A stretch of 64,000 bases of DNA from an uncultured bacterium. Lineage in GTDB: Bacteria; Babelota; Babeliae; Babelales; Vermiphilaceae. The stretch is from contig OY968764.1 in the NCBI GenBank assembly GCA_963695335.1, forward strand, positions 544,001-608,000, read 5' to 3'. Of the stretch, positions 1 to 64,000 are shown in pieces. Numbering within the stretch: position 1 is the first letter of the stretch; the number at the start of each line of letters is the position of its first letter. Both the position numbers and the translations under genes were made by a program. A model generated the notes under the pieces. It had not been told where the DNA came from, did no database searches, and saw nothing but the letters and a program-made list of their open reading frames with translations.

Positions 1-443
1 GCCCATGCATTGATCAATTTAATCTTATCTTTATCAAGACCTCTTCCATATCCTTGATAAGCCAACGATGAATCAGCAAGACGATCGGAGATAATAAGAT
101 AATTTTGTTTAAGAAGTGGTTCTATTATTTTGGAAAAATGTTCTGCACGATCAGCAGCAAAAAGAAGAAATTCAGTTTTTGAATCAAGGGGTGTTGCTTG
201 AGTTTGTACTATTTCACGTATTTTTTTTCCAACTTCCGTGTCGCCAGGTTCTTTTGTTAATTTTACATGACTGTATTTTTGTTGTAATGCGTTATAAAGG
301 TGATTAGCAAGCGTTGATTTTCCTGAGCCATCGATCCCTTCTATGGCGATAAGAATTCCACGGGTGAGTTGCATTTTTTCAGGTTCCATTGCATGAGAAA
401 GTATAGATAGCGCCAGAGTTGCTGAGATTATCATATATTTCAT
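1..443 (-). CDS. tmk: Thymidylate kinase (3' end beyond window) with signal-peptide-like N-terminal extension
   Basis: Manual translation MKYMIISATLALSILSHAMEPEKMQLTRGILIAIEGIDGSGKST...EPG...LLFAADR...DRLADSSLAYQG; P-loop and DR motifs of dTMP kinases; not in ORF track because truncated. Confidence 0.95.
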   Translation of the reverse strand, partial: MKYMIISATLALSILSHAMEPEKMQLTRGILIAIEGIDGSGKSTLANHLYNALQQKYSHVKLTKEPGDTEVGKKIREIVQTQATPLDSKTEFLLFAADRAEHFSKIIEPLLKQNYLIISDRLADSSLAYQGYGRGLDKDKIKLINAW

Positions 444-463
444 AATTGATCCTAGAAAGTACT

Positions 464-958
464 TTATTTTAATGTATTTCTTCTTACAACTTTTAATGTT
501 CTTGAAAGTCTTTTGGGCTGTTCAGCGTTATGGGATGAAATTCTTAATGTGTTATCATCATAGGTAATGTCAACTATGTCGCCAAATTTTGTTTCTGAAA
601 TACCTCCAATGACAAGTTTTTTGTGTTGACAGTTTTTCTCTTCTGGGCGTGTTGTATAGATATCAACAATAGCTCCTCTTTTGGAATGCTCTTCTTTAAG
701 ACAGAATGGTTCAGTATATGGGGAGAAAGTGAATTCTACTTTTTTGTGTAAAGGCATGTGAGAACGTATGCCGTCTTTATCTAAGTCTCCTATTGCCATC
801 CACAATGCGAAGTTGCTGTTATTGATTAATGTGACAGAAGGTTTTCCTTCAGCCGCATCTTTTATACGACCGAGCATTTCTTTGTAATATGAATCCATTC
901 CAATGATTGAGTGTGTTGATGTTGCGATGAGACTTGTAAGGAACATAAGATATTTCAT
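464..958 (-). CDS. Hypothetical secreted protein
   Basis: 164 aa ORF, hydrophobic N-terminus ending IIG-MD. Confidence 0.75.
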   Translation of the reverse strand: MKYLMFLTSLIATSTHSIIGMDSYYKEMLGRIKDAAEGKPSVTLINNSNFALWMAIGDLDKDGIRSHMPLHKKVEFTFSPYTEPFCLKEEHSKRGAIVDIYTTRPEEKNCQHKKLVIGGISETKFGDIVDITYDDNTLRISSHNAEQPKRLSRTLKVVRRNTLK

Positions 959-1043
959 AGAAAATCCCTGTATAAAAATTGTGTATGTAAAAATAGTAAT
1001 AAATACCTAATTACACACGTATTGTACAGGGATATTTTATATT

Positions 1044-1430
1044 TTACAAATTTCGTAACATGTTTCGTGTGATAATAATTTCAGTAATTTCTTGAGTAAT
1101 ATCTTCACCCAATTCATTGAGATATTCTTGTAGTGCTGTTTCACTGTTGAGATCAATGTTTCTGTGCGCAAATTTTTCCACAATAATAGTCATAAGGCCG
1201 TGAATCATATTTGCTATTGATAGCCCAACATTATGATGATTATGAGGATCTTGCACAATGGTGCAGACACCACCCATAACTTGCGCAACATTAGAGACAA
1301 TTGCTTGTTTTTGTTCTTGTGATAAAGCTGGGCGTGGTGTTTTTGGTGGCTTTTCTTTTTTTGGTCTTTTGGCAATGATTGGTGTTGCGATGAGAGTGAG
1401 AATGAGAAAGGTTTTGAGGGCTCGCTTCAT
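1044..1430 (-). CDS. Hypothetical secreted protein
   Basis: 128 aa, signal-like N-terminus, GGAG RBS upstream. Confidence 0.7.
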   Translation of the reverse strand: MKRALKTFLILTLIATPIIAKRPKKEKPPKTPRPALSQEQKQAIVSNVAQVMGGVCTIVQDPHNHHNVGLSIANMIHGLMTIIVEKFAHRNIDLNSETALQEYLNELGEDITQEITEIIITRNMLRNL

Positions 1431-1501
1431 AAACTTCTCCTGTGTTTTTGCTCATCATAAAAATGAGTGCAGGAGAAGTTCAATAATTTAGATATATAAT
1501 G

Positions 1502-1530
1502 AATTACTGCCACAGCTTGTGGCAGTAATT
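1502..1530. terminator. Hairpin, probable intrinsic terminator
   Basis: aattactgccac-agctt-gtggcagtaatt perfect 12-bp stem downstream of a minus-strand gene. Confidence 0.5.
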
Positions 1531-1583
1531 TGTAAGTTAAGAAAAAGCTTGTATTCTAAAGATATTTTTTGAATAAACTTAAA

Positions 1584-1982
1584 CTATTTTTCAACCGAAC
1601 AGATTAAGATTTCGCCGATAACTTTTTTAGATTCACTTTCTTCAATAATAATTGCTTGCCGTTCTATGGGATGTCGTTTGATAGTGAAAAATGTTGATGG
1701 TTTTTCTATTGGGAGTTGTACTATGCTAGAAGGCCAACCGTTAGGAAATACGAGAGTTTGATTTGATTTTTCGTTTTCGTGTATCAAGAAAGTTTTTGTT
1801 TTTTCCTTTTTTACATAAGGATAAGGTGATTTGTCTGTAAGCAGATTTGGATTAGGTACGTTAAGGAAAGCTTTACAGAAAAGCTCATTTTTTATAGTTA
1901 CTTTGTAAAATGGTTCGCTAGCACTGAGTATGCATGATGATAAAACTGTTGCGATTAAAAATTGTGTTTTTGTGGAGATCAT
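1584..1982 (-). CDS. Hypothetical secreted protein
   Basis: Start reassigned to MISTKTQFLIATVLSSCILSA (ATG 1982); the longer ORF runs through a repeat. Confidence 0.65.
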   Translation of the reverse strand: MISTKTQFLIATVLSSCILSASEPFYKVTIKNELFCKAFLNVPNPNLLTDKSPYPYVKKEKTKTFLIHENEKSNQTLVFPNGWPSSIVQLPIEKPSTFFTIKRHPIERQAIIIEESESKKVIGEILICSVEK

Positions 1983-2027
1983 ATTTTTCCTAAAGATGAG
2001 GTTAATACTATCACCTAGTTTTATTTT

Positions 2028-2202
2028 CCCGCGCTCGTCCTGAGCTTGTCGAAGGATATCCTTGAGCGCATTTTTATAGTGATAATAAAATATAATAAAC
2101 TTTGTATTGCTAAGCAATGATTAAAAGGAAAACATTTTTGACTAAAAAAGAATAAGCGCGCTCAAAAGATACCCTTCGACAGGCTCAGGGCGAGCGCGGA
2201 AA
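2028..2202. repeat. Inverted pair of family-A palindromic repeats
   Basis: gcgctcgtcctgagcttgtcgaaggatatccttgagcgc (2031-2069) and its inverted copy gcgctcaaaagatacccttcgacaggctcagggcgagcgc (2158-2197). Confidence 0.9.
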
Positions 2203-2259
2203 GATCGAAAATAATTTGTGCCACCGTTTGTGGCAGTTTTATAAACTTAGAAAAAATGG

Positions 2260-3546
2260 TTATTTTTTATAGACATGAACAAATTGTACATGCAGAGGCG
2301 TTGCTTTTTGGACTTGGAATAAAAATCCACGATACATAACTTCTTCATCTTTTTGTGGAATATGCTGCAACAATTCAGTTAAGAATCCCGCAAGAGAAAC
2401 GGCACCTTCAGAAACAAAAGCAATTCCTAAGAAATTACTTAAATTTTCGAGTGTAATTGTTGCATCCACAAGCCATTCACCTTCTCCCATTGGCATAATT
2501 TTACCGATGGTTGATTCATGCTCATCGCTGATTTCTCCAACAATCTCTTCAATAAGGTCTTCAAGAGTTACAAGACCGGTGAGTTGATTTTCTTCATTCA
2601 TTACCATAGCAATATGCAGTTGTTTTTCTCTGAATTTGCCTAACAGTTCAATAACAGGCATTGTTTCTGGAACAAACATAATAGGACGAATAATTTCACG
2701 CAGTTTTTTCTGTTCACCTTTGGAAAGCATAAAGAAAAGATCTTTTTGGTGAACCATGCCAATGATGTTACTGAAATCATTTTCATATACAGGAATTCGT
2801 GTATATGCATGTTTGCTAAAGAATTCGCAGACCGTTGTTATAGGTGTATTAACTTCCAGTGAGATAATTTTTTCACTTGGTCGCATCACTTCTTTAACAG
2901 GAATGTTGCCAAGTTGGAAAACGTTTTGGAGCATTTCCCGTTTTTCTAGTTCAAGCATCCCTTTTTCGTGGATGTAGTTAATCAAAAACTGAATTTCTCG
3001 TTCAGAAGCAATCCATTGAGAAGAGTTTTCAATTGCCTCTTTTCCACCCATTCTATACATAACGTAGTCAGAAAATTTTACGATGCTGATAACAAATGGA
3101 TAGAGCGTAAAATAAATGCAATTGATAAGCCAAAGTACAGATTTAAATGCTTGATCACTGCGGATACGAGCAAAGCTTTTTGGTAAAATTTCCCCAAAAA
3201 TAACAATACCCAAAGAAGCAAAAGTAATGCCGACGGTAAAACCAAAACCACCTGAAAAACCAAGATGCGTAAAGATAGTACTCATGATAAATGTTGCAAG
3301 GGATGCTGCAGTAACATCAATAAAGCTGTTTGCTACAAGAATAGTAATAAGAACACGTTGCGGTGTTCTTTCTAAGGTTTGCAATAATGGAAGATATTGC
3401 GTTGTTGTTTGAGAAAGCTCTTTAAGCCTAAAAAGACGCAAAGCTGTTATGCTTGTTTCCAAGAAGGAAAGCGTTGCACGGAACATGAGTGCAATGCACA
3501 GACAAATAAAAGGTGTAACAAGGTCACTAAGCTGGTAAGGTTCCAT
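2260..3546 (-). CDS. Hemolysin/CNNM family protein (DUF21 + CBS pair + CorC/HlyC)
   Basis: FGEILPKS, YTRIPVYE, GLVTLEDLIEEIVGEISDEH. Confidence 0.92.
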   Translation of the reverse strand: MEPYQLSDLVTPFICLCIALMFRATLSFLETSITALRLFRLKELSQTTTQYLPLLQTLERTPQRVLITILVANSFIDVTAASLATFIMSTIFTHLGFSGGFGFTVGITFASLGIVIFGEILPKSFARIRSDQAFKSVLWLINCIYFTLYPFVISIVKFSDYVMYRMGGKEAIENSSQWIASEREIQFLINYIHEKGMLELEKREMLQNVFQLGNIPVKEVMRPSEKIISLEVNTPITTVCEFFSKHAYTRIPVYENDFSNIIGMVHQKDLFFMLSKGEQKKLREIIRPIMFVPETMPVIELLGKFREKQLHIAMVMNEENQLTGLVTLEDLIEEIVGEISDEHESTIGKIMPMGEGEWLVDATITLENLSNFLGIAFVSEGAVSLAGFLTELLQHIPQKDEEVMYRGFLFQVQKATPLHVQFVHVYKK

Positions 3547-3569
3547 AATATAACAACTCTTTCTTTATA

Positions 3570-5511
3570 TTAATCTTCGTCTATCTCTTCACTATCATCA
3601 AACGATACATCATCATCTTGAGCATCGTCTTCATCGCCATCATTAAAGTTTTCTTTATCATCCAATTCTTTCTCGAAAAACGCAAGGAGTCTCTTGCTTC
3701 GGGAAGGATGACGCAGTTTTCGTAAGGCTTTTACTTCAATTTGTCTGATACGTTCACGCGTTACTGAGAAATCTTTACCAACTTCTTCGAGTGTATGTTC
3801 TGATGCAACATCAATACCAAAACGCATTTTGAGGACTTTTTCTTCACGTGGAGTTAATGTTTTAAGAACTTCGCGGACACGGTCTTTAAGATCTGAGTTT
3901 GCAACAGTGTCAGCTGGTGAAGACTCTTTTTCATTTTCGATAAAGTCTTTAATGTATGCATCTTCACTATCGCCAACAGGTGTTTCAAGCGAGATTGGTT
4001 CTTTGGAAATCTTGATGATATTTTTAATCTTTTTCTCATCAAGATTAAGTTCTTTTGCTAATTCAGCGTATGAAGGTTCGCGACCATTTTCTTGAATAAA
4101 TGTTCGTTTGATTTTATTAATTTTATTGAGCGTTTCTACCATGTGCACAGGAACACGGATGGTACGTGATTGGTCAGCAATTGCACGAGTAATCGCTTGA
4201 CGGATCCACCAGGTAGCATAGGTGGAAAATTTATAACCACGTTCAAATTCAAACTTTTCAACCGCTTTCATCAATCCAATATTACCTTCTTGAATAAGAT
4301 CTAAGAAAGTGTAAACCACGATTGACGTATTTTTTAGCAATATTAACCACAAGACGTAAGTTTGCTTTGGCAAGATTGTCTTTTGCTATTTTATCTTGTT
4401 TTTGACCAAGAATAAGCTGGTTGTAATAATTTAAAATAAGATGCTTTGGTAGACCAATTTCCACTTCAAGCTTTTTAAGTGTTTTTGTTGCCGCACGCAT
4501 TGTTGATTCAAGCTCTTCCTTTTCAACTTTTTGTTCTGGTGTTAATGAAGGAAGATCTGTGTATCCTTTTAATTGAGCGGTACTTTCTTGCGCGGTAATC
4601 TCTTTTTCATGGAACTTAGCAATATATTTTTCGATTCTTTTACAAAACTTTTTGATCAGCTTGTTAGAAAATCGTATGGTGCGGATTGTTTCACCAATTT
4701 TTTCTTTATTGCTTTTCACCGCATCAAGCATCTCTTTTTTCTTTTTAGGATCAGCAAGTTGACTGCGGTAGGAGTGATAAATTTTTTCTTCGTTATCAAT
4801 TAAGTCGCTGACTTCATGAATCGTTTTAAGTAGCGCTTTTTTTTCTTCTTCAACTTTTGGAATGTTTTCTTCATCAAATTCAGAAAATTGAATAAAGTCT
4901 TTTAAGTTAAGAATATTTTTTTCAAGTTTTTCCCCCATCTGAACAAGTTCTTTGTGAAGGAATGGGAAATGAGAAATAGCTTCAATGCTGTTGTTTTTAC
5001 TTTGAGAGATCTGATCAGCAATTGTAGTTTCTGTTTTTTTATTTAATAGAGGTATTTTCCCAATGTCACGCAAGTAAGATTTAACGCTATCAGCAACAGA
5101 AGATTCAGTATCACGCTTAATGGTGCCTTCTTCTTCCTCTTCTTCTTCGTCTTCTTCCTCTTCTTCTTCAAATTCTCCAGATTCGATGCCGAAGGTGTCG
5201 ATTTTTGATTTAAGTTTAAGGCGAGAAGGTTCAATCTCTTCGAATTCATCTTTCTTAAGATCTTCAGTTTCCATCTCTTCTTGTGTGATAAGTTCAACGT
5301 TTTCTTTCTCAAGAATACGCAAAATATCAGTAACTTCCGCATCTGTTACGTTGTTTTTATCACTAAATGCAATCAGTTCTTCATAACTCAATAAACCACT
5401 GAGTTTGCATTTCTCAATAAATTCTTCAATGATTTCTTTGTGTAAATCAATGTTAGTCGTTGTTTTTTTGACTGTTTTTTTAGGAGCAGCAGCAGGTTTA
5501 GTTTTGGTCAT
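3570..5511 (-). CDS. rpoD: RNA polymerase sigma factor RpoD with a one-base frameshift near 4303-4308
   Basis: ORF 4282-5511 has regions 1.1/1.2 and [23 protein letters not shown] 3570-4373 continues [19 protein letters not shown]...[17 protein letters not shown]...region 4. Confidence 0.95.
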
Positions 5512-5541
5512 TGTTATTCCCCACCTATTTACTTATATGTG

Positions 5542-7332
5542 TTAGAGATTATCTGAATGCGGTGCTGAAATGAGTTTATTTTGTAACTCCATTAAATCAC
5601 GCAATATCAGTGATATTTTATCTGCATTGCCTTCTTGTTTTGCTCGTGCTAGCTGTAGTTTGATGTCTCGTACGATTATTTTCCACTGTTGCTTTTGTAA
5701 TTGCTCAAGAAGCTTATCAAATGCAGTGCCATCTACGATTTCATTATTTTCAAGGAGTAATTTGCTAATATACTGTTTTTCGTATTCATTCAGTGTATCA
5801 AAAAAAAGACTAAAGGTAACCTTTTCAGTTTTTTCTTGGTTTTCCTTTAGCTTAATCAGAATATCTTTGAGGGGTGATGGGAGGTATTTTATCAGACGAA
5901 CCCTTATTTCCTCCTGCAACAGTTCCATATTGTTCATTATAGCACAAAAGATACGTTTTTCTAGCAAGGAGATAGTCTCTTCTCGCTCGTCCTGCGTGTC
6001 CGAAGAAGCCTTGCCTGCGCTTTGAAGCCTTGGCGAAAGAGGGGCGGAGTCGGAATCAGTTCTTCGCTCCAGCTCCTCCTTGAGCGATTCAAAGGGGATA
6101 TCAAAGGTCTTGGCAGCTTTTTGGAGTAAAATATCTTTTTTGAGTGGATCAGAGATAGCAGCAATCACTTCCAGAAATGATCGTGTTATTTGGATTTTTT
6201 GATTGAGTGGTTTACTGATAAAGTTTTGCCCGAGTGAATCAATAAAGAAGAAAAAGATATCTTGTGCGTTATTGATCAGATTTTGCATGTCCCCATTTTT
6301 GGCAAAGAATGATGCAGGATCATCTCCGTTGGGAAGTTGTAGAACTTTCAGTTCCAGGTTAACCTGCCAGCACAGTTCAGTAAGTCGTAAAACTGCTTGT
6401 TTGCCTGCTGCATCACCATCATAAACTATGTATATATGCTCTGCGTACCGCGCAAGTTGTTTAAGGTGTTCAATGGTACAGGCGGTGCCTAAAGTTGCAA
6501 CAGTATTCGGGATGCCTTGTTGAGTCATTGCCATGCAATCGGTATAACCTTCTACAAGAAAGATTTTTCCTGTTTCTTGAATGCTTTTTTTTGCTTTATC
6601 AAGATTAAAAAGTAACGAGCCTTTGATAAAATATTCATTTTCACGAGAGTTGTAATATTTTGGACGAGTATCATGATCTTTAAAAATACGTCCACCAAAT
6701 CCACAATGCCGGCCGAGTAAATCTTTAATGGGGAAAATAAGGCGTTCTTCAAAAGGGGAGTAGAGTGTTGTGCGGCCTTCAGCCAAAATGTGCGCATCAA
6801 TCAGATCGCGGGGTAATATTGATTGCTGTTTCATTGCATAGAGCAAATCGCTGATGCTTGCATTGCCACTTGGGAAATAACCCAGGGTAAAATAATTAAA
6901 ACTGTCTTGCCCAAAGCCGCGCTTGTTGAAATACGCTTGCGCTGATGGATTTTTGAGTAGTTGTTCATGGCACCAGAGCGCGACTGCTTTGCAGATGGCA
7001 AAATAATGATTTTTTTCCTCAGTATGCTTTTCTGAAAGCTCAAAAGAGATGTTTTGTGGCAGTTCAATACTATATTTTTCTGCCAACAGTTTTGCGGCAT
7101 CTTTTTGTGAGCAGTTTTCAATCTTTGCGATAAATGATATCGCATCGCCAGAAATGTGGCATCCAAAGCAGTAAAAGATATCTTTGTCTGGGCTTACGGT
7201 GAATGATGCAGTTTTTTCATGATGAAAAGGGCAGGTGCCTTTGTGGTATCCACCAGCTCGTCTGAGGGTCACGTATTCACTGACAACATCGAGGATTGCG
7301 ACACGGGCTTTGATGAAGGTAAATAAATTCAT
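5542..7332 (-). CDS. dnaG: DNA primase, with in-frame palindromic insert
   Basis: CPFHHEKTASF...YCFGC zinc finger, FGGR, PKYYNS, TOPRIM VEGYTD and YDGDAAG; upstream of rpoD. Confidence 0.97.
   Translation of the reverse strand: MNLFTFIKARVAILDVVSEYVTLRRAGGYHKGTCPFHHEKTASFTVSPDKDIFYCFGCHISGDAISFIAKIENCSQKDAAKLLAEKYSIELPQNISFELSEKHTEEKNHYFAICKAVALWCHEQLLKNPSAQAYFNKRGFGQDSFNYFTLGYFPSGNASISDLLYAMKQQSILPRDLIDAHILAEGRTTLYSPFEERLIFPIKDLLGRHCGFGGRIFKDHDTRPKYYNSRENEYFIKGSLLFNLDKAKKSIQETGKIFLVEGYTDCMAMTQQGIPNTVATLGTACTIEHLKQLARYAEHIYIVYDGDAAGKQAVLRLTELCWQVNLELKVLQLPNGDDPASFFAKNGDMQNLINNAQDIFFFFIDSLGQNFISKPLNQKIQITRSFLEVIAAISDPLKKDILLQKAAKTFDIPFESLKEELERRTDSDSAPLSPRLQSAGKASSDTQDEREETISLLEKRIFCAIMNNMELLQEEIRVRLIKYLPSPLKDILIKLKENQEKTEKVTFSLFFDTLNEYEKQYISKLLLENNEIVDGTAFDKLLEQLQKQQWKIIVRDIKLQLARAKQEGNADKISLILRDLMELQNKLISAPHSDNL
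5983..6054. repeat. Degenerate family-A/B composite inside dnaG
   Basis: cgctcgtcctgcgtgt...gaagccttggcgaaagaggg...; GC-rich island in an AT-rich gene. Confidence 0.7.
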
Positions 7333-7409
7333 ATTTTTTGCTTAATCTATAATGATTTGTGTTAATTATTAGTGTAGCGAGTCGTTAATGATAAGCAATA
7401 AACATTTTT

Positions 7410-8099
7410 TTATCTTTTCAACATTTCAAGAAATATCTGCGTAATTATTGTTCTAATATCATCAGGCAAAACAGTGTTATCAACAGGATAATTTTTGAGC
7501 AGCCAATGCAGCAAAGTAGTTCTCTCTTTTGCATCATCTTGATACACAACGTTAAAAGGAACTGGTACGTGAAAACATTTATTATACAAAGTAATCAACG
7601 CATATTTGCCATAGCAATCAAAAGAGAGAGATGATGGATTGTTTTTTATCGTAAAATCAATCGAATCATCGTCTATTTTTGTAATGATGTTTTCTTTTTT
7701 TATTGTGGTAAAAGTATCGTTTTTTTTGGTTTCTAGATATTTGATGAATATTTGTTTATCAGGCTTATCTTCCCTACAGCTATTTTCTAATATTATTGCG
7801 ATATATGCACTATTTGGATGGAATGCCATATTGATGATTCTATTTTGTTCTGAGAAATGAATGGCACTAAGACATTCCCAGACATCCTCACTTATTTTTT
7901 TAACTTTTTTGTTCGGACTCACATCAACAATACTACAACCACTTTCACCGTTTATAACAGCATGATTATTTGTTAAAAAGAATGCTTGGCGTGGATTTTT
8001 TATAGCAGTAATTTCTTGCAGATTTGGTTTTTCTTTTTCCATCGCCAAGCATGGGAGTGCAATGGAAAGTGTGATTAATAGGTGTAGATTGTGTTTCAT
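7410..8099 (-). CDS. WD40/beta-propeller-like secreted protein, internally shortened paralogue
   Basis: N- and C-termini near-identical to 8107-9342 (EITAIKNPRQAFFL; FLEMLKR); AFHPN blade motif. Confidence 0.7.
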   Translation of the reverse strand: MKHNLHLLITLSIALPCLAMEKEKPNLQEITAIKNPRQAFFLTNNHAVINGESGCSIVDVSPNKKVKKISEDVWECLSAIHFSEQNRIINMAFHPNSAYIAIILENSCREDKPDKQIFIKYLETKKNDTFTTIKKENIITKIDDDSIDFTIKNNPSSLSFDCYGKYALITLYNKCFHVPVPFNVVYQDDAKERTTLLHWLLKNYPVDNTVLPDDIRTIITQIFLEMLKR

Positions 8100-8106
8100 A
8101 TGTTCG

Positions 8107-9342
8107 TTATCTTTTTAACATTTCAAGAAACGTCTGCGTAATTTTCCGTGTAACATCATTTGGCAAAATCTGATGATTTTTGAGTAGCCAATAGAGAAAA
8201 ATTCTTTCTTGTTCATCAGTCCTGCATCTAATACCAACAGGAACGGGTATAAGTAAACATCTGTTTTCTGAGATGATCATGAGATTTTTGAGATCAGGTG
8301 AGAAAGATATGGAATAATTCGCTGGTTTATCTTCTTTTTTATCTTCTGTTGTTGTAAACCATGAAAGCATATTTGTAAGCGAGAATTGAGTGTTATTAGA
8401 ATTATTGGTATTAAGAGTATTATCTGTTTCGGGTAATAAAGTACTGATTATTATGTCTTCGTTTTTAACATCCCAATAGTATACATTTTTTACACCTTCT
8501 TTATCAGATAAGGCTGCTATGATTGAATCTTTTGGATGAAATGTAATTGCTTGAGTAGTTATTTTATTATCTTTGCTTGCCAAGTATTCTCGCTTGTTGG
8601 TCTTCATATCTATGATAAAGAAAACTTCTGGATTATAACATGCAAGTAGAGATCCATCAGAGTTGAATTCGCCGTTTGTATTTTTTCCATTAAAAGAGAA
8701 ATAATTTTGATCGGGGTATCGTTCAAGAAGTACATCGTTTGTGTCTATATATGTTATCTTTCCACTATTGCTATGTATCAGATATACACGTTCTTTTTGT
8801 GTTGGATGACATATAATATTTTTTACAATTGCGCTTTCATTAATCTTTTCTTCATAAGCAATAATGCTATCTATTATGGTTTCATCTATAGGTGGTTCAT
8901 AACAATTTTTATTATGAATAAAGCGTTGTATAAGATATTTATCATCTTTTTTATATGATAAAAAAATAAGGTCCGAGTGATTAAAAACAGCAGAGGTTAT
9001 GTTTGGCATACGTGATTCAAAAGAATCACATCTGAGGGCTCCAGTATATCCATCATATATATAAAAACTGTTGCTGTGAGCAAGTGCAAAGACAGATTTA
9101 TCAGGATGTATTGCAAGATACGCATTGCTGGAATTGCTTATTCTTTTAACTTCTTGACCCGTACCCACATCAACAATACTACAACCATTTTCTCCATTAA
9201 TAACAGCGCGATTGTTTGCTAAAAAAAATGCTTGGCGTGGATTTTTTATTGCAGTAATTTCGTGCAGGTTTGATTTTTCTTGTTCCATTGCCAAGCATGG
9301 TAGTGCAATAATGAGTGTAGAGAGGGTCACATGATGTTTCAC
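8107..9342 (-). CDS. WD40/beta-propeller-like secreted protein with C-terminal F-box-like motif
   Basis: LAIHPD, FNSDGSLLA, ITFHPKD, YYWDV, ISFSPD blade motifs; GTG start. Confidence 0.75.
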   Translation of the reverse strand: MKHHVTLSTLIIALPCLAMEQEKSNLHEITAIKNPRQAFFLANNRAVINGENGCSIVDVGTGQEVKRISNSSNAYLAIHPDKSVFALAHSNSFYIYDGYTGALRCDSFESRMPNITSAVFNHSDLIFLSYKKDDKYLIQRFIHNKNCYEPPIDETIIDSIIAYEEKINESAIVKNIICHPTQKERVYLIHSNSGKITYIDTNDVLLERYPDQNYFSFNGKNTNGEFNSDGSLLACYNPEVFFIIDMKTNKREYLASKDNKITTQAITFHPKDSIIAALSDKEGVKNVYYWDVKNEDIIISTLLPETDNTLNTNNSNNTQFSLTNMLSWFTTTEDKKEDKPANYSISFSPDLKNLMIISENRCLLIPVPVGIRCRTDEQERIFLYWLLKNHQILPNDVTRKITQTFLEMLKR

Positions 9343-9350
9343 AGAAAGTC

Positions 9351-10409
9351 CTATTTTTTACGTGCCGTTTGTATGATACGAGTTTTGACCCTAGTATATT
9401 CATTACAATAATTTTCATCAATATCTATTAATCGTTGTAATTCATCATTTGCTAATATCCATGGGTTGAGGCCTCTGAATTTGCCAATCAATGGTGTTGT
9501 TGCGCCTGGTATTTCATTAATTGGTTCATAATTGACAATGGTTTTCAAGCAATTACAGATGATTGCATCATCACTCAACCAGAGTTTATCCCACACAATT
9601 GGATCAGTAGAAAAATGAATGTCATCACTGGTCAGCAGACCAATATCGAGTGCTCTGCGTAATGCTCGCGCTGTCCAGGTGTATACAAAATCATTTGCAT
9701 TGCTACTCCACACCAATTCTGTGCTGCGCAGTGATGCCAGGGCTAATTTTTTTGCACTTTCTGCGTTGGTGAAATACCAATTGCCGTCAGCAAAATGTAT
9801 ATCATTCAAAATAGCAGTAACATCGTCAGGGGTGAGGGCGCCCGTTAATAAAGCTTCTTGTAAGTTATAGTCTAAGCGATCTGCACAAATATTGGGTAAA
9901 TCTTGTTCGAGCATGCAGTGAGCTCCACTTTTGTGTAGCACGGCATCAAGAGAAAGGTTATGACGTTGTAGCAATTCATCAACTTTGTACTGTTGTAAAA
10001 ACCATTCATGAATATCATCTTGGTATGAGCTGTGTAAGTTTGTGTGATTAAAAAGAACGTCAGCTACGTGAGAAAACACGGTGTGAGAAGCATCGTGCAA
10101 CAATCCTGCAATCTGTTCTTCGAGTGTTGCGCCATACATTCTGAGTAGTGCCCATACACCAACACAATGTTCGTATCGAGTATATTCTTTGTTTTGTTTT
10201 ATTATATAATCCAATGTTCCGTGTTGTCTGATACTTTTTATCCGTTGCACAACAGGGCTATTGAACAGTTCAATAAGGACCGGTTCGGTGATAGTAACAT
10301 CCCCATAAGAGGTGCTGACGGTGAGTGATTGTAGTTGTTCTGAGCCAAAACATGCTGTTGCAACTGCAAAATATGTGATGAGTACAAGATATGATAGATT
10401 GTGTTTCAT
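9351..10409 (-). CDS. HD-domain phosphohydrolase with signal peptide
   Basis: RYEHCVGV, GLLHDASHTVFSH, CADRLDY. Confidence 0.88.
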   Translation of the reverse strand: MKHNLSYLVLITYFAVATACFGSEQLQSLTVSTSYGDVTITEPVLIELFNSPVVQRIKSIRQHGTLDYIIKQNKEYTRYEHCVGVWALLRMYGATLEEQIAGLLHDASHTVFSHVADVLFNHTNLHSSYQDDIHEWFLQQYKVDELLQRHNLSLDAVLHKSGAHCMLEQDLPNICADRLDYNLQEALLTGALTPDDVTAILNDIHFADGNWYFTNAESAKKLALASLRSTELVWSSNANDFVYTWTARALRRALDIGLLTSDDIHFSTDPIVWDKLWLSDDAIICNCLKTIVNYEPINEIPGATTPLIGKFRGLNPWILANDELQRLIDIDENYCNEYTRVKTRIIQTARKK

Positions 10410-10423
10410 GATGGCTCCTATGG

Positions 10424-11692
10424 TTATTGACGTTTATACAATTCCAGAAGAAGGTTTCCAATCAAATAAGTAACATCCTGCGGTATTTCAATAGCATCAC
10501 ATTGGCTAGTATAGTTTTTTATTAAAAACAAATGATAGGAAAATATGTTTTTAATTGTATCTTTGTCCATTACTTTAAAAGGAACGGGAAGAATAACACA
10601 TTCATCTTTCAGTGCGATAATGACTTTTGTTTTATCGGGAGAAAAAGAAAAATCATATGTTTCTGATGGGGGCAATTGTGGGCTTACATGAATAAGTTCT
10701 TTTGTGTCTATATTCCAGTAAGATAATAGAGTATGAGATCCTGTAATCTTTCGCTCAAGTCCCACTTCCTTATCCCACACAATTAGTTTTGATGATATTG
10801 CCAAAATTGAGTTTGAATAAAACACTGTTTTTTTAAACTCTTCATGTAATATTCGATCGTTATAATATTTTGTTGTAAGCTTTTTACATTGATTGATATT
10901 TTGTGAGTTGACTATATAAATATTGCTATGGTAATGATCTCCCTGCGCTATATAAGATCCATTCGGGTTATATTCACAAAAATCTTTGTAGTAACGACCA
11001 AAATTATGGGAAGCACGGGTTTGAGGTAAAAATTCATCAGAATGATTTGTGGGATGATAGGTTGCACCATTTGGATGGACTATGCATATTTCATGTTGCG
11101 TTGGGTTAATGGCGATAATCGGAGTGCGTCCATTATAACCAAAGGAAGAGCTGTCATCCTGATTAGTTATATAATTATATTTTGTTATCTTGTGGTTCAT
11201 TGGAATATTGTAATTTTTACCCTCTGTATAATTTTTAAAATTAGCACGCATTAAAAATATGGTTGTATCATGAGGATCAAATTGTATGCTGGCAATTCTA
11301 TCATAAGGTTGTTCGCAATTGGGTAGAGAACCTTCTACTTTTTTGTTCCAGATATAATCATTTTTTTCTATGTCATAGATATTGATTATATTGTCATAAA
11401 AAAGAGCGAACAGTTTTTGATTGGGATGTATAGCAATTTTTTGATTGCCGATATTACTTATTTTTTTAATGTCTGTGTTTGTTTTTGGATCAACAATGCT
11501 GCATCCATCTTCACCAACAATAACCACATGGTTGTTGGCTAGATATTGCGCATATTTGGGATTTTGTATGCAGGTTATTTCTGCAAGAATGTTTGGTTTT
11601 GTTTCTTTTGGTTTTTCCAACTCCATTGCAAGGGACGTGTTTGCTGTAATGTAAAGATAAGTTATAAGAAAAATGTGAAGTGAATGTTTCAT
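10424..11692 (-). CDS. WD40/beta-propeller-like secreted protein
   Basis: IAIHPN, YNPNGSYIA, SYWNI, FSFSPD; paralogue of 8107-9342. Confidence 0.75.
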   Translation of the reverse strand: MKHSLHIFLITYLYITANTSLAMELEKPKETKPNILAEITCIQNPKYAQYLANNHVVIVGEDGCSIVDPKTNTDIKKISNIGNQKIAIHPNQKLFALFYDNIINIYDIEKNDYIWNKKVEGSLPNCEQPYDRIASIQFDPHDTTIFLMRANFKNYTEGKNYNIPMNHKITKYNYITNQDDSSSFGYNGRTPIIAINPTQHEICIVHPNGATYHPTNHSDEFLPQTRASHNFGRYYKDFCEYNPNGSYIAQGDHYHSNIYIVNSQNINQCKKLTTKYYNDRILHEEFKKTVFYSNSILAISSKLIVWDKEVGLERKITGSHTLLSYWNIDTKELIHVSPQLPPSETYDFSFSPDKTKVIIALKDECVILPVPFKVMDKDTIKNIFSYHLFLIKNYTSQCDAIEIPQDVTYLIGNLLLELYKRQ

Positions 11693-11740
11693 GATATCCT
11701 TTATTTAGTCATTGATGCTGCATAAAGGATATCATTATTT

Positions 11741-12181
11741 TTATTTTTTTATATTGTCTTGTTCTATCACTTCAGCTGGAACGGGAAAAGTAAAATATGT
11801 ATCATCAAGAGCGATGATTACTTTTGGTTTGTTCTGTTTTTTAGTAAAAAAAGCGAAATTTAACTTTGAAGTTGTAGTATGATTTTCCGGTAATTCAAAT
11901 GATGAGCTTGCATATATGTGATGCGTTTTGGTGTCTGAATAATATAACTTAATACTGTTTTTTGCAGGTTTATATTTTAGTGTTGCTACAATTGAGTCAG
12001 AATAGTGGTGTTCAGCCGTTATAGAATATATTCTGCTTATTTTGCTTGGAATAATAGTCCAGTCATCAGATAGGTATTGAGCTTGTTGAGAACGTGTTAA
12101 AGAGATTGGTTTCATAGCGATACAAGATAATGTTGTTATGAGTAGGATAGGGGTGATAAAAAACAGGTTGGTTTTCTTCAT
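11741..12181 (-). CDS. Short secreted protein related to the C-terminus of the WD40-like family
   Basis: KVIIALDDTYFTFPVP resembles KVIIALKDECVILPVP of 10424-11692. Confidence 0.6.
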   Translation of the reverse strand: MKKTNLFFITPILLITTLSCIAMKPISLTRSQQAQYLSDDWTIIPSKISRIYSITAEHHYSDSIVATLKYKPAKNSIKLYYSDTKTHHIYASSSFELPENHTTTSKLNFAFFTKKQNKPKVIIALDDTYFTFPVPAEVIEQDNIKK

Positions 12182-12224
12182 ACTATACTTTCGTTTATGA
12201 CTTTATCATTATAACGGTCAAAGC

Positions 12225-13004
12225 TTAGCACTTACAACGTGCGTTTGTAAGTATGTACTGAAAAACAATGAGCGCAGCAATGATACAGAGCGCTACAACT
12301 TGATGAAATGATAAATATTCGCTAATCATAATTCGGTCTGCTCGCCAAAAATCAACACAAAAACGTTCAACGGCAGCGAGTGTCAAATACGTTGTAAACA
12401 GTTGCCCACTTTTTGTGCAGATGCGCTGTGCAACAAAATACATAAAAAGAAAAATACAAAAAAGAATAGCAGAGCTATACAGTTGTGTTGGATGAATTGG
12501 TGTATTACATGTTGCTAATGTATTTGGATTGGTATATATCACCGCAAAAATGCTGTGTGTTGTAACGCCGTAACAACATCCGGCTAGAAAGCACCCCAAG
12601 CGGGCAATAGATTGGCACAGTGGTGCGTAAATAGAAACAAGATCAAAAACTGGAAGTATGGCCACATTAATTTTTTTGAGATAAAAAGGTACGGTTACGA
12701 TAATACCAATAATACTGCCAAGAATAGAAAATCCGCCTTGCCATAGCGCGAACCAATCATACCAATGTGGATACAAAACTGGCTCTGATATCACTTCTAG
12801 TAATCGTCCACCAACACATCCAGCGATGACCGCGACGATGATGATATCAAGGTATTTATCTTCTAGGTGCAGCTGTTTGAATCTTTTATCGCGGCGAATT
12901 GCGATCACGGTGGTGATAATACCAAGGGCTATGAAAAGGCCGTAGTATTGGATGCCGAAAGGGCCGTGGATATGTAGCAGTTCTGGTGAAAAGTTTAATT
13001 TCAT
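12225..13004 (-). CDS. lgt: Prolipoprotein diacylglyceryl transferase
   Basis: YYGL, GGRL, WQGGFSILG, RLGCFLAGCCYG, HPTQLY, RFCVDFWR. Confidence 0.95.
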   Translation of the reverse strand: MKLNFSPELLHIHGPFGIQYYGLFIALGIITTVIAIRRDKRFKQLHLEDKYLDIIIVAVIAGCVGGRLLEVISEPVLYPHWYDWFALWQGGFSILGSIIGIIVTVPFYLKKINVAILPVFDLVSIYAPLCQSIARLGCFLAGCCYGVTTHSIFAVIYTNPNTLATCNTPIHPTQLYSSAILFCIFLFMYFVAQRICTKSGQLFTTYLTLAAVERFCVDFWRADRIMISEYLSFHQVVALCIIAALIVFQYILTNARCKC

Positions 13005-13025
13005 GAGGGTCTATTGCAGTTTTTC

Positions 13026-13167
13026 TCCGCTCGCCCTGAGTGTTTTTGTCTTCAAAAATGTATCGAAGGGTTTGAGCGGCAAATTAATGATTTTAAATCT
13101 TTTTTATATTGCACCCTTCGATATATTTTACTACGTTTCACTTCGTAAAACACTCAGGGCGAGCGGG
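13026..13167. repeat. Inverted pair of family-A repeats with different central hairpins
   Basis: ccgctcgccctgagtgtttttgtcttcaaaaatgtatcgaaggg and cccttcgatatattttactacgtttcacttcgtaaaacactcagggcgagcgg. Confidence 0.92.
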
Positions 13168-13199
13168 TTGGGGGTATTGATTTTTTTTATTTGGATAGA

Positions 13200-13619
13200 T
13201 TATGACGCTACTGCAGTCCCATTATCAATTATTATTTTATTATCATTATCCCATGAAAATGTAATATTCGCTTGTGTTGCATCATCATTAAGTTTATACG
13301 CCACTGTTTTTGATCCTGCACGTTTACCATTCACAAATGAATAATCAAAGGTTACATTAACAGTTTTTGTTTCTGAAGGAATTTGCAGCGTTGCACCTTG
13401 CGCAATTTCAGTGTTGTTTACAGAAACTTTGAATGAATCAGGATTATATTTACCAGTCCAATGTTTGTACGTGAGCATATCGGGTTTAATATTGTTAGAG
13501 ATGGTGATAGAAGAGGGAGCAGTTGCTGGCTCTGTTGGAGCAGGTAGCTCTGATGAAGTTTCTGTTGTATTAATAGTGAATGGTACAAAAGCAATTAAAA
13601 ATAAGCATGCGAGCATCAT
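13200..13619 (-). CDS. Hypothetical secreted protein
   Basis: 139 aa, signal-like N-terminus, Pro/Thr linker, beta-rich domain. Confidence 0.7.
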   Translation of the reverse strand: MMLACLFLIAFVPFTINTTETSSELPAPTEPATAPSSITISNNIKPDMLTYKHWTGKYNPDSFKVSVNNTEIAQGATLQIPSETKTVNVTFDYSFVNGKRAGSKTVAYKLNDDATQANITFSWDNDNKIIIDNGTAVAS

Positions 13620-13658
13620 GGCGCACTTCCTTTTTTTTAAAAATGTATTGATGAGTAG

Positions 13659-15509
13659 TTAGACTATCATTTTTTCATTTTTTAATGATTTTGTAAAATC
13701 GAAAATGCGGAATATGAGTAATGAGATTGCTGCAGGAGTCATTCCAGGGATCAATGCAGCATGTGCAATGCTTTGTGGTTTGTGCTTTGTCAGCTTTTGT
13801 TGCAACTCTTTTGAAAGTCCTGGTATTTGTGCATAATCAAACTCTACAGGAATCATTAATGTTTTGAACGTAGCACTTTTTTTGATCTCTTGTTTTTCAC
13901 GCGTAATGTATGGCTCGTAGCGCAGTTCTGCGTGAACTATGTGCAATGCACGTTCAGATAAATTATTTATATTGCATTGCAGTAAGTACTCAGCTAATTT
14001 ACTTTTATCAGATTCATCTTGACCAAACGTACGCAACAGTTCCGTGCTACTTTTTTCCGCACGTAGTTGTGCAAGCGTGTCTTCAACAGATTTTTTTTCA
14101 GCTAAGAAATCGTTGTGTAGTTGTTCATCAATCATACCAAGTTCATATGCGCGTGGCGTCAGACGTAAAAATGCATTATCTTGACGCAATAGTAATCTGC
14201 GTTCAGCACGAGACGTGAACATGCGATACGGTTCATCAACACTCATACTCACTAGATCATCAATCATCACACCGATATAACTTTCTGCGCGATCCAAAAT
14301 AAATGGTGCTTTGCCTGCAACTTTTTGATGCGCATTAATACCAGCAACAATCCCTTGTCCTGCTGCTTCTTCGTACCCAGTGGTGCCATTAATTTGCCCT
14401 GCCAAAAAGAGGCCTGGAACTGTGATAACTTCTAACGTTGAGTGTAATTGATTTGGATATACAAAATCGTATTCAACAGCGTAGCCAGCTTTGGTGATAA
14501 TAGCGTTTTCAAAACCGGTAATGGTGCGAATGTATTGCTCTTGAACATCAAGTGGTAATGATGTGGAAATACCGTTCGGGTAAATTTCATCAGAATCAGC
14601 GCCTTCTGGTTCCACAAACACGTGATGTGAGTCTTTTGATGCAAATCTGTGTATTTTGTCTTCAATAGAAGGGCAGTAGCGTGGCCCAATGCTGGAGATG
14701 TTGCCATTATACATTGCTGAACGGTGTAAATTGTTTTTAATCACCGCATGGGTGTTTTCATTGGTGCGAGTAATATAGCATGCGTGTGAGCTGTGTACTT
14801 TGTGAGGATAGAATTCAAAAAGATAGTTAAGATTATCTGGTTCTTGGTATTCCATTTTTGAAAAATCTAAGCTTGATGCAAGTAAGCGTGGAGGGGTTCC
14901 GGTTTTTAAGCGCCCAAGCTTTAAACCAGCGCGTTTTAAAAATTGTGATATGCCAGTCACTGCCTTTTCATCGCGTCTTCCTGCTGAAAAATTCTTTTCG
15001 CCGATGTGGCAAAGGCCATTTAAGAATGTTCCGGTTGTTAGAATAACAGCAGAAGTGCTGTATATTTTTTCCTGCTCATCTTCCATTGCTTTGATTGCAG
15101 ACACCATGTTGTCTGCGTTTAGTATAATATCTTCTACCGTGCCACCAATAATGGTGAGATTTGGCATTTTTTGCAGTTCTTTTTGACTCAAACTGCTGTA
15201 CGCAAATTTATCTATCTGCAGACGTAACCCTTGCACAGCAGCACCTTTTTTGGTGTTAAGCATGCGTGCTTGCAAGTATGTTGTGGTGCACAGACGTGGC
15301 ATAAGGCCACCGAGTGCGCTGATATCATACACAATATGACCTTTGCCAACACCGCCTATGGCAGGGTTACAGGGCATCAGGCCAATTTTATTGGGGTCAA
15401 GGGTGATGAGTGCTGTTTTTGATCCAAGTTTTGCTGCGGCATGAGCGGCTTCTATGCCTGCATGCCCGCCGCCTACAACAACTACGTCGAAATGAGTTAA
15501 TTTATTCAT
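13659..15509 (-). CDS. mnmG: tRNA U34 carboxymethylaminomethyl modification enzyme
   Basis: GGGHAGIEAA, CNPAIGG, RLKTGTPPR, GPRYCPSIEDK, AGQINGTTGYEEAA, EPYRMFTSRAE. Confidence 0.98.
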   Translation of the reverse strand: MNKLTHFDVVVVGGGHAGIEAAHAAAKLGSKTALITLDPNKIGLMPCNPAIGGVGKGHIVYDISALGGLMPRLCTTTYLQARMLNTKKGAAVQGLRLQIDKFAYSSLSQKELQKMPNLTIIGGTVEDIILNADNMVSAIKAMEDEQEKIYSTSAVILTTGTFLNGLCHIGEKNFSAGRRDEKAVTGISQFLKRAGLKLGRLKTGTPPRLLASSLDFSKMEYQEPDNLNYLFEFYPHKVHSSHACYITRTNENTHAVIKNNLHRSAMYNGNISSIGPRYCPSIEDKIHRFASKDSHHVFVEPEGADSDEIYPNGISTSLPLDVQEQYIRTITGFENAIITKAGYAVEYDFVYPNQLHSTLEVITVPGLFLAGQINGTTGYEEAAGQGIVAGINAHQKVAGKAPFILDRAESYIGVMIDDLVSMSVDEPYRMFTSRAERRLLLRQDNAFLRLTPRAYELGMIDEQLHNDFLAEKKSVEDTLAQLRAEKSSTELLRTFGQDESDKSKLAEYLLQCNINNLSERALHIVHAELRYEPYITREKQEIKKSATFKTLMIPVEFDYAQIPGLSKELQQKLTKHKPQSIAHAALIPGMTPAAISLLIFRIFDFTKSLKNEKMIV

Positions 15510-15544
15510 GGTATTCGTGATAAAAAAGTGTGTTTTTTTCTTCT

Positions 15545-15667
15545 CCCGCTCGCCCTGAGTGTTTTACGTAGCGTTAGCGCAGTAAAATGTATCGAAGGGT
15601 TTATCTTATCTGTTTTCCGCATCCTTCGATACATTTTTGAAGACAAAAACACTCAGGACGAGCGGAA
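15545..15667. repeat. Inverted pair of family-A repeats
   Basis: ccgctcgccctgagtgttttacgtagcgttagcgcagtaaaatgtatcgaaggg / atccttcgatacatttttgaagacaaaaacactcaggacgagcgg. Confidence 0.92.
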
Positions 15668-15790
15668 AATACAGCACAAGCTGGAGAAGTTTAAATGATT
15701 TCATGTCAAAATAAATGAGGTGCGTTTTTACAACGCACCTCTTATACATTTCATTGTACTTAATTATGTTTTTTTAGGCAAGAAACCTGT

Positions 15791-16393
15791 TTAGCGGCAG
15801 TTTAGACGAGTTGTTAAACCAGCAAAGAGTATCCAATCAGGTTTAGCACTCCACTCAGTTTTCTTTTTCTGAATCAACTGAGTTAAGATGTCAATTTTTT
15901 TAACAAGGTGTTTATGATCTGCATGGTGAGCTTTAACACGTAATGCTTTAAGCTTTGCAATCATCTCACCAAATATTTTCTCAGTATTAAATTCACGTTT
16001 AATTTCCACAGAGAAATCCGCAGCATATGTAGCGGGTTTACCGTTATATTTTTTGAAAATGTTACACAAAACGTTAAAGTGTTGTGCCACATAATCCATA
16101 AGTTCATCAATTTCTACTGAGATATCGTCATTGTGGCTACGCGTTACTGTTTCAATTTTTCGTTGGAAATCGCGTAATATGGAATCTAATTCTTCCACAA
16201 ACGTGTTATAGGGAGTTTTGTTGCTTGAGTTAAAAAAGCCTGCGAGGTTTTTTTCTGTGGGAATAAACACGTTTATAATGTTATCGATATTTGTAATATG
16301 ATGGTTAGCAAACAAAGATGTAGACGCCATCACCATGAACATTATAACCGCTACCTTACTCAAAATCGCTTTTTTCATTGTATTGTTTTTCAT
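15791..16393 (-). CDS. Hypothetical secreted helical protein
   Basis: 200 aa, signal peptide ending SLFA, downstream hairpin near 15716-15742. Confidence 0.75.
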   Translation of the reverse strand: MKNNTMKKAILSKVAVIMFMVMASTSLFANHHITNIDNIINVFIPTEKNLAGFFNSSNKTPYNTFVEELDSILRDFQRKIETVTRSHNDDISVEIDELMDYVAQHFNVLCNIFKKYNGKPATYAADFSVEIKREFNTEKIFGEMIAKLKALRVKAHHADHKHLVKKIDILTQLIQKKKTEWSAKPDWILFAGLTTRLNCR

Positions 16394-16546
16394 AATAAGT
16401 CCCTCTCAATTTGGGAAAATGATGTTTCTGGCCATATTTCTGATCACACTAACAGTTTACCTGGTTATAGTTCTGCCGTCAAAGGCACCCCAAAAAGCTT
16501 GAATTAATCGCTATTTTCATTATTCTAACTCTTAATTATTCAAAAC

Positions 16547-16577
16547 CCCTGCCCTTCGTAGCCTTGGCGAAGTAGGG
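16547..16577. repeat. Stand-alone family-B hairpin
   Basis: ccctgcccttcgtagccttggcgaagtaggg; related cores at ~21477, ~29620, ~49010, ~63308. Confidence 0.7.
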
Positions 16578-16600
16578 CCAAAATAACCTAGTATAAGCGT

Positions 16601-17665
16601 ATGATATACCATTTATCGTTTTATTTAAAGCAGTATTGGCCGTTTTTCAATGTTCTGCACTATGTAAGTGTGCGTGCAGTGGCCTCTTTGCTCAGTTCTT
16701 TAGCCACTTTTTTGATGTTTGGACCATTTTTTATGGCGATTTCACGTCGCTTTTTCCGTTCTAAGGCCAGAGAATTCACGCCAGAGGCTCATAAAAAGAA
16801 AGATAGCATGCCAACTATGGGTGGGGTGTTTATTTTAGCCATTATGCTTTTAAACACGCTTCTGTGGTGCGATTTAAGCAATACAAAGGTCTGGATATTC
16901 CTGTTTTGTACCCTGGGGTTTGGAATGGTTGGTTTTTGGGATGATTGGAGCAAGATTTCGAGCGATAGGGGCATTTCTGCTTTGACAAAATTGCAATTTC
17001 AGGTTTTTATAGCAACAATTTCAGCCTTTCTTCTTGTTTTTTGGGGTTCTTGTGGTACCCAGGTAGTTTTTCCGTTTTTTAAGCATCTGAGTCCAAATTT
17101 GGGTCTTTTTTTTATCCCTTGGATTGTTTTTATTATTATAGGTTGTAGCAACGCAGTCAATCTGACCGATGGGCTTGATGGTCTTGCGATTGGGTCATTG
17201 CTGCCCAATTTTACTATATTTTCCCTTATTTGTTACTTGGCGGGCCATTTTGGGCTTGCATTATATTTGAATATTCCCTTTGCAGGCACATCTGAAATAG
17301 CTATTATTGGAGCCATTTTGATAGGTTCTTCTTTAGGTTTTTTGTGGTACAATACATATCCAGCGCAAATTTTTATGGGAGATGTGGGATCGCTGGCTTT
17401 GGGGGCAGGGCTTTCTTTAATGGCGATTATGGCAAAGCAGGAGCTTTTATTACCTATTGCTGGCGGACTTTTTGTGGTAGAAACAATCTCTGTGATACTC
17501 CAAGTGCTTTCTGTGCGGTATTTGGGAAAAAGAATGTTTAAGATGGCTCCTATTCATCATCACTTTGAACTGCTTGGGTGGCCAGAATCACGCATCACTA
17601 CCCGTTTTGGCATTATCTCTTTGGTATTATGCCTGCTGACGCTTATTACACTAAAATTGCGATAA
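16601..17665 (+). CDS. mraY: Phospho-N-acetylmuramoyl-pentapeptide transferase
   Basis: PTMGG, GFWDD, NAVNLTDGLDGLA, FMGDVGSL, MAPIHHHFE. Confidence 0.98.
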   Translation: MIYHLSFYLKQYWPFFNVLHYVSVRAVASLLSSLATFLMFGPFFMAISRRFFRSKAREFTPEAHKKKDSMPTMGGVFILAIMLLNTLLWCDLSNTKVWIFLFCTLGFGMVGFWDDWSKISSDRGISALTKLQFQVFIATISAFLLVFWGSCGTQVVFPFFKHLSPNLGLFFIPWIVFIIIGCSNAVNLTDGLDGLAIGSLLPNFTIFSLICYLAGHFGLALYLNIPFAGTSEIAIIGAILIGSSLGFLWYNTYPAQIFMGDVGSLALGAGLSLMAIMAKQELLLPIAGGLFVVETISVILQVLSVRYLGKRMFKMAPIHHHFELLGWPESRITTRFGIISLVLCLLTLITLKLR

Positions 17666-17694
17666 ATTATATTCAAACAATAAAAGGATCATTG

Positions 17695-18303
17695 ATGATT
17701 ACATCTCGTGTGGTACTACTTGCGGTATTATTGGGTAATTGTGTGGTTGTGAGTATGGAAAGTGTACAGAAGCAAGAGATAAGTGTACAGAATGTATTAG
17801 ATACCATAATAGAGTCTCAGTTTCAACGTAAGTTGAGCGATACGGCTTTAGTTGAATTATATCTTTATACTGGTGGCAATATCAATGCGAAAGGAACTAT
17901 ATTTGTCAGTTCAGGTTGGCAAGATATAAAAGGAGCAAATTTACTTATGGTATCTGTATTTTATGATCGTCCAAAGTTGATGAAATTTTTAATTGGTAAA
18001 TATGCGAGATTAGATTGCAAAAATGAATTTGGTGATACGGCATTAATTATGGCAGCAATGACCGGGCGTGCAGCTTTGGTAAGGATTTTATTGGATGCTG
18101 GTGCAGACAAAAATATACGCAATAACGGTGGTAGGACGGCATTAGATGAAGCATATAATTCTCCATGGCGCTATAATTCTTTTTATAATAATAAGGATCG
18201 TAAAATTTATAATTTTCCAATAATGATTAGACTTCTTGAGCATCCTAATCAAAAGAAGGTTCAATATTACAAGCAAATTGATAATATTAAAAATCATTCT
18301 TAA
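17695..18303 (+). CDS. Ankyrin-repeat secreted protein
   Basis: Start at MITSRVVLLAV (AAGGA RBS); GDTALIMAA, GADKNIRNNGGRTAL. Confidence 0.85.
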   Translation: MITSRVVLLAVLLGNCVVVSMESVQKQEISVQNVLDTIIESQFQRKLSDTALVELYLYTGGNINAKGTIFVSSGWQDIKGANLLMVSVFYDRPKLMKFLIGKYARLDCKNEFGDTALIMAAMTGRAALVRILLDAGADKNIRNNGGRTALDEAYNSPWRYNSFYNNKDRKIYNFPIMIRLLEHPNQKKVQYYKQIDNIKNHS

Positions 18304-18410
18304 TTCATATATTGAGCTATTAAAGTGCCAAAATGTGTAATATACATGTTTTGGCATTATTTTTTTTGTGATATGCTTATTGCCGTTTATGATATAAAAA
18401 TTGCGATAAA
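18304..18410 (+). pseudogene. Decayed duplicate of the mraY 3' end
   Basis: 18345-18409 aligns gaplessly with 17601-17665 at 49/65 nt. Confidence 0.8.
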
Positions 18411-18430
18411 TCAATACAATAACAAAAAGG

Positions 18431-19600
18431 ATGATGCATATGTTGTATGCTTTGTTGATGGCAATGATGGTGAGTAGCGGTGTAGTGTTTGGCATGGAAA
18501 AAGAAAAAGAAAGTAGGCAAGTATTGATTGCAAGGCTTGGCGATCAGCCCAATGGAATTTGGGCCGGAGAATATCAAAAGCAGGGTTGGACCATTGAGCA
18601 AGCATTGGAAGATCATAGAACAGAGAATCCATCATTTTATGAGCTTTCTGTCCGAACGGATTATGAGCTTACATCTATTATAGAAAACGCAAGTAGTATG
18701 TTCGAGAGCATTGCTCCAAAAATGAGAGAGTTAGCATGCAAAGATAAATATTGGAAAAAACTTTTAGATAAGGCATATAATACAGAACCTTTGTTGTATA
18801 AGATTAATCGTAGTTTAACGAATTATGCAAAGTATAAAAATGGTTTTGATATGTCTGTGCGCAATGAAGGTCTCTATATTTATTTGGAGATAGCCGCAGC
18901 GCTTTTGGGTACTCCAGGAGCAATTGAATTTGGAAGAGGGTATATTCAACAAGATTCTGCAAAAACAAGATTGAAAAATTTTGTGTTTGGGGTTGTAGAA
19001 TACGGAGATAGTCGACCACATTCTTGTGAAATGATGCTCTCATGGCCGGATGAAGATTTGGATGTGGTGAGAGCTGCTTTAGATATGGGGCTTGAGCCTG
19101 ATATGGTGAGTAATGCTCATGGTTGGACTTCTGAGGGCGTGCCTCTTTTAATAGTTGCTGCAAAGGCTAATAAAGTAAAGGTGGTTGAACTATTGCTTGA
19201 TCGTGGAGCTGATAAAGAAACTAAATACGCGTTTGAAACAGAATATACTCATGATTCTTATGGAAAGGTGCCAAAGTATGTTCGAAGTTATACAGCTTTG
19301 CACGCAGCAGTAGAACGTAAATGCCAAGCTGTGATTGATTTGTTGATAGAGCGAAAAGCTGATATTAACGCTGTTGATAATTTTGGCAGAACTCCGTTGA
19401 TAGTGGCTGCAAAAGATGGATATATGGAAACGGTGGAAAAATTACTTGCGGCTGGCGCTGATAAATCTATAAAAGATGCATTTGATAAATATGCGATCGA
19501 TTATGCAGCAGAAGGCTTACAGAATGAAAAGTTATCAGTTGAAAAACGAGCTGCATATGAGAAAATAACGTATATGTCTTTGTTAAAAGATGTGAAATAG
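18431..19600 (+). CDS. Ankyrin-repeat secreted protein
   Basis: TALHAAV, GRTPLIVAA, GADKSIKD; FG-MEKE leader. Confidence 0.9.
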   Translation: MMHMLYALLMAMMVSSGVVFGMEKEKESRQVLIARLGDQPNGIWAGEYQKQGWTIEQALEDHRTENPSFYELSVRTDYELTSIIENASSMFESIAPKMRELACKDKYWKKLLDKAYNTEPLLYKINRSLTNYAKYKNGFDMSVRNEGLYIYLEIAAALLGTPGAIEFGRGYIQQDSAKTRLKNFVFGVVEYGDSRPHSCEMMLSWPDEDLDVVRAALDMGLEPDMVSNAHGWTSEGVPLLIVAAKANKVKVVELLLDRGADKETKYAFETEYTHDSYGKVPKYVRSYTALHAAVERKCQAVIDLLIERKADINAVDNFGRTPLIVAAKDGYMETVEKLLAAGADKSIKDAFDKYAIDYAAEGLQNEKLSVEKRAAYEKITYMSLLKDVK

Positions 19601-19669
19601 AAAATAAATTTTTAAATGTGCAAAGAGCCTCAAGGTTTTTACTTCGGGGCTCTTCTTTTTATTAAAAGT

Positions 19670-20047
19670 TTACTTTTTTTCGAAAGAACCATTTTGTTTC
19701 AGAGCTTCAATTGCTTGAGGGTGTTCTTGTAAAATCGCTCTAACCATTGCTTCTTTTTTGGTTTGCATAAACTGATGAGCAAATTTTTTTTGTATTTCTT
19801 CGCTAAAATCCATTTGTGAGCTGTAACTGAGTAATGCAAAGTCGAGAAGCACAGTAACTTCACCTGGAACTACGTTTCTGTTGCCAAGCATTTTATCAAT
19901 GTTTGATTTTTCAACAAAATGAGGGATCCCCACTTCAAGTAATCGTTTTTTGAGTTCTTCATGTGAAGCAAGCGTTACAGTGGTATCCATAGCATAGAGG
20001 CCGTTGAGTGTGCTGAGGAGAACTAAAACAGATGTTATTTTGATCAT
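19670..20047 (-). CDS. Hypothetical secreted protein
   Basis: Start at MIKITSVLVLLSTLNGLYA-MD, 2 nt after the permease stop. Confidence 0.7.
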   Translation of the reverse strand: MIKITSVLVLLSTLNGLYAMDTTVTLASHEELKKRLLEVGIPHFVEKSNIDKMLGNRNVVPGEVTVLLDFALLSYSSQMDFSEEIQKKFAHQFMQTKKEAMVRAILQEHPQAIEALKQNGSFEKK

Positions 20048-20049
20048 TA

Positions 20050-21348
20050 CTAATCCTTTTTTTGTTGGTTTGATATTCCAAACATAATAGTACCGAGTGC
20101 TATTATTCCACAAAATATATAGAGTGGTAGTGGATTATTGGTTTTCCACATTGCAACAAGAGATGCACTCATTAAAATTGCGCAGTTAATGAATCCTAAA
20201 ATTGGTAAAGTTATTGCATGACCTTTTTTATACAACGTTGCACAAAGACCCGCAATACTCATAGCATAGGTCATTGTTGTTCCAAACGCACTCAGTTGCT
20301 GAAATGTTGTTTGTGCATCGAGTATGAATAGATATGTGAGCATAATTGCGCCTTGGGCAACTACACAGATGAATGGAATATCAAAGCGGTTGTGTTGCAT
20401 AATAGTTGCAGGAGCAATGGTGTGGTGTTGTTCAGCAAGCGTGTATAGATTCCATATATTGGCGTAAATAATACCAAATGCTGCGCTGAGAGCAGAAACG
20501 GCAATAGAAAGATGGATAAAATGTCCAAGAAAATTTCTGAAATGGTTGCTGATGTTAAATTTGCTGATCAGTAACGGGAATGCGCCGCTATAATTGGATG
20601 TTTGTGCAAGATCTGCGCCCAATATTGCATAAAAAAATCCTTGATACAGCATATAAATAATAATCACAATACCGTAAGAAATTAAAATTGAACGTGGGCC
20701 ATCAACTTCAGGGTTTTTAAGATTACGGCTAATTGCGCATGCAACTTCAAAACCAAGCAGTGCGTGGAGTACCAAAGGAATTGCTGATGGAATGCCTTCC
20801 CACAGTTGATTGATGGGAGTTAAATTATCATTGTTGAGCAGTAAAAATCCTGATGCTATGACCAAGAATAGTGGGAATGTTTTTAAGATCATTAACCACC
20901 CTTGAATTCTACTGCCTGTTCTGACATTAAGCATGTTGAGTGCTAATAAGATTGATAACACTGCTATGTCAAAAATCAGTGGGCTCACACATGTGAGTGC
21001 CGGAAATGTTTTTTGCATGAGTAGGGTGAAAATATGAATCGCTAAAGTTCCTGAAGAGAGTTTTGCAAAAAAATAACACCAAGTACTCAAAAAACCCACG
21101 AGTGGATGAATTGATGTGCTACAAAATGCATAAAATCCGCCACTTGGATACAGCTGTAACAGTTTTACAAAAGATAAAATGAGTGGGAACAGGAGTAGGC
21201 CAACAATGATGTAGCATAATCCGCCGAGTAAGCCTGCACGTTTTGCAAGTTCTGTTGTGTTAATAAAAACGCCGGTGCCGATGATGATGTTGAGGTTGAT
21301 GATCACGGCTGACCATAATGAGAGATGGTTGTTTGTTGTTGTCGACAT
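20050..21348 (-). CDS. APC-family amino acid permease
   Basis: IIGTGVF, GGFY, GFE, ~12 hydrophobic segments. Confidence 0.9.
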   Translation of the reverse strand: MSTTTNNHLSLWSAVIINLNIIIGTGVFINTTELAKRAGLLGGLCYIIVGLLLFPLILSFVKLLQLYPSGGFYAFCSTSIHPLVGFLSTWCYFFAKLSSGTLAIHIFTLLMQKTFPALTCVSPLIFDIAVLSILLALNMLNVRTGSRIQGWLMILKTFPLFLVIASGFLLLNNDNLTPINQLWEGIPSAIPLVLHALLGFEVACAISRNLKNPEVDGPRSILISYGIVIIIYMLYQGFFYAILGADLAQTSNYSGAFPLLISKFNISNHFRNFLGHFIHLSIAVSALSAAFGIIYANIWNLYTLAEQHHTIAPATIMQHNRFDIPFICVVAQGAIMLTYLFILDAQTTFQQLSAFGTTMTYAMSIAGLCATLYKKGHAITLPILGFINCAILMSASLVAMWKTNNPLPLYIFCGIIALGTIMFGISNQQKKD

Positions 21349-21382
21349 GTAATTCCTATATTTATTGCGTAGTAGCTTCCCC

Positions 21383-21520
21383 TCCGCTCGCCCTGATCCT
21401 TAGATACACCACTCGCGTGGCACTCAGGATGAGCGGAAGAGACGTTTCTATTGCTTACTCCGCTCGCCCTGAGTGTTCTTCGTAGCTTTAGCGAAGAAGA
21501 ATGTATCGAAGGGTGCGGAG
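21383..21520. repeat. Cluster of three family-A copies downstream of the GIY-YIG gene
   Basis: Truncated forward arm 21383-21396, reverse copy 21397-21436, forward copy with B core 21459-21520 abutting the stop codon. Confidence 0.9.
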
Positions 21521-21808
21521 TTAATTAAAATTTTTCTTTGCTAATAATGAAAGTTTATTAAAGTTTTCTTCAATTAAAGCTTCTTTTTTTTGTCTATTCC
21601 ATTTTTTTATCTGGCGTTCAGCATTAAATGCTTCATCTCGTGATCCAAAAGATTGTATGAATACAACTTCAATTGGTAATCGTTTAGAAGTATAACATTT
21701 ATATTCATTTGAGTTATGTTCGGCTATTCGTTTTTCAATATTATCAGTATGTCCAACATAATAAGATGCGTCATTACATTTCAGAATATAAACGTAGAAA
21801 TCATTCAT
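21521..21808 (-). CDS. GIY-YIG nuclease (UPF0213/YhbQ-like)
   Basis: YVYILKC..SYYVGHT..EKRIAEHN..YT..RLP..EAFNAERQIKKW.RQKKEALI; catalytic Tyr/Arg/Glu positions present. Confidence 0.93.
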   Translation of the reverse strand: MNDFYVYILKCNDASYYVGHTDNIEKRIAEHNSNEYKCYTSKRLPIEVVFIQSFGSRDEAFNAERQIKKWNRQKKEALIEENFNKLSLLAKKNFN

Positions 21809-21825
21809 TTACGACTTTCTGTGTT

Positions 21826-22031
21826 TCCGCACCCTTCGATACGTTTTTTGAAGACAAAAAACACTCAGGGCGAGCGGGTTTGCCGCTTTATTTTTCTTTT
21901 TTTTTGTTGATCCTGAATGCTTTGTCTTGCAAATGTATCAAATGATTAGAATGTTTTTTTACCTACTCCGCTCGCCCTGAGTGTTTTACGTAGCGTTAGC
22001 GTAGTAAAATGTATCGAAGGGTGCGAACGGA
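21826..22031. repeat. Cluster of family-A copies upstream of the GIY-YIG gene
   Basis: Reverse copy 21826-21878, degenerate forward copy ~21909-21945, forward copy 21967-22031. Confidence 0.9.
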
Positions 22032-22040
22032 AGATTTTTA

Positions 22041-22790
22041 TTATTGTTGCTGTGCAGCCAAATAAAGCGCGATAGATCCCGCAACAGCTGCATTTAAACT
22101 TTCAAAGTTTCCTGGCATAGGAATTGTAATTTTCTCATCACATTGTTCTACCCACTCTTGTGGAATGCCATGGCTTTCACTGCCAACAACAATAAGTGCT
22201 TCTTGTAAGTTAACCCTGTTAGGATCTTTTCCTTCTGATGGCATAAGTGCATACAAAGGAATATCGTTTTTATTGAGTATGAGTTCTTGCCAGTTGAGGC
22301 GGAAGATGGAAATATTGGCAATAGCGCCCGCAGTTGCTTGAATAACTTTTGGATTCCATGGATCAACCGTTTCCACACATACAACTGTTTTTTGATTCAT
22401 TGCAGCAGCAGTTCTGATTAATGTCCCCATGTTGCCAGGATCAGTAACACGCGCAAGAACAACACCAGAACCTAAAGTAGTAAGTGAGGGATTTTGAGGA
22501 ATTTTAAATGTTGCAAGTAATCCGCTTGGCGATTGTGCGGTGCTTATTTTATCCATAATTTCTGGTGATACAACAATAATTTTTTTATCATCAACAAGTT
22601 GTTGTGCATCGTATAAAAATTCATCAACCGTGAATAAAGTTATTGGTTGATGACCGGCCTTAATGATAGTAGAAATGGTACGGAAACCTTCTGCGATAAA
22701 TTCTTGTAATTCTGCACGGTGTTTTGCGATGTGCAAGGTAACAACGTGTTTGATGATTGGATTAGCGGGAGAAATTATACTTTTTATCAT
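22041..22790 (-). CDS. TrmH/SpoU family RNA methyltransferase
   Basis: DPGNMGTLIRTA, VGSESHG, IPMPGNFESLNAAVA. Confidence 0.95.
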   Translation of the reverse strand: MIKSIISPANPIIKHVVTLHIAKHRAELQEFIAEGFRTISTIIKAGHQPITLFTVDEFLYDAQQLVDDKKIIVVSPEIMDKISTAQSPSGLLATFKIPQNPSLTTLGSGVVLARVTDPGNMGTLIRTAAAMNQKTVVCVETVDPWNPKVIQATAGAIANISIFRLNWQELILNKNDIPLYALMPSEGKDPNRVNLQEALIVVGSESHGIPQEWVEQCDEKITIPMPGNFESLNAAVAGSIALYLAAQQQ

Positions 22791-22806
22791 AATATCTTTT
22801 TAAAGA

Positions 22807-22891
22807 GTTCGTATGTTTCGACAAGCTCAACACGAACGGGATTAAAATTACTTATTCCGTTCGCCCTGAGCCCTGTCGAAGGGTACGAACG
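22807..22891. repeat. Pair of family-A variant repeats (cgttcg arms)
   Basis: gttcgtatgtttcgacaagctcaacacgaacgg and ccgttcgccctgagccctgtcgaagggtacgaac. Confidence 0.85.
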
Positions 22892-22900
22892 TATTTATTA

Positions 22901-24031
22901 TTAAATCTCATCATTTAGAATCTTATTTCTATAGTCTGCCATCAACTGCACCATAAAATGAAGATTGTGGATGGTTGCAAGTGTGTATGCACTTAATTCA
23001 GCTGCTTTGAATAAGTGATGAATGTATGCACGTGTGTAATGTTGGCACGTGTAGCAGGTGCATGTTTCATCAATGGGGCGGAAAGCAGTTTTGTTTTCTG
23101 CATTACCAATTTTAACAGGTCCCTTGGTGGTGAAAAAAAGCCCATGACGTGCACAGCGTGTTGGGTGTGAACTATCAAACGTATCAATGCCAAGTTTTAC
23201 GCATGGTTCAATGGATGCTAAATCACCAATGCCGAGCAGATGATTTGGTTTATCGTCAGGTAATAATGGCATAACATAGGTGAGCATATCAATCATCTCT
23301 TCTCTGTTTTTCCCCATGCTCCCACCAATTGCATGACCATCAAAAGGGAGTTTGGTCAATACATCACAACTTTCTTTGCGCAGTTCTTTGTTGATTCCAC
23401 CATGAATAACGGAATACATTGCTTGGTTTTGTTTATTGGCCAAGTGGGCATCAAGAGACCGTTTTTCCCAACGATGCGTGCGTTGCAGTGAACTGATTAG
23501 CTTGCGTTGATCAATGTGATAGGGAGGAAGTTCATCAAAAGGAATAATAATATCAGCACCAAGATCTTTTTGTGCAGCGATAGATGTTTCTGGTGTGAGT
23601 AATATCTGTTTGCCATCGCGGTATGATCGGAACAGTACACCCTCTTCAGATGTTTTGAGGACTAAGTTGTCACCTTTTTTCTGCCCACGGCTTTTCAGTT
23701 CGTCTTTAACGGTGCCATATGCAAGACTGAACACCTGAAAACCACCAGAATCTGTGATGATGGGCATGTTGCGATTCATAAAACTGTGCAATCCACCAGC
23801 TTGTTTAATGATTTCTGTGCCTGGTTGGAGCATAAGGTGATATGTATTACAGAACATAAGTTGTAAACCGATTTCAGAAACCAAGTTTGCATCAACAGAT
23901 TTAATTGCTGCGTTGGTACCTACACCTACAAAGTTTGGCGTATCAATAATGCCGTGTGGTGTGTGGATTTGGCCTACTCTGGCACGGGATTTTTTTGATT
24001 GATGAATCAGTTTAAAGGTAAAATATGACAT
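22901..24031 (-). CDS. tgt: tRNA-guanine transglycosylase
   Basis: CNTYHL, TDSGGFQVFSL, HLLGIG, DTFDS, CTCYTC...H zinc site. Confidence 0.97.
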   Translation of the reverse strand: MSYFTFKLIHQSKKSRARVGQIHTPHGIIDTPNFVGVGTNAAIKSVDANLVSEIGLQLMFCNTYHLMLQPGTEIIKQAGGLHSFMNRNMPIITDSGGFQVFSLAYGTVKDELKSRGQKKGDNLVLKTSEEGVLFRSYRDGKQILLTPETSIAAQKDLGADIIIPFDELPPYHIDQRKLISSLQRTHRWEKRSLDAHLANKQNQAMYSVIHGGINKELRKESCDVLTKLPFDGHAIGGSMGKNREEMIDMLTYVMPLLPDDKPNHLLGIGDLASIEPCVKLGIDTFDSSHPTRCARHGLFFTTKGPVKIGNAENKTAFRPIDETCTCYTCQHYTRAYIHHLFKAAELSAYTLATIHNLHFMVQLMADYRNKILNDEI

Positions 24032-24126
24032 ACTATTTTTTTCGCTCAAATGTGAGCAGTTTAAGGATTATTTGTTGTTAGTATAACAAAAAAACAATGT
24101 TGCTGCTTGATTATTTCTCATAAGAA

Positions 24127-24849
24127 TCAGAGATTTGAACTGGAATCAGCTTCAGTCGCAGTGTTACTATAATTTGATGTTGCACTGTAGGGTATATATG
24201 TTACTCTGTGCCATTGTAATTCTTTGCCTAATTCATCGATGCATCTCAGGCAAGGCCGTTCTGCGCCTATGAGATGTTTAGTGAGACCACAATGCTTTTT
24301 GTTGAAAATGATATCATTATATTTTGTTCTGATAGCTTGAGTCATTACTCTCACACATTCTTGATATCGCATTGTAGTGTCGTAGCTATTTCCTGGGGTA
24401 TCGAGTAGTCTTGCCGCAAAATCTAAAGGAGTTTCTAAAATGGGGTTTTCTGCAAAAGTTGCTCCCAAGTCATGACATGGAACCAAATCGACATTGGCAT
24501 TTGTGAGAGTACATAGTGCTATGTAATTTTTTTCTTGTATTGCATAATGTAATAAGCTGAGGTTTTTGTGATAACGATTTGGGTTAAATGTATGATCAAG
24601 ACATAGCTCTAAACAGTTTGTATTGTTAAAGAGTATACAAGTTTTAAGCATTTGATACTGTAGATTTGGATGGATACTGTTTACATCATGTTTTTTTAAA
24701 AATTTTCTTAATTTTTTATAATTACGATCAGCCCTAAACGCAAGCAGTTGTTTAAGCCCTTCCTCTTGGCCTTCTGGCTCCATGCAAAAGGTGCTACTGG
24801 TCATCATTGCTATCGTTGCACAAATAATTGTAAAAATTTTGTTGTTCAT
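24127..24849 (-). CDS. Ankyrin-repeat secreted protein with Cys/His C-terminal motif
   Basis: LSLLHYAI, ETPLDFAA, KHCGLTKH..PCLRC. Confidence 0.8.
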   Translation of the reverse strand: MNNKIFTIICATIAMMTSSTFCMEPEGQEEGLKQLLAFRADRNYKKLRKFLKKHDVNSIHPNLQYQMLKTCILFNNTNCLELCLDHTFNPNRYHKNLSLLHYAIQEKNYIALCTLTNANVDLVPCHDLGATFAENPILETPLDFAARLLDTPGNSYDTTMRYQECVRVMTQAIRTKYNDIIFNKKHCGLTKHLIGAERPCLRCIDELGKELQWHRVTYIPYSATSNYSNTATEADSSSNL

Positions 24850-24854
24850 AGGTA

Positions 24855-25514
24855 TTAAATCTGTAGTTGCGAATCTATGATAACTTTTTCAAGATCCGCC
24901 TTTGTTATGCAAGGATTCAATAAACCATAACATTGTAATTGCCAGCTTAATTCTTCTCTGCACTTTTCACATGGACCTGATTTTAGGATGTGTTTGGTGA
25001 GCCCACAATGTTTGTTATATATCGCAAGTTGGTTGTATTTTCTACTAATGACTTTAGCCATTGCATTGGTGCAATCTTCGCATTGTAAATTGGCTGCATA
25101 ATCGAGAGGAGTTTCTTCCTGTTCGTTAAGTGGAGTTAAATCAGGATTATACCTTGATAATATAGTAATAGCCTTAGGTTTATGATGTTTAATAGCGCAA
25201 TGCAATAGACTTAATTTTTTGTGATAGCGATTTGGATTGAATTTGTATTCAAGACAGAGAGTTAGTCGTTCCATATCATTTTCTTTTATGCAGGTTTTGA
25301 GTATATCATATTGGAACTCAGGTGAAATGGCATTGTATTCGATGCCATTTGTTGTTGTAATGTGACTTTCTAAAAGAAGTTTTAAGTTTTTATGAGGATC
25401 TTTTGCCTTGGCAGTGTATTTTGTAAGAGCAGTTCGATTATTCTGCTCCATGCAAAAATTATAATTGCTAGCGATCATTAATAGAGAAATAATTATAATT
25501 CTTCTTTGTTTCAT
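24855..25514 (-). CDS. Ankyrin-repeat secreted protein, paralogue of 24127-24849
   Basis: FNPNRYHKKLSLLHCAI, ETPLDYAA, KHCGLTKH..PCEKC. Confidence 0.8.
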   Translation of the reverse strand: MKQRRIIIISLLMIASNYNFCMEQNNRTALTKYTAKAKDPHKNLKLLLESHITTTNGIEYNAISPEFQYDILKTCIKENDMERLTLCLEYKFNPNRYHKKLSLLHCAIKHHKPKAITILSRYNPDLTPLNEQEETPLDYAANLQCEDCTNAMAKVISRKYNQLAIYNKHCGLTKHILKSGPCEKCREELSWQLQCYGLLNPCITKADLEKVIIDSQLQI

Positions 25515-25533
25515 ATGATTGTATTTTTCAAAA

Positions 25534-26205
25534 TTAGTGTGAACTTGTTATTTTATATATTTTTCGTGATAAACCAACAAACGGCGTGGCAATAAAGATA
25601 CTTGCTAATTTAACCATATAGCTGATAATAATAACTTCCCAAATATTATCAATAATGCCGTAAAGCCCCAAAAAGCTGAATAAAACGGTATCCAAGAGTT
25701 GGCAAATAACAATAGAGGCATAATTACGGAAAATAATATATCTTTGATGAAGTATTTTTTTTAAAAATCCATAAAGGTAGTAGTCTGCCATTTGGGCAAT
25801 CAGATAGACAGAAAATGATGCGATAACAATGCGGGGCATAAGACCCAGCAGTGGCATAAAATGGAGGTGCATTGTATCGGCCGTATGGGGGATATAAACA
25901 AGATGGATTTGTGATACAATGGCATAAAAAAGGAGGAGGAAGAAGTTAATCCAGATGGTTTTTTTTGCAATTTCTTTACCAAAATATTCTTGGAGTAGGT
26001 TGAGGCCAATAGTTGCTCCCACGGTAAAGGCATCAGCGCAAGTGGCCGTCAGGCCAAAGAGCATGATCTGTTTAACCACAAAAAGGTTGGCTAGTATGCA
26101 GCAAGAACAGACAAAAGCGACCAAAGCGCTGCATCCCAAAGCCAGAGATCCTAATGCGAATAGAGCGATAACGACGGTGTGAACGATAAAAATAAGTTCA
26201 TTCAT
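25534..26205 (-). CDS. Queuosine precursor transporter (YhhQ/DUF165 family)
   Basis: ANLFVVK, EYFGK..AKK.IW..F, PRIVIAS...YLIAQ..D, RNYAS...CQLLDT..F; 1.5 kb from tgt. Confidence 0.88.
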   Translation of the reverse strand: MNELIFIVHTVVIALFALGSLALGCSALVAFVCSCCILANLFVVKQIMLFGLTATCADAFTVGATIGLNLLQEYFGKEIAKKTIWINFFLLLFYAIVSQIHLVYIPHTADTMHLHFMPLLGLMPRIVIASFSVYLIAQMADYYLYGFLKKILHQRYIIFRNYASIVICQLLDTVLFSFLGLYGIIDNIWEVIIISYMVKLASIFIATPFVGLSRKIYKITSSH

Positions 26206-26331
26206 AGGGTGAGTTCTTAAGTTTTTTGATTTTTTATGGTATAGTATAAATAAATAATAGTATATATCAATTAAGAAATAGATTGTAGTAATTAGTAAAT
26301 TTGAAACAAATAATCTGACGGGGGATATATT

Positions 26332-26892
26332 GTGTTTATAAAGAAAATGAGCCTATTTTGTGCCATGATAGCTGTGTATCATTGTTCTATGTACGCAACA
26401 GATGTTACAGCTGTAAGGTTGCATAACGATACGTATGATATTAGAAAATGTATACTAGAACGCGTTCACAGCGATCTTAAGAAGGCAAAAAGGTTCGGCA
26501 AGGGCGCGGCTCACTTTTTTTCAGGCATTAGTCATTATGCCTTCGATGCGATTCCTTTTGAGTTTTTTGCTGATAATAGGTTTATAGAAGCTGCTTTTAA
26601 ACGTCTTGAAGAAGGTGCTGACTATATTCAAGAAACAAAAGAGACTTTTAAAAGAAATTATATGGGTAGCAAAAAAAAGCTTAACCAGAGTCAGTTGGCA
26701 GAATTTTTATATAATCGTGTGGTTGACCGTGTAACTATCACGGATGATCAAAAAGCATTGTTAAGAAGAGAGCCAATTAAAATGGATGAATTTGTGAGAA
26801 GAGGTATTGTTAAAAGAGAAGAGTATATGTATTATACTCTTTTAAATTTTGTGGTGAGATATTACTTAGAGCATGAACTAAAGCATAAGTAA
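26332..26892 (+). CDS. Hypothetical secreted protein
   Basis: GTG start, signal-like; paralogue of next gene (AKRFGK/AKRYGK, YAFDAIP/YAFDSIP). Confidence 0.75.
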   Translation: MFIKKMSLFCAMIAVYHCSMYATDVTAVRLHNDTYDIRKCILERVHSDLKKAKRFGKGAAHFFSGISHYAFDAIPFEFFADNRFIEAAFKRLEEGADYIQETKETFKRNYMGSKKKLNQSQLAEFLYNRVVDRVTITDDQKALLRREPIKMDEFVRRGIVKREEYMYYTLLNFVVRYYLEHELKHK

Positions 26893-26915
26893 TTTTATAT
26901 TTTCTGGGGGGAATT

Positions 26916-27512
26916 ATGTTTAAATTGAGCAATATGTTAGTTGTTTTGATTGTTGGAATAACATTTTTTGGGGTTAGTGTTCAATCATGTCAAAGGCAGG
27001 ATCTAGAAAAATATTTGCAAAAAGCCGGAGAAGATATTAAGTCGGCAAAAAGGTATGGTAAAAGTATAGCAACATCTTCAGGTCTAAGATGGTTTGGATA
27101 CGAACCTGTAACAGAATATGCATTTGATTCAATTCCTCATAAATTCTTTGAAAATCCAGAACTGATTCCGTTTGATCAGCTAGAAGAAGCAAAAGCTGTT
27201 GAATATAAGCAGGAAGCGACAATGTTGTTTAAACAAAAAATAGGTGATAATACCGAAATTAACAACAGTAAGTTTGCAAAGTTTTTTCATCGTTTTGCAG
27301 TTAATAAAATGAGTCTTACAAAAGCTGAGAAAAAAATATTAAAAAAGAATCCAATAAAATTGGAAGAGAGTGTGAGAGAAAGTAAAGAAGATGGATCTGA
27401 AGCAGTAATAAAAGTAGATATGGATGAGTATAGATTGTATGTTCTTTTGAATTACGTTATCAAATGTGATTTAGAAAAAGAATTTGAAGAGTTACGCAAG
27501 CGTAAGTCATAA
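26916..27512 (+). CDS. Hypothetical secreted protein
   Basis: Paralogue of 26332-26892. Confidence 0.75.
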   Translation: MFKLSNMLVVLIVGITFFGVSVQSCQRQDLEKYLQKAGEDIKSAKRYGKSIATSSGLRWFGYEPVTEYAFDSIPHKFFENPELIPFDQLEEAKAVEYKQEATMLFKQKIGDNTEINNSKFAKFFHRFAVNKMSLTKAEKKILKKNPIKLEESVRESKEDGSEAVIKVDMDEYRLYVLLNYVIKCDLEKEFEELRKRKS

Positions 27513-27521
27513 GTTAAAAAC

Positions 27522-28502
27522 TTATTGTAATAGTGGGTATTTCTTAAACCCAATTAACTGACATTCCGGTTGCGGTAGAATATTAAAAGTATCAAGCACC
27601 AATTGTTGCATTTGCTGAGCAAGTGTAATAATATCGGTGCTTGTTGCGTTTCCAAGGTTTACAATCATGTTAGCATGTTGTGGAGAAACAATGGCATCAC
27701 CGCAGCGCAAGGTTCCTTTAATCCCAATTTTATCAAGATAATAGGCTACAAATATTATTTTTTTAGCATCAATTTCCAGCATAACTTCTTCAGAAAAAAA
27801 GTTTCTAAAAAAACTGCCGCAGGTGCGTACTTGTGGATAGCGATGTGCGCGGTGACGAATAATTTCTGTTTTTCTTCCTTTGGCAAATGCTGTTTCTTCA
27901 GCAGTTGCTTGTTTTAATTTGAAGGTAGCATTAACCAAAAAGTAATCTTTTTTGTGCAGTTGTGAGTCGTTGTACCCAAAGTTAAACCATTGCGCATCTA
28001 CTGTTTGCAATTCACCAGTTTTTTTATTGATCACTTGCGCTGATACCAAAAAGTTAGCAAGTAAAAAATTAAAGTAGTGCAAGTTAATATACACTGATCC
28101 GCCAACCGTTCCTGGTATTCCACTGAACTCTTCGAGGCCAATTAAGTTATTATCAAGGCAGTAATCAATAAGATTTGGCATGGTAACGCCGGCATCGGCA
28201 GTGATAAGAGCCGAGCTCTCATCGTTAAAGGTAGTTTTAATAGTAATTAATGTTGGGCGAATAACAAGGCCATCAAAACCATCATCACTAATGAGTATAT
28301 TTGCACCTTGCCCCAGCATAAAAATAGGTAGATCGTGTGTGGCTGCATAGATGATTGCTTCTTGGAACTGTTCAGTTGTTGTTGGTTCGCAATAAAAGCG
28401 TGCAGGGCCACCGGTTTTAAACCAGTTTTTATCAGCCAATGGGACATTAGTCTGAATGAGTAAATTGTGATGAGTTTTTGCGTGAACAGTTGTGTTTTGC
28501 AT
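27522..28502 (-). CDS. murB: UDP-N-acetylenolpyruvoylglucosamine reductase
   Basis: GGPA, LGQGANIL..D.G, GLE..SGIPGTVGG, CGSFFRN, VSPQHANMIVN.G. Confidence 0.95.
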   Translation of the reverse strand: MQNTTVHAKTHHNLLIQTNVPLADKNWFKTGGPARFYCEPTTTEQFQEAIIYAATHDLPIFMLGQGANILISDDGFDGLVIRPTLITIKTTFNDESSALITADAGVTMPNLIDYCLDNNLIGLEEFSGIPGTVGGSVYINLHYFNFLLANFLVSAQVINKKTGELQTVDAQWFNFGYNDSQLHKKDYFLVNATFKLKQATAEETAFAKGRKTEIIRHRAHRYPQVRTCGSFFRNFFSEEVMLEIDAKKIIFVAYYLDKIGIKGTLRCGDAIVSPQHANMIVNLGNATSTDIITLAQQMQQLVLDTFNILPQPECQLIGFKKYPLLQ

Positions 28503-28507
28503 ATTAT

Positions 28508-29449
28508 TTATTGATCCATTGAACAAGCATTATGAGATTGATTTGCTTCAAAGCGAGCAAAATGGGGACGTACATTAACTTTATTTTCTGTAATGAGTGT
28601 TTGGCAGTTTTGGCTGCATGCTTCATTATATGTTTGTACGCAGTCAGTGCAGCTAATAAAGTGTTTGTTGCACATTGCATTGAGGCAATTGTAATAATCA
28701 TCGCACGGTTGTGTGCAGATGGAACAAGAGCCAAGAACATCTTCATTAATACGTACTGCAACGCGTCCATCAAAAACATAATTTTTTCCGCGGAAGAACC
28801 CATCTGGGTATTGTTCTGTGTAGCGAACAATGCCGCCTTCAATCTGATAGACTTTTTTGGCTACATTCTTTTCATTAAGGTACGCGGTTGCGCGTTCGCA
28901 GCGGATGCCACCGGTGCAATACATCAGAACTTGTTTGTCTTTGAAAGTATCAAGATTTTCATCAAGATATTGTGGCAGATCTCTAAAATTTTCGATATTA
29001 GGAGTTATTGCGTCTGTAAACTTACCAATTGCCCATTCATAATCGTTACGGGTGTCTAAGACAATAAGGTCATCTGGTTTATTGGTGAGTAGCTCATGAG
29101 TTTCTTGTGGAGAGAGGTGTTGACCGCCATTGCGCGGGGTAAGTTGATCGTAAGGGATACCAAGAGCAACTGCCTCATCGCGGACTTTTACGCTTAAGCG
29201 TGGGAAGCATTCTGGTCCACCATCGCTTTTTTTAAAATCGATACCGCCAAAAAGTTCATGCGATAACATGTTTTGTATGTATTCATCAAGATTTTCTGAC
29301 GATCCACCAAGGGTACCATTGATGCCTTCATGACTGATGAGGATTCTGCCTTTAAGACCAAGGTTTTCGCAGATTTCGCGTTGCCATTTCATGATCTGTT
29401 TTGGGTATTCTATGGAGATGTATTTATAAAAAAGGATTATTTTGTTCAT
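28508..29449 (-). CDS. trhO: Rhodanese-domain tRNA U34 hydroxylase (UPF0176)
   Basis: LFYKY, GRILISHEGINGT, DTRNDYE..IGKF, MYCTGGIRCE, GKNYVFD.R. Confidence 0.92.
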   Translation of the reverse strand: MNKIILFYKYISIEYPKQIMKWQREICENLGLKGRILISHEGINGTLGGSSENLDEYIQNMLSHELFGGIDFKKSDGGPECFPRLSVKVRDEAVALGIPYDQLTPRNGGQHLSPQETHELLTNKPDDLIVLDTRNDYEWAIGKFTDAITPNIENFRDLPQYLDENLDTFKDKQVLMYCTGGIRCERATAYLNEKNVAKKVYQIEGGIVRYTEQYPDGFFRGKNYVFDGRVAVRINEDVLGSCSICTQPCDDYYNCLNAMCNKHFISCTDCVQTYNEACSQNCQTLITENKVNVRPHFARFEANQSHNACSMDQ

Positions 29450-29536
29450 GTATTTGTCCCGATAAGTGAATTTATTAATTTTTAGTATATCACACAATAT
29501 TTTTTAAATTAAGGGGAAGGCGTTAGCTTTTGTTGA

Positions 29537-29587
29537 TCCGCTCGCCCTGAGTGTTTTTGTCTTCAAAAATGTATCGAAGGGTGCGGA
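29537..29587. repeat. Family-A repeat
   Basis: tccgctcgccctgagtgtttttgtcttcaaaaatgtatcgaagggtgcgga. Confidence 0.92.
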
Positions 29588-29592
29588 TTTTT

Positions 29593-29659
29593 AAGAAAAA
29601 GAAAACCCCCAACTTGGACCCTCCTACGCATAAAGCTACGGAGAACACGGCCGTTGGGG
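29593..29659 (-). terminator. Intrinsic terminator with a family-B module in its loop
   Basis: Minus strand CCCCAAC...GUUGGGG followed by GUUUUCUUUUUCUU; loop contains ctccgtagctttatgcgtaggag. Confidence 0.6.
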
Positions 29660-29868
29660 ACCTCAGAAAAACTTTCACTCCGTTACGGTTGATTACGTGG
29701 ATGGTTCTTGCCAACCCTCCACACCTCGGGCACAAACGTTCCTTTTGATCCCTTATTGGGTTAAAAACCCTGCCGCCGATACCAAACTTCGCGTTGCTCA
29801 GCTGTGTTATCGGGGAGCCCATGTCGCTCAGAAGCGCCAGGACTCCGGTTTAACCCAACATGTACTCA
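29600..29868 (-). ncRNA. Structured ncRNA candidate, raiA-motif-like (possibly permuted)
   Basis: GC-rich intergenic block; TATAAT at 29878-29873; perfect 10-bp stem 29849-29858/29756-29765; further nested stems; ends in hairpin plus U-tract. Confidence 0.65.
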
Positions 29869-30425
29869 TTTAATTATACGTTCGTTAATAACCTGTGCAT
29901 TAGCCAAGCTATATTATTGATGACATTATGTGGCACAGTTGATGGAGCACTTTGTTGGTCTTTGTGTATAAAATACAAGAGATATATAGTGATTGGTTTG
30001 TAATATTCCATCAAGAACTTTCTATACAATTCACCATCAGAGCATTTTTTAAAGTAAAAATTAACACATTCATAGCTTTGGGGATTTTTTTTAAGATAGT
30101 TAAAAACGGTTGTTATTGCGATGAGTACAGCATTGCTTCGTGGAAAGCCAACATCTGCACTCAGTGTGGGAAAGTCTATATTTTTTGTACAATCTAAGGT
30201 TGCTCCTAAGGTGAGGCATTGTTTATAACAAAAAATTAAATCTTTTGAAGCTTCTTCAATTGCCTGATCGCTCGTAAATTCTCCATTTTGGTAATAGCCT
30301 TTTTTGTGTTTGCATGCTCTGCGTACTTTGTATATGGGATGGTTTTGCGGTCCTATGATGCGTGGTTCTTCAACACGCATAAAAATACTTTTTTCCTTGT
30401 CAGTAGTATATCGTGTGGTGTTTAT

Positions 30426-30990
30426 TTAATTGAGCAGAAAACCCTGGCTTTTCAAAGCCAGGGATGAATGCGAGTCAAAATGGAGGCGATGGAGCAATGC
30501 AGTTATAGTAATTGCGAAGAGCCGGCTCTTTAGGCATACTAAAAAACATGGGTAAATATTGGTGTGGATCTCAAACAAAGCACAGACTTATGTATCATTT
30601 AGTATGGATTCCAAAATATAGAAAGAGAGTATTAAAAGGAGAGATAGCAGAAAGAATAAAAGATCTATTGTATGAATGCGCAGATTTGCAAAGATGGAAA
30701 ATAGAAGAGCTAAACATTCAATTAGATCATGTTCATATGTTAGTTCAAATGAATCCAGATGTAAGCGTGAGCAGGATGGTACAATTGTTTAAAGGAATGA
30801 CCAGTAAAGTTGTGCGCGAAGAATTTCCAGAATTAAAAGAGTTTTTGTGGGGTAAAAGTTTTTGGTCAGATGGGTATTTTGCAGAAACAAGTGGTCAGGT
30901 AAACGAAGATCGCATACGAGAATACATCCGAAATCAGTAGAATATATCCTAAAAAGCGAAGCGGGGGCTTTTAAGCCCCCTGTTTTTCAC
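30426..30990 (+). mobile_element. IS200-type insertion sequence (tnpA only), 565 bp
   Basis: Left hairpin ccctggctt-ttca-aagccaggg, right hairpin gggggctt-tt-aagccccc, preceded by TTTAT, ends TCAC, no TSD; boundary can slide by 2 nt. Confidence 0.93.
30548..30940 (+). CDS. tnpA: IS200/IS605 Y1 HUH transposase
   Basis: YHLVWIPKYRK, DHVHML, FWSDGYF, EYIRNQ. Confidence 0.97.
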   Translation: MGKYWCGSQTKHRLMYHLVWIPKYRKRVLKGEIAERIKDLLYECADLQRWKIEELNIQLDHVHMLVQMNPDVSVSRMVQLFKGMTSKVVREEFPELKEFLWGKSFWSDGYFAETSGQVNEDRIREYIRNQ

Positions 30991-31334
30991 TTGATGGCAA
31001 GGTGGATACGTGTCTTCACCTGGATATGAATGATATGTATCATCATCTGAAGCACTGTCGTGAGTTATATTTTTTTTCCAAACAGCTTTGCCGTAATATG
31101 GTTGGCAACATATGTCACCTATGTTTTGAGGAGTGTCATATCCTGATAACATTCTTTGTTGATGGCTACCAATCACTATGATACTTTGTTTTTTTACAAA
31201 GTATGGAAATCCTTTGATGAGATTAATTTCTGTCTCATTGTATGTAAAACTTAAACAATTTGTCGCTTCGTATTCTTTTTCCATTCCATGAAGCACCGCA
31301 GCAAAAAGAGATGTGAAAAGTAAAAGTTGCTTTG

Positions 31335-32348
31335 TCATGAATGTTCCTGTTCTCTAATCTCACAAATTCCACTCATCAACCGAGCTATATAATCGATCAG
31401 TTCCTTTGGTAAACTTGAAATATTCTGCCCAGCATCTTTATGTATCCAATATAAAAGATATATAACACTAATGGGTTTGTAATATTTCATTAACAATTTT
31501 TTATACAACCCAAACTCAGACCGTTTTTTAACAAAAAGATTAATACTTTCATATTGATTTGGATTGTCTTGAAGAAAATTAAAAACAGCTTGTATTGCAA
31601 TGGGTGCAGCTTTATCCCTAGGAAAACCAACATCAGCACCAAGTGTAGGAAATGCTATATTTTTATTCTTTTTTTCATTGAATTGAAAATATTTTAAACC
31701 TTGAGTTAAGGCGTTGGTATAGCATAAGGGTAAATCTTTTGAAGCTTCTGTGATTGCTTGATCGCCTTTGAAGCATAAATTATAATACATATCTTCTCTG
31801 TTGGGTACAGGTCTGTGAACGTTATATACAAAAGTATTCAAGCATTCAGCTGGTATAGTAAAATTGACCATTTCCTCTGGCTTATCAGGAACGACGATCG
31901 CATATCTCTGAGCGCGAGTGGAGTTACTAATACATGGTTCTTCAATGGTTATGATAAATGGTTTGTATTTTTGCGAATTTTTCCACGTTTGTTTATCAAT
32001 TTTACAATATGACTTATAAGTATCATCATCAGAAGCGCTGTCATCATCTTTTTTTCTTTTATGGATGCTTTTGTGACAACCATATGACCAGTAAGTATGT
32101 CCTATTGTAGAAAGATTATCATAGTCGTCTTGTAGTGTGCTTTGTTGACGATTGCCAACAATCGTAAGTTTGATATTATCTGTCGCGTCTTCCCAAGAAT
32201 CTTTAATGAGATTAATTTTTGTTCCGTTATACAGTAAGCTTAACGATGTTTTTGTCATTCCAAGTAAAGAAATCATCTCTGCTTCTTTTTCCATTCCATG
32301 AAGCACCGCAGCAAAAAGAGATGTGAAAATTAAAAGTTTTTTTGTCAT
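31335..32348 (-). CDS. Secreted macrodomain-like protein with C-terminal F-box-like motif
   Basis: CYTNAL...NIAFPTLGADVGFPRDKAAPIAIQAV; SSLPKELIDYIARL. Confidence 0.75.
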   Translation of the reverse strand: MTKKLLIFTSLFAAVLHGMEKEAEMISLLGMTKTSLSLLYNGTKINLIKDSWEDATDNIKLTIVGNRQQSTLQDDYDNLSTIGHTYWSYGCHKSIHKRKKDDDSASDDDTYKSYCKIDKQTWKNSQKYKPFIITIEEPCISNSTRAQRYAIVVPDKPEEMVNFTIPAECLNTFVYNVHRPVPNREDMYYNLCFKGDQAITEASKDLPLCYTNALTQGLKYFQFNEKKNKNIAFPTLGADVGFPRDKAAPIAIQAVFNFLQDNPNQYESINLFVKKRSEFGLYKKLLMKYYKPISVIYLLYWIHKDAGQNISSLPKELIDYIARLMSGICEIREQEHS

Positions 32349-32367
32349 GAACGTTCCTTGATTGTTA

Positions 32368-33243
32368 TTAATATTCATAAAGATGCATCAATTGTAATAT
32401 ATAACCAATTACATCGCGAGGTATATCGCGTAAAACACAATTCTCATCTTTATGTGCACAATATAAAAGACATGGCTTTTGCCAATAGTGCGTCAAAAAT
32501 GTCGTATATGCTACAAATTCAGATCTCTTTTTGACCCATAATTTTATGCGGTGATATGCGCCTGGATGGTGCATAAGAAAATTGGTTATTGCGGTTAGAG
32601 CAATTGGCGCGGCTTTATCGCGAGGAAAACCAACGTCTGCACCAAGTGTTGGGAGAGCTATAGATTTACTTTCAACACAAACACCTTGCTCTAAAACCTT
32701 TTCATAGCATAATGTTAAATCTTTTGAAGCTTGCGTGATTGCTTCATTTTCATCAAAAGTTCGTGGTTCCCATAGATTTTGATGTGTATCAAATCTTGGT
32801 ACTTGATATCTGGGTATTGGGACTAATGTATTGAAAGGGTCATGATAATAACCTTTTAATGTGATATGTGGTTCTGTAATTACCATGACTATTGCTGACT
32901 GGCTTATGACATTTTTTTGTGCTTCTTTTATTCTGTTTTCATGTCCAAAAAACTCCCATGTATCGTCGTGATAATAGCTTTTATTATCTTTATTTTTCCA
33001 GTAAATATGATCTTGATATAATATTGTTCCTGGTTTGTCATTCATTGTGTCAGAATTCTTGAGTAAACATTGATCATGGCATCCAGCTACAAACAGATCG
33101 ATATTAACAAGGTTACTTAAAAATTTTGTACTGACATTAATGGTGGTTCCATACAACACGATGCTGAATTTATCAGGTTTTTCCATCGCACGAGCAGTAC
33201 AAAAAACTAAAAAATATATGCATAATACGAGGATTTTTTTCAT
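32368..33243 (-). CDS. Secreted macrodomain-like protein with C-terminal F-box-like motif
   Basis: CYEKVL...SIALPTLGADVGFPRDKAAPIAL; RDIPRDVIGYILQL. Confidence 0.75.
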   Translation of the reverse strand: MKKILVLCIYFLVFCTARAMEKPDKFSIVLYGTTINVSTKFLSNLVNIDLFVAGCHDQCLLKNSDTMNDKPGTILYQDHIYWKNKDNKSYYHDDTWEFFGHENRIKEAQKNVISQSAIVMVITEPHITLKGYYHDPFNTLVPIPRYQVPRFDTHQNLWEPRTFDENEAITQASKDLTLCYEKVLEQGVCVESKSIALPTLGADVGFPRDKAAPIALTAITNFLMHHPGAYHRIKLWVKKRSEFVAYTTFLTHYWQKPCLLYCAHKDENCVLRDIPRDVIGYILQLMHLYEY

Positions 33244-33375
33244 CGAGATTCCTTGTTTTGGAATACGCAAAGATAGTATGCATCATAGTAAAAAAAATAT
33301 GCAAAAGCTTGCATAATTTTAATCACGATGCTATTAATCGAAGGGTTAGTATAATATTGTCCAAAACAAGAGAGG

Positions 33376-34002
33376 ATGAGTATGAAACGGTACGCAATGG
33401 AATTTGTCGGTACGTTTTTTTTGACGGTTGCAATTAGTTTAATTGTTAATCCAATTGCAATTGGCCTTATGTTGATGGCGATGATTTATATTGGTGGGCA
33501 CATTTCTGGTGCACATTTTAATCCAGCAATTACGTTTGCATGTTTTGTTCAAAATAGATTTAAACTTGAAGAAGCAGCTAAATATATTGTAGCGCAAACT
33601 CTTGGAGCTCTTTTGGCTCTTTGTTTCTTTATGATGATTACAAACAATAGTTTTACCTTGGATATGGTTCCGGGAAGTCCATTACTTGCTCCAATGGCAA
33701 TTGAAGCATTGTTAACATTAGTGTTGTGTTGGGTGTACTTGGTAATGAATTATGAAAACCGTTATAAAAATTCAATGATACCGGGTTTTGTTATTGGATT
33801 AACATTGATGGCAATTGTTTCTGCTGGCAGTCTCTTCAATCCAGGTGTTGCGATGGGATCGATGCTTTGCAGTCTTATTAAAGATGGCATGTGCGGTGGA
33901 ATGGGAACTGTTTTAGTATATGTTGTTGCACCATTGATCGGTGGTTGTGCAGCATCGTATATGTTCAATTATTTCCGTTCGGATTTTACGCAGCAGTATT
34001 AA
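33376..34002 (+). CDS. Aquaporin/MIP family channel
   Basis: EFVGTF, ISGAHFNPAIT, second motif NPG. Confidence 0.93.
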   Translation: MSMKRYAMEFVGTFFLTVAISLIVNPIAIGLMLMAMIYIGGHISGAHFNPAITFACFVQNRFKLEEAAKYIVAQTLGALLALCFFMMITNNSFTLDMVPGSPLLAPMAIEALLTLVLCWVYLVMNYENRYKNSMIPGFVIGLTLMAIVSAGSLFNPGVAMGSMLCSLIKDGMCGGMGTVLVYVVAPLIGGCAASYMFNYFRSDFTQQY

Positions 34003-34072
34003 TTTTTAGATATTAAAATAAAAAAGAGGTGTGGAATGTTCCGCACCTCTTTTTGTTGCATATATATATGCG

Positions 34073-35080
34073 TTAAGAAGTTGTTATGTGTTGTGATAGA
34101 CAATCAATAATGTCTTGATGTTTATATTCTTTGGCAAGCGCAAGAGCATCTTTGCCATCATTGTTTTTGATTAACAAGTTTGCGCCATGTTCAGCAAGAC
34201 ATGTTAGGCATACTAGATTCCCTGCTTGTGCTGCGAGCATAAGTGGTGTATTGCCGTCATCATCTGGTAAATCAATTTTGATACCCATTACTGCTTGCAG
34301 TAAATGAAAGGGGTTGCCTTTTTTGATGAAAGGAAAAAATGGAGAACGATATATTTTATTAGTAGCCGCAGCAATAAGCGTATTTTGAGCGTGTTGCAGA
34401 AGCTTTTTTATTGCAACAGAATTTTGTATGATTTTTATAATTTCATCAAAAAGTAAATCTTTGCTTTTTTGATCACGATATTCTGGTTGAAGTTCCCAAA
34501 AAGAGATATATTCACCAAAAGACGGTGTATCCCAATAGTTATGCTCAATAATGCCGAGTCCTGTTCCTATTTTTGATTTTAATCTGCCATCTCCAATAAC
34601 TTTGGCAAAGTGTTCGATGGAATTATTATTGTTTTTATCGTGATAAACAGCCAAATCTCCTGCTTGAGGAAACTGTTTTTGATCAAAAAATGTATGTGGC
34701 ATACCAATATAAAGAGCCCAATCTTGTGATCCAAGAATAGATTGTTCTATTTGTTCAAATTGCGTTTTTGATAATCCCAAGCATTCGCGCATGGCATAAT
34801 TAAAACAAACACCAATGCGTGGTATTTTTGGTATGACTTCTAACGTATTATTGGGAAATAGAGCGTGCATTTTTTGATAATCGATAGATCCGTTATCAAG
34901 ATTCATGCAATTCTTATCGCATTCATCTCTGTTTTTAAAGAGAGTCTGGTCATTTGGGAGAACAAGAGGCTTGAATTTTAAATTATGATTACGTTTTTCT
35001 AGCTCCATGCAATACATGAATAGCGGTAAAATAAGTAGAAAAAGGAATAACGGAAGTTTGGTTGGGTAATGTTTAAACAT
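34073..35080 (-). CDS. Secreted protein: putative papain-like domain plus C-terminal ankyrin repeats
   Basis: CFNYA..GDLAVY..IEHF..SKIG..EH; GNTPLMLAA, GANLLIKNNDGKDAL. Confidence 0.75.
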   Translation of the reverse strand: MFKHYPTKLPLFLFLLILPLFMYCMELEKRNHNLKFKPLVLPNDQTLFKNRDECDKNCMNLDNGSIDYQKMHALFPNNTLEVIPKIPRIGVCFNYAMRECLGLSKTQFEQIEQSILGSQDWALYIGMPHTFFDQKQFPQAGDLAVYHDKNNNNSIEHFAKVIGDGRLKSKIGTGLGIIEHNYWDTPSFGEYISFWELQPEYRDQKSKDLLFDEIIKIIQNSVAIKKLLQHAQNTLIAAATNKIYRSPFFPFIKKGNPFHLLQAVMGIKIDLPDDDGNTPLMLAAQAGNLVCLTCLAEHGANLLIKNNDGKDALALAKEYKHQDIIDCLSQHITTS

Positions 35081-35166
35081 GACTTTTTTGTTGTTTAAAA
35101 ATGTTTTCGCCATTAGCGATGATTATAACAACAAATTATTATATTAAAAGAAGTGGAGAAATCGAT

Positions 35167-35838
35167 TTATAAATAATGGTTAATTTTTTGTTTTTTATAT
35201 GATTTTTGGCCATTATTAAATGCTTCAGCATCATCACGAATGGTTTTTCTTAAACGCTCTTTATCATTTTGATATTTGTTTTTTAGGGTCCAATAACTGA
35301 TTGCGTTGCCGTAAGAAAGCGGAACTGCAAATGGTTGATGCTGTGTAATTTTTTTTAATCTGCCAAATTGTGATTCAAAAATAGTATTATCTATATCAAC
35401 AATACGAGTAAAATGGTTGATGATATAACTATCTTCATTGTCTGTGTAGAGTGCAAGATCATTATTTTTTGGTTTAACTGTTTGTTTAAAATATTTTTCT
35501 ACATTGATGGTTGATTTTTGACGGCCATTCTTTTTTTTATACAGCTTTAAAGGTGTGGTATTGCCGGTTATTTGAGCGATTGCATAGTTAAAACATCTTC
35601 CTTGTTGTTCTTCTTCTGTTGCATCTCTTACAATAGTGACATCTTTGATGGGATTAAGTTCTCCTCTTTCAGCAAATTTGATCCATTTGCTGATATAATC
35701 CCTGTGATGTGCTGCAAGACTATCAGGCTGCTGTGTGATTGGTTTGTGTTTAAATTCGCTGAGCATGCAACTGTTTGCAGTGAAACTTGTGATAAAAAAG
35801 ACAGCAATAAAAAGCTTGATTTGATTTGATATATACAT
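35167..35838 (-). CDS. Secreted protein, putative papain-like domain only
   Basis: CFNYA..NDLALY..INHF..ESQFG..QH.P...YG...YW. Confidence 0.7.
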   Translation of the reverse strand: MYISNQIKLFIAVFFITSFTANSCMLSEFKHKPITQQPDSLAAHHRDYISKWIKFAERGELNPIKDVTIVRDATEEEQQGRCFNYAIAQITGNTTPLKLYKKKNGRQKSTINVEKYFKQTVKPKNNDLALYTDNEDSYIINHFTRIVDIDNTIFESQFGRLKKITQHQPFAVPLSYGNAISYWTLKNKYQNDKERLRKTIRDDAEAFNNGQKSYKKQKINHYL

Positions 35839-35894
35839 ATTTAATTCCCCCCTTATTTATCATATTATCAAATAGAAAATTTATGTCAATGTCA

Positions 35895-35935
35895 CCCCTT
35901 GGGTCCCCATTGCAGTGAAACGAAAAATGGGGTTA
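35895..35935. repeat. Partial family-C hairpin
   Basis: gggtccccattgcagtgaaacgaaaaatggggttaa. Confidence 0.65.
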
Positions 35936-36018
35936 AAGATGGGGTAGATTGAAAGATCTGCTATTTGAGCTATTCTAGATATATATTGAGGTATTTTTTT
36001 ATTAAAAAAGAGCTGAAA

Positions 36019-38409
36019 ATGAAAATATCATTAAATTGGATTTTTGATCATATCAAAGGCGAACTTGCACGCGTGGATGTTAAGCAACTGGTTGATGCAT
36101 TTATACGCACCACAGCAGAGATTGAAGGATGGCGCAAAGTTGCAATCAATACAGATAATCTGACACTTGTAGACGTTGTAGCAGTTGAGGGTGCTAATGT
36201 TACCGCGCATTCAGCGGAGCGTAACAAGAATTATACATTGCCAGCACGAGCAGATGCCGTTATTGGGGCATGTTTTATGATCGAAGACATTAATAATGCA
36301 CAAAAGTGGGCAACAACAATAATGCTTGGTGGCACCAAAGAGATGCTCATCCCAGCGCTTGATGTGCAAACCAATTTACGTGCAGGCGGTTGGAAGTCAG
36401 CAATTGAATTGAGCGATTATATTGTAGAAATTGATAATAAATCAATCAACAGTCGTCCTGATTTGTGGGGGCACCGTGGCCTTGCGCGTGAAATTGCTGC
36501 CATTTTAAATTTAGAATTAAAATCAGCTGATGAATTGATGGCCAAAAAAGATGTTATGGCACATGAACTTTCAGCACAAGCTACGTCTTATAACCCATTT
36601 GATATCACCATTGAAAATTCAAAGTTATGCAGCCGCTTTGCGGCATTATATGTGTCATCTGTTGTTCCACGAGCATCACAACTCAATACCGTTGTCCGTT
36701 TAAGCCGTGTTGATAGCAGATCAATTGATACGCTTGTTGATGCAACTAATTATGTGATGCTCGATCTTGGTCAACCAATGCATGCGTTTGATGCTGATAC
36801 ATTCCAATCAAAAAAAATAACTATTGCTGCAGCGCAACCTAAAGAGAAATTATTGTTACTCGATGGTGAAACCATCGAACTCACCCCAGAAGACGTGGTG
36901 ATCACCGATGGCGGTAAAGCAGTATCACTTGCGGGTGTTATGGGCGGTGCCAAAAGTGGTGTTTCTGCACATACAAAATCGTTATTAATAGAATCAGCAA
37001 CTTTTGATGCAGCAACAATCAGACGCACATCAGCGCGTCATAAAAAAAGAACTGAAGCCTCTATGCGTTTTGAAAAAAGTCTTGATCCTCATCAAAACAT
37101 TGATGCATTACGACGTTTTTTATTTTTACTTGATAAAGCGCATGTTACGTACCAAGCGGGTGATCGTATTGTATCATTAGGTACATGCCCAGATCAGACA
37201 TTTATTACCGTTGAACATACTTTTATAGAAGCACGTCTTGGTATTATTATTAAACCAGAGCGTGTGATTGCTATTTTGGAGCATATTGCATTTGAGGTAG
37301 AGCAATCAGTTGAACATGATACTGTTGTGTACACCGTTGCAGTTCCATCATTCAGAGCAACCAAAGATGTTAAAATTCCTGAAGATATTGTAGAAGAGAT
37401 TGGCCGTTACGTTGGGTATGATTCATTACCACGCGTCATGCCATCATTACAATTGCGACCATCTGATTTACACACAACATATACAACGCGTGCAATAAAA
37501 AAATTCTTGAGCTACGGCCTCATGATGCATGAACTGTATGGATATTCTTTTTTTGATGAATCATGGTTGCGAGAACTGAAGTGGCAACCGACAGATTTTA
37601 TTTCTGTGCAAAATCCTATTTCTGAAAATCATACTCGTTTGATTACAACGTTGCAGCCGCATATGTTAAAAGCAGTTGCGGATAACAGTATTCATCATAC
37701 AGCCTTACGCTTTTATGAATGGGGACGTGTATGGCATAAGCAGGGTGATGATATTATTGAACAAAAGTCGTTGAGTGGAATATTTTACGACCAATCTGGA
37801 TGTGATTTTTACACCAGCAAAGCAATGTTAAATCGTTTATTTGATCTGCTGCACATGAATGTGACATGGTCACCATCCTTCGACCCAGCCTTCGCCGAGG
37901 CTTCGGCGGGTAGGCGGGCGTTTACTACTGAGCAAAGTCGAAGTATCAGGACGAGCGGGGTGGGTGGCGCTGAATATTCATGGCTTTCATCCAATCAAAC
38001 AGCAGCATTGATGCATGAAGACAAATGCATTGGTGTTGCAGGAATGGTAGAAAATATGTCAGCATTTATGTTTGAAATTAACGCTGATCATCTTATTAAT
38101 TATAGACGTCCGCAGCCACGGTTTGTACCATTATCTAAGTATCCATCCGTGCGCCGTGATGTGAGTATGTTGATTCCTGCTGCAATCAGTGTTGATGCAT
38201 TGACGCAGATGATTAAAGAGGTTGATACGCGCATTCAAGATGTGGCACTTCTTGATTTCTTCACTAAGCCTGAATGGAAAGATCAGAAGGCGATGACATT
38301 CCATGTTGAGATGGGTGATCGGGAAAAAACACTTGTTGCGGATGAAGTGGAACAGATTTGGAGTAAGGTTGTTGCTCAGCTGCAAGAGCAAGGGGCGGTT
38401 ATTAGATAA
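36019..38409 (+). CDS. pheT: Phenylalanine-tRNA ligase beta subunit, with in-frame repeat insert
   Basis: MKISLNW, RPDLWGHRGLARE, TNYVMLDLGQPMHAFD, LAGVMGG, RFEK, EDIVEEIGR..GY, SKYPSVRRD. Confidence 0.97.
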   Translation: MKISLNWIFDHIKGELARVDVKQLVDAFIRTTAEIEGWRKVAINTDNLTLVDVVAVEGANVTAHSAERNKNYTLPARADAVIGACFMIEDINNAQKWATTIMLGGTKEMLIPALDVQTNLRAGGWKSAIELSDYIVEIDNKSINSRPDLWGHRGLAREIAAILNLELKSADELMAKKDVMAHELSAQATSYNPFDITIENSKLCSRFAALYVSSVVPRASQLNTVVRLSRVDSRSIDTLVDATNYVMLDLGQPMHAFDADTFQSKKITIAAAQPKEKLLLLDGETIELTPEDVVITDGGKAVSLAGVMGGAKSGVSAHTKSLLIESATFDAATIRRTSARHKKRTEASMRFEKSLDPHQNIDALRRFLFLLDKAHVTYQAGDRIVSLGTCPDQTFITVEHTFIEARLGIIIKPERVIAILEHIAFEVEQSVEHDTVVYTVAVPSFRATKDVKIPEDIVEEIGRYVGYDSLPRVMPSLQLRPSDLHTTYTTRAIKKFLSYGLMMHELYGYSFFDESWLRELKWQPTDFISVQNPISENHTRLITTLQPHMLKAVADNSIHHTALRFYEWGRVWHKQGDDIIEQKSLSGIFYDQSGCDFYTSKAMLNRLFDLLHMNVTWSPSFDPAFAEASAGRRAFTTEQSRSIRTSGVGGAEYSWLSSNQTAALMHEDKCIGVAGMVENMSAFMFEINADHLINYRRPQPRFVPLSKYPSVRRDVSMLIPAAISVDALTQMIKEVDTRIQDVALLDFFTKPEWKDQKAMTFHVEMGDREKTLVADEVEQIWSKVVAQLQEQGAVIR
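37875..37959. repeat. Composite family-A/B element inside pheT
   Basis: atccttcga[cccagccttcgccgaggcttcggcgggtaggcggg..ctgagcaaagtcgaagta]tcaggacgagcggg. Confidence 0.92.
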
Positions 38410-38410
38410 A

Positions 38411-38860
38411 ATGAACAAAAAATTGTATTGTTTTTCAGCGTTCGCCATTTTTATTCTCGACCGCGCAACAAAATTATTAGCACTCAGATGGTGCATGGAA
38501 TTTCCATGCACCATTAATCAATTTCTCTCCTTTGAAGTTGTTTTTAATCGCGGAATTTCATGGGGCATGTTTCATTCGCAAAGTGACGCCCTTTTTTTTG
38601 TTGTGTCAGCAATCATTGCAATCATAACTGCACTGCTGTGTGGATACGCATATCAGCAATATAAGCAAGGCAAGTCAATCGTAGCAGAAGTTTGTATTAT
38701 TACAGGTTCGTGCTGCAATTTGATTGATCGTGTTATATACGGCGGCGTGGTTGATTTTATTATACTTTCATATGAACAACTTTCATGGCCTGTTTTTAAT
38801 ATTGCAGATGCAGTTATTGTGTTTGGTGTTGGGTTGTTTTTACTCCGCTATGAGAAGTAA
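38411..38860 (+). CDS. lspA: Lipoprotein signal peptidase II
   Basis: LDRATK, NRGISWG, NLIDR, VVDFI, WPVFNIAD. Confidence 0.95.
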   Translation: MNKKLYCFSAFAIFILDRATKLLALRWCMEFPCTINQFLSFEVVFNRGISWGMFHSQSDALFFVVSAIIAIITALLCGYAYQQYKQGKSIVAEVCIITGSCCNLIDRVIYGGVVDFIILSYEQLSWPVFNIADAVIVFGVGLFLLRYEK

Positions 38861-38877
38861 AAAGTTTTATTCAAAAA

Positions 38878-39066
38878 CGTTCGTATATTTCGACCCAGCC
38901 TTCGCCAAGGCTTCGGCGGGCAGGCGGGCGTTTACTACTGAGCAAAGTCGAAGTATCAATACGAATGGAAGAAAAAATTATTAATCAGTTTAATCCCCAT
39001 TTTCAGTTCTTTCCGATGGGGACCCCGATTGGAACGAAGTGGAAATTGGGGCAAAAGGATACGAAC
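38878..39066. repeat. Composite A/B element followed by family-C double hairpin
   Basis: 38889-38958 matches pheT 37879-37948 at 68/70 nt; C module at 38995-39051. Confidence 0.92.
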
Positions 39067-39761
39067 ACATATATGTTTCAAGATTGATAAAAAATTTAAT
39101 ACTTAATCATACATACTTTATATTCCATGTTATTCGTACGTTCCTCATGCCATCACTCTGCGCATCCTGCAAAATTTTTTTATCAACAACTGATATTTTT
39201 TGTGATACGTGCAAACGTACTATTTTTTCCATAGTTTCCAAAGAAGTAGATGTAACACCCAGTTTTTCTATGAAGGTGTTTGCACTTTCTGATTACAAAG
39301 ATCCGCTCAAAAAACTTATTTTGGCAAAAGGGTGGTCAGATACTGTTGCAAGTTATCAAATGGGACAACTGTTATCTGAATTGCCAGCATTGCAACAACT
39401 TGATTGTGATGTTATTGTGCCCATTCCATTGCATTGGACGCGTTATGCATGGCGCGGTTTTAACCAAGCAGAAGAGATTGCGCGTGTTATTCACAAGAAA
39501 AAAAATGTGCCACTCAAACATCTTATTAAAAGAATAAAAAAGACAGCATTCCAATCAACGTTGGTTTCTTCTTTGCGAGGAGAGAATCTTAAAGATGCAT
39601 TTGTGTTACATGAAAAGTGTGCACAAGATTATGTGGGTAAACATATTTTATTGGTTGATGATTTGATGACAACAGGATCAACGCTGCGTTCAGCAGCAAA
39701 AGTGCTATTGCAATTAAAGCCAAACAAAATTACGGTGGCGGTTGTGTGTAGAGTTGTATAA
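39039..39761 (+). CDS. comF: ComF family protein (start uncertain; first ATG 39147)
   Basis: CASC..CDTC, VPIPLH..R..WRGFNQA, LLVDDLMTTGST. Confidence 0.9.
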   Translation: MEIGAKGYEHIYVSRLIKNLILNHTYFIFHVIRTFLMPSLCASCKIFLSTTDIFCDTCKRTIFSIVSKEVDVTPSFSMKVFALSDYKDPLKKLILAKGWSDTVASYQMGQLLSELPALQQLDCDVIVPIPLHWTRYAWRGFNQAEEIARVIHKKKNVPLKHLIKRIKKTAFQSTLVSSLRGENLKDAFVLHEKCAQDYVGKHILLVDDLMTTGSTLRSAAKVLLQLKPNKITVAVVCRVV

Positions 39762-39802
39762 AAAAGTAAGGCCAGGTTTTTATGCTGGCCTTGTGTTGTA
39801 TT

Positions 39803-40681
39803 TTAGTACTCGATTTGATTGATAGCGTTGAGTTTGGACAGTAAGTCAACAAGAAGACAGAGTAAGTGATCTGTTTTTTCAGTGGTTTGTTTCATTGGAT
39901 CGGTTATGTTTATTTTGTCTAAAATGCGTTGGTTATTATAAGATTCTTCAATATTTACTGGATTTTTTATATCTTTTTCATCATCTGAGCAATAACCGTC
40001 ATCTGTGTTTTTTGGTAATACGAATGTTTTATTGAGCTTGTGAGTGTGTACAAGGGCACGTTTGAATTCTCTGATTTCGTTACATTTTTGAGTGACTAGG
40101 GTATTGCGCTCTCCATTAGCACTCAGATATGTTTTGCGAAGATTTTGCATATCAACAATTCTTGCATGAACGGATCCTTTTAATTCAGTAAGAAGATTAT
40201 TCATTTGATTGATGAATTCATTATCATTGGTCTTTATTGTCTTTGCTAATGCCAACTGTTTTTCTTTATTTTGTGCAGCAAGTAATTGATGCACCATGCA
40301 TGCTTGCCCATCGCCAATTTTTATCTGTTTAGGGTGCTTTGCTACGCACATTCTTAATATATCAGAGATGCGTTCGGTATTTCTTTTAATCGTGTAGATT
40401 TGAAGAGCATTATCTAATTTGTGATGATAACTTGAATTTTCAGGGTCAAACTTTCCAGTTTCTAAATCAGAGTAGAGATTTGCTTCTTCATCCCATATGT
40501 AATCGAATGTTGATCTGACAAAACCTAGACCACGTTTTGTGGGTATTGTTGTTACGATGACAGATTCAGCCATGGGATTTGTTGCAATTTTTGGTTGTTC
40601 TTTCTCCATGCTCAATAAAGCTGATGGAGCAAGCAGTGGGAGTAGGAGGAGTGCATGAGCAAGAGAAATGTTTTTTTTCAT
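39803..40681 (-). CDS. Hypothetical secreted helical protein
   Basis: LS-MEKE leader; NPMAESVI and DLETGKFD shared with next gene. Confidence 0.75.
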   Translation of the reverse strand: MKKNISLAHALLLLPLLAPSALLSMEKEQPKIATNPMAESVIVTTIPTKRGLGFVRSTFDYIWDEEANLYSDLETGKFDPENSSYHHKLDNALQIYTIKRNTERISDILRMCVAKHPKQIKIGDGQACMVHQLLAAQNKEKQLALAKTIKTNDNEFINQMNNLLTELKGSVHARIVDMQNLRKTYLSANGERNTLVTQKCNEIREFKRALVHTHKLNKTFVLPKNTDDGYCSDDEKDIKNPVNIEESYNNQRILDKINITDPMKQTTEKTDHLLCLLVDLLSKLNAINQIEY

Positions 40682-40738
40682 TATGTTTTCCTTGTGAGAA
40701 AGGCCAGCTTTTACACTGGCCTTTTATTATGTGCTTGG

Positions 40739-42010
40739 TTATTTATCTGTGAGTTTTTTTTGATTAAGTTCTTCAGTAAGTTCAGATTTTTTAAGTTGGA
40801 ATCCTTTGATTGATTGTATGAGTTCAACCGATTCTTTGATTCCATTTAATTTTTTTTCTGCTGCAGAGATAATGTTTGAATGCACATCATATTTTGGAGT
40901 TTTGAGTTGATTGTTTGTTAACAGTTCTGCTGTAGCAGGTCTGATTGTTTTATTAAGACAGCTAAATGTACTTACATCTCTTCTTAAATCTGTAATACGT
41001 GTATTTTCATATTCCAATGATGCGTTGTAATTTTCCTGCATTTTTTTCATATTGTCTTGGTATGTTGCTATTGTATTGATTATAGAAGACATACAAGCAA
41101 CCGTTGCTAAGTTCCATTCTTTTGTTCTGTCTTTCAGTTTTTGTTCAAGAGTATCATTAGCCAAAATAAGCTCTTTAGAATAATGTGATCTGAGCAATTC
41201 TGAAGCTGGTTGAGCAACTTCATCAGAAATGCGTATCCATATAGCATATTTTTGTTGGCATAAAGCAGCTATTTTAGCAAGAGATAGAACATCATGATTT
41301 TTGGTAGCAGTAGCAATTGCTTGTTCAAGTAGATCAAAAGAATTTTTATATCTTACGTCAAAAGCACCAGTTTCAAGGTCATCAATTATTTGTTGTAAAA
41401 TTTGATATGAGGTGCTGGTATGGTAGCGTAATTTTTCTGTCCAGGTTAATGTTTTCTCTTGAGTTGGAAGAATAACTGATGCCATTAAAGGATTTTCTTG
41501 ATTGTCATTGGTATTGTTGTTTGTAACACGTTCTGGTAAAGATAAATTGATAACTTCAACTTCTGATTTTACGAGGTTAGATGTTTCAGCTTGTGCTTCT
41601 GGATTATAAAGAGGATTTTCAAAAACTGTAACAATGTTAATGTTATTTAATTCTGATTGTTTGATGAACAGTTTTGAGCTTTGAAGGTCTTGTAAAAGTG
41701 GGGTGTGGAAACGAGCAGTATGGTTTTGTTTTTCTTGTTCAATTACTGCATCTGTTATTTGTTGCTTTGCTTGCTCAAATTTTTGTTGTTGCAGTTGAGC
41801 ACGTTGCTGTTTTTCTTCTAATTTTGCAATTTGTTGTTTGTGTTGGTTGATTTTCTGTTGTTGTTTTTTTTCATCAAAACGTTTTTGTTTTCGGTTTTTT
41901 CCTTGAGATGTTGGTTTTTCTTTGTATTGTATCTCCATGCCTAAAATAGGCGCAGCGGTAAGAAGGGAAAGTACAACGAATGATTGAGCAAACAAGATAT
42001 TTTTTTTCAT
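40739..42010 (-). CDS. Hypothetical secreted coiled-coil protein, paralogue of 39803-40681
   Basis: Start MKKNILFAQ; Q/K-rich coil; NPLMASVI, DLETGAFD. Confidence 0.75.
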   Translation of the reverse strand: MKKNILFAQSFVVLSLLTAAPILGMEIQYKEKPTSQGKNRKQKRFDEKKQQQKINQHKQQIAKLEEKQQRAQLQQQKFEQAKQQITDAVIEQEKQNHTARFHTPLLQDLQSSKLFIKQSELNNINIVTVFENPLYNPEAQAETSNLVKSEVEVINLSLPERVTNNNTNDNQENPLMASVILPTQEKTLTWTEKLRYHTSTSYQILQQIIDDLETGAFDVRYKNSFDLLEQAIATATKNHDVLSLAKIAALCQQKYAIWIRISDEVAQPASELLRSHYSKELILANDTLEQKLKDRTKEWNLATVACMSSIINTIATYQDNMKKMQENYNASLEYENTRITDLRRDVSTFSCLNKTIRPATAELLTNNQLKTPKYDVHSNIISAAEKKLNGIKESVELIQSIKGFQLKKSELTEELNQKKLTDK

Positions 42011-42261
42011 AAAGAAATCCTTTTTTGATATGAACAATATCACTGAATGTTTTTTTGATATGATAATGCGCGGCTGTTTTTTTATATGTCTTTGACTCCT
42101 TTTGTTTGATGAATAACGATGACATTTTAACGCGGCTTTGAAATAAATCAAAGATATTTTTACTTTAAATTCTCATTTAATTTGAGCGTTGTAAAATGTC
42201 CATTCTGTGATAGGATAGAAATTATTATCAGGGTATACATTTTTTAAAGTAAAGGGTAGAT

Positions 42262-43287
42262 ATGGATAAAAAATTACAAAAAAAGATATTAATCGGCGGC
42301 GTTTTGGTGTCGCTTTCTTTTTTGCCTGGTTGTGCATTGTTTGATTCATCCAAAGGTCAATCTGCGCAAGATGGTGCAGCGTCAAACGCATCAGCTGCTC
42401 CATTAACTGGTGAAGTTTTGGTGACTATGAAAGGTAAGCCAGTCATTACAACTGATACGTTGGCAGTTGAAAGAGAAAAATTCCTTAAAGCAAATCCTCA
42501 AATCAGACAAGCGCTTGCATTTATGCCTGATCCAAAAGAGTTCGATCGCAATTTGGTTGATGGTTTGATTGGTCAGAAAATTGCAGATGAATATGTTATG
42601 TCACACGGTATTAATCAGACAGCTGCATATAAAACAGAGTTGCAAGATTTATATGAATCTATGGAGCGTATTTTAAATGCAAAATATTTTGGTGAACATT
42701 TAACGGTGGTTGTACCTGATTCAGAAGTAAAAGCTTTTTATGAAGCTAATAAAGACAAATTGCGCGGTGTTATGACGTCACCAGGTGGTGTAATGGCATC
42801 TGGAATTGAATTTGATAACAATGCAGCAGCACGTGCATTTGCATCACGAGCAAAAACTGCTCCTGGAGGATTCAAAAAAACAGCACAAGATGATGGCTTG
42901 AATGCAAAAATTAAAGATTTTAAATTGGTAAATGGTCAAAGTATTGGTATTGAACCAATGTTGCGTGACAAAATTGTTGCGATTAAAACGGTACCATCTG
43001 TTGATGTGATTGAAGTGAATGGAAAATCTTGGGTTGTAAATGCAACAGCAAAAGAAGAACCTAAATTTATTCCGTATGAACAAGTTAAAGATAAACTGAA
43101 ACAAGAATTGGAACAAAATAAACGTGTTGAACTGTTTGAAAAAGAGATCAACAAATTACGTACAGAATATGGCGTTGAAGTGAATGAAGATTATTTTAAA
43201 GGCGCGCCGCAACAAGAAATGCCACAAATGCCTGAGCAACGTGGTGGAGTTGCACAAGCACCTGCAGCGCAAAAAAGAGTTGCATAA
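42262..43287 (+). CDS. PrsA/PpiC-like foldase lipoprotein
   Basis: LPGC lipobox, VPDSEVKAFYEANK, PYEQVKDKLKQEL. Confidence 0.7.
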   Translation: MDKKLQKKILIGGVLVSLSFLPGCALFDSSKGQSAQDGAASNASAAPLTGEVLVTMKGKPVITTDTLAVEREKFLKANPQIRQALAFMPDPKEFDRNLVDGLIGQKIADEYVMSHGINQTAAYKTELQDLYESMERILNAKYFGEHLTVVVPDSEVKAFYEANKDKLRGVMTSPGGVMASGIEFDNNAAARAFASRAKTAPGGFKKTAQDDGLNAKIKDFKLVNGQSIGIEPMLRDKIVAIKTVPSVDVIEVNGKSWVVNATAKEEPKFIPYEQVKDKLKQELEQNKRVELFEKEINKLRTEYGVEVNEDYFKGAPQQEMPQMPEQRGGVAQAPAAQKRVA

Positions 43288-43310
43288 GTTTTTATAGCAA
43301 TGTTGGATGA

Positions 43311-43341
43311 AAAAAGGAGGAGCGAAAGCTCCTCTTTTTTT
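43311..43341. terminator. Intrinsic terminator
   Basis: aaaaaggaggagc-gaaa-gctcctctttttt. Confidence 0.8.
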
Positions 43342-43402
43342 GTTTGTGAGATAAATATGTTATAGTAATGCTCAGTAACCCTGCTTGATTCGAATGATAT
43401 CT

Positions 43403-43533
43403 TGCGCTCGTCCTGAGCCTGTCGAAGGATTTCTTCGAGCGCTCGAAAGATATCCTTTTACCCCAATATCACTCCGTTCGTATTGGGGACCCCATCGGAA
43501 GGAACTGAAGATGGGGAATAGCTGACGAGCGCA
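43403..43533. repeat. Family-A inverted pair, second copy carrying a family-C module
   Basis: gcgctcgtcctgagcctgtcgaaggat, palindromic spacer ttcgagcgctcgaa, then tatcctt[ccccaata..ttggggaccccatc..gatgggg]tgacgagcgc. Confidence 0.88.
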
Positions 43534-43571
43534 GTGAGAAAAGATAAATTTCTAATACAAGAAAGTCCCAC

Positions 43572-44453
43572 ATGAACAAACAAAAAAATGTTACATATTT
43601 ACTATCCTTCATCATCTTCCCTTCAGCCCTTGGTATGCAACTTGCCAAAAGACCTTCTCATTTGAAGAAAAAGTTTATACGCACCATAATAGGTAGAAGT
43701 CCAGAATTATGTGCTATGCGGGAAACATGGCATATCAATAACAGTCCGCAAGAAGTTGTGGATATATCGCAAGGTAAAATTAAAATTAAAGAAGAAATTC
43801 CGGTTGGAAAAAGATATGGGACTGCTCATAACTATGCGTTTACCAAATTAATGGGAATAGTCGGCAAAGCTCCAAAAATTTTAAATATTAAAGGTCAAGA
43901 AGAGTATTATTATGATGGTTATCTTAAGATGTCTGAGTTTTTGGATGCTCGTAGTGAAGCGCAACCTGGTGATTTTGCTGTTTATGTTTGTGAAGATGAA
44001 AAAGGAGAAATTGAAATTACTCACACAGGAATTGTTATAGGTGATGATTGTATAGAATCAAAATGGGGTCCTACACATGCTATTTTTGAGCATCCAACAT
44101 GGTATGTTCCTGCGCAGTTTGGAAACCGTGTTTGGTATTTTAGATTAAAAATAAGTGGGGCTGATTTACTTGCAGAGATTCAAAAAAGATTACAACAAAA
44201 AGAGATAAAAGAGAGATACAATTTGTTGGCAAAGCATTATCAGCAAGAGTTATTTGATAATATTAAGAAATATGAACAAGATAGAGACATCAGTCATGCA
44301 AGAAAGATGTATGGATTATTAGAGTATGAAATGAATGTGCATCTTGATGTTCCCGATGAAAATGGTGTCACTCCATTGATGCATGCGGAAAGAATGGGTT
44401 GTGAAATGTTAAAAGAGTTGTTTGCGACGTATCAGAAATATAATAATGAGTAA
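43572..44453 (+). CDS. Secreted papain-like-family paralogue lacking the conserved Cys, with ankyrin-like tail
   Basis: AHNYA..GDFAVY..ITHTG..ESKWG..EHP; GVTPLMHA. Confidence 0.7.
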   Translation: MNKQKNVTYLLSFIIFPSALGMQLAKRPSHLKKKFIRTIIGRSPELCAMRETWHINNSPQEVVDISQGKIKIKEEIPVGKRYGTAHNYAFTKLMGIVGKAPKILNIKGQEEYYYDGYLKMSEFLDARSEAQPGDFAVYVCEDEKGEIEITHTGIVIGDDCIESKWGPTHAIFEHPTWYVPAQFGNRVWYFRLKISGADLLAEIQKRLQQKEIKERYNLLAKHYQQELFDNIKKYEQDRDISHARKMYGLLEYEMNVHLDVPDENGVTPLMHAERMGCEMLKELFATYQKYNNE

Positions 44454-44469
44454 ATAGAAAAAGGTCAGT

Positions 44470-45345
44470 ATGAAAAGTCGTATAATATTATGTGTATCAA
44501 TACTATCATTACAAATGTGTGCGGATGATATAAGCACACTTGATACATCTAACTTTATTTTAGTAGATCAAATTGAAGCGGTGGTCTATGGCCAAGAAGA
44601 TGTAGAAATTATCACTAAATCTGATATTGATCGCCCAAGCTTGGGTGGTGGATTCAGAACAAAAGATGAAATAATTTTTGAGCGTGAAGTTTTGTTGGAT
44701 GCAAAAAAACATAATATTCCACAAGATGAAGAAGCAGTTGATGCATATCTTGCACAAATACAACGTGAGCACAACTTATCGCAAGAAGAGTTAGAGAATA
44801 TATTCACTGGTTCGGGGTACACAATTGAAGAAGGGCGTGAGCAGTTGCAGATGATGCAAACCGTGAACACCATGATTGATGTCAAAATTCGTTCAAATTT
44901 GATTGTCCCGCGTAGAGAAGTTGAAGAGTATCATACACATCATCCGGTTGTAATAGAAGCAACATATACATTGCAGCGCGCAGTGGTGCCACAATCCAAA
45001 AAAATGTCAGCTGAAAAGCAACATGATGTTTTAGTGAAATATGCGCAAACTGGTAAAGGTGCATCGGGTATTGCCTGGAGTGATCCATTTACCATAAATC
45101 ATGCTGATATTGCGGAAAATAAACAGTTTATCTATGACATGGAACCAGGACAAATTTCAGAGCCACAAGAAGTGAGTGGTGGTTTTGAGATGTTTAAATT
45201 GGTAGAGAAAACACCGGAGACAGTAAAAAGTTTAGAAGATTCGTACCGTGAAATTGTTGATATTTTACGACGGCCAAAATACGATGAATTGATGGAAAAA
45301 TATAAAGAGGCGCTGAGCAAACATGCATCAGTTGTTTATTTTTAA
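44470..45345 (+). CDS. SurA-like chaperone / peptidyl-prolyl isomerase
   Basis: VDQIEAVV...IITKSD, EEAVDAYLAQI, MEPGQISEP..V.GGF. Confidence 0.75.
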   Translation: MKSRIILCVSILSLQMCADDISTLDTSNFILVDQIEAVVYGQEDVEIITKSDIDRPSLGGGFRTKDEIIFEREVLLDAKKHNIPQDEEAVDAYLAQIQREHNLSQEELENIFTGSGYTIEEGREQLQMMQTVNTMIDVKIRSNLIVPRREVEEYHTHHPVVIEATYTLQRAVVPQSKKMSAEKQHDVLVKYAQTGKGASGIAWSDPFTINHADIAENKQFIYDMEPGQISEPQEVSGGFEMFKLVEKTPETVKSLEDSYREIVDILRRPKYDELMEKYKEALSKHASVVYF

Positions 45346-45348
45346 CTT

Positions 45349-46167
45349 TCATTTTCTAATCTCCAACAATGCCGGATCATTCGTGATAATTGGCTCCAGT
45401 GGAATTTGTGGTCGTGGAGCCAAAGGTGATAAATATGGTGTATAAAAATAGTATGGGCGTTGTAATTTAAGTAAAATTTTTAATCCAAACCATACGCCAA
45501 ATATTGGTGGCACCCACCAATATTTTTTTAACCAATTTTTCCACGTAATTTTTGAATTCAATTCATACTTTTCTATAAATGGTGGTAGCTCATTGACCAG
45601 CATATCTATTGCGCTTAAAACTTCTGCAATTGGCAACTGATTAATGATATTGTTGATTGCAATAATTGTTTCGAGCGTTGATTTTTTTATTGGATGGTGA
45701 TGTTGCGCGCATTCATCAAAAAGAATGTGTTTGTGAACAGCAAAAATAAGAATGAGTGTTTCGTGTAAGAAGTGGCTGCTCTGCGCATTAATGTTGTGCT
45801 GAGTGTATTGGAGCAATAGAATAATTGGTTTAAGCGATTCGGCGGCGATTGCTTGTTTAAGACTGTTACATATGGTCGGATGAGAAAAAGTAACTGGTCC
45901 CAGTTGTATGGAATCTGCTTGTTCAGTGATATTGCATGGAGCATAATGATACTGTTGTTTATGTAAGCGTGATAAAAAGTTGATAGATTTTGTAAGGCAT
46001 GGAATGCAGTAAGTATGTTTTTTTAATCCGCTTAACCCTTCGATACATTTTTGCTTTGCAAAAACACTCAGGGCGAGCGGAAAGGATAAAGCATTTTCTT
46101 TTAAGGGGACCCCCGATTGTAATGAAATGAAAATTGGGGCAATAGTAATTGTTATTACTTTTTTCAT
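45349..46167 (-). CDS. Hypothetical membrane protein; 5' region contains repeats in frame
   Basis: 272 aa, C-terminal TM (WWVPPIFGVWFGL), CAGG RBS. Confidence 0.65.
   Translation of the reverse strand: MKKVITITIAPIFISLQSGVPLKENALSFPLALSVFAKQKCIEGLSGLKKHTYCIPCLTKSINFLSRLHKQQYHYAPCNITEQADSIQLGPVTFSHPTICNSLKQAIAAESLKPIILLLQYTQHNINAQSSHFLHETLILIFAVHKHILFDECAQHHHPIKKSTLETIIAINNIINQLPIAEVLSAIDMLVNELPPFIEKYELNSKITWKNWLKKYWWVPPIFGVWFGLKILLKLQRPYYFYTPYLSPLAPRPQIPLEPIITNDPALLEIRK
46028..46140. repeat. Family-A copy plus half family-C module inside ORF 45349-46167
   Basis: cccttcgatacatttttgctttgcaaaaacactcagggcgagcgg; ggggacccccgattgtaatgaaatgaaaattgggg. Confidence 0.88.
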
Positions 46168-46188
46168 ACCTGTTATTTCTTGTTGCTT

Positions 46189-47433
46189 TTAAACTTGCTC
46201 TTCCTGCTGATCAAGATGATGCTGCCAAAGATTGAGAGCTTTTTCTACAAGATCATTATGTTTAGTGCTGAGTTCAGGTTTTGTTGCAAAATAGTTATTG
46301 AGTAATGTCGGAAGATCCATAGCAACTTTTAAGGCACAACTTCTTTTTTCACGAGCTTTAGAGTTGTGTACAGGAATAACACCAATCAAATCATGAGCGT
46401 CTTGGCATGCTTGTTCAACAATTTTTAAATCAACCAAATCTTTTTTCCCATCAGGGATGTGATACACAATTTTAACAATAGCATCACGCAACTGATGTTT
46501 TTTTATTTCATTAATGATCTGATCTGTTTGAGAAATACCCGATTGCAAATTCACATCAATTTGTATGAATGGTCGAGTGGCAACGGGAATAAATTCATAC
46601 GTCGCTTTATTTTTTTCTGGAATGCTGATTAAGCAAAAACCTTTCTCCTCTTTGCGTTCACCAAAATCAATACGTTCAATTGATCCTGAATAGACAATAG
46701 CAGGGTATCCAGATGGGTTAAGGTTTTGATGACGATGCAGATGGCCCAGTGCAACATAATCGAACGGTTTAATAGCCAATTGCGATGGCATAAGCATGGG
46801 ATCATTGCCGTAAATTGCGCGTTTCTCTGATCCAGAAAATATGCCCGTGCTTACGGTGATGTGGCTTGCTAGTACTGCAGGAATAGTTTGATCAATTTTT
46901 TGTGCTAGATCAGTAATAATATGAGCAATTGCTTTGGAGATATATTCCGTGATTTGCGAATTTGATTTATCAAGATGTTTATCGGCAATTGCGATAGTGT
47001 TACGTGTTGGCCATGGAACACCCACAATAGTGATAGGACCATTTTTGGTGTTGAGTACAATTGATCCCGGTTTTGAAAACACGTGAAAACCATCAATAGG
47101 TATTTCTCCAAACATATCAAGCGCATGCGCTTTACCAAAACTTAATGGATGGTCATGATTGCCGATAACAATAACAATGGGAATGCCTGCTTTGTATAAG
47201 CGTAAAAAACATTTGAATAACAGCTTTTGTTGTGTTTGGCTTGGGTTGTGCGTTTTATATGCATCACCTGCAAATAAAAAGAAATCAACTGATTCTGAAA
47301 TTGCGGTATTGATGCAACTGTTGAGTGCTTTTTCAAAATCAAGCAATCGTGTATGAATACCTGTTTTGGCATCAATTTTTCCATAATTTTCCATGCCAAA
47401 ATGAATATCAGCGGTGTGAATAAATCGGATCAT
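46189..47433 (-). CDS. sbcD: SbcD/Mre11 family exonuclease
   Basis: HTADIHFG, FAGDAY, IGNHD, YVALGHLH, YSGSIERIDFGE. Confidence 0.95.
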   Translation of the reverse strand: MIRFIHTADIHFGMENYGKIDAKTGIHTRLLDFEKALNSCINTAISESVDFFLFAGDAYKTHNPSQTQQKLLFKCFLRLYKAGIPIVIVIGNHDHPLSFGKAHALDMFGEIPIDGFHVFSKPGSIVLNTKNGPITIVGVPWPTRNTIAIADKHLDKSNSQITEYISKAIAHIITDLAQKIDQTIPAVLASHITVSTGIFSGSEKRAIYGNDPMLMPSQLAIKPFDYVALGHLHRHQNLNPSGYPAIVYSGSIERIDFGERKEEKGFCLISIPEKNKATYEFIPVATRPFIQIDVNLQSGISQTDQIINEIKKHQLRDAIVKIVYHIPDGKKDLVDLKIVEQACQDAHDLIGVIPVHNSKAREKRSCALKVAMDLPTLLNNYFATKPELSTKHNDLVEKALNLWQHHLDQQEEQV

Positions 47434-48968
47434 TGTTCTTCTTCTGAGGTATCAGGATGTATAACGCGAGCGCCACTAAATAAAAATTCATCAACTTTGC
47501 AAGCATCTTGCTCTGGTAGCAGTTGTGCTTGATATGCGCGTTTTTTTGTATAATTACATTTTGTTGTTTGATGTGAACGTGCAATTGCTAATGCATCATC
47601 GGGAACATCAGATGTTATGGTTGAACCTGCTGCAGTGAATGCATTGTTGCCAATAGTGATTGGAGCTATGAGAGAGTTGTTGCTACCAATAAATGCATGA
47701 TCTTTAATAACTGTTTCATGTTTATTAATACCATCGTAGTTACAGGTAATTGTTCCTGCACCAATGCTTACGTGTTCTCCAATGGTTGCATCACCGATAT
47801 AACTGAGATGTTTTGCTTTTGTTTTTTTCTCAAGTGTGCTGCTTTTAACTTCAACAAAATTGCCAATAATGCACTGTTCGCCAACGGTTACATTGGAACG
47901 TAAACGTGCAAATGGTCCAACTTCAGCATTTTCTTTGATGTATGCATTATCAATCACGCATTGTGGATGTATGGTTACATTGTCTTCGAGAATAACATTA
48001 TTCAGCGATGAAAACTCTTTAACCGTGCAATGTTGTCCAATAATAGTGTTACCACATAAATGAACACCGCTACCAATATATGATCCTTGACCAATGGTTA
48101 CATCAAGATCAATATATACGGAGTTAGGAAATGAAAAACGTACACCTTGGCTCATCCAATAATTGATTAATTCAGTTTGTTTGACATGTTCCGCTGCAGC
48201 CAGTTCTTGGAATGTATTGATACCGCGAACAGTATTAAAAGGTACATCTGTTGTTGTAACAGGTAAGTTATTGTCACTTGCTATTTTGACTAAATCAGTG
48301 ATGTAAAATTCTCTGCTTGCATTATTAGTGTTAAGTGCTGTGATGTAATCCTCTAAAAATTTTTTATTGATAAGATAGATGCCAGCATTAACACAGTTAT
48401 AATTATTGATATTTTCTTTAAAATCTTTTGCCTCAATAATGCGTATAGTTCCATCTATAGTGAGTACTCTGCCATATGCTTTTGCTGTTTCATCTGGATC
48501 TGATGATGTTACAAAACTGATAGCTGCATCATGTTCTATGTGTTTGTTATATAGTTTTGTAATAACTTCTGCGGTAACAAAAGGAACATCTCCATTCATG
48601 ACTAAAATATGATCACGATTCCATAAATGTTTACTGCATGCAACTGCATGACCTGTGCCTTCTTGTTTTTCTTGCGTTACAAAATCAACGTTTATATTTT
48701 CGCTCGCAATAATATTTTTAATCAGTTCTTGTTGATAACCAACAACTACAATTGTTGGGATGTTGAGTGATTGGAGTAGTTTTGTGGGAAAAAGAATCAT
48801 TGCTTGACCGCAAATTGGATACGCAAGTTTTGTTGTGTTTGTGTGAAAACGTGTTGCTCTTCCTGCAGCTAAAATAACTGCTTGAATGTCTTGAAGATTA
48901 TTAATCATTTGATTCCCTTTTTGATTACTTATACTGAGAATGCTGAGTATGAAGATATATTTTTTCAT
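47430..48968 (-). CDS. glmU: Bifunctional UDP-GlcNAc pyrophosphorylase/acetyltransferase (alternative start 48908)
   Basis: VILAAGRATR, GTGHA, NGDVP, VGPFARLR, GNFVEVK, HLSYIGD, TCNYDG. Confidence 0.97.
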   Translation of the reverse strand: MKKYIFILSILSISNQKGNQMINNLQDIQAVILAAGRATRFHTNTTKLAYPICGQAMILFPTKLLQSLNIPTIVVVGYQQELIKNIIASENINVDFVTQEKQEGTGHAVACSKHLWNRDHILVMNGDVPFVTAEVITKLYNKHIEHDAAISFVTSSDPDETAKAYGRVLTIDGTIRIIEAKDFKENINNYNCVNAGIYLINKKFLEDYITALNTNNASREFYITDLVKIASDNNLPVTTTDVPFNTVRGINTFQELAAAEHVKQTELINYWMSQGVRFSFPNSVYIDLDVTIGQGSYIGSGVHLCGNTIIGQHCTVKEFSSLNNVILEDNVTIHPQCVIDNAYIKENAEVGPFARLRSNVTVGEQCIIGNFVEVKSSTLEKKTKAKHLSYIGDATIGEHVSIGAGTITCNYDGINKHETVIKDHAFIGSNNSLIAPITIGNNAFTAAGSTITSDVPDDALAIARSHQTTKCNYTKKRAYQAQLLPEQDACKVDEFLFSGARVIHPDTSEEEQ

Positions 48969-49008
48969 AACATTCCTTACAATCAGTTTTATACAAATAT
49001 GTTGGCTT

Positions 49009-49056
49009 GCCCTTCGTCCTTCGACAGGCTCAGGATGAGCGGAGAGCGAAGTAGGG
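49009..49056. repeat. Family-A copy nested inside a family-B hairpin
   Basis: gcccttcg[tccttcgacaggctcaggatgagcggaga]gcgaagtaggg versus empty B at 16547. Confidence 0.8.
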
Positions 49057-49097
49057 ATGAGTGTATCATGTTTTTAGAATTTTTTCATTGCAAATAA

Positions 49098-49148
49098 ATA
49101 GGCCCACACTGCTTAAAAATATTTAAAATTTAAGCAGTGTGGGCCTAT
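49098..49148. terminator. 20-bp perfect inverted repeat, probable terminator
   Basis: ataggcccacactgcttaaa / tttaagcagtgtgggcctat, 15 nt after the stop of 49164-51482. Confidence 0.55.
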
Positions 49149-49163
49149 ATTTATTTTTTAAAT

Positions 49164-51482
49164 CTATTCTCGCGCTTGCTGATGTACTTTCTTTTCTTGT
49201 TTAATAGTTTCTTCTTGTTCAATAGATTGTATTATGCGAGCAAACAGAGCGTTTTCTTTTTCTTTAAATGCTTTCATTTTATCTGGATCAACTGTATTAA
49301 ATGAAAACACCTTTATTCCGCTATCAGGATTTAATCCGCCATCTTCATCTCTGGTGTTAATAAGAACAAATTCACATATATCTTCAGGGTTTTTATCAAG
49401 ATAATGTACAATTTTTTCAGTATTCGTTGTTGTGCCAACACCGGGAATATTAAATGATAGTTTTGGTCCGCCTGATGTTGTGTAATATACGCATTTATTC
49501 AGTTTGTTTTTGGGTACGGCAATAAGTAATAGTTCACCAAATATGCTTAAAATGTTATATTCTTTTTGTAAGTTTTGCAGCTCTTTTTCATACATATGAT
49601 ACATATTAGAATATCCAAACATGGCAAGTATGTCTTGTATTGAGAACTCTTTTTCTCCCACATTGGTATCGTTGAGTACATAATCGAATGAGCTGCTTCC
49701 TCTTCTATTGGTGTTACCAAACAAAAATTTATTTAAAAACAATAGGGCTTGTCTATTGGAGATGCCTAAGGGATTGTTTTTGGTATCATGAGAAAAAATA
49801 TTTCCTTCTGTGAGTAATTGTTCACGTTTTGCTCTTTCAGATGCAAGAAAACGTTCATTCTTTTTTCCTAAAACAGGATCATCTAAATGGGTAAAAATGA
49901 AATCATCAAGCTCTTTCCTCGATTTATATGAAAATAACTTGCTATAAATATCCGATATAAGTCCGTATTTCCAGCGTCTTCCATGATAAAATATTTCATA
50001 GCCAAGATCATTTAATTGGTTTTCTTTTTGTAGGGTGGCTTGAATCATAGATAAAATATTAGGATTGTCGAATATAATAGGAAATTGTTTTGTTACATCA
50101 GAGGCAAATTTTTCAAGATGTCGGTAAGATGCTGTTTCAGCTTGATTATTTAAGCCCAATGTCTTTATTCTATATACAGATTCGCCTACTGTTGTTTTAA
50201 ATAATTTAATCCCTTGTTCTGTTTGTGATAATTTATTAAATTGTGCCGTAATGGAATTGGTAAGGTCTTTGGCAAACAAAGGACTTTTGTACTGTAAAAA
50301 ATCAAAGACATTTTCAAGTAATAGGCAAAAATCACTGGTATATATGTTATCTGTTGAAAGTTTATTTTTTAAAGCAGAAACGATTTCAGCTATAAGGTCC
50401 TTATTGTTTGTAAAAATTTTTTCGATTGTTTGCAATGCATACTCTTTTTCAATAATCATTACATAGAGCTTTTCTCTCTTTTCTTTATTCTTTTCACTTA
50501 CTATTTTTTGTGTGAGCAAAGATGACATGCTTCCAATAAATGATCGTTTATATTGATTTTTTAGATCGGTACTATGCATATCAAATGTGTTTATTGTTGT
50601 AATAAAACTTTTAATATCATTAGGTAGTATAGTTCCTAATACTGTTGTATTTATACAGCAAGTATAAAAAGGATGATGTATCAGTATTGGAAGAAGTTGT
50701 TCTTTAATAGCATTGATCGTATGGATTTGTGTGGAATCAGTAGTATGAGAAGTTTGTACAAGAATAGTTGAGATGAGTTGGAAAAATTCCGATTTAGTGA
50801 TGTCTTTTGCTGGTAGAGTCTCTATAAAGAGAGGGTCAGTTAGAGTTTCTTGTATAAGAGGAAGAATTTTAATTGATAACGATGGGTCTTTTTTGCATGT
50901 TGTTTCTAAAAACCTAATTCCAGAAAAATCTTTAATAAGCTTGCTAAATACATTTTTTATAGCATTACTATTATTATTTTCTAAAAATGTTTGAGTGTTT
51001 GCGCGTAAAGAACTCGACATATATTTACCAGTACCTAGTTGATAAACAATTTTTGTTGATTGTATAGGACTCATTAAGTTTGTATACCAGTTTGAAAAAC
51101 GATTTTTCAGTGCTGTAAAAAGATTCCAAGAAGAATTATTTTGTACGGGTATAGTGTGATAATTTCTTTTTTGTATGCCCAAAAATGGTGAAGTAGTCTT
51201 GATGGGAGTGTATATACTTGATGAACTTGCTAAAGGTTTTTTTATTAACAAATTAGACTGGTCATTCGATGTTTGTTCTGAAATTTTAATTGGTTCATTA
51301 ATTGGAATATGAATTTGTTGTGGTTTGTTTTGTTGAAACAGTTGTTGCATAGTTTTGAATTTACCAAGATTTTTATACATTTTATTTGTCGTCGTCAACA
51401 TTCCTTGCAATGGCATTGTTCCATATAACAAGATTAATAGTCGAAATGTTTTATTTTTTAGAAATTGCATAAAAAACCTCAT
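49164..51482 (-). CDS. Large hypothetical secreted protein
   Basis: 772 aa, leader ending LQG-M, C-terminal globular domain with FYHG. Confidence 0.8.
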   Translation of the reverse strand: MRFFMQFLKNKTFRLLILLYGTMPLQGMLTTTNKMYKNLGKFKTMQQLFQQNKPQQIHIPINEPIKISEQTSNDQSNLLIKKPLASSSSIYTPIKTTSPFLGIQKRNYHTIPVQNNSSWNLFTALKNRFSNWYTNLMSPIQSTKIVYQLGTGKYMSSSLRANTQTFLENNNSNAIKNVFSKLIKDFSGIRFLETTCKKDPSLSIKILPLIQETLTDPLFIETLPAKDITKSEFFQLISTILVQTSHTTDSTQIHTINAIKEQLLPILIHHPFYTCCINTTVLGTILPNDIKSFITTINTFDMHSTDLKNQYKRSFIGSMSSLLTQKIVSEKNKEKREKLYVMIIEKEYALQTIEKIFTNNKDLIAEIVSALKNKLSTDNIYTSDFCLLLENVFDFLQYKSPLFAKDLTNSITAQFNKLSQTEQGIKLFKTTVGESVYRIKTLGLNNQAETASYRHLEKFASDVTKQFPIIFDNPNILSMIQATLQKENQLNDLGYEIFYHGRRWKYGLISDIYSKLFSYKSRKELDDFIFTHLDDPVLGKKNERFLASERAKREQLLTEGNIFSHDTKNNPLGISNRQALLFLNKFLFGNTNRRGSSSFDYVLNDTNVGEKEFSIQDILAMFGYSNMYHMYEKELQNLQKEYNILSIFGELLLIAVPKNKLNKCVYYTTSGGPKLSFNIPGVGTTTNTEKIVHYLDKNPEDICEFVLINTRDEDGGLNPDSGIKVFSFNTVDPDKMKAFKEKENALFARIIQSIEQEETIKQEKKVHQQARE

Positions 51483-51822
51483 AAAATTAATGCTTTATTA
51501 TAATCAAAATCCATTGTCATTTTCTATTGTAAATTAATAGTATAGCAAAAACAAGGATTTACTTGAAGATATGGAGCAATAATGCGACTGTTGCGCATTT
51601 TACCTTGGGTTTTTTTATTTGCGTTAACTTTTTGATACACCATTAATAGGGTGTTTAGGATGAATGAACGTAGAATATTTCTGTTGTCGTTCAAGTTACA
51701 GAAGTACGAGTAGGGTAATGAGCTCTACGCTTTCCAAAAAAGGAAAATAAGATATTATAGTGTAAGGGGTTAGTTAGCAATAATTAAGATTCGACAAATT
51801 AGTAATAGCGCAGGGTAGGTCA

Positions 51823-53049
51823 ATGTCGAAAAAGTTTTTTCTTTTTACTATAATTTTATGTATATCCCAGATCGGTCATGCAACAATATACGATGATCGA
51901 TTTATTCCTTTATTTGCTCCACAGCAATTTTTTATTGAAGGGTTACCTTCGGCATATGAATTTGATTTTGTCGCGATAACAGCGAGTGAAGCATTTGCTC
52001 GTGATGAAAAAACGGTTGGTATTCCGGAACTGTTTGGAACGTTTGATTTAAATACGTTAGCAACTTCTTTATTAGAAATTACGGGCAAAAGCCCATTACG
52101 TTCTGATTTATTAGGACGAGAACTTCCTTTCTTTGTGAATGGTCGCATTCAAGGGGAAGGTTTTTTTATGCGGTATTGCCAAGCGTTCAAAGATTATTTT
52201 ACACTCGGTTGTGAATTTTATTTTTTTAAAACAAACTCACGGCAGACATTCCGTCTTGATATGGAGAAAGTAAGAAATTTAAAGCCGGGAGATATTAATG
52301 AAATTGAACGCTCACAACGATTAGCGTTTGAAGAGATTGGACTGTTTTCAACAGATGCACCACAGCACGGATTAAGTGATATTGATCTGTATTTCCGTGG
52401 TGGTAAACAATGGGATTACGCACTTAAGTGCCGTAAAATTTATGCAGGGCTTACTCTTGGTGGTTTTATTCCAACAGGAGTAAAAAGAAACATATTTAAT
52501 CCAGCATCAATTCCGTATGGTGGTGATGGTTTTGGTGGTGTGTATGTTAAAGGCGATGCGCTTTTTGAACTGAAAGAAGATATTAAAGTTGGTTTCTTGT
52601 TGCAGGTGAGTAAACGAATTGCTCGCACTCTTACTGCTCGTATGCCAATGGTAGCAAGTGAACCGTATATTTTTGGACCAATTATAGGGCAAGCTCATAT
52701 CAGCCCAGGTGCAACATTAGGATTTTCACCGTACTTTGTGTTAGAAAATTTACGTGGAGGTCTTGGCTTGGGAATTCATTATACATTAGTATCGCACTGG
52801 AAAGATTGTTGGCAAGATCGTCGGAAAGATAAAACAATTCCGGTTAATTTGTCACAAGTTATAGAAACTTCAAAATGGGGTGCTGACTATTTTACCATCG
52901 ATGTTTTTTATGATTTTGGAAAACAGAATACAAAGCATATTATAGATCCAATTGTCTTTTTCAGATGGGATGTTCCATCTATGCTTTTTGTATCACATAA
53001 TGTTCCTAAGACCAATAAAATAGCCTTGGGCGTTGAGTTGGCATATTAA
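51823..53049 (+). CDS. Hypothetical exported protein, possibly outer-membrane beta-barrel
   Basis: Signal peptide (GHA), alternating beta patterns, C-terminal aromatic (VELAY). Confidence 0.6.
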   Translation: MSKKFFLFTIILCISQIGHATIYDDRFIPLFAPQQFFIEGLPSAYEFDFVAITASEAFARDEKTVGIPELFGTFDLNTLATSLLEITGKSPLRSDLLGRELPFFVNGRIQGEGFFMRYCQAFKDYFTLGCEFYFFKTNSRQTFRLDMEKVRNLKPGDINEIERSQRLAFEEIGLFSTDAPQHGLSDIDLYFRGGKQWDYALKCRKIYAGLTLGGFIPTGVKRNIFNPASIPYGGDGFGGVYVKGDALFELKEDIKVGFLLQVSKRIARTLTARMPMVASEPYIFGPIIGQAHISPGATLGFSPYFVLENLRGGLGLGIHYTLVSHWKDCWQDRRKDKTIPVNLSQVIETSKWGADYFTIDVFYDFGKQNTKHIIDPIVFFRWDVPSMLFVSHNVPKTNKIALGVELAY

Positions 53050-53065
53050 AATAATAAGGAAATAA

Positions 53066-54121
<1,056 letters not shown>

Positions 54122-54130
54122 TTAAAATTC

Positions 54131-54910
54131 GTGGCATATTCACAAGGCATTCCTTTAAAAAAACAGTTTGGGCAGCATTTTTTGCGTGATACACGCATAG
54201 TTCACAATATGATTTTTGCAGTTGAAATAAAACCAACAACATCAATTTTTGAAATTGGTTGTGGTGATGGTTTTTTAACTAAACATATTTTAGATACGGT
54301 AGCAGCACGATTAGAAATATTTGAAATTGATCCAGATTGGGCAAACTACGTCAGAGAAAAATTTGGTAGTGATGCTCGCCTGACGGTTAATTTAGAAAAT
54401 TTTCTTGATGCAGATTTGAGTAGACTGCAACCGCATGCACCATGGACAATTTTAGCTAACCTGCCGTATCAAGTAACATTTCCGATTTTGCATAAGTTTC
54501 AAGAAAATCGCCACCTTATTAAAGAGGGTGTTGTGATGGTGCAAGAAGAAGTTGCACAAAAAATTGTCAAACAAAAAGGGCGTGGGTATGGATTTCCGTC
54601 GCTCTTTTTTCAGTATTATTTTGATTGGAAGTTACTCGACAAAGTTCCGCCAACAGCATTTCATCCAGCTCCTAAAGTTTTTTCTAGAACTCTATATTTT
54701 AAAACGCGTGATAATGTTGCAGAAATCCCAGAAGAAGAAAAATTTTGGAAATTTATTAAGCATGCATTTAAGCAACCACGTAGAACACTGAAAAATAATC
54801 TTGCGCATACGCATTATGATATGGATAAAATATCTGATGCTACATTGCTTTTGCGTGCACAAGAACTGTCTATAAAAGATTTGTTAGATATTTGGGAACT
54901 GATTAGGTAG
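54131..54910 (+). CDS. rsmA: 16S rRNA adenine dimethyltransferase
   Basis: KKQFGQHFL, EIGCGDG, ANLPY, MVQEEVA, F.PAPKV.S, F.QPRRTL.NNL. Confidence 0.96.
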   Translation: MAYSQGIPLKKQFGQHFLRDTRIVHNMIFAVEIKPTTSIFEIGCGDGFLTKHILDTVAARLEIFEIDPDWANYVREKFGSDARLTVNLENFLDADLSRLQPHAPWTILANLPYQVTFPILHKFQENRHLIKEGVVMVQEEVAQKIVKQKGRGYGFPSLFFQYYFDWKLLDKVPPTAFHPAPKVFSRTLYFKTRDNVAEIPEEEKFWKFIKHAFKQPRRTLKNNLAHTHYDMDKISDATLLLRAQELSIKDLLDIWELIR

Positions 54911-54920
54911 CTTGAAAGTT

Positions 54921-55017
54921 TCTTGTAAGTTCGCAGATAAATTCGAAAATACAAGAAAAATCCTTGATTTTTATATATTTTCCTTGTAAATTCGAAATTA
55001 GATTCGAAAATACAAGG
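54921..55017. promoter_or_regulatory. Tandem pair of 36-bp palindromic sites upstream of ATPase gene
   Basis: tcttgtaagttcgcagataaattcgaaaatacaaga and ccttgtaaattcgaaattagattcgaaaatacaagg, 61 bp apart. Confidence 0.6.
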
Positions 55018-55024
55018 AACTTTT

Positions 55025-56245
55025 ATGAATAGAGAAAAATATTTAGAGGCTATTACTACCCAATTCCGGGTACATGAAGTATGCGCCATACTTGGCCCCC
55101 GGCAGGTGGGTAAAACAACTTTAGCCAAAATGTACGTTGAACAACATTTCCAGAATAATGCCCATTTCTTTGATTTAGAAAACCCCGCTGATCTTGAACG
55201 TTTAGAAAATCCCATGTTGGCGTTCCAAAGCATTTCACAAGAACTGATTGTTATTGATGAAATCCAATTGAGGCCTAATTTATTTCCCATTTTACGCGTC
55301 CTTGTTGATGCAACACGAGTACCTCTTGGCGAAAAGATTAGTAATGAAATACGCAAGAAACAAAAAAAGTTTCTTATTTTAGGCAGCGCGTCACGCGATC
55401 TTATTCGTCAATCATCAGAAACGCTTGCGGGACGTATTGGCTATATTGAATTACCTCCTTTTACATTATCTGAGGTACAAGATAGCATGCAACTCTGGTT
55501 GCGTGGTGGATTTCCTATTTCATATTTAGCTAGTACTGATGCAGATAGTTATGTATGGCGACGCAGTTATATTGCTACATTTTTAGAACGGGATATTCCA
55601 AATCTTGGATTTGATGTTCCTGCAATACAAATGCGTAGATTTTGGTTAATGCTTGTGCATTATCATGGGAAAACATTTAATGCAAGTGAAATTAGTAGAT
55701 CATTGGGCGTATCAGATCATACCGTGCGCAAATATCTCGATATTTTAGCGGGTACTTTTATGGTGCGAGAATTAGTGCCTTGGTTTGAAAGTATACAAAA
55801 AAGACAGGTTAAATCTCCTAAAATTTATTTTCGCGATAGTGGTATTTTGTATGCATTAATTGAACTTACAACGCAAGATCAGTTATATGTTCATCCCCGC
55901 CTTGGAGCTTTCTGGGAAGGTTTTGCATTAGAGCAGATTATTGATGCATGTGATGCAACTCCAGAAGAGTGTTATTTTTGGGCAACACAGGCAGATGCTG
56001 AGCTAGATTTGTTGATTATAAAAAATAATAAACGGATAGGGTTTGAGATTAAATATAGTGATGCACCAAAAACTACCAAATCAATGCGCATTGCATTGCA
56101 AGATCTTAAACTTGATCAACTGATTGTTGTGTATCCTGGTGATCAGCATTATCCTCTGGACAGTAAAATTACAGTGTATGGTTTGAAAGTAATTACTCAA
56201 TACGATGTCATGCAAAAATTATGGTCATCGAATTATATAGAATAA
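55025..56245 (+). CDS. AAA+ ATPase, AAA_14/DUF4143 type, with wHTH and nuclease-like tail
   Basis: GPRQVGKT, IVIDEIQ, LGSAS, ETLAGR, RGGFP, KSPKIYFRDSG, ELDL...FEIK. Confidence 0.92.
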   Translation: MNREKYLEAITTQFRVHEVCAILGPRQVGKTTLAKMYVEQHFQNNAHFFDLENPADLERLENPMLAFQSISQELIVIDEIQLRPNLFPILRVLVDATRVPLGEKISNEIRKKQKKFLILGSASRDLIRQSSETLAGRIGYIELPPFTLSEVQDSMQLWLRGGFPISYLASTDADSYVWRRSYIATFLERDIPNLGFDVPAIQMRRFWLMLVHYHGKTFNASEISRSLGVSDHTVRKYLDILAGTFMVRELVPWFESIQKRQVKSPKIYFRDSGILYALIELTTQDQLYVHPRLGAFWEGFALEQIIDACDATPEECYFWATQADAELDLLIIKNNKRIGFEIKYSDAPKTTKSMRIALQDLKLDQLIVVYPGDQHYPLDSKITVYGLKVITQYDVMQKLWSSNYIE

Positions 56246-56248
56246 TAA

Positions 56249-57700
56249 TTATTCGTTATTATCAATAACTGATAAACTACGTTTACGCATGCGGCGGTTA
56301 CGTTTGTATGATCCACCGCGAGATTTGCGATCATCATAAATTTTGTAGTACTCTTTTGCTTTATCAAATGCATCTTGTACATGTCCTTGATATTCATCTT
56401 CAAATGAACTATCAATAGCAACTTTGTTAGCAGTAAAGATGAGTTTATCCATTTCTTCTTGTGATAAGAATGGGAAAATGTGAGTAAAATTAGCATATTT
56501 TCTTTGTTTGATGAGCATAACATCAAATTCTGGACGTATATCTACAATAATTGGATATGGGGTGACAATTTCATCCCGTATTTCTCTGATGTGGTATAAA
56601 ACGTAAGGAATGAACACAAAAGCTGGCAATGGATGAATAACAAAACTTTCACGGTAATATTTTGGCGACCACCCAAAAAACCAGAATTCAAGATGTCCTG
56701 GTGAACAATCACGCAATAAGTGAGATTTGCCTGATATAATACTTGGATTGTTAAAGTTCATACGAGCAGCTTGTTTTTTGGGACTGTCATTTTTTGTTTT
56801 TGCACTTCGTATAAATCTCATATCTATTTGCATCAACTTTTTTGGCACTTTAAAGTTGTTACTATTTCTGAAATATCGGCGTGAAAACACACGATTAAAT
56901 GAGAAAAAGTCTATTCGTTGTATACGATCTTTTTGCGAAAAGAAATGATATATCTTTTTAAATATTGGATCGCTTGCTAAATAATCAGTCTCTGTTTGTA
57001 TCGGCACACCTACTAAAATAAGTTCATCGATAGAGATAGGGGAATGCGGATATACATTCTGGCGTGCAGCTGCAACGTTAAGACATACGTTACCACCATG
57101 GCTGTACCCAACAAGACGAATTTTTGGGAAAATGCCACGTTTCCAATATTTTTCTTCTAATTCATCAGTAAGTTGTTCGAGCAGCTTAACCGCATCAGCA
57201 TAACGGGATGTAGGGCTTAAAAGGCCTGACCACCCAAATGTATAGTAATGGTTTGTTTCTTGAGGGTACACAAGTTTTGTAACGTCATCATAGATTTGGG
57301 CTATTGCATTGGTTGCATGCCCAGGCTGCAGATCGTTTAGATCGATTTTTTTGAGCCCAAATTCTTGCATTGCTTGGTTGAGATAGAAATAGGGGTTTAA
57401 ACGCATGTATTCAACTGTTTTTGAGTAGATGGTGTGGTGTACATCGTCACGTACAAAGCGCATCACGTTTTGTATGGTTAAATGCGGCTGAATGCTCATA
57501 ATGCCATGAATAAAAATGGTTACCCATACTTCTGGTTTATCTGTATTGATATCAATAGGGTTAGTATCACTTTGCATAGCAGCATGAAAAAGCTTTGATT
57601 TCTTACGCTTTCTAGCTGCATCAAGTGAGCTTACACCTAAAAAAAGGCTTGCTGTGCAAAGATATGTAAAGAAAAGTACCCATTTTTTGCTGTTTTTCAT
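56249..57700 (-). CDS. Secreted alpha/beta-hydrolase-like protein
   Basis: IFIHG, FGWSG, VGYSHGGNV nucleophile elbow, signal peptide. Confidence 0.7.
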   Translation of the reverse strand: MKNSKKWVLFFTYLCTASLFLGVSSLDAARKRKKSKLFHAAMQSDTNPIDINTDKPEVWVTIFIHGIMSIQPHLTIQNVMRFVRDDVHHTIYSKTVEYMRLNPYFYLNQAMQEFGLKKIDLNDLQPGHATNAIAQIYDDVTKLVYPQETNHYYTFGWSGLLSPTSRYADAVKLLEQLTDELEEKYWKRGIFPKIRLVGYSHGGNVCLNVAAARQNVYPHSPISIDELILVGVPIQTETDYLASDPIFKKIYHFFSQKDRIQRIDFFSFNRVFSRRYFRNSNNFKVPKKLMQIDMRFIRSAKTKNDSPKKQAARMNFNNPSIISGKSHLLRDCSPGHLEFWFFGWSPKYYRESFVIHPLPAFVFIPYVLYHIREIRDEIVTPYPIIVDIRPEFDVMLIKQRKYANFTHIFPFLSQEEMDKLIFTANKVAIDSSFEDEYQGHVQDAFDKAKEYYKIYDDRKSRGGSYKRNRRMRKRSLSVIDNNE

Positions 57701-57943
57701 CTTTAGTCCCTAATAAAAAAGTGCTTCAAAGAGCTTAGTATAGCAAAAAAATGCTTAATCTTAAGAGTTTTTTGTTTTTTGCTATTTCTATTCTCAAATC
57801 TAGCATAGCACAAATCATATAAAAATTTCAAATAGATCATAGTGAAAAGGGCGGTTGTTGAGGGTAAAAGCTCTTTTATTGTAAAAATAGCCATTTTTTT
57901 TTACTCTCAATAATGATTTTGAGCTTTAATACAGGAGGATAGC

Positions 57944-58600
57944 ATGGGACTTAAAAGAATTCGTGTGTGTGTTGTGCTCAGTTGGCGTTTGTTGCGTGTT
58001 TTTATCCAGATACTGGATGGGGTATGGCGTATTTCAAAGCTGTCACACCCTCGGATAACTATTTTTGGGAGTTCAAAAATTTCTAGTACCGATAAATATG
58101 CTCAGGAAGCGCAACAGGTGGCAAGATGGTTAGTAGAAAGTGGGATGTCTGTTTTGACAGGTGGAGGCCCTGGTATTATGGCAGCAGCAAATCTTGGTGC
58201 TCAATCTGTTCCTACTGATGAGGCAAGGAGTGTTGGGGTTGGTTTACGGGGGCTTCATGAAGAAAAAAATATTTATGTACAAGAGTATTTTGAAATGGAC
58301 TACTTTTTTGCTCGCAAATGGCTGTTAACACAATATTCTACGGGTTTTATTGTGTTTCCTGGTGGATTTGGCACACTTGATGAGCTTTCTGAGATACTGA
58401 CGCTCATTCAAACAGCTCAAATGAAAAAAGTTCCAGTAGTATTAATGGGTAAAGAGTTTTGGCAGCCTTTTATTGATTGGATGACTCAAGAGCCGCTTTC
58501 GCATGGGTTGGTTACTGCTGAACATTTGAAGCTGCTGAGTATAACTGATGATCCGTATAAGGCTTTTTGCTTTGTGCAGGGGAAATGTAAAATAGAGTGA
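57944..58600 (+). CDS. LOG family nucleotide hydrolase
   Basis: TGGGPGIMAA, FFARK, PGGFGTLDE. Confidence 0.93.
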   Translation: MGLKRIRVCVVLSWRLLRVFIQILDGVWRISKLSHPRITIFGSSKISSTDKYAQEAQQVARWLVESGMSVLTGGGPGIMAAANLGAQSVPTDEARSVGVGLRGLHEEKNIYVQEYFEMDYFFARKWLLTQYSTGFIVFPGGFGTLDELSEILTLIQTAQMKKVPVVLMGKEFWQPFIDWMTQEPLSHGLVTAEHLKLLSITDDPYKAFCFVQGKCKIE

Positions 58601-58645
58601 GTGGTTCTTTTTTTACCTGGTAGATGTGATATAGTTAAGAAAGTA

Positions 58646-58823
58646 TCCGCATACCCTTCGATACGTTTTTGAAGACAAAAACACTCAGGGCGAGCGGAGA
58701 AAACAATGTTTAGTCGGTTTAGAGTAAGAGTGCTTATCCCCGCTCGCTTAACCCCATCTTCAGTTCCTTCCGACGGGGACCCCGATTGGAACGAAGTGAA
58801 AATTGGGGATAAAAGAGTGCGGA
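58646..58823. repeat. Family-A pair, second copy carrying a family-C module
   Basis: Reverse A 58646-58698; ccgctcgc[ttaaccccatc..cggggaccccgatt..aattggggataaa]agagtgcgga. Confidence 0.9.
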
Positions 58824-58846
58824 AATAAATTTTATAGGGCTAGTAT

Positions 58847-59500
58847 ATGATGAAAAATAGTGTCAAAGTTGCATCCTTTGCTGGTATAGCAAAAATTTCA
58901 GGACTGATGAAAATCAGTTTTTTAGTTGGATCTCAGATGATATGGTTCTCTGCAACTAACAGTGTTTTACCATTAGCTGGTGCTTTTGGTGGTGTTATGG
59001 GCAGTGGACTTGTTTTTTTTATTCGCCAATTAATTCATTTCATGTTCTTTAAAACAGTTTCTTTGAGTTTCCTTGCTTTTTGTATTCCAGGATTATGTGC
59101 ATCGCTCTATTGGTCTACACAACATTATACAATTCGTTTATTATTGCCTATCGTTTGCATGGGATTGTTTGTTATTCATCCTGTTGGCGCGCAGGCATTT
59201 GTCTATTCTTTGTACTGGTTAATTCCAGTTGTTTTATTTTTTATTCCACAAACACAAAAATCATTGTTCTTACAAGCTTTTGGCAGCACATTTATAGCAC
59301 ATGCAGTTGGTTCGGTTATTTGGTTATATACAGTACCAATGACTGCTGCGATGTGGATGGGGCTTATGCCGATAGTATTGTTTGAGCGCATTGCTTTTGC
59401 GCTTGGTATGGTTATTGCACATTATGTTATATCATTTATTTTTGGAATGATTGATATGATGTGTGTTGCTGACAAAACAGTTGTCCCAGCGGTTCGTTAA
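58847..59500 (+). CDS. Integral membrane protein, possibly ECF S-component-like
   Basis: 217 aa, 6-7 TMs, PLAGAFGG motif. Confidence 0.6.
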   Translation: MMKNSVKVASFAGIAKISGLMKISFLVGSQMIWFSATNSVLPLAGAFGGVMGSGLVFFIRQLIHFMFFKTVSLSFLAFCIPGLCASLYWSTQHYTIRLLLPIVCMGLFVIHPVGAQAFVYSLYWLIPVVLFFIPQTQKSLFLQAFGSTFIAHAVGSVIWLYTVPMTAAMWMGLMPIVLFERIAFALGMVIAHYVISFIFGMIDMMCVADKTVVPAVR

Positions 59501-59536
59501 GGCTTATTCAAAAATTAAAAATTTGGTTATTTGAGT

Positions 59537-59688
59537 CGTTCGCTCATTTTTATCCCCAATTTCCACTTCATTCCAATCGGGGTCCCCGTCGAAATGAAAT
59601 GAAGATGGGGTTAAACAAGCTCAATGCGAACGGAAAGAAAAATTTTATTGTTCCCCGTTCGTGCTGAGCCTGTCGAAGCATACGAACG
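59537..59688. repeat. Family-A variant pair, first copy carrying a family-C module
   Basis: cgttcg..ccccaatt..atcggggtccccgtc..gatggggttaaacaagctcaatgcgaacgg; ccgttcgtgctgagcctgtcgaagcatacgaacg. Confidence 0.9.
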
Positions 59689-59708
59689 ATTAAAAGATAT
59701 TTACAACA

Positions 59709-60401
59709 ATGCTAACACATCTCGCGTGTATTATGGATGGTAATCGCCGCTGGGCCCTCAAGCAGGGGTTTGCATCTTGGTTTGGACATAAAAAAGGGCT
59801 AGACGCGGTACAATGTGTCATTGATTTTTGCTTAGAAAAAAATATTACATATCTTTCTTTGTATGCATTTTCTATAGAAAATTTAGAGCAACGTTCTTCA
59901 ATAGAGCAAAATTATTTGTTTGAAGTTTTGGCCCAAGAAGCATTACACAATATTGATGCATTTAAAAATAAAAATGTGCGTGTAAAATTTGTTGGTGATC
60001 GTACGTTGTTTCCCCTAAGCATGCAATTTGTATGTGAACAAGCAGAAAATGCAACATCAGCTGGAAATGCATTGCAGGTTAATTTTTTACTTTGTTATGG
60101 GGGGCAACAAGAAATAGTTGATGCAGCAAAACGCATTGCCACGCAAGTTGCGCAAGGCAATATTTCTACTCAAGATATTACATCTGATCTTTTTGAAAAA
60201 TATTTATGGACTTCTGGTATACCATCACCCGATTTGATTATTCGCACCGGTGGTCAGCAACGTTTAAGTAATTTTTTACTGTTCCAATGCGCGTACAGCG
60301 AACTCTATTTTCTTGACTGTTTGTGGCCAGACATTTCATCACCGCAATTAGAATCGGCACTCACTTATTTTAATGAGTGCCGAAAAAACTTTGGTAAGTA
60401 A
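59709..60401 (+). CDS. uppS: Undecaprenyl diphosphate synthase
   Basis: HLACIMDGNRRWA, YAFSIEN, YGGQQEI, PDLIIRTGG..RLSNFLL.Q..YSEL. Confidence 0.97.
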   Translation: MLTHLACIMDGNRRWALKQGFASWFGHKKGLDAVQCVIDFCLEKNITYLSLYAFSIENLEQRSSIEQNYLFEVLAQEALHNIDAFKNKNVRVKFVGDRTLFPLSMQFVCEQAENATSAGNALQVNFLLCYGGQQEIVDAAKRIATQVAQGNISTQDITSDLFEKYLWTSGIPSPDLIIRTGGQQRLSNFLLFQCAYSELYFLDCLWPDISSPQLESALTYFNECRKNFGK

Positions 60402-60409
60402 CAGTTTAA

Positions 60410-61435
60410 TTATTTTTTACTATATTTTTTCTGTTTTTTTGCTTGTTTTTCTGCATCTATTTTTTCTTGAAGACGCGCATTCTGTCTTTTTTGTATTGCA
60501 TCTTGAATGCGTTTAACATCTTTGTTTACTGTAAGTGGTGTTTGTCCCTTGTTATTAGCTATTTCAGGATTTGCTCCTGCATGTAGAAGAATAAAAATAC
60601 ATCCTGATTGAAGATGTTTGTTTTCTTTTGATAAACATGTGGCCATGAGGGCAGTGTTTCCATGATTGTCTTGCAGATCAATATGTATGTTTGGAGATTT
60701 GCAGAGCAATTGGAGCACTGCTGGATTATCGTTAGTGTATGCGCATGCTATAAGAGCTGTTTCATTGTAAGCATTTTGATAGTTTATATTCACCTTATTG
60801 GTTGCAAGTAAGGATTCAATTTTAACTGCTTTATAAGGGCTTTCATACAGTGCGCTATTAATGAGTAATGTGCTTTGATCGTCGTAGCGGGTGTGGTTTG
60901 AGTGTTGGTAGGTAAAGTTTAAATCTACGTAATTTTTATACTGATCATATAAATCTTCAAATTTTTCTACGTCAAAATCCCATTGCGCAAATAAGGTTTT
61001 AAATGTTTTTTGAATAGCAAGACGATGCTGTGCTTCTTTGGTTTGTAATGCTTGTGTTGCTATTTCATCTGAACAATGAAATCGTTGAGCAAGGTGCTTG
61101 ATCAGTTTAAAACAAAACGATGGTTTATTAATAAGTGTATTCAATTGTATATTGATTTTTGTGAGTGAATTAATCGCATCTGCTGAAGATTCTAGTGTGG
61201 ATGCGGTATTGTTTTTAGTAAGAAAGAAAAGTGTTTTTGCTTGTTCTTCTGATGGTAAATATTCAAATTTTGGATCCTGATGTAAAAAATGTTCAAGTGG
61301 TTTTGTGCCGTGCAAAAGAGCATCAGTAACAAAAGTTAACCAGCCATTGTTACCATTCTTATTTTCTGGTTCCATGCCAAAGGCAGTGGATGTAGATGTA
61401 ATGAGAAGTAGGATCAGAATACTATTTTTTTTCAT
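60410..61435 (-). CDS. Secreted F-box-like + ankyrin protein
   Basis: FEYLPSEEQ; NETALIACA, GNTALMATC, GQTPL. Confidence 0.82.
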   Translation of the reverse strand: MKKNSILILLLITSTSTAFGMEPENKNGNNGWLTFVTDALLHGTKPLEHFLHQDPKFEYLPSEEQAKTLFFLTKNNTASTLESSADAINSLTKINIQLNTLINKPSFCFKLIKHLAQRFHCSDEIATQALQTKEAQHRLAIQKTFKTLFAQWDFDVEKFEDLYDQYKNYVDLNFTYQHSNHTRYDDQSTLLINSALYESPYKAVKIESLLATNKVNINYQNAYNETALIACAYTNDNPAVLQLLCKSPNIHIDLQDNHGNTALMATCLSKENKHLQSGCIFILLHAGANPEIANNKGQTPLTVNKDVKRIQDAIQKRQNARLQEKIDAEKQAKKQKKYSKK

Positions 61436-62288
61436 GTTTTTTATCTATTGCATTTTGAATAAGATTAATAATTTCTTCATTACCAACTCTTTGTGCATCT
61501 TGTAGTGCTGTGCGGCCATCATTAGCGGTAATTTCTGGATCTGCGCCGGAGTTAAGAAGAAGTTCTGTCATTAATTCACCATAACGGTTCATTGTGAAAA
61601 AGAGAGCAGTACGTCCCCGCTTATTTTGTTGATTTATTTTAATATTAGGATTGTTTAAAAGGCATTTGACTGCATTTATTGCTCGCATAAAAGTAGCAAT
61701 CATTAAAGCTGTTGTTCCATTTTTATTAGCTTTATTAATATCTGCCCCATGATCGAGAAGTGTTCGAATGAGAGGACAATTATTGTTCTGTGCTGCTATG
61801 AATAATAGGGTTATGTTCTCTTTATCGGTGAAATTTAAATCTACGTAACCTTTATATTTTTTATAGAGATCATTAAATTTTTGTTCATTAAAATTTTCTT
61901 CTTCACATAGATTGTAAAATTTTTTTTGAATTTTTAGACGTTTCTTTGCTTCTTGTGTTTGCAGCGCTTCAGCTGCTTCTTGGTCAGAGCATTTAAATTG
62001 TTGTGCGAGGTTTTTTATAAATCTAAAACAAAATTGAGGATCATTGATTAATTCATGTAATTCTGGGCTTGTTTGTGCAAGAGCATTAATCATTTTTCCG
62101 GCTTCTTGTACTGTTTTTGTTGTGCTAGTTTTTGTAAGTAAATTGATCATGTAAGCATACATTTCAAGAGGAAGTTCTGCAGATACAGATGGCTCTTCTG
62201 GTTCCATGGTGTGTGTTTTGTGGGTATTAAAAGTTGTAGAAAGCAACAACAGTGCGTAAAATAAACTTGTTTTTTTGAATGTCTTCAT
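61422..62288 (-). CDS. Secreted F-box-like + ankyrin protein (alternative start 62309)
   Basis: ELPLEMYAYMI; GTTALMIA, GRTALF, GRTAL. Confidence 0.85.
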   Translation of the reverse strand: MKTFKKTSLFYALLLLSTTFNTHKTHTMEPEEPSVSAELPLEMYAYMINLLTKTSTTKTVQEAGKMINALAQTSPELHELINDPQFCFRFIKNLAQQFKCSDQEAAEALQTQEAKKRLKIQKKFYNLCEEENFNEQKFNDLYKKYKGYVDLNFTDKENITLLFIAAQNNNCPLIRTLLDHGADINKANKNGTTALMIATFMRAINAVKCLLNNPNIKINQQNKRGRTALFFTMNRYGELMTELLLNSGADPEITANDGRTALQDAQRVGNEEIINLIQNAIDKKHEKK

Positions 62289-62289
62289 C

Positions 62290-63357
62290 TTATTTCCCTT
62301 GTTTTTCATGTTTTTTCTCTATTGCTTCTTGAATAAAATCAATAATTCTTTGGTAACCTCCTGCCTGGGCTGCTTGTAGAGGAGTAAGTTTTTTATGGTT
62401 AGCGAGCTCAGGGTCAGCACTGGCTTCAATGAGAAATTCTACATTCTTGAAGTTGTAATTGTTGTTGCTGCTATTTTCAATGGCATATATTAAGGCAGTA
62501 TTGCCAATTTCATCTTGTTGATTGATGTTGAGCTTTGGAGAAGCAAGTAGTGCTTTAATTGCTGACATATGTGAGTTAACTACTGAGTATTCTGCTGCAA
62601 GCATCAAGGCAGTTTTTCCCTTATCGGTTGTTTGATTTATATTGCTTCCTTGTTTGAGTAATAGATTAATTACGGATGTTTGGGGATTTACTGATGCGAT
62701 CATTAATGGAGTAAGGAATTTTTCTGCGAAGTACTTACTTTGTGTGGGGTTATTATAGGTAAATTCTAAATCAAAGCCGTCTTGACATACATATTTGAGG
62801 TTATTTCGTATTGGATTGTTGGATTCGCTCTGGATTATTTGAATGAAGCGTTTTTGAATGGCGAGACGATTTTTTGCTTCTTTTGTTTGTAATATTTCTG
62901 CAGCAGTTTCATTTGAACAGTTAAATTTTTGTGAAAGAGTTTTAATGGTTTTTAGACAAAAATTAGGATCATTAATTAATGTATTTAATTCTTTATTTAC
63001 TTGGGCAAGAGCATTAATTGCTTGTGCAGCTTCTTTTAATGATGTGGCGGTTACTCCTGCAAAAAGCAATGAGGTGATTACTGCTTGTACATCTTGTGGT
63101 AATTCAGTAAAACGGAATGGTTCGATTGGTTGTTCTTGCTCTGCATGGATATACGATAAAAACTGTTGATATGCTGCATATCCACCAATAATAACGCCAC
63201 CGGCAAGTGCTACCCAACCTACTTTTTTTACATCTTCTGGTTCCATGGTGTATGTTTTATGGGTATTAAAAGCGGCAGAAAGCAGCAATAGTGTGTAAAA
63301 TAAGCCTGTTCTTCGTAGCTTTAGCGCAGTAGAACTTGTTTTTTTGAGTGTTTTCAT
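62290..63357 (-). CDS. Secreted F-box-like + ankyrin protein
   Basis: FTELPQDVQAVI; LTPLMIAS, GKTALMLAA, GNTALIYA. Confidence 0.85.
   Translation of the reverse strand: MKTLKKTSSTALKLRRTGLFYTLLLLSAAFNTHKTYTMEPEDVKKVGWVALAGGVIIGGYAAYQQFLSYIHAEQEQPIEPFRFTELPQDVQAVITSLLFAGVTATSLKEAAQAINALAQVNKELNTLINDPNFCLKTIKTLSQKFNCSNETAAEILQTKEAKNRLAIQKRFIQIIQSESNNPIRNNLKYVCQDGFDLEFTYNNPTQSKYFAEKFLTPLMIASVNPQTSVINLLLKQGSNINQTTDKGKTALMLAAEYSVVNSHMSAIKALLASPKLNINQQDEIGNTALIYAIENSSNNNYNFKNVEFLIEASADPELANHKKLTPLQAAQAGGYQRIIDFIQEAIEKKHEKQGK
63304..63333. repeat. 30-bp family-B insertion in leader coding sequence
   Basis: gcctgttcttcgtagctttagcgcagtaga absent from the paralogue at 62261-62270. Confidence 0.85.
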
Positions 63358-63513
63358 GGTACTTCCTTTTTTATGGATCTATTCACCCTTTAGATTATAC
63401 GATTCATTTTCATTTAGTCAATAATACAAAGAATAATCAGAGGGAGAGCTCGGTAGGATCGTTGCTGTGGGGTATCCAGATAGAAATTTTTATGGTAAGA
63501 TTATTTTAAATTA

Positions 63514-63553
63514 CCGCTCAAGGATATCCTTCGACAGGCTCAGGACGAGCGGG
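63514..63553. repeat. Family-A repeat (reverse)
   Basis: ccgctcaaggatatccttcgacaggctcaggacgagcggg. Confidence 0.9.
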
Positions 63554-63614
63554 CGGTGGCTAAATTAAGAAAAAATGGGGTAAAAGTGCCAGTTTTTGTG
63601 ATAGGAAAAAGATT

Positions 63615-64000
63615 ATGATTAATGGATATAACGTTTGTTTGGCGATGGTTACGCAGGTCATTTTTGATGATGTTTCCTTTGTTTTTGATCAAGACCAGCG
63701 TATTGGCCTGGTCGGGCGTAATGGTGCAGGCAAATCAACTTTATTAAAGGTTATTGCGGGTCAACAGCAATTGGATAAAGGTTCTGTTGCCATTCAAAAG
63801 GGTAAAACCATAGCATATCTCTCACAAGACGTGGTGCTCCAGTCAGATAAATCCATTGTGGAAGAAACATATACTGCCTTTGCTCATATCGCAGGACTCA
63901 TAGAAGAACAGCAGAAAATTGAAGAGCAGCTTGATAAGGGTGAAGCAACGGACGATCTTCTTGAGCGTTACGCAGATGTTTGTGAAAAACTGTTGGACGT
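63615..64000 (+). CDS. ABC-F family ATPase (partial)
   Basis: Manual translation MINGYNV...FDDVSF...[21 protein letters not shown]...IAYLSQD. Confidence 0.92.

Follow-up and report, generated by a model that had tools for sequence, protein, structure and literature searches.

Between the genes for an APC amino-acid permease and a TrmH/SpoU methylase, the window (the whole 64-kb stretch of DNA analysed here) holds a 0.4-kb cassette, in which two copies of a genome-wide hairpin repeat (family A; Table 1) flank one GIY-YIG nuclease gene and point toward it. Both flanking arms turn their TCGAAGGG tail to the nuclease gene and their CCGCTC head outward. The initial annotation had described a 95-aa GIY-YIG gene between inverted family-A copies, and this layout is confirmed, with small corrections given below. 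The downstream arm directly abuts the stop codon, and 17 nt separate the upstream arm from the ATG. Four further heads or copies are found within 230 nt around the locus, as had been stated, and the cluster that had been called the densest in the window is the densest of the whole 1.37-Mb genome, with five heads in 650 nt. No family-A copy was visible just upstream of trmH in nine relatives. Secreted-looking ankyrin-repeat genes and paralogous hypothetical genes, typical of the lineage, occupy positions 17578-19600 and 24127-25514 of the window.

Table 1. Features of the nuclease locus and gene-less repeat pairs (window positions)
Feature	Positions	Strand	Basis
Gene-less tails-in pair, short-loop subtype, 117-nt spacer	2030..2198		Repeat pattern
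Gene-less tails-in pair, long subtype, short arm and long arm as in the cassette	13026..13167		Repeat pattern, arm comparison
Gene-less tails-in pair, long subtype, long arm and short arm	15545..15667		Repeat pattern, arm comparison
APC amino-acid permease, downstream neighbour	20050..21348	-	Domain match; comparison with relatives
Outer fused element, two opposed heads	21383..21441		Similar element after the G008 and G003 cassettes, at unrelated loci
Downstream arm, long-loop copy with long inner stem, tail abutting the stop codon	21459..21520	+	Sequence and repeat pattern
GIY-YIG nuclease gene, single-domain, 95 aa, predicted YhbQ/UPF0213 branch	21521..21808	-	PF01541 match, invariant residues, trees, structure
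Upstream arm, long-loop copy with short inner stem, tag outward, tail toward the ATG	21826..21878	-	Sequence and repeat pattern
Decayed copy, head gone	21909..21947	+	Sequence reading
Full long-loop copy, tail toward the trmH stop	21967..22031	+	Sequence and repeat pattern
trmH/SpoU methylase, upstream neighbour	22041..22790	-	Domain match; direct neighbour of the permease gene in 6 of 9 relatives
Two short-loop copies, heads inward, at the tgt-trmH junction	22808..22890		Repeat pattern
Short-loop pair, second arm broken by a different, GGGGACCCC-core repeat	43403..43533		Sequence

The family-A unit consists of a CGYTC tag, a 5-bp stem, two opposed GA dinucleotides (GA/GA), one closing pair and then either a 5-nt loop (short subtype) or an inserted second stem (long subtype); the tag is able to pair with the tail. 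Stem positions 2-4 are paired in 98-99% of 179 short copies compared with 52-79% after shuffling; the copies were picked on tag, GA and spacing only, with no pairing criterion, and since they are related to each other they do not represent independent events. Their closing pair is G-C in 109 cases and A-T in 67. The same stem pairing (92-96%) is seen in 96 copies from metagenome loci, and the GA/GA element probably forms sheared pairs. Folding energies (-13.4 and -12.5 kcal/mol) were dropped as evidence, because they come from nearest-neighbour DNA folding without a model for the GA/GA pair.

Genome-wide mapping revealed 287 heads (14 in a Markov-simulated genome) and 225 exact pattern matches (none for a reversed control pattern). 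The 219 full copies comprise 75 of the long-loop subtype that flanks the nuclease, 74 and 44 of two short-loop subtypes, and 26 others. Where two neighbouring copies lie no more than 400 nt apart, the pair is tails-in in 44 cases, heads-in in 15 and tandem in 5. The window itself has 21 heads at no more than one mismatch; about 25 copies had been announced there, and decayed copies may account for the difference. Chance or assembly artefact as the origin of these patterns is ruled out by the simulated and reversed controls, by the junctions of relatives and by the metagenome loci. No credible Rfam match was found within the window. Some family-A copies lie in frame within long ORFs, like Rickettsia RPEs (window positions 5984-6030; G000:C1:847432-848712, 149054-151516 and 701191-702369, G000 being the present genome), including two in dprA; many of the 38 assignments of copies to the inside of an ORF are upstream ORF extensions only. 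A second palindromic family with a GGGGACCCC core has 62 core matches genome-wide, both strands counted, and is often nested inside family-A copies (window positions 38995-39059, 43461-43525, 46083-46147, 58752-58816 and 59555-59619); no partner enzyme was seen for it.

The 95-aa ORF contains one domain, GIY-YIG (PF01541, E 3e-19), in a protein of less than 150 aa, and it has no NCBIfam match above the cut-off. Residues Y7, Y17, G19, R27, H31 and E64 are invariant in an alignment of 28 homologues, and comparison with the orthologue in G002 (dN 0.04, dS 0.57, dN/dS 0.07) indicates that purifying selection acts on the gene. The nearest named relatives of the protein belong to Candidatus Babeliales. 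By sequence as well as by fold (Foldseek), the closest solved structures are the UPF0213 (YhbQ/YazA) proteins 1zg2 and 1ywl, followed by Slx1; the best sequence match is 1zg2 (E 6e-15), and UPF0213 proteins top the Foldseek list for the predicted structure (pLDDT 90). The nuclease groups with E. coli YhbQ in a quick tree (SH-aLRT 96) and in a careful tree of 29 rows (87/93), both with only about 100 columns and with YhbQ as a long branch and the sole canonical UPF0213 member; on the clade profile YhbQ scores 57 bits, as against 157 for the query. By these tests, the nuclease appears to belong with YhbQ/UPF0213 and to lie outside the Ssn clade. Unlike the gene described here, E. coli yhbQ is surrounded by ordinary genes, and the annotation shows no repeat there.

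The nuclease gene is single-copy in this genome, which also encodes uvrC and two further small GIY-YIG genes of the Slx1-like type. Slx1-like-branch genes at G000:C1:205097-205345, which comes after an apparent tRNA gene, and at 895110-895370 carry a hairpin of a different family on the upstream side only, and the corresponding genes of relatives also have similar repeats upstream. This branch and its hairpins possibly constitute a third nuclease-hairpin pairing.

The present locus alone is indecisive for a link between nuclease and repeat, because 10 of the 1255 ORFs of this genome, the neighbouring trmH among them, are bracketed by inward-pointing copies in the same way. Cross-genome data, unlike the single locus, establish the link. 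A profile of the nuclease clade identified 29 loci in 16 of 41 genomes, these 16 being Babeliales, and 25 of the 29 genes are bracketed on both sides; of the remainder, two have a downstream copy only, one runs into a contig end and one is truncated. An independent set of metagenome loci (80, of which 7 were dropped for short flanks; GC 0.31-0.68) gave a strict motif match on both sides in 36 of 73 cases, on one side in 14 and on neither in 23, so that at least one side matched in 50, while each of 20 shuffles produced no both-sided match. The tag and the GA/GA core accompany the nuclease into high-GC genomes; 86 tags from the metagenome loci read CGTTC in 65 cases, CGCTC in 14 and otherwise in 7, with CGGTC and CAGTC at a few loci. 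Within a cassette, one arm is often nearly identical to the other, and exact inverted matches reach 101 nt. Among viral contigs just one distant locus was found.

The genome-level association is in the same direction, with a median of 73.5 repeats in the 16 gene-positive genomes versus 2 in the 25 gene-negative ones, and all eight genomes with more than 60 copies carry the nuclease gene; this test overstates the link, because seven of these eight belong to one genus. Outside that genus, the medians are 18 with the gene and 2 without it (p 0.03). Eight of the 25 gene-negative genomes still have 9-53 copies, and three gene-positive genomes have merely 2-6. A test for co-variation of nuclease clade and flanking repeat had also been suggested. 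At the loci, each protein subgroup does go with its own hairpin subtype, as judged by eye, which may reflect simple co-inheritance; within genomes the correspondence fails, as there are 44 and 74 short-subtype copies here next to a long-subtype nuclease only, and 92 long-subtype copies in G004, where only a short-subtype gene was found.

Comparison of relatives revealed that the cassette changes its site. The tgt-trmH-permease order is kept in all nine relatives of the genus with a trmH match, and the trmH-permease junction, where the initial annotation had proposed to look for empty sites, is empty in six of them and holds gene-less repeats in three. The nuclease is present at this junction in G000 and G002 only; G005 is empty despite belonging to the same clade (100/100). 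Over about 59 nt, the copy at the G004 junction matches the downstream arm of the present genome exactly, although trmH is only 69% identical. Of 25 loci in relatives, 13 cassettes map to 12 other junctions, both neighbours of which are adjacent in the present genome with no nuclease between them; the remaining loci are unmappable or correspond to the trmH-permease site. Three of the 13 cassettes lie between genes that overlap in the present genome, in which gene-less repeats occupy four of the 12 junctions. The number of nuclease copies per genome ranges from 0 to 4, some of them with internal stops. Filled and empty versions of the same sites, the insertion polymorphism expected of IS elements and MITEs, are therefore observed. 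Synonymous divergence from G002 (locus L001) is 0.57 for the nuclease and 1.26 for the adjacent permease; on these few sites, it is possible that the cassette was exchanged later than its surroundings.

Target-site duplication was rejected as a rule, since direct repeats around gene-less copies show no excess over cross-pair controls (5.6 nt for a copy's own flanks, 5.7 nt across pairs); symmetric duplications of 11 and 9 bp, located 6-8 nt outside the tags at two of 23 cassettes, are a hint only. Among the sequencing runs listed in a search, none exceeded 9% of words and none was an RNA run; contigs of diverged relatives were obtained, with no clean excision joint.

The initial annotation had listed four cargo-free pairs with the geometry of the cassette. 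Two of them (13026-13167 and 15545-15667) are indeed long-loop pairs like the flanks of the gene; the other two are different, one being a short-loop pair (2028-2202) and one having an interrupted arm (43403-43533). Genome-wide, a short arm is paired with a long one, as in the cassette, in 15 of 16 gene-less pairs of the long subtype, about half being expected by chance, although this make-up is variable, as the upstream arm of the G002 orthologue is long. The common pair with a 24-nt spacer resembles a join of both inner GAGCGC ends of the short-subtype cassette, and one such pair occupies a junction where G009 carries a short-subtype cassette. Neither tblastn nor the clade profile detected remnants of the nuclease in the spacers, and no inverted repeat was seen extending outward from gene-less pairs, as it does at several cassettes. 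The proposal that such pairs derive from cassettes thus agrees with their arms and finds no coding remnants; because of the latter, the derivation is drawn from the likeness of arms and inner flanks only. Judged in this way, gene-less tails-in pairs have likely arisen by deletion or have been copied from pairs that did.

The statement that there is no characterised GIY-YIG-driven REP system overlooked Ssn and its NTS repeat (Chenal et al. 2025, PMC11893778), for which the same layout, sequence-specific cleavage of single-stranded DNA and a proposed repeat expansion have been described. According to that work, SsnA (94 aa) binds its tagged hairpin as single-stranded DNA only, cuts a few bases upstream and requires Y6, Y17 and E64; it lowers integration of transforming DNA, and the role demonstrated in Neisseria is restriction of transforming DNA, not repeat spread. 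Related motifs flank the Ssn homologues. In the authors' proposal, the system is a domesticated REP/RAYT-like element through which the repeats expanded, an expansion that the available portions of the paper present as a hypothesis only. The present system resembles Ssn (cd10448) and NTS/SRM (PMC11893778) in a single-domain GIY-YIG protein of about 95 aa, in hundreds of dispersed copies, and in a gene flanked on both sides with the tag outward and the tail toward the gene, an orientation shared by the NTS-flanked genes that we compared. The catalytic Tyr, Tyr and Glu are matched by Y7, Y17 and E64 in alignment with NTS-flanked proteins.

Other properties set the two systems apart. The query nuclease falls outside the clade of Ssn-type proteins (96/89), and an Ssn-type profile gives the query 71 bits versus 117-143 for left-out members; the clade was represented by proxy, through five NTS-flanked proteins (two from cd10448-positive genomes, PMC11893778 Data 4) and other Ssn-like proteins, with SsnA itself absent. 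The hairpin here has a CGYTC tag, the opposed GA/GA and an optional second stem. The published SRM motif has no match in the genome and none beside any of the clade homologues tested; the motif is narrow, as it also misses most Ssn-like Bacteroidota loci. In these loci (L027-L072), the hairpins that flank the Ssn-like genes carry a GTCATT tag and contain internal GA mismatches; since they escape the SRM motif, the range of Ssn repeats is wider than that motif. Movement from site to site is seen here by comparison, and no such analysis was found in the available part of PMC11893778. By analogy, the present system probably works in an Ssn-like way, on a separate GIY-YIG branch and with a different hairpin, and by these tests it is not a member of Ssn.

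Similarities extend to the CGTC-tagged REP superfamily (Di Nocera et al. 2013, PMC3733652), which is reported, in the available sections of that paper, without a dedicated transposase. Shared features are an unpaired-type tag, about 8 stem positions, a 5-nt loop (short subtype), dimers and some copies inside genes. Unlike those repeats, in which the tag is CGTC, TGTC or CCTC (PMC3733652), family A has CGYTC with one extra base, a conserved GA/GA mismatch and a tag that can pair with the tail. An 8-9-bp stem with a 4-5-nt loop is described for CGTC-tagged REPs (PMC3733652); the short subtype of family A has 5 bp, the opposed GA/GA, 1 bp and a 5-nt loop, and the long subtype has a second stem instead. 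CGTC-tagged REPs form mostly head-to-head dimers (PMC3733652), and the pairs counted above are mostly tails-in; the head and tail conventions may differ between the two descriptions. REP/REPIN systems with a RAYT (REPtrons; PMC2817692, PMC3116915) similarly have one enzyme gene bracketed by a dispersed palindrome as well as inverted pairs with short spacers; RAYTs are typically single-copy (PMC5581495). Unlike in REPtrons, there is no HUH/Y1 domain between the repeats and no GTAG tag, and the gene varies in site and copy number. A full-text literature search turned up neither a UPF0213-branch nuclease associated with repeats of this kind nor an account of the present repeats in Babeliales, and no publication that connects the UPF0213 group with repeats; subscription journals were largely outside this search.

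With modest confidence, we lean toward an enzyme that acts like SsnA, nicking its own hairpin in single-stranded DNA outside the tags, with host repair copying hairpins, pairs and cassettes. By analogy with SsnA, the nuclease would bind the hairpin sequence-specifically in single-stranded DNA and cut a few bases 5' of the CGYTC tag; because the tags point outward, such cuts would fall just outside both ends of the cassette, on opposite strands. That the nick drives the spreading of repeats is the weakest step of the scheme, with less support than binding and cutting. A lone GIY-YIG domain is hydrolytic and is not known to join DNA. Because the domain itself would not join strands, copying would depend on recombination by the host or on template switching; this would also explain the near-identical arms at each locus, and repair of the nicks would carry hairpins, gene-less pairs and occasionally a whole cassette to new sites. 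That the enzyme is an autonomous mobiliser, as initially proposed, is put in doubt by the lack of a general target-site duplication, by the 9-53 copies in eight of 25 gene-negative genomes and by the hydrolytic nature of the domain.

A wider proposition, which we regard as tentative, is that the predicted YhbQ-branch nuclease, by nicking its own GA/GA hairpin in single-stranded DNA, is the engine of a transposase-free mobile element family and spreads both its own gene and REP-like repeats by the hundreds in many bacterial lineages. With Ssn and the third, Slx1-like branch, it would represent the missing mobilisers of "orphan" CGTC-type REPs, each branch with its own hairpin code.

The nuclease might instead be a domesticated restriction enzyme for single-stranded DNA, as SsnA is, that cuts transforming DNA at the hairpins on entry and modulates gene exchange, with the repeats multiplying by a process that it does not drive. 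The Neisseria precedent (PMC11893778) argues for this, as do the presence of ComEC and DprA, the low dN/dS and the single copy here. We nevertheless consider it unlikely: 10-11 of 14 control genomes likewise have ComEC and DprA; unlike a housekeeping gene, the nuclease gene has a patchy distribution (25 of 41 genomes yielded none), reaches four copies at unrelated sites and is often broken; and its bracketing would be left unexplained.

It is less probable still that another enzyme (an IS110 recombinase, an IS200/RAYT-type HUH transposase or one since lost) spreads the repeats and that the nuclease is cargo or a squatter in a repeat pair. Repeats do persist in nuclease-free genomes, and three identical 1.19-kb IS110 copies (G000:C1 near 689797, 1208179 and 1354341) lie at the same position inside a short-subtype repeat, from which we conclude that IS110 uses this repeat as a target; however, each splits a single repeat, with no bracketing pair around it in this genome. 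The three Y1 genes here are near-identical IS200 copies with their own ends (terminal hairpins; one at about 30330-30960 of the window) and have no family-A head within 1 kb, so that the earlier claim of no RAYT tied to the repeat holds for this genome. Among 23 Y1 loci examined in relatives (26 fetched), two do lie between family-A copies, but both genes are 200 nt or more from the heads, one having its own long inverted repeats (L351, G038:C16:21645-22502) and the other being one copy of a multi-copy IS. Furthermore, 31 of 41 genomes yielded no Y1 gene, among them G008 and G009, which have more than 200 repeats, and the tag and GA/GA core track the nuclease into high-GC genomes. A DUF559 nuclease was not found in this genome.

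Least probable is a structure-specific Slx1/YhbQ-like repair nuclease that resolves repeat cruciforms without reading sequence: the closest structures (UPF0213, then Slx1), the grouping with YhbQ and the assignment of YhbQ to the Slx1 family by a review (PMC7017083) are compatible with it, but the invariant tag, fixed orientation, subgroup-specific hairpins and changing sites would be unexplained, and YhbQ itself is on a long branch with a far lower score on the clade profile.

The nuclease-hairpin layout as such has already been published for Ssn. What is new is that it also occurs on a second branch of GIY-YIG proteins, with a different hairpin, and that there is comparative evidence for movement: the same junctions are seen filled, with repeats only or empty, and gene-less pairs resemble deletion products. 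How REP-type repeats multiply without a RAYT was posed as an open question in PMC3733652. If the SsnA-like action of the enzyme proposed here is true, it would provide a function for part of the UPF0213 group and could yield site-specific single-strand DNA nucleases with new specificities.
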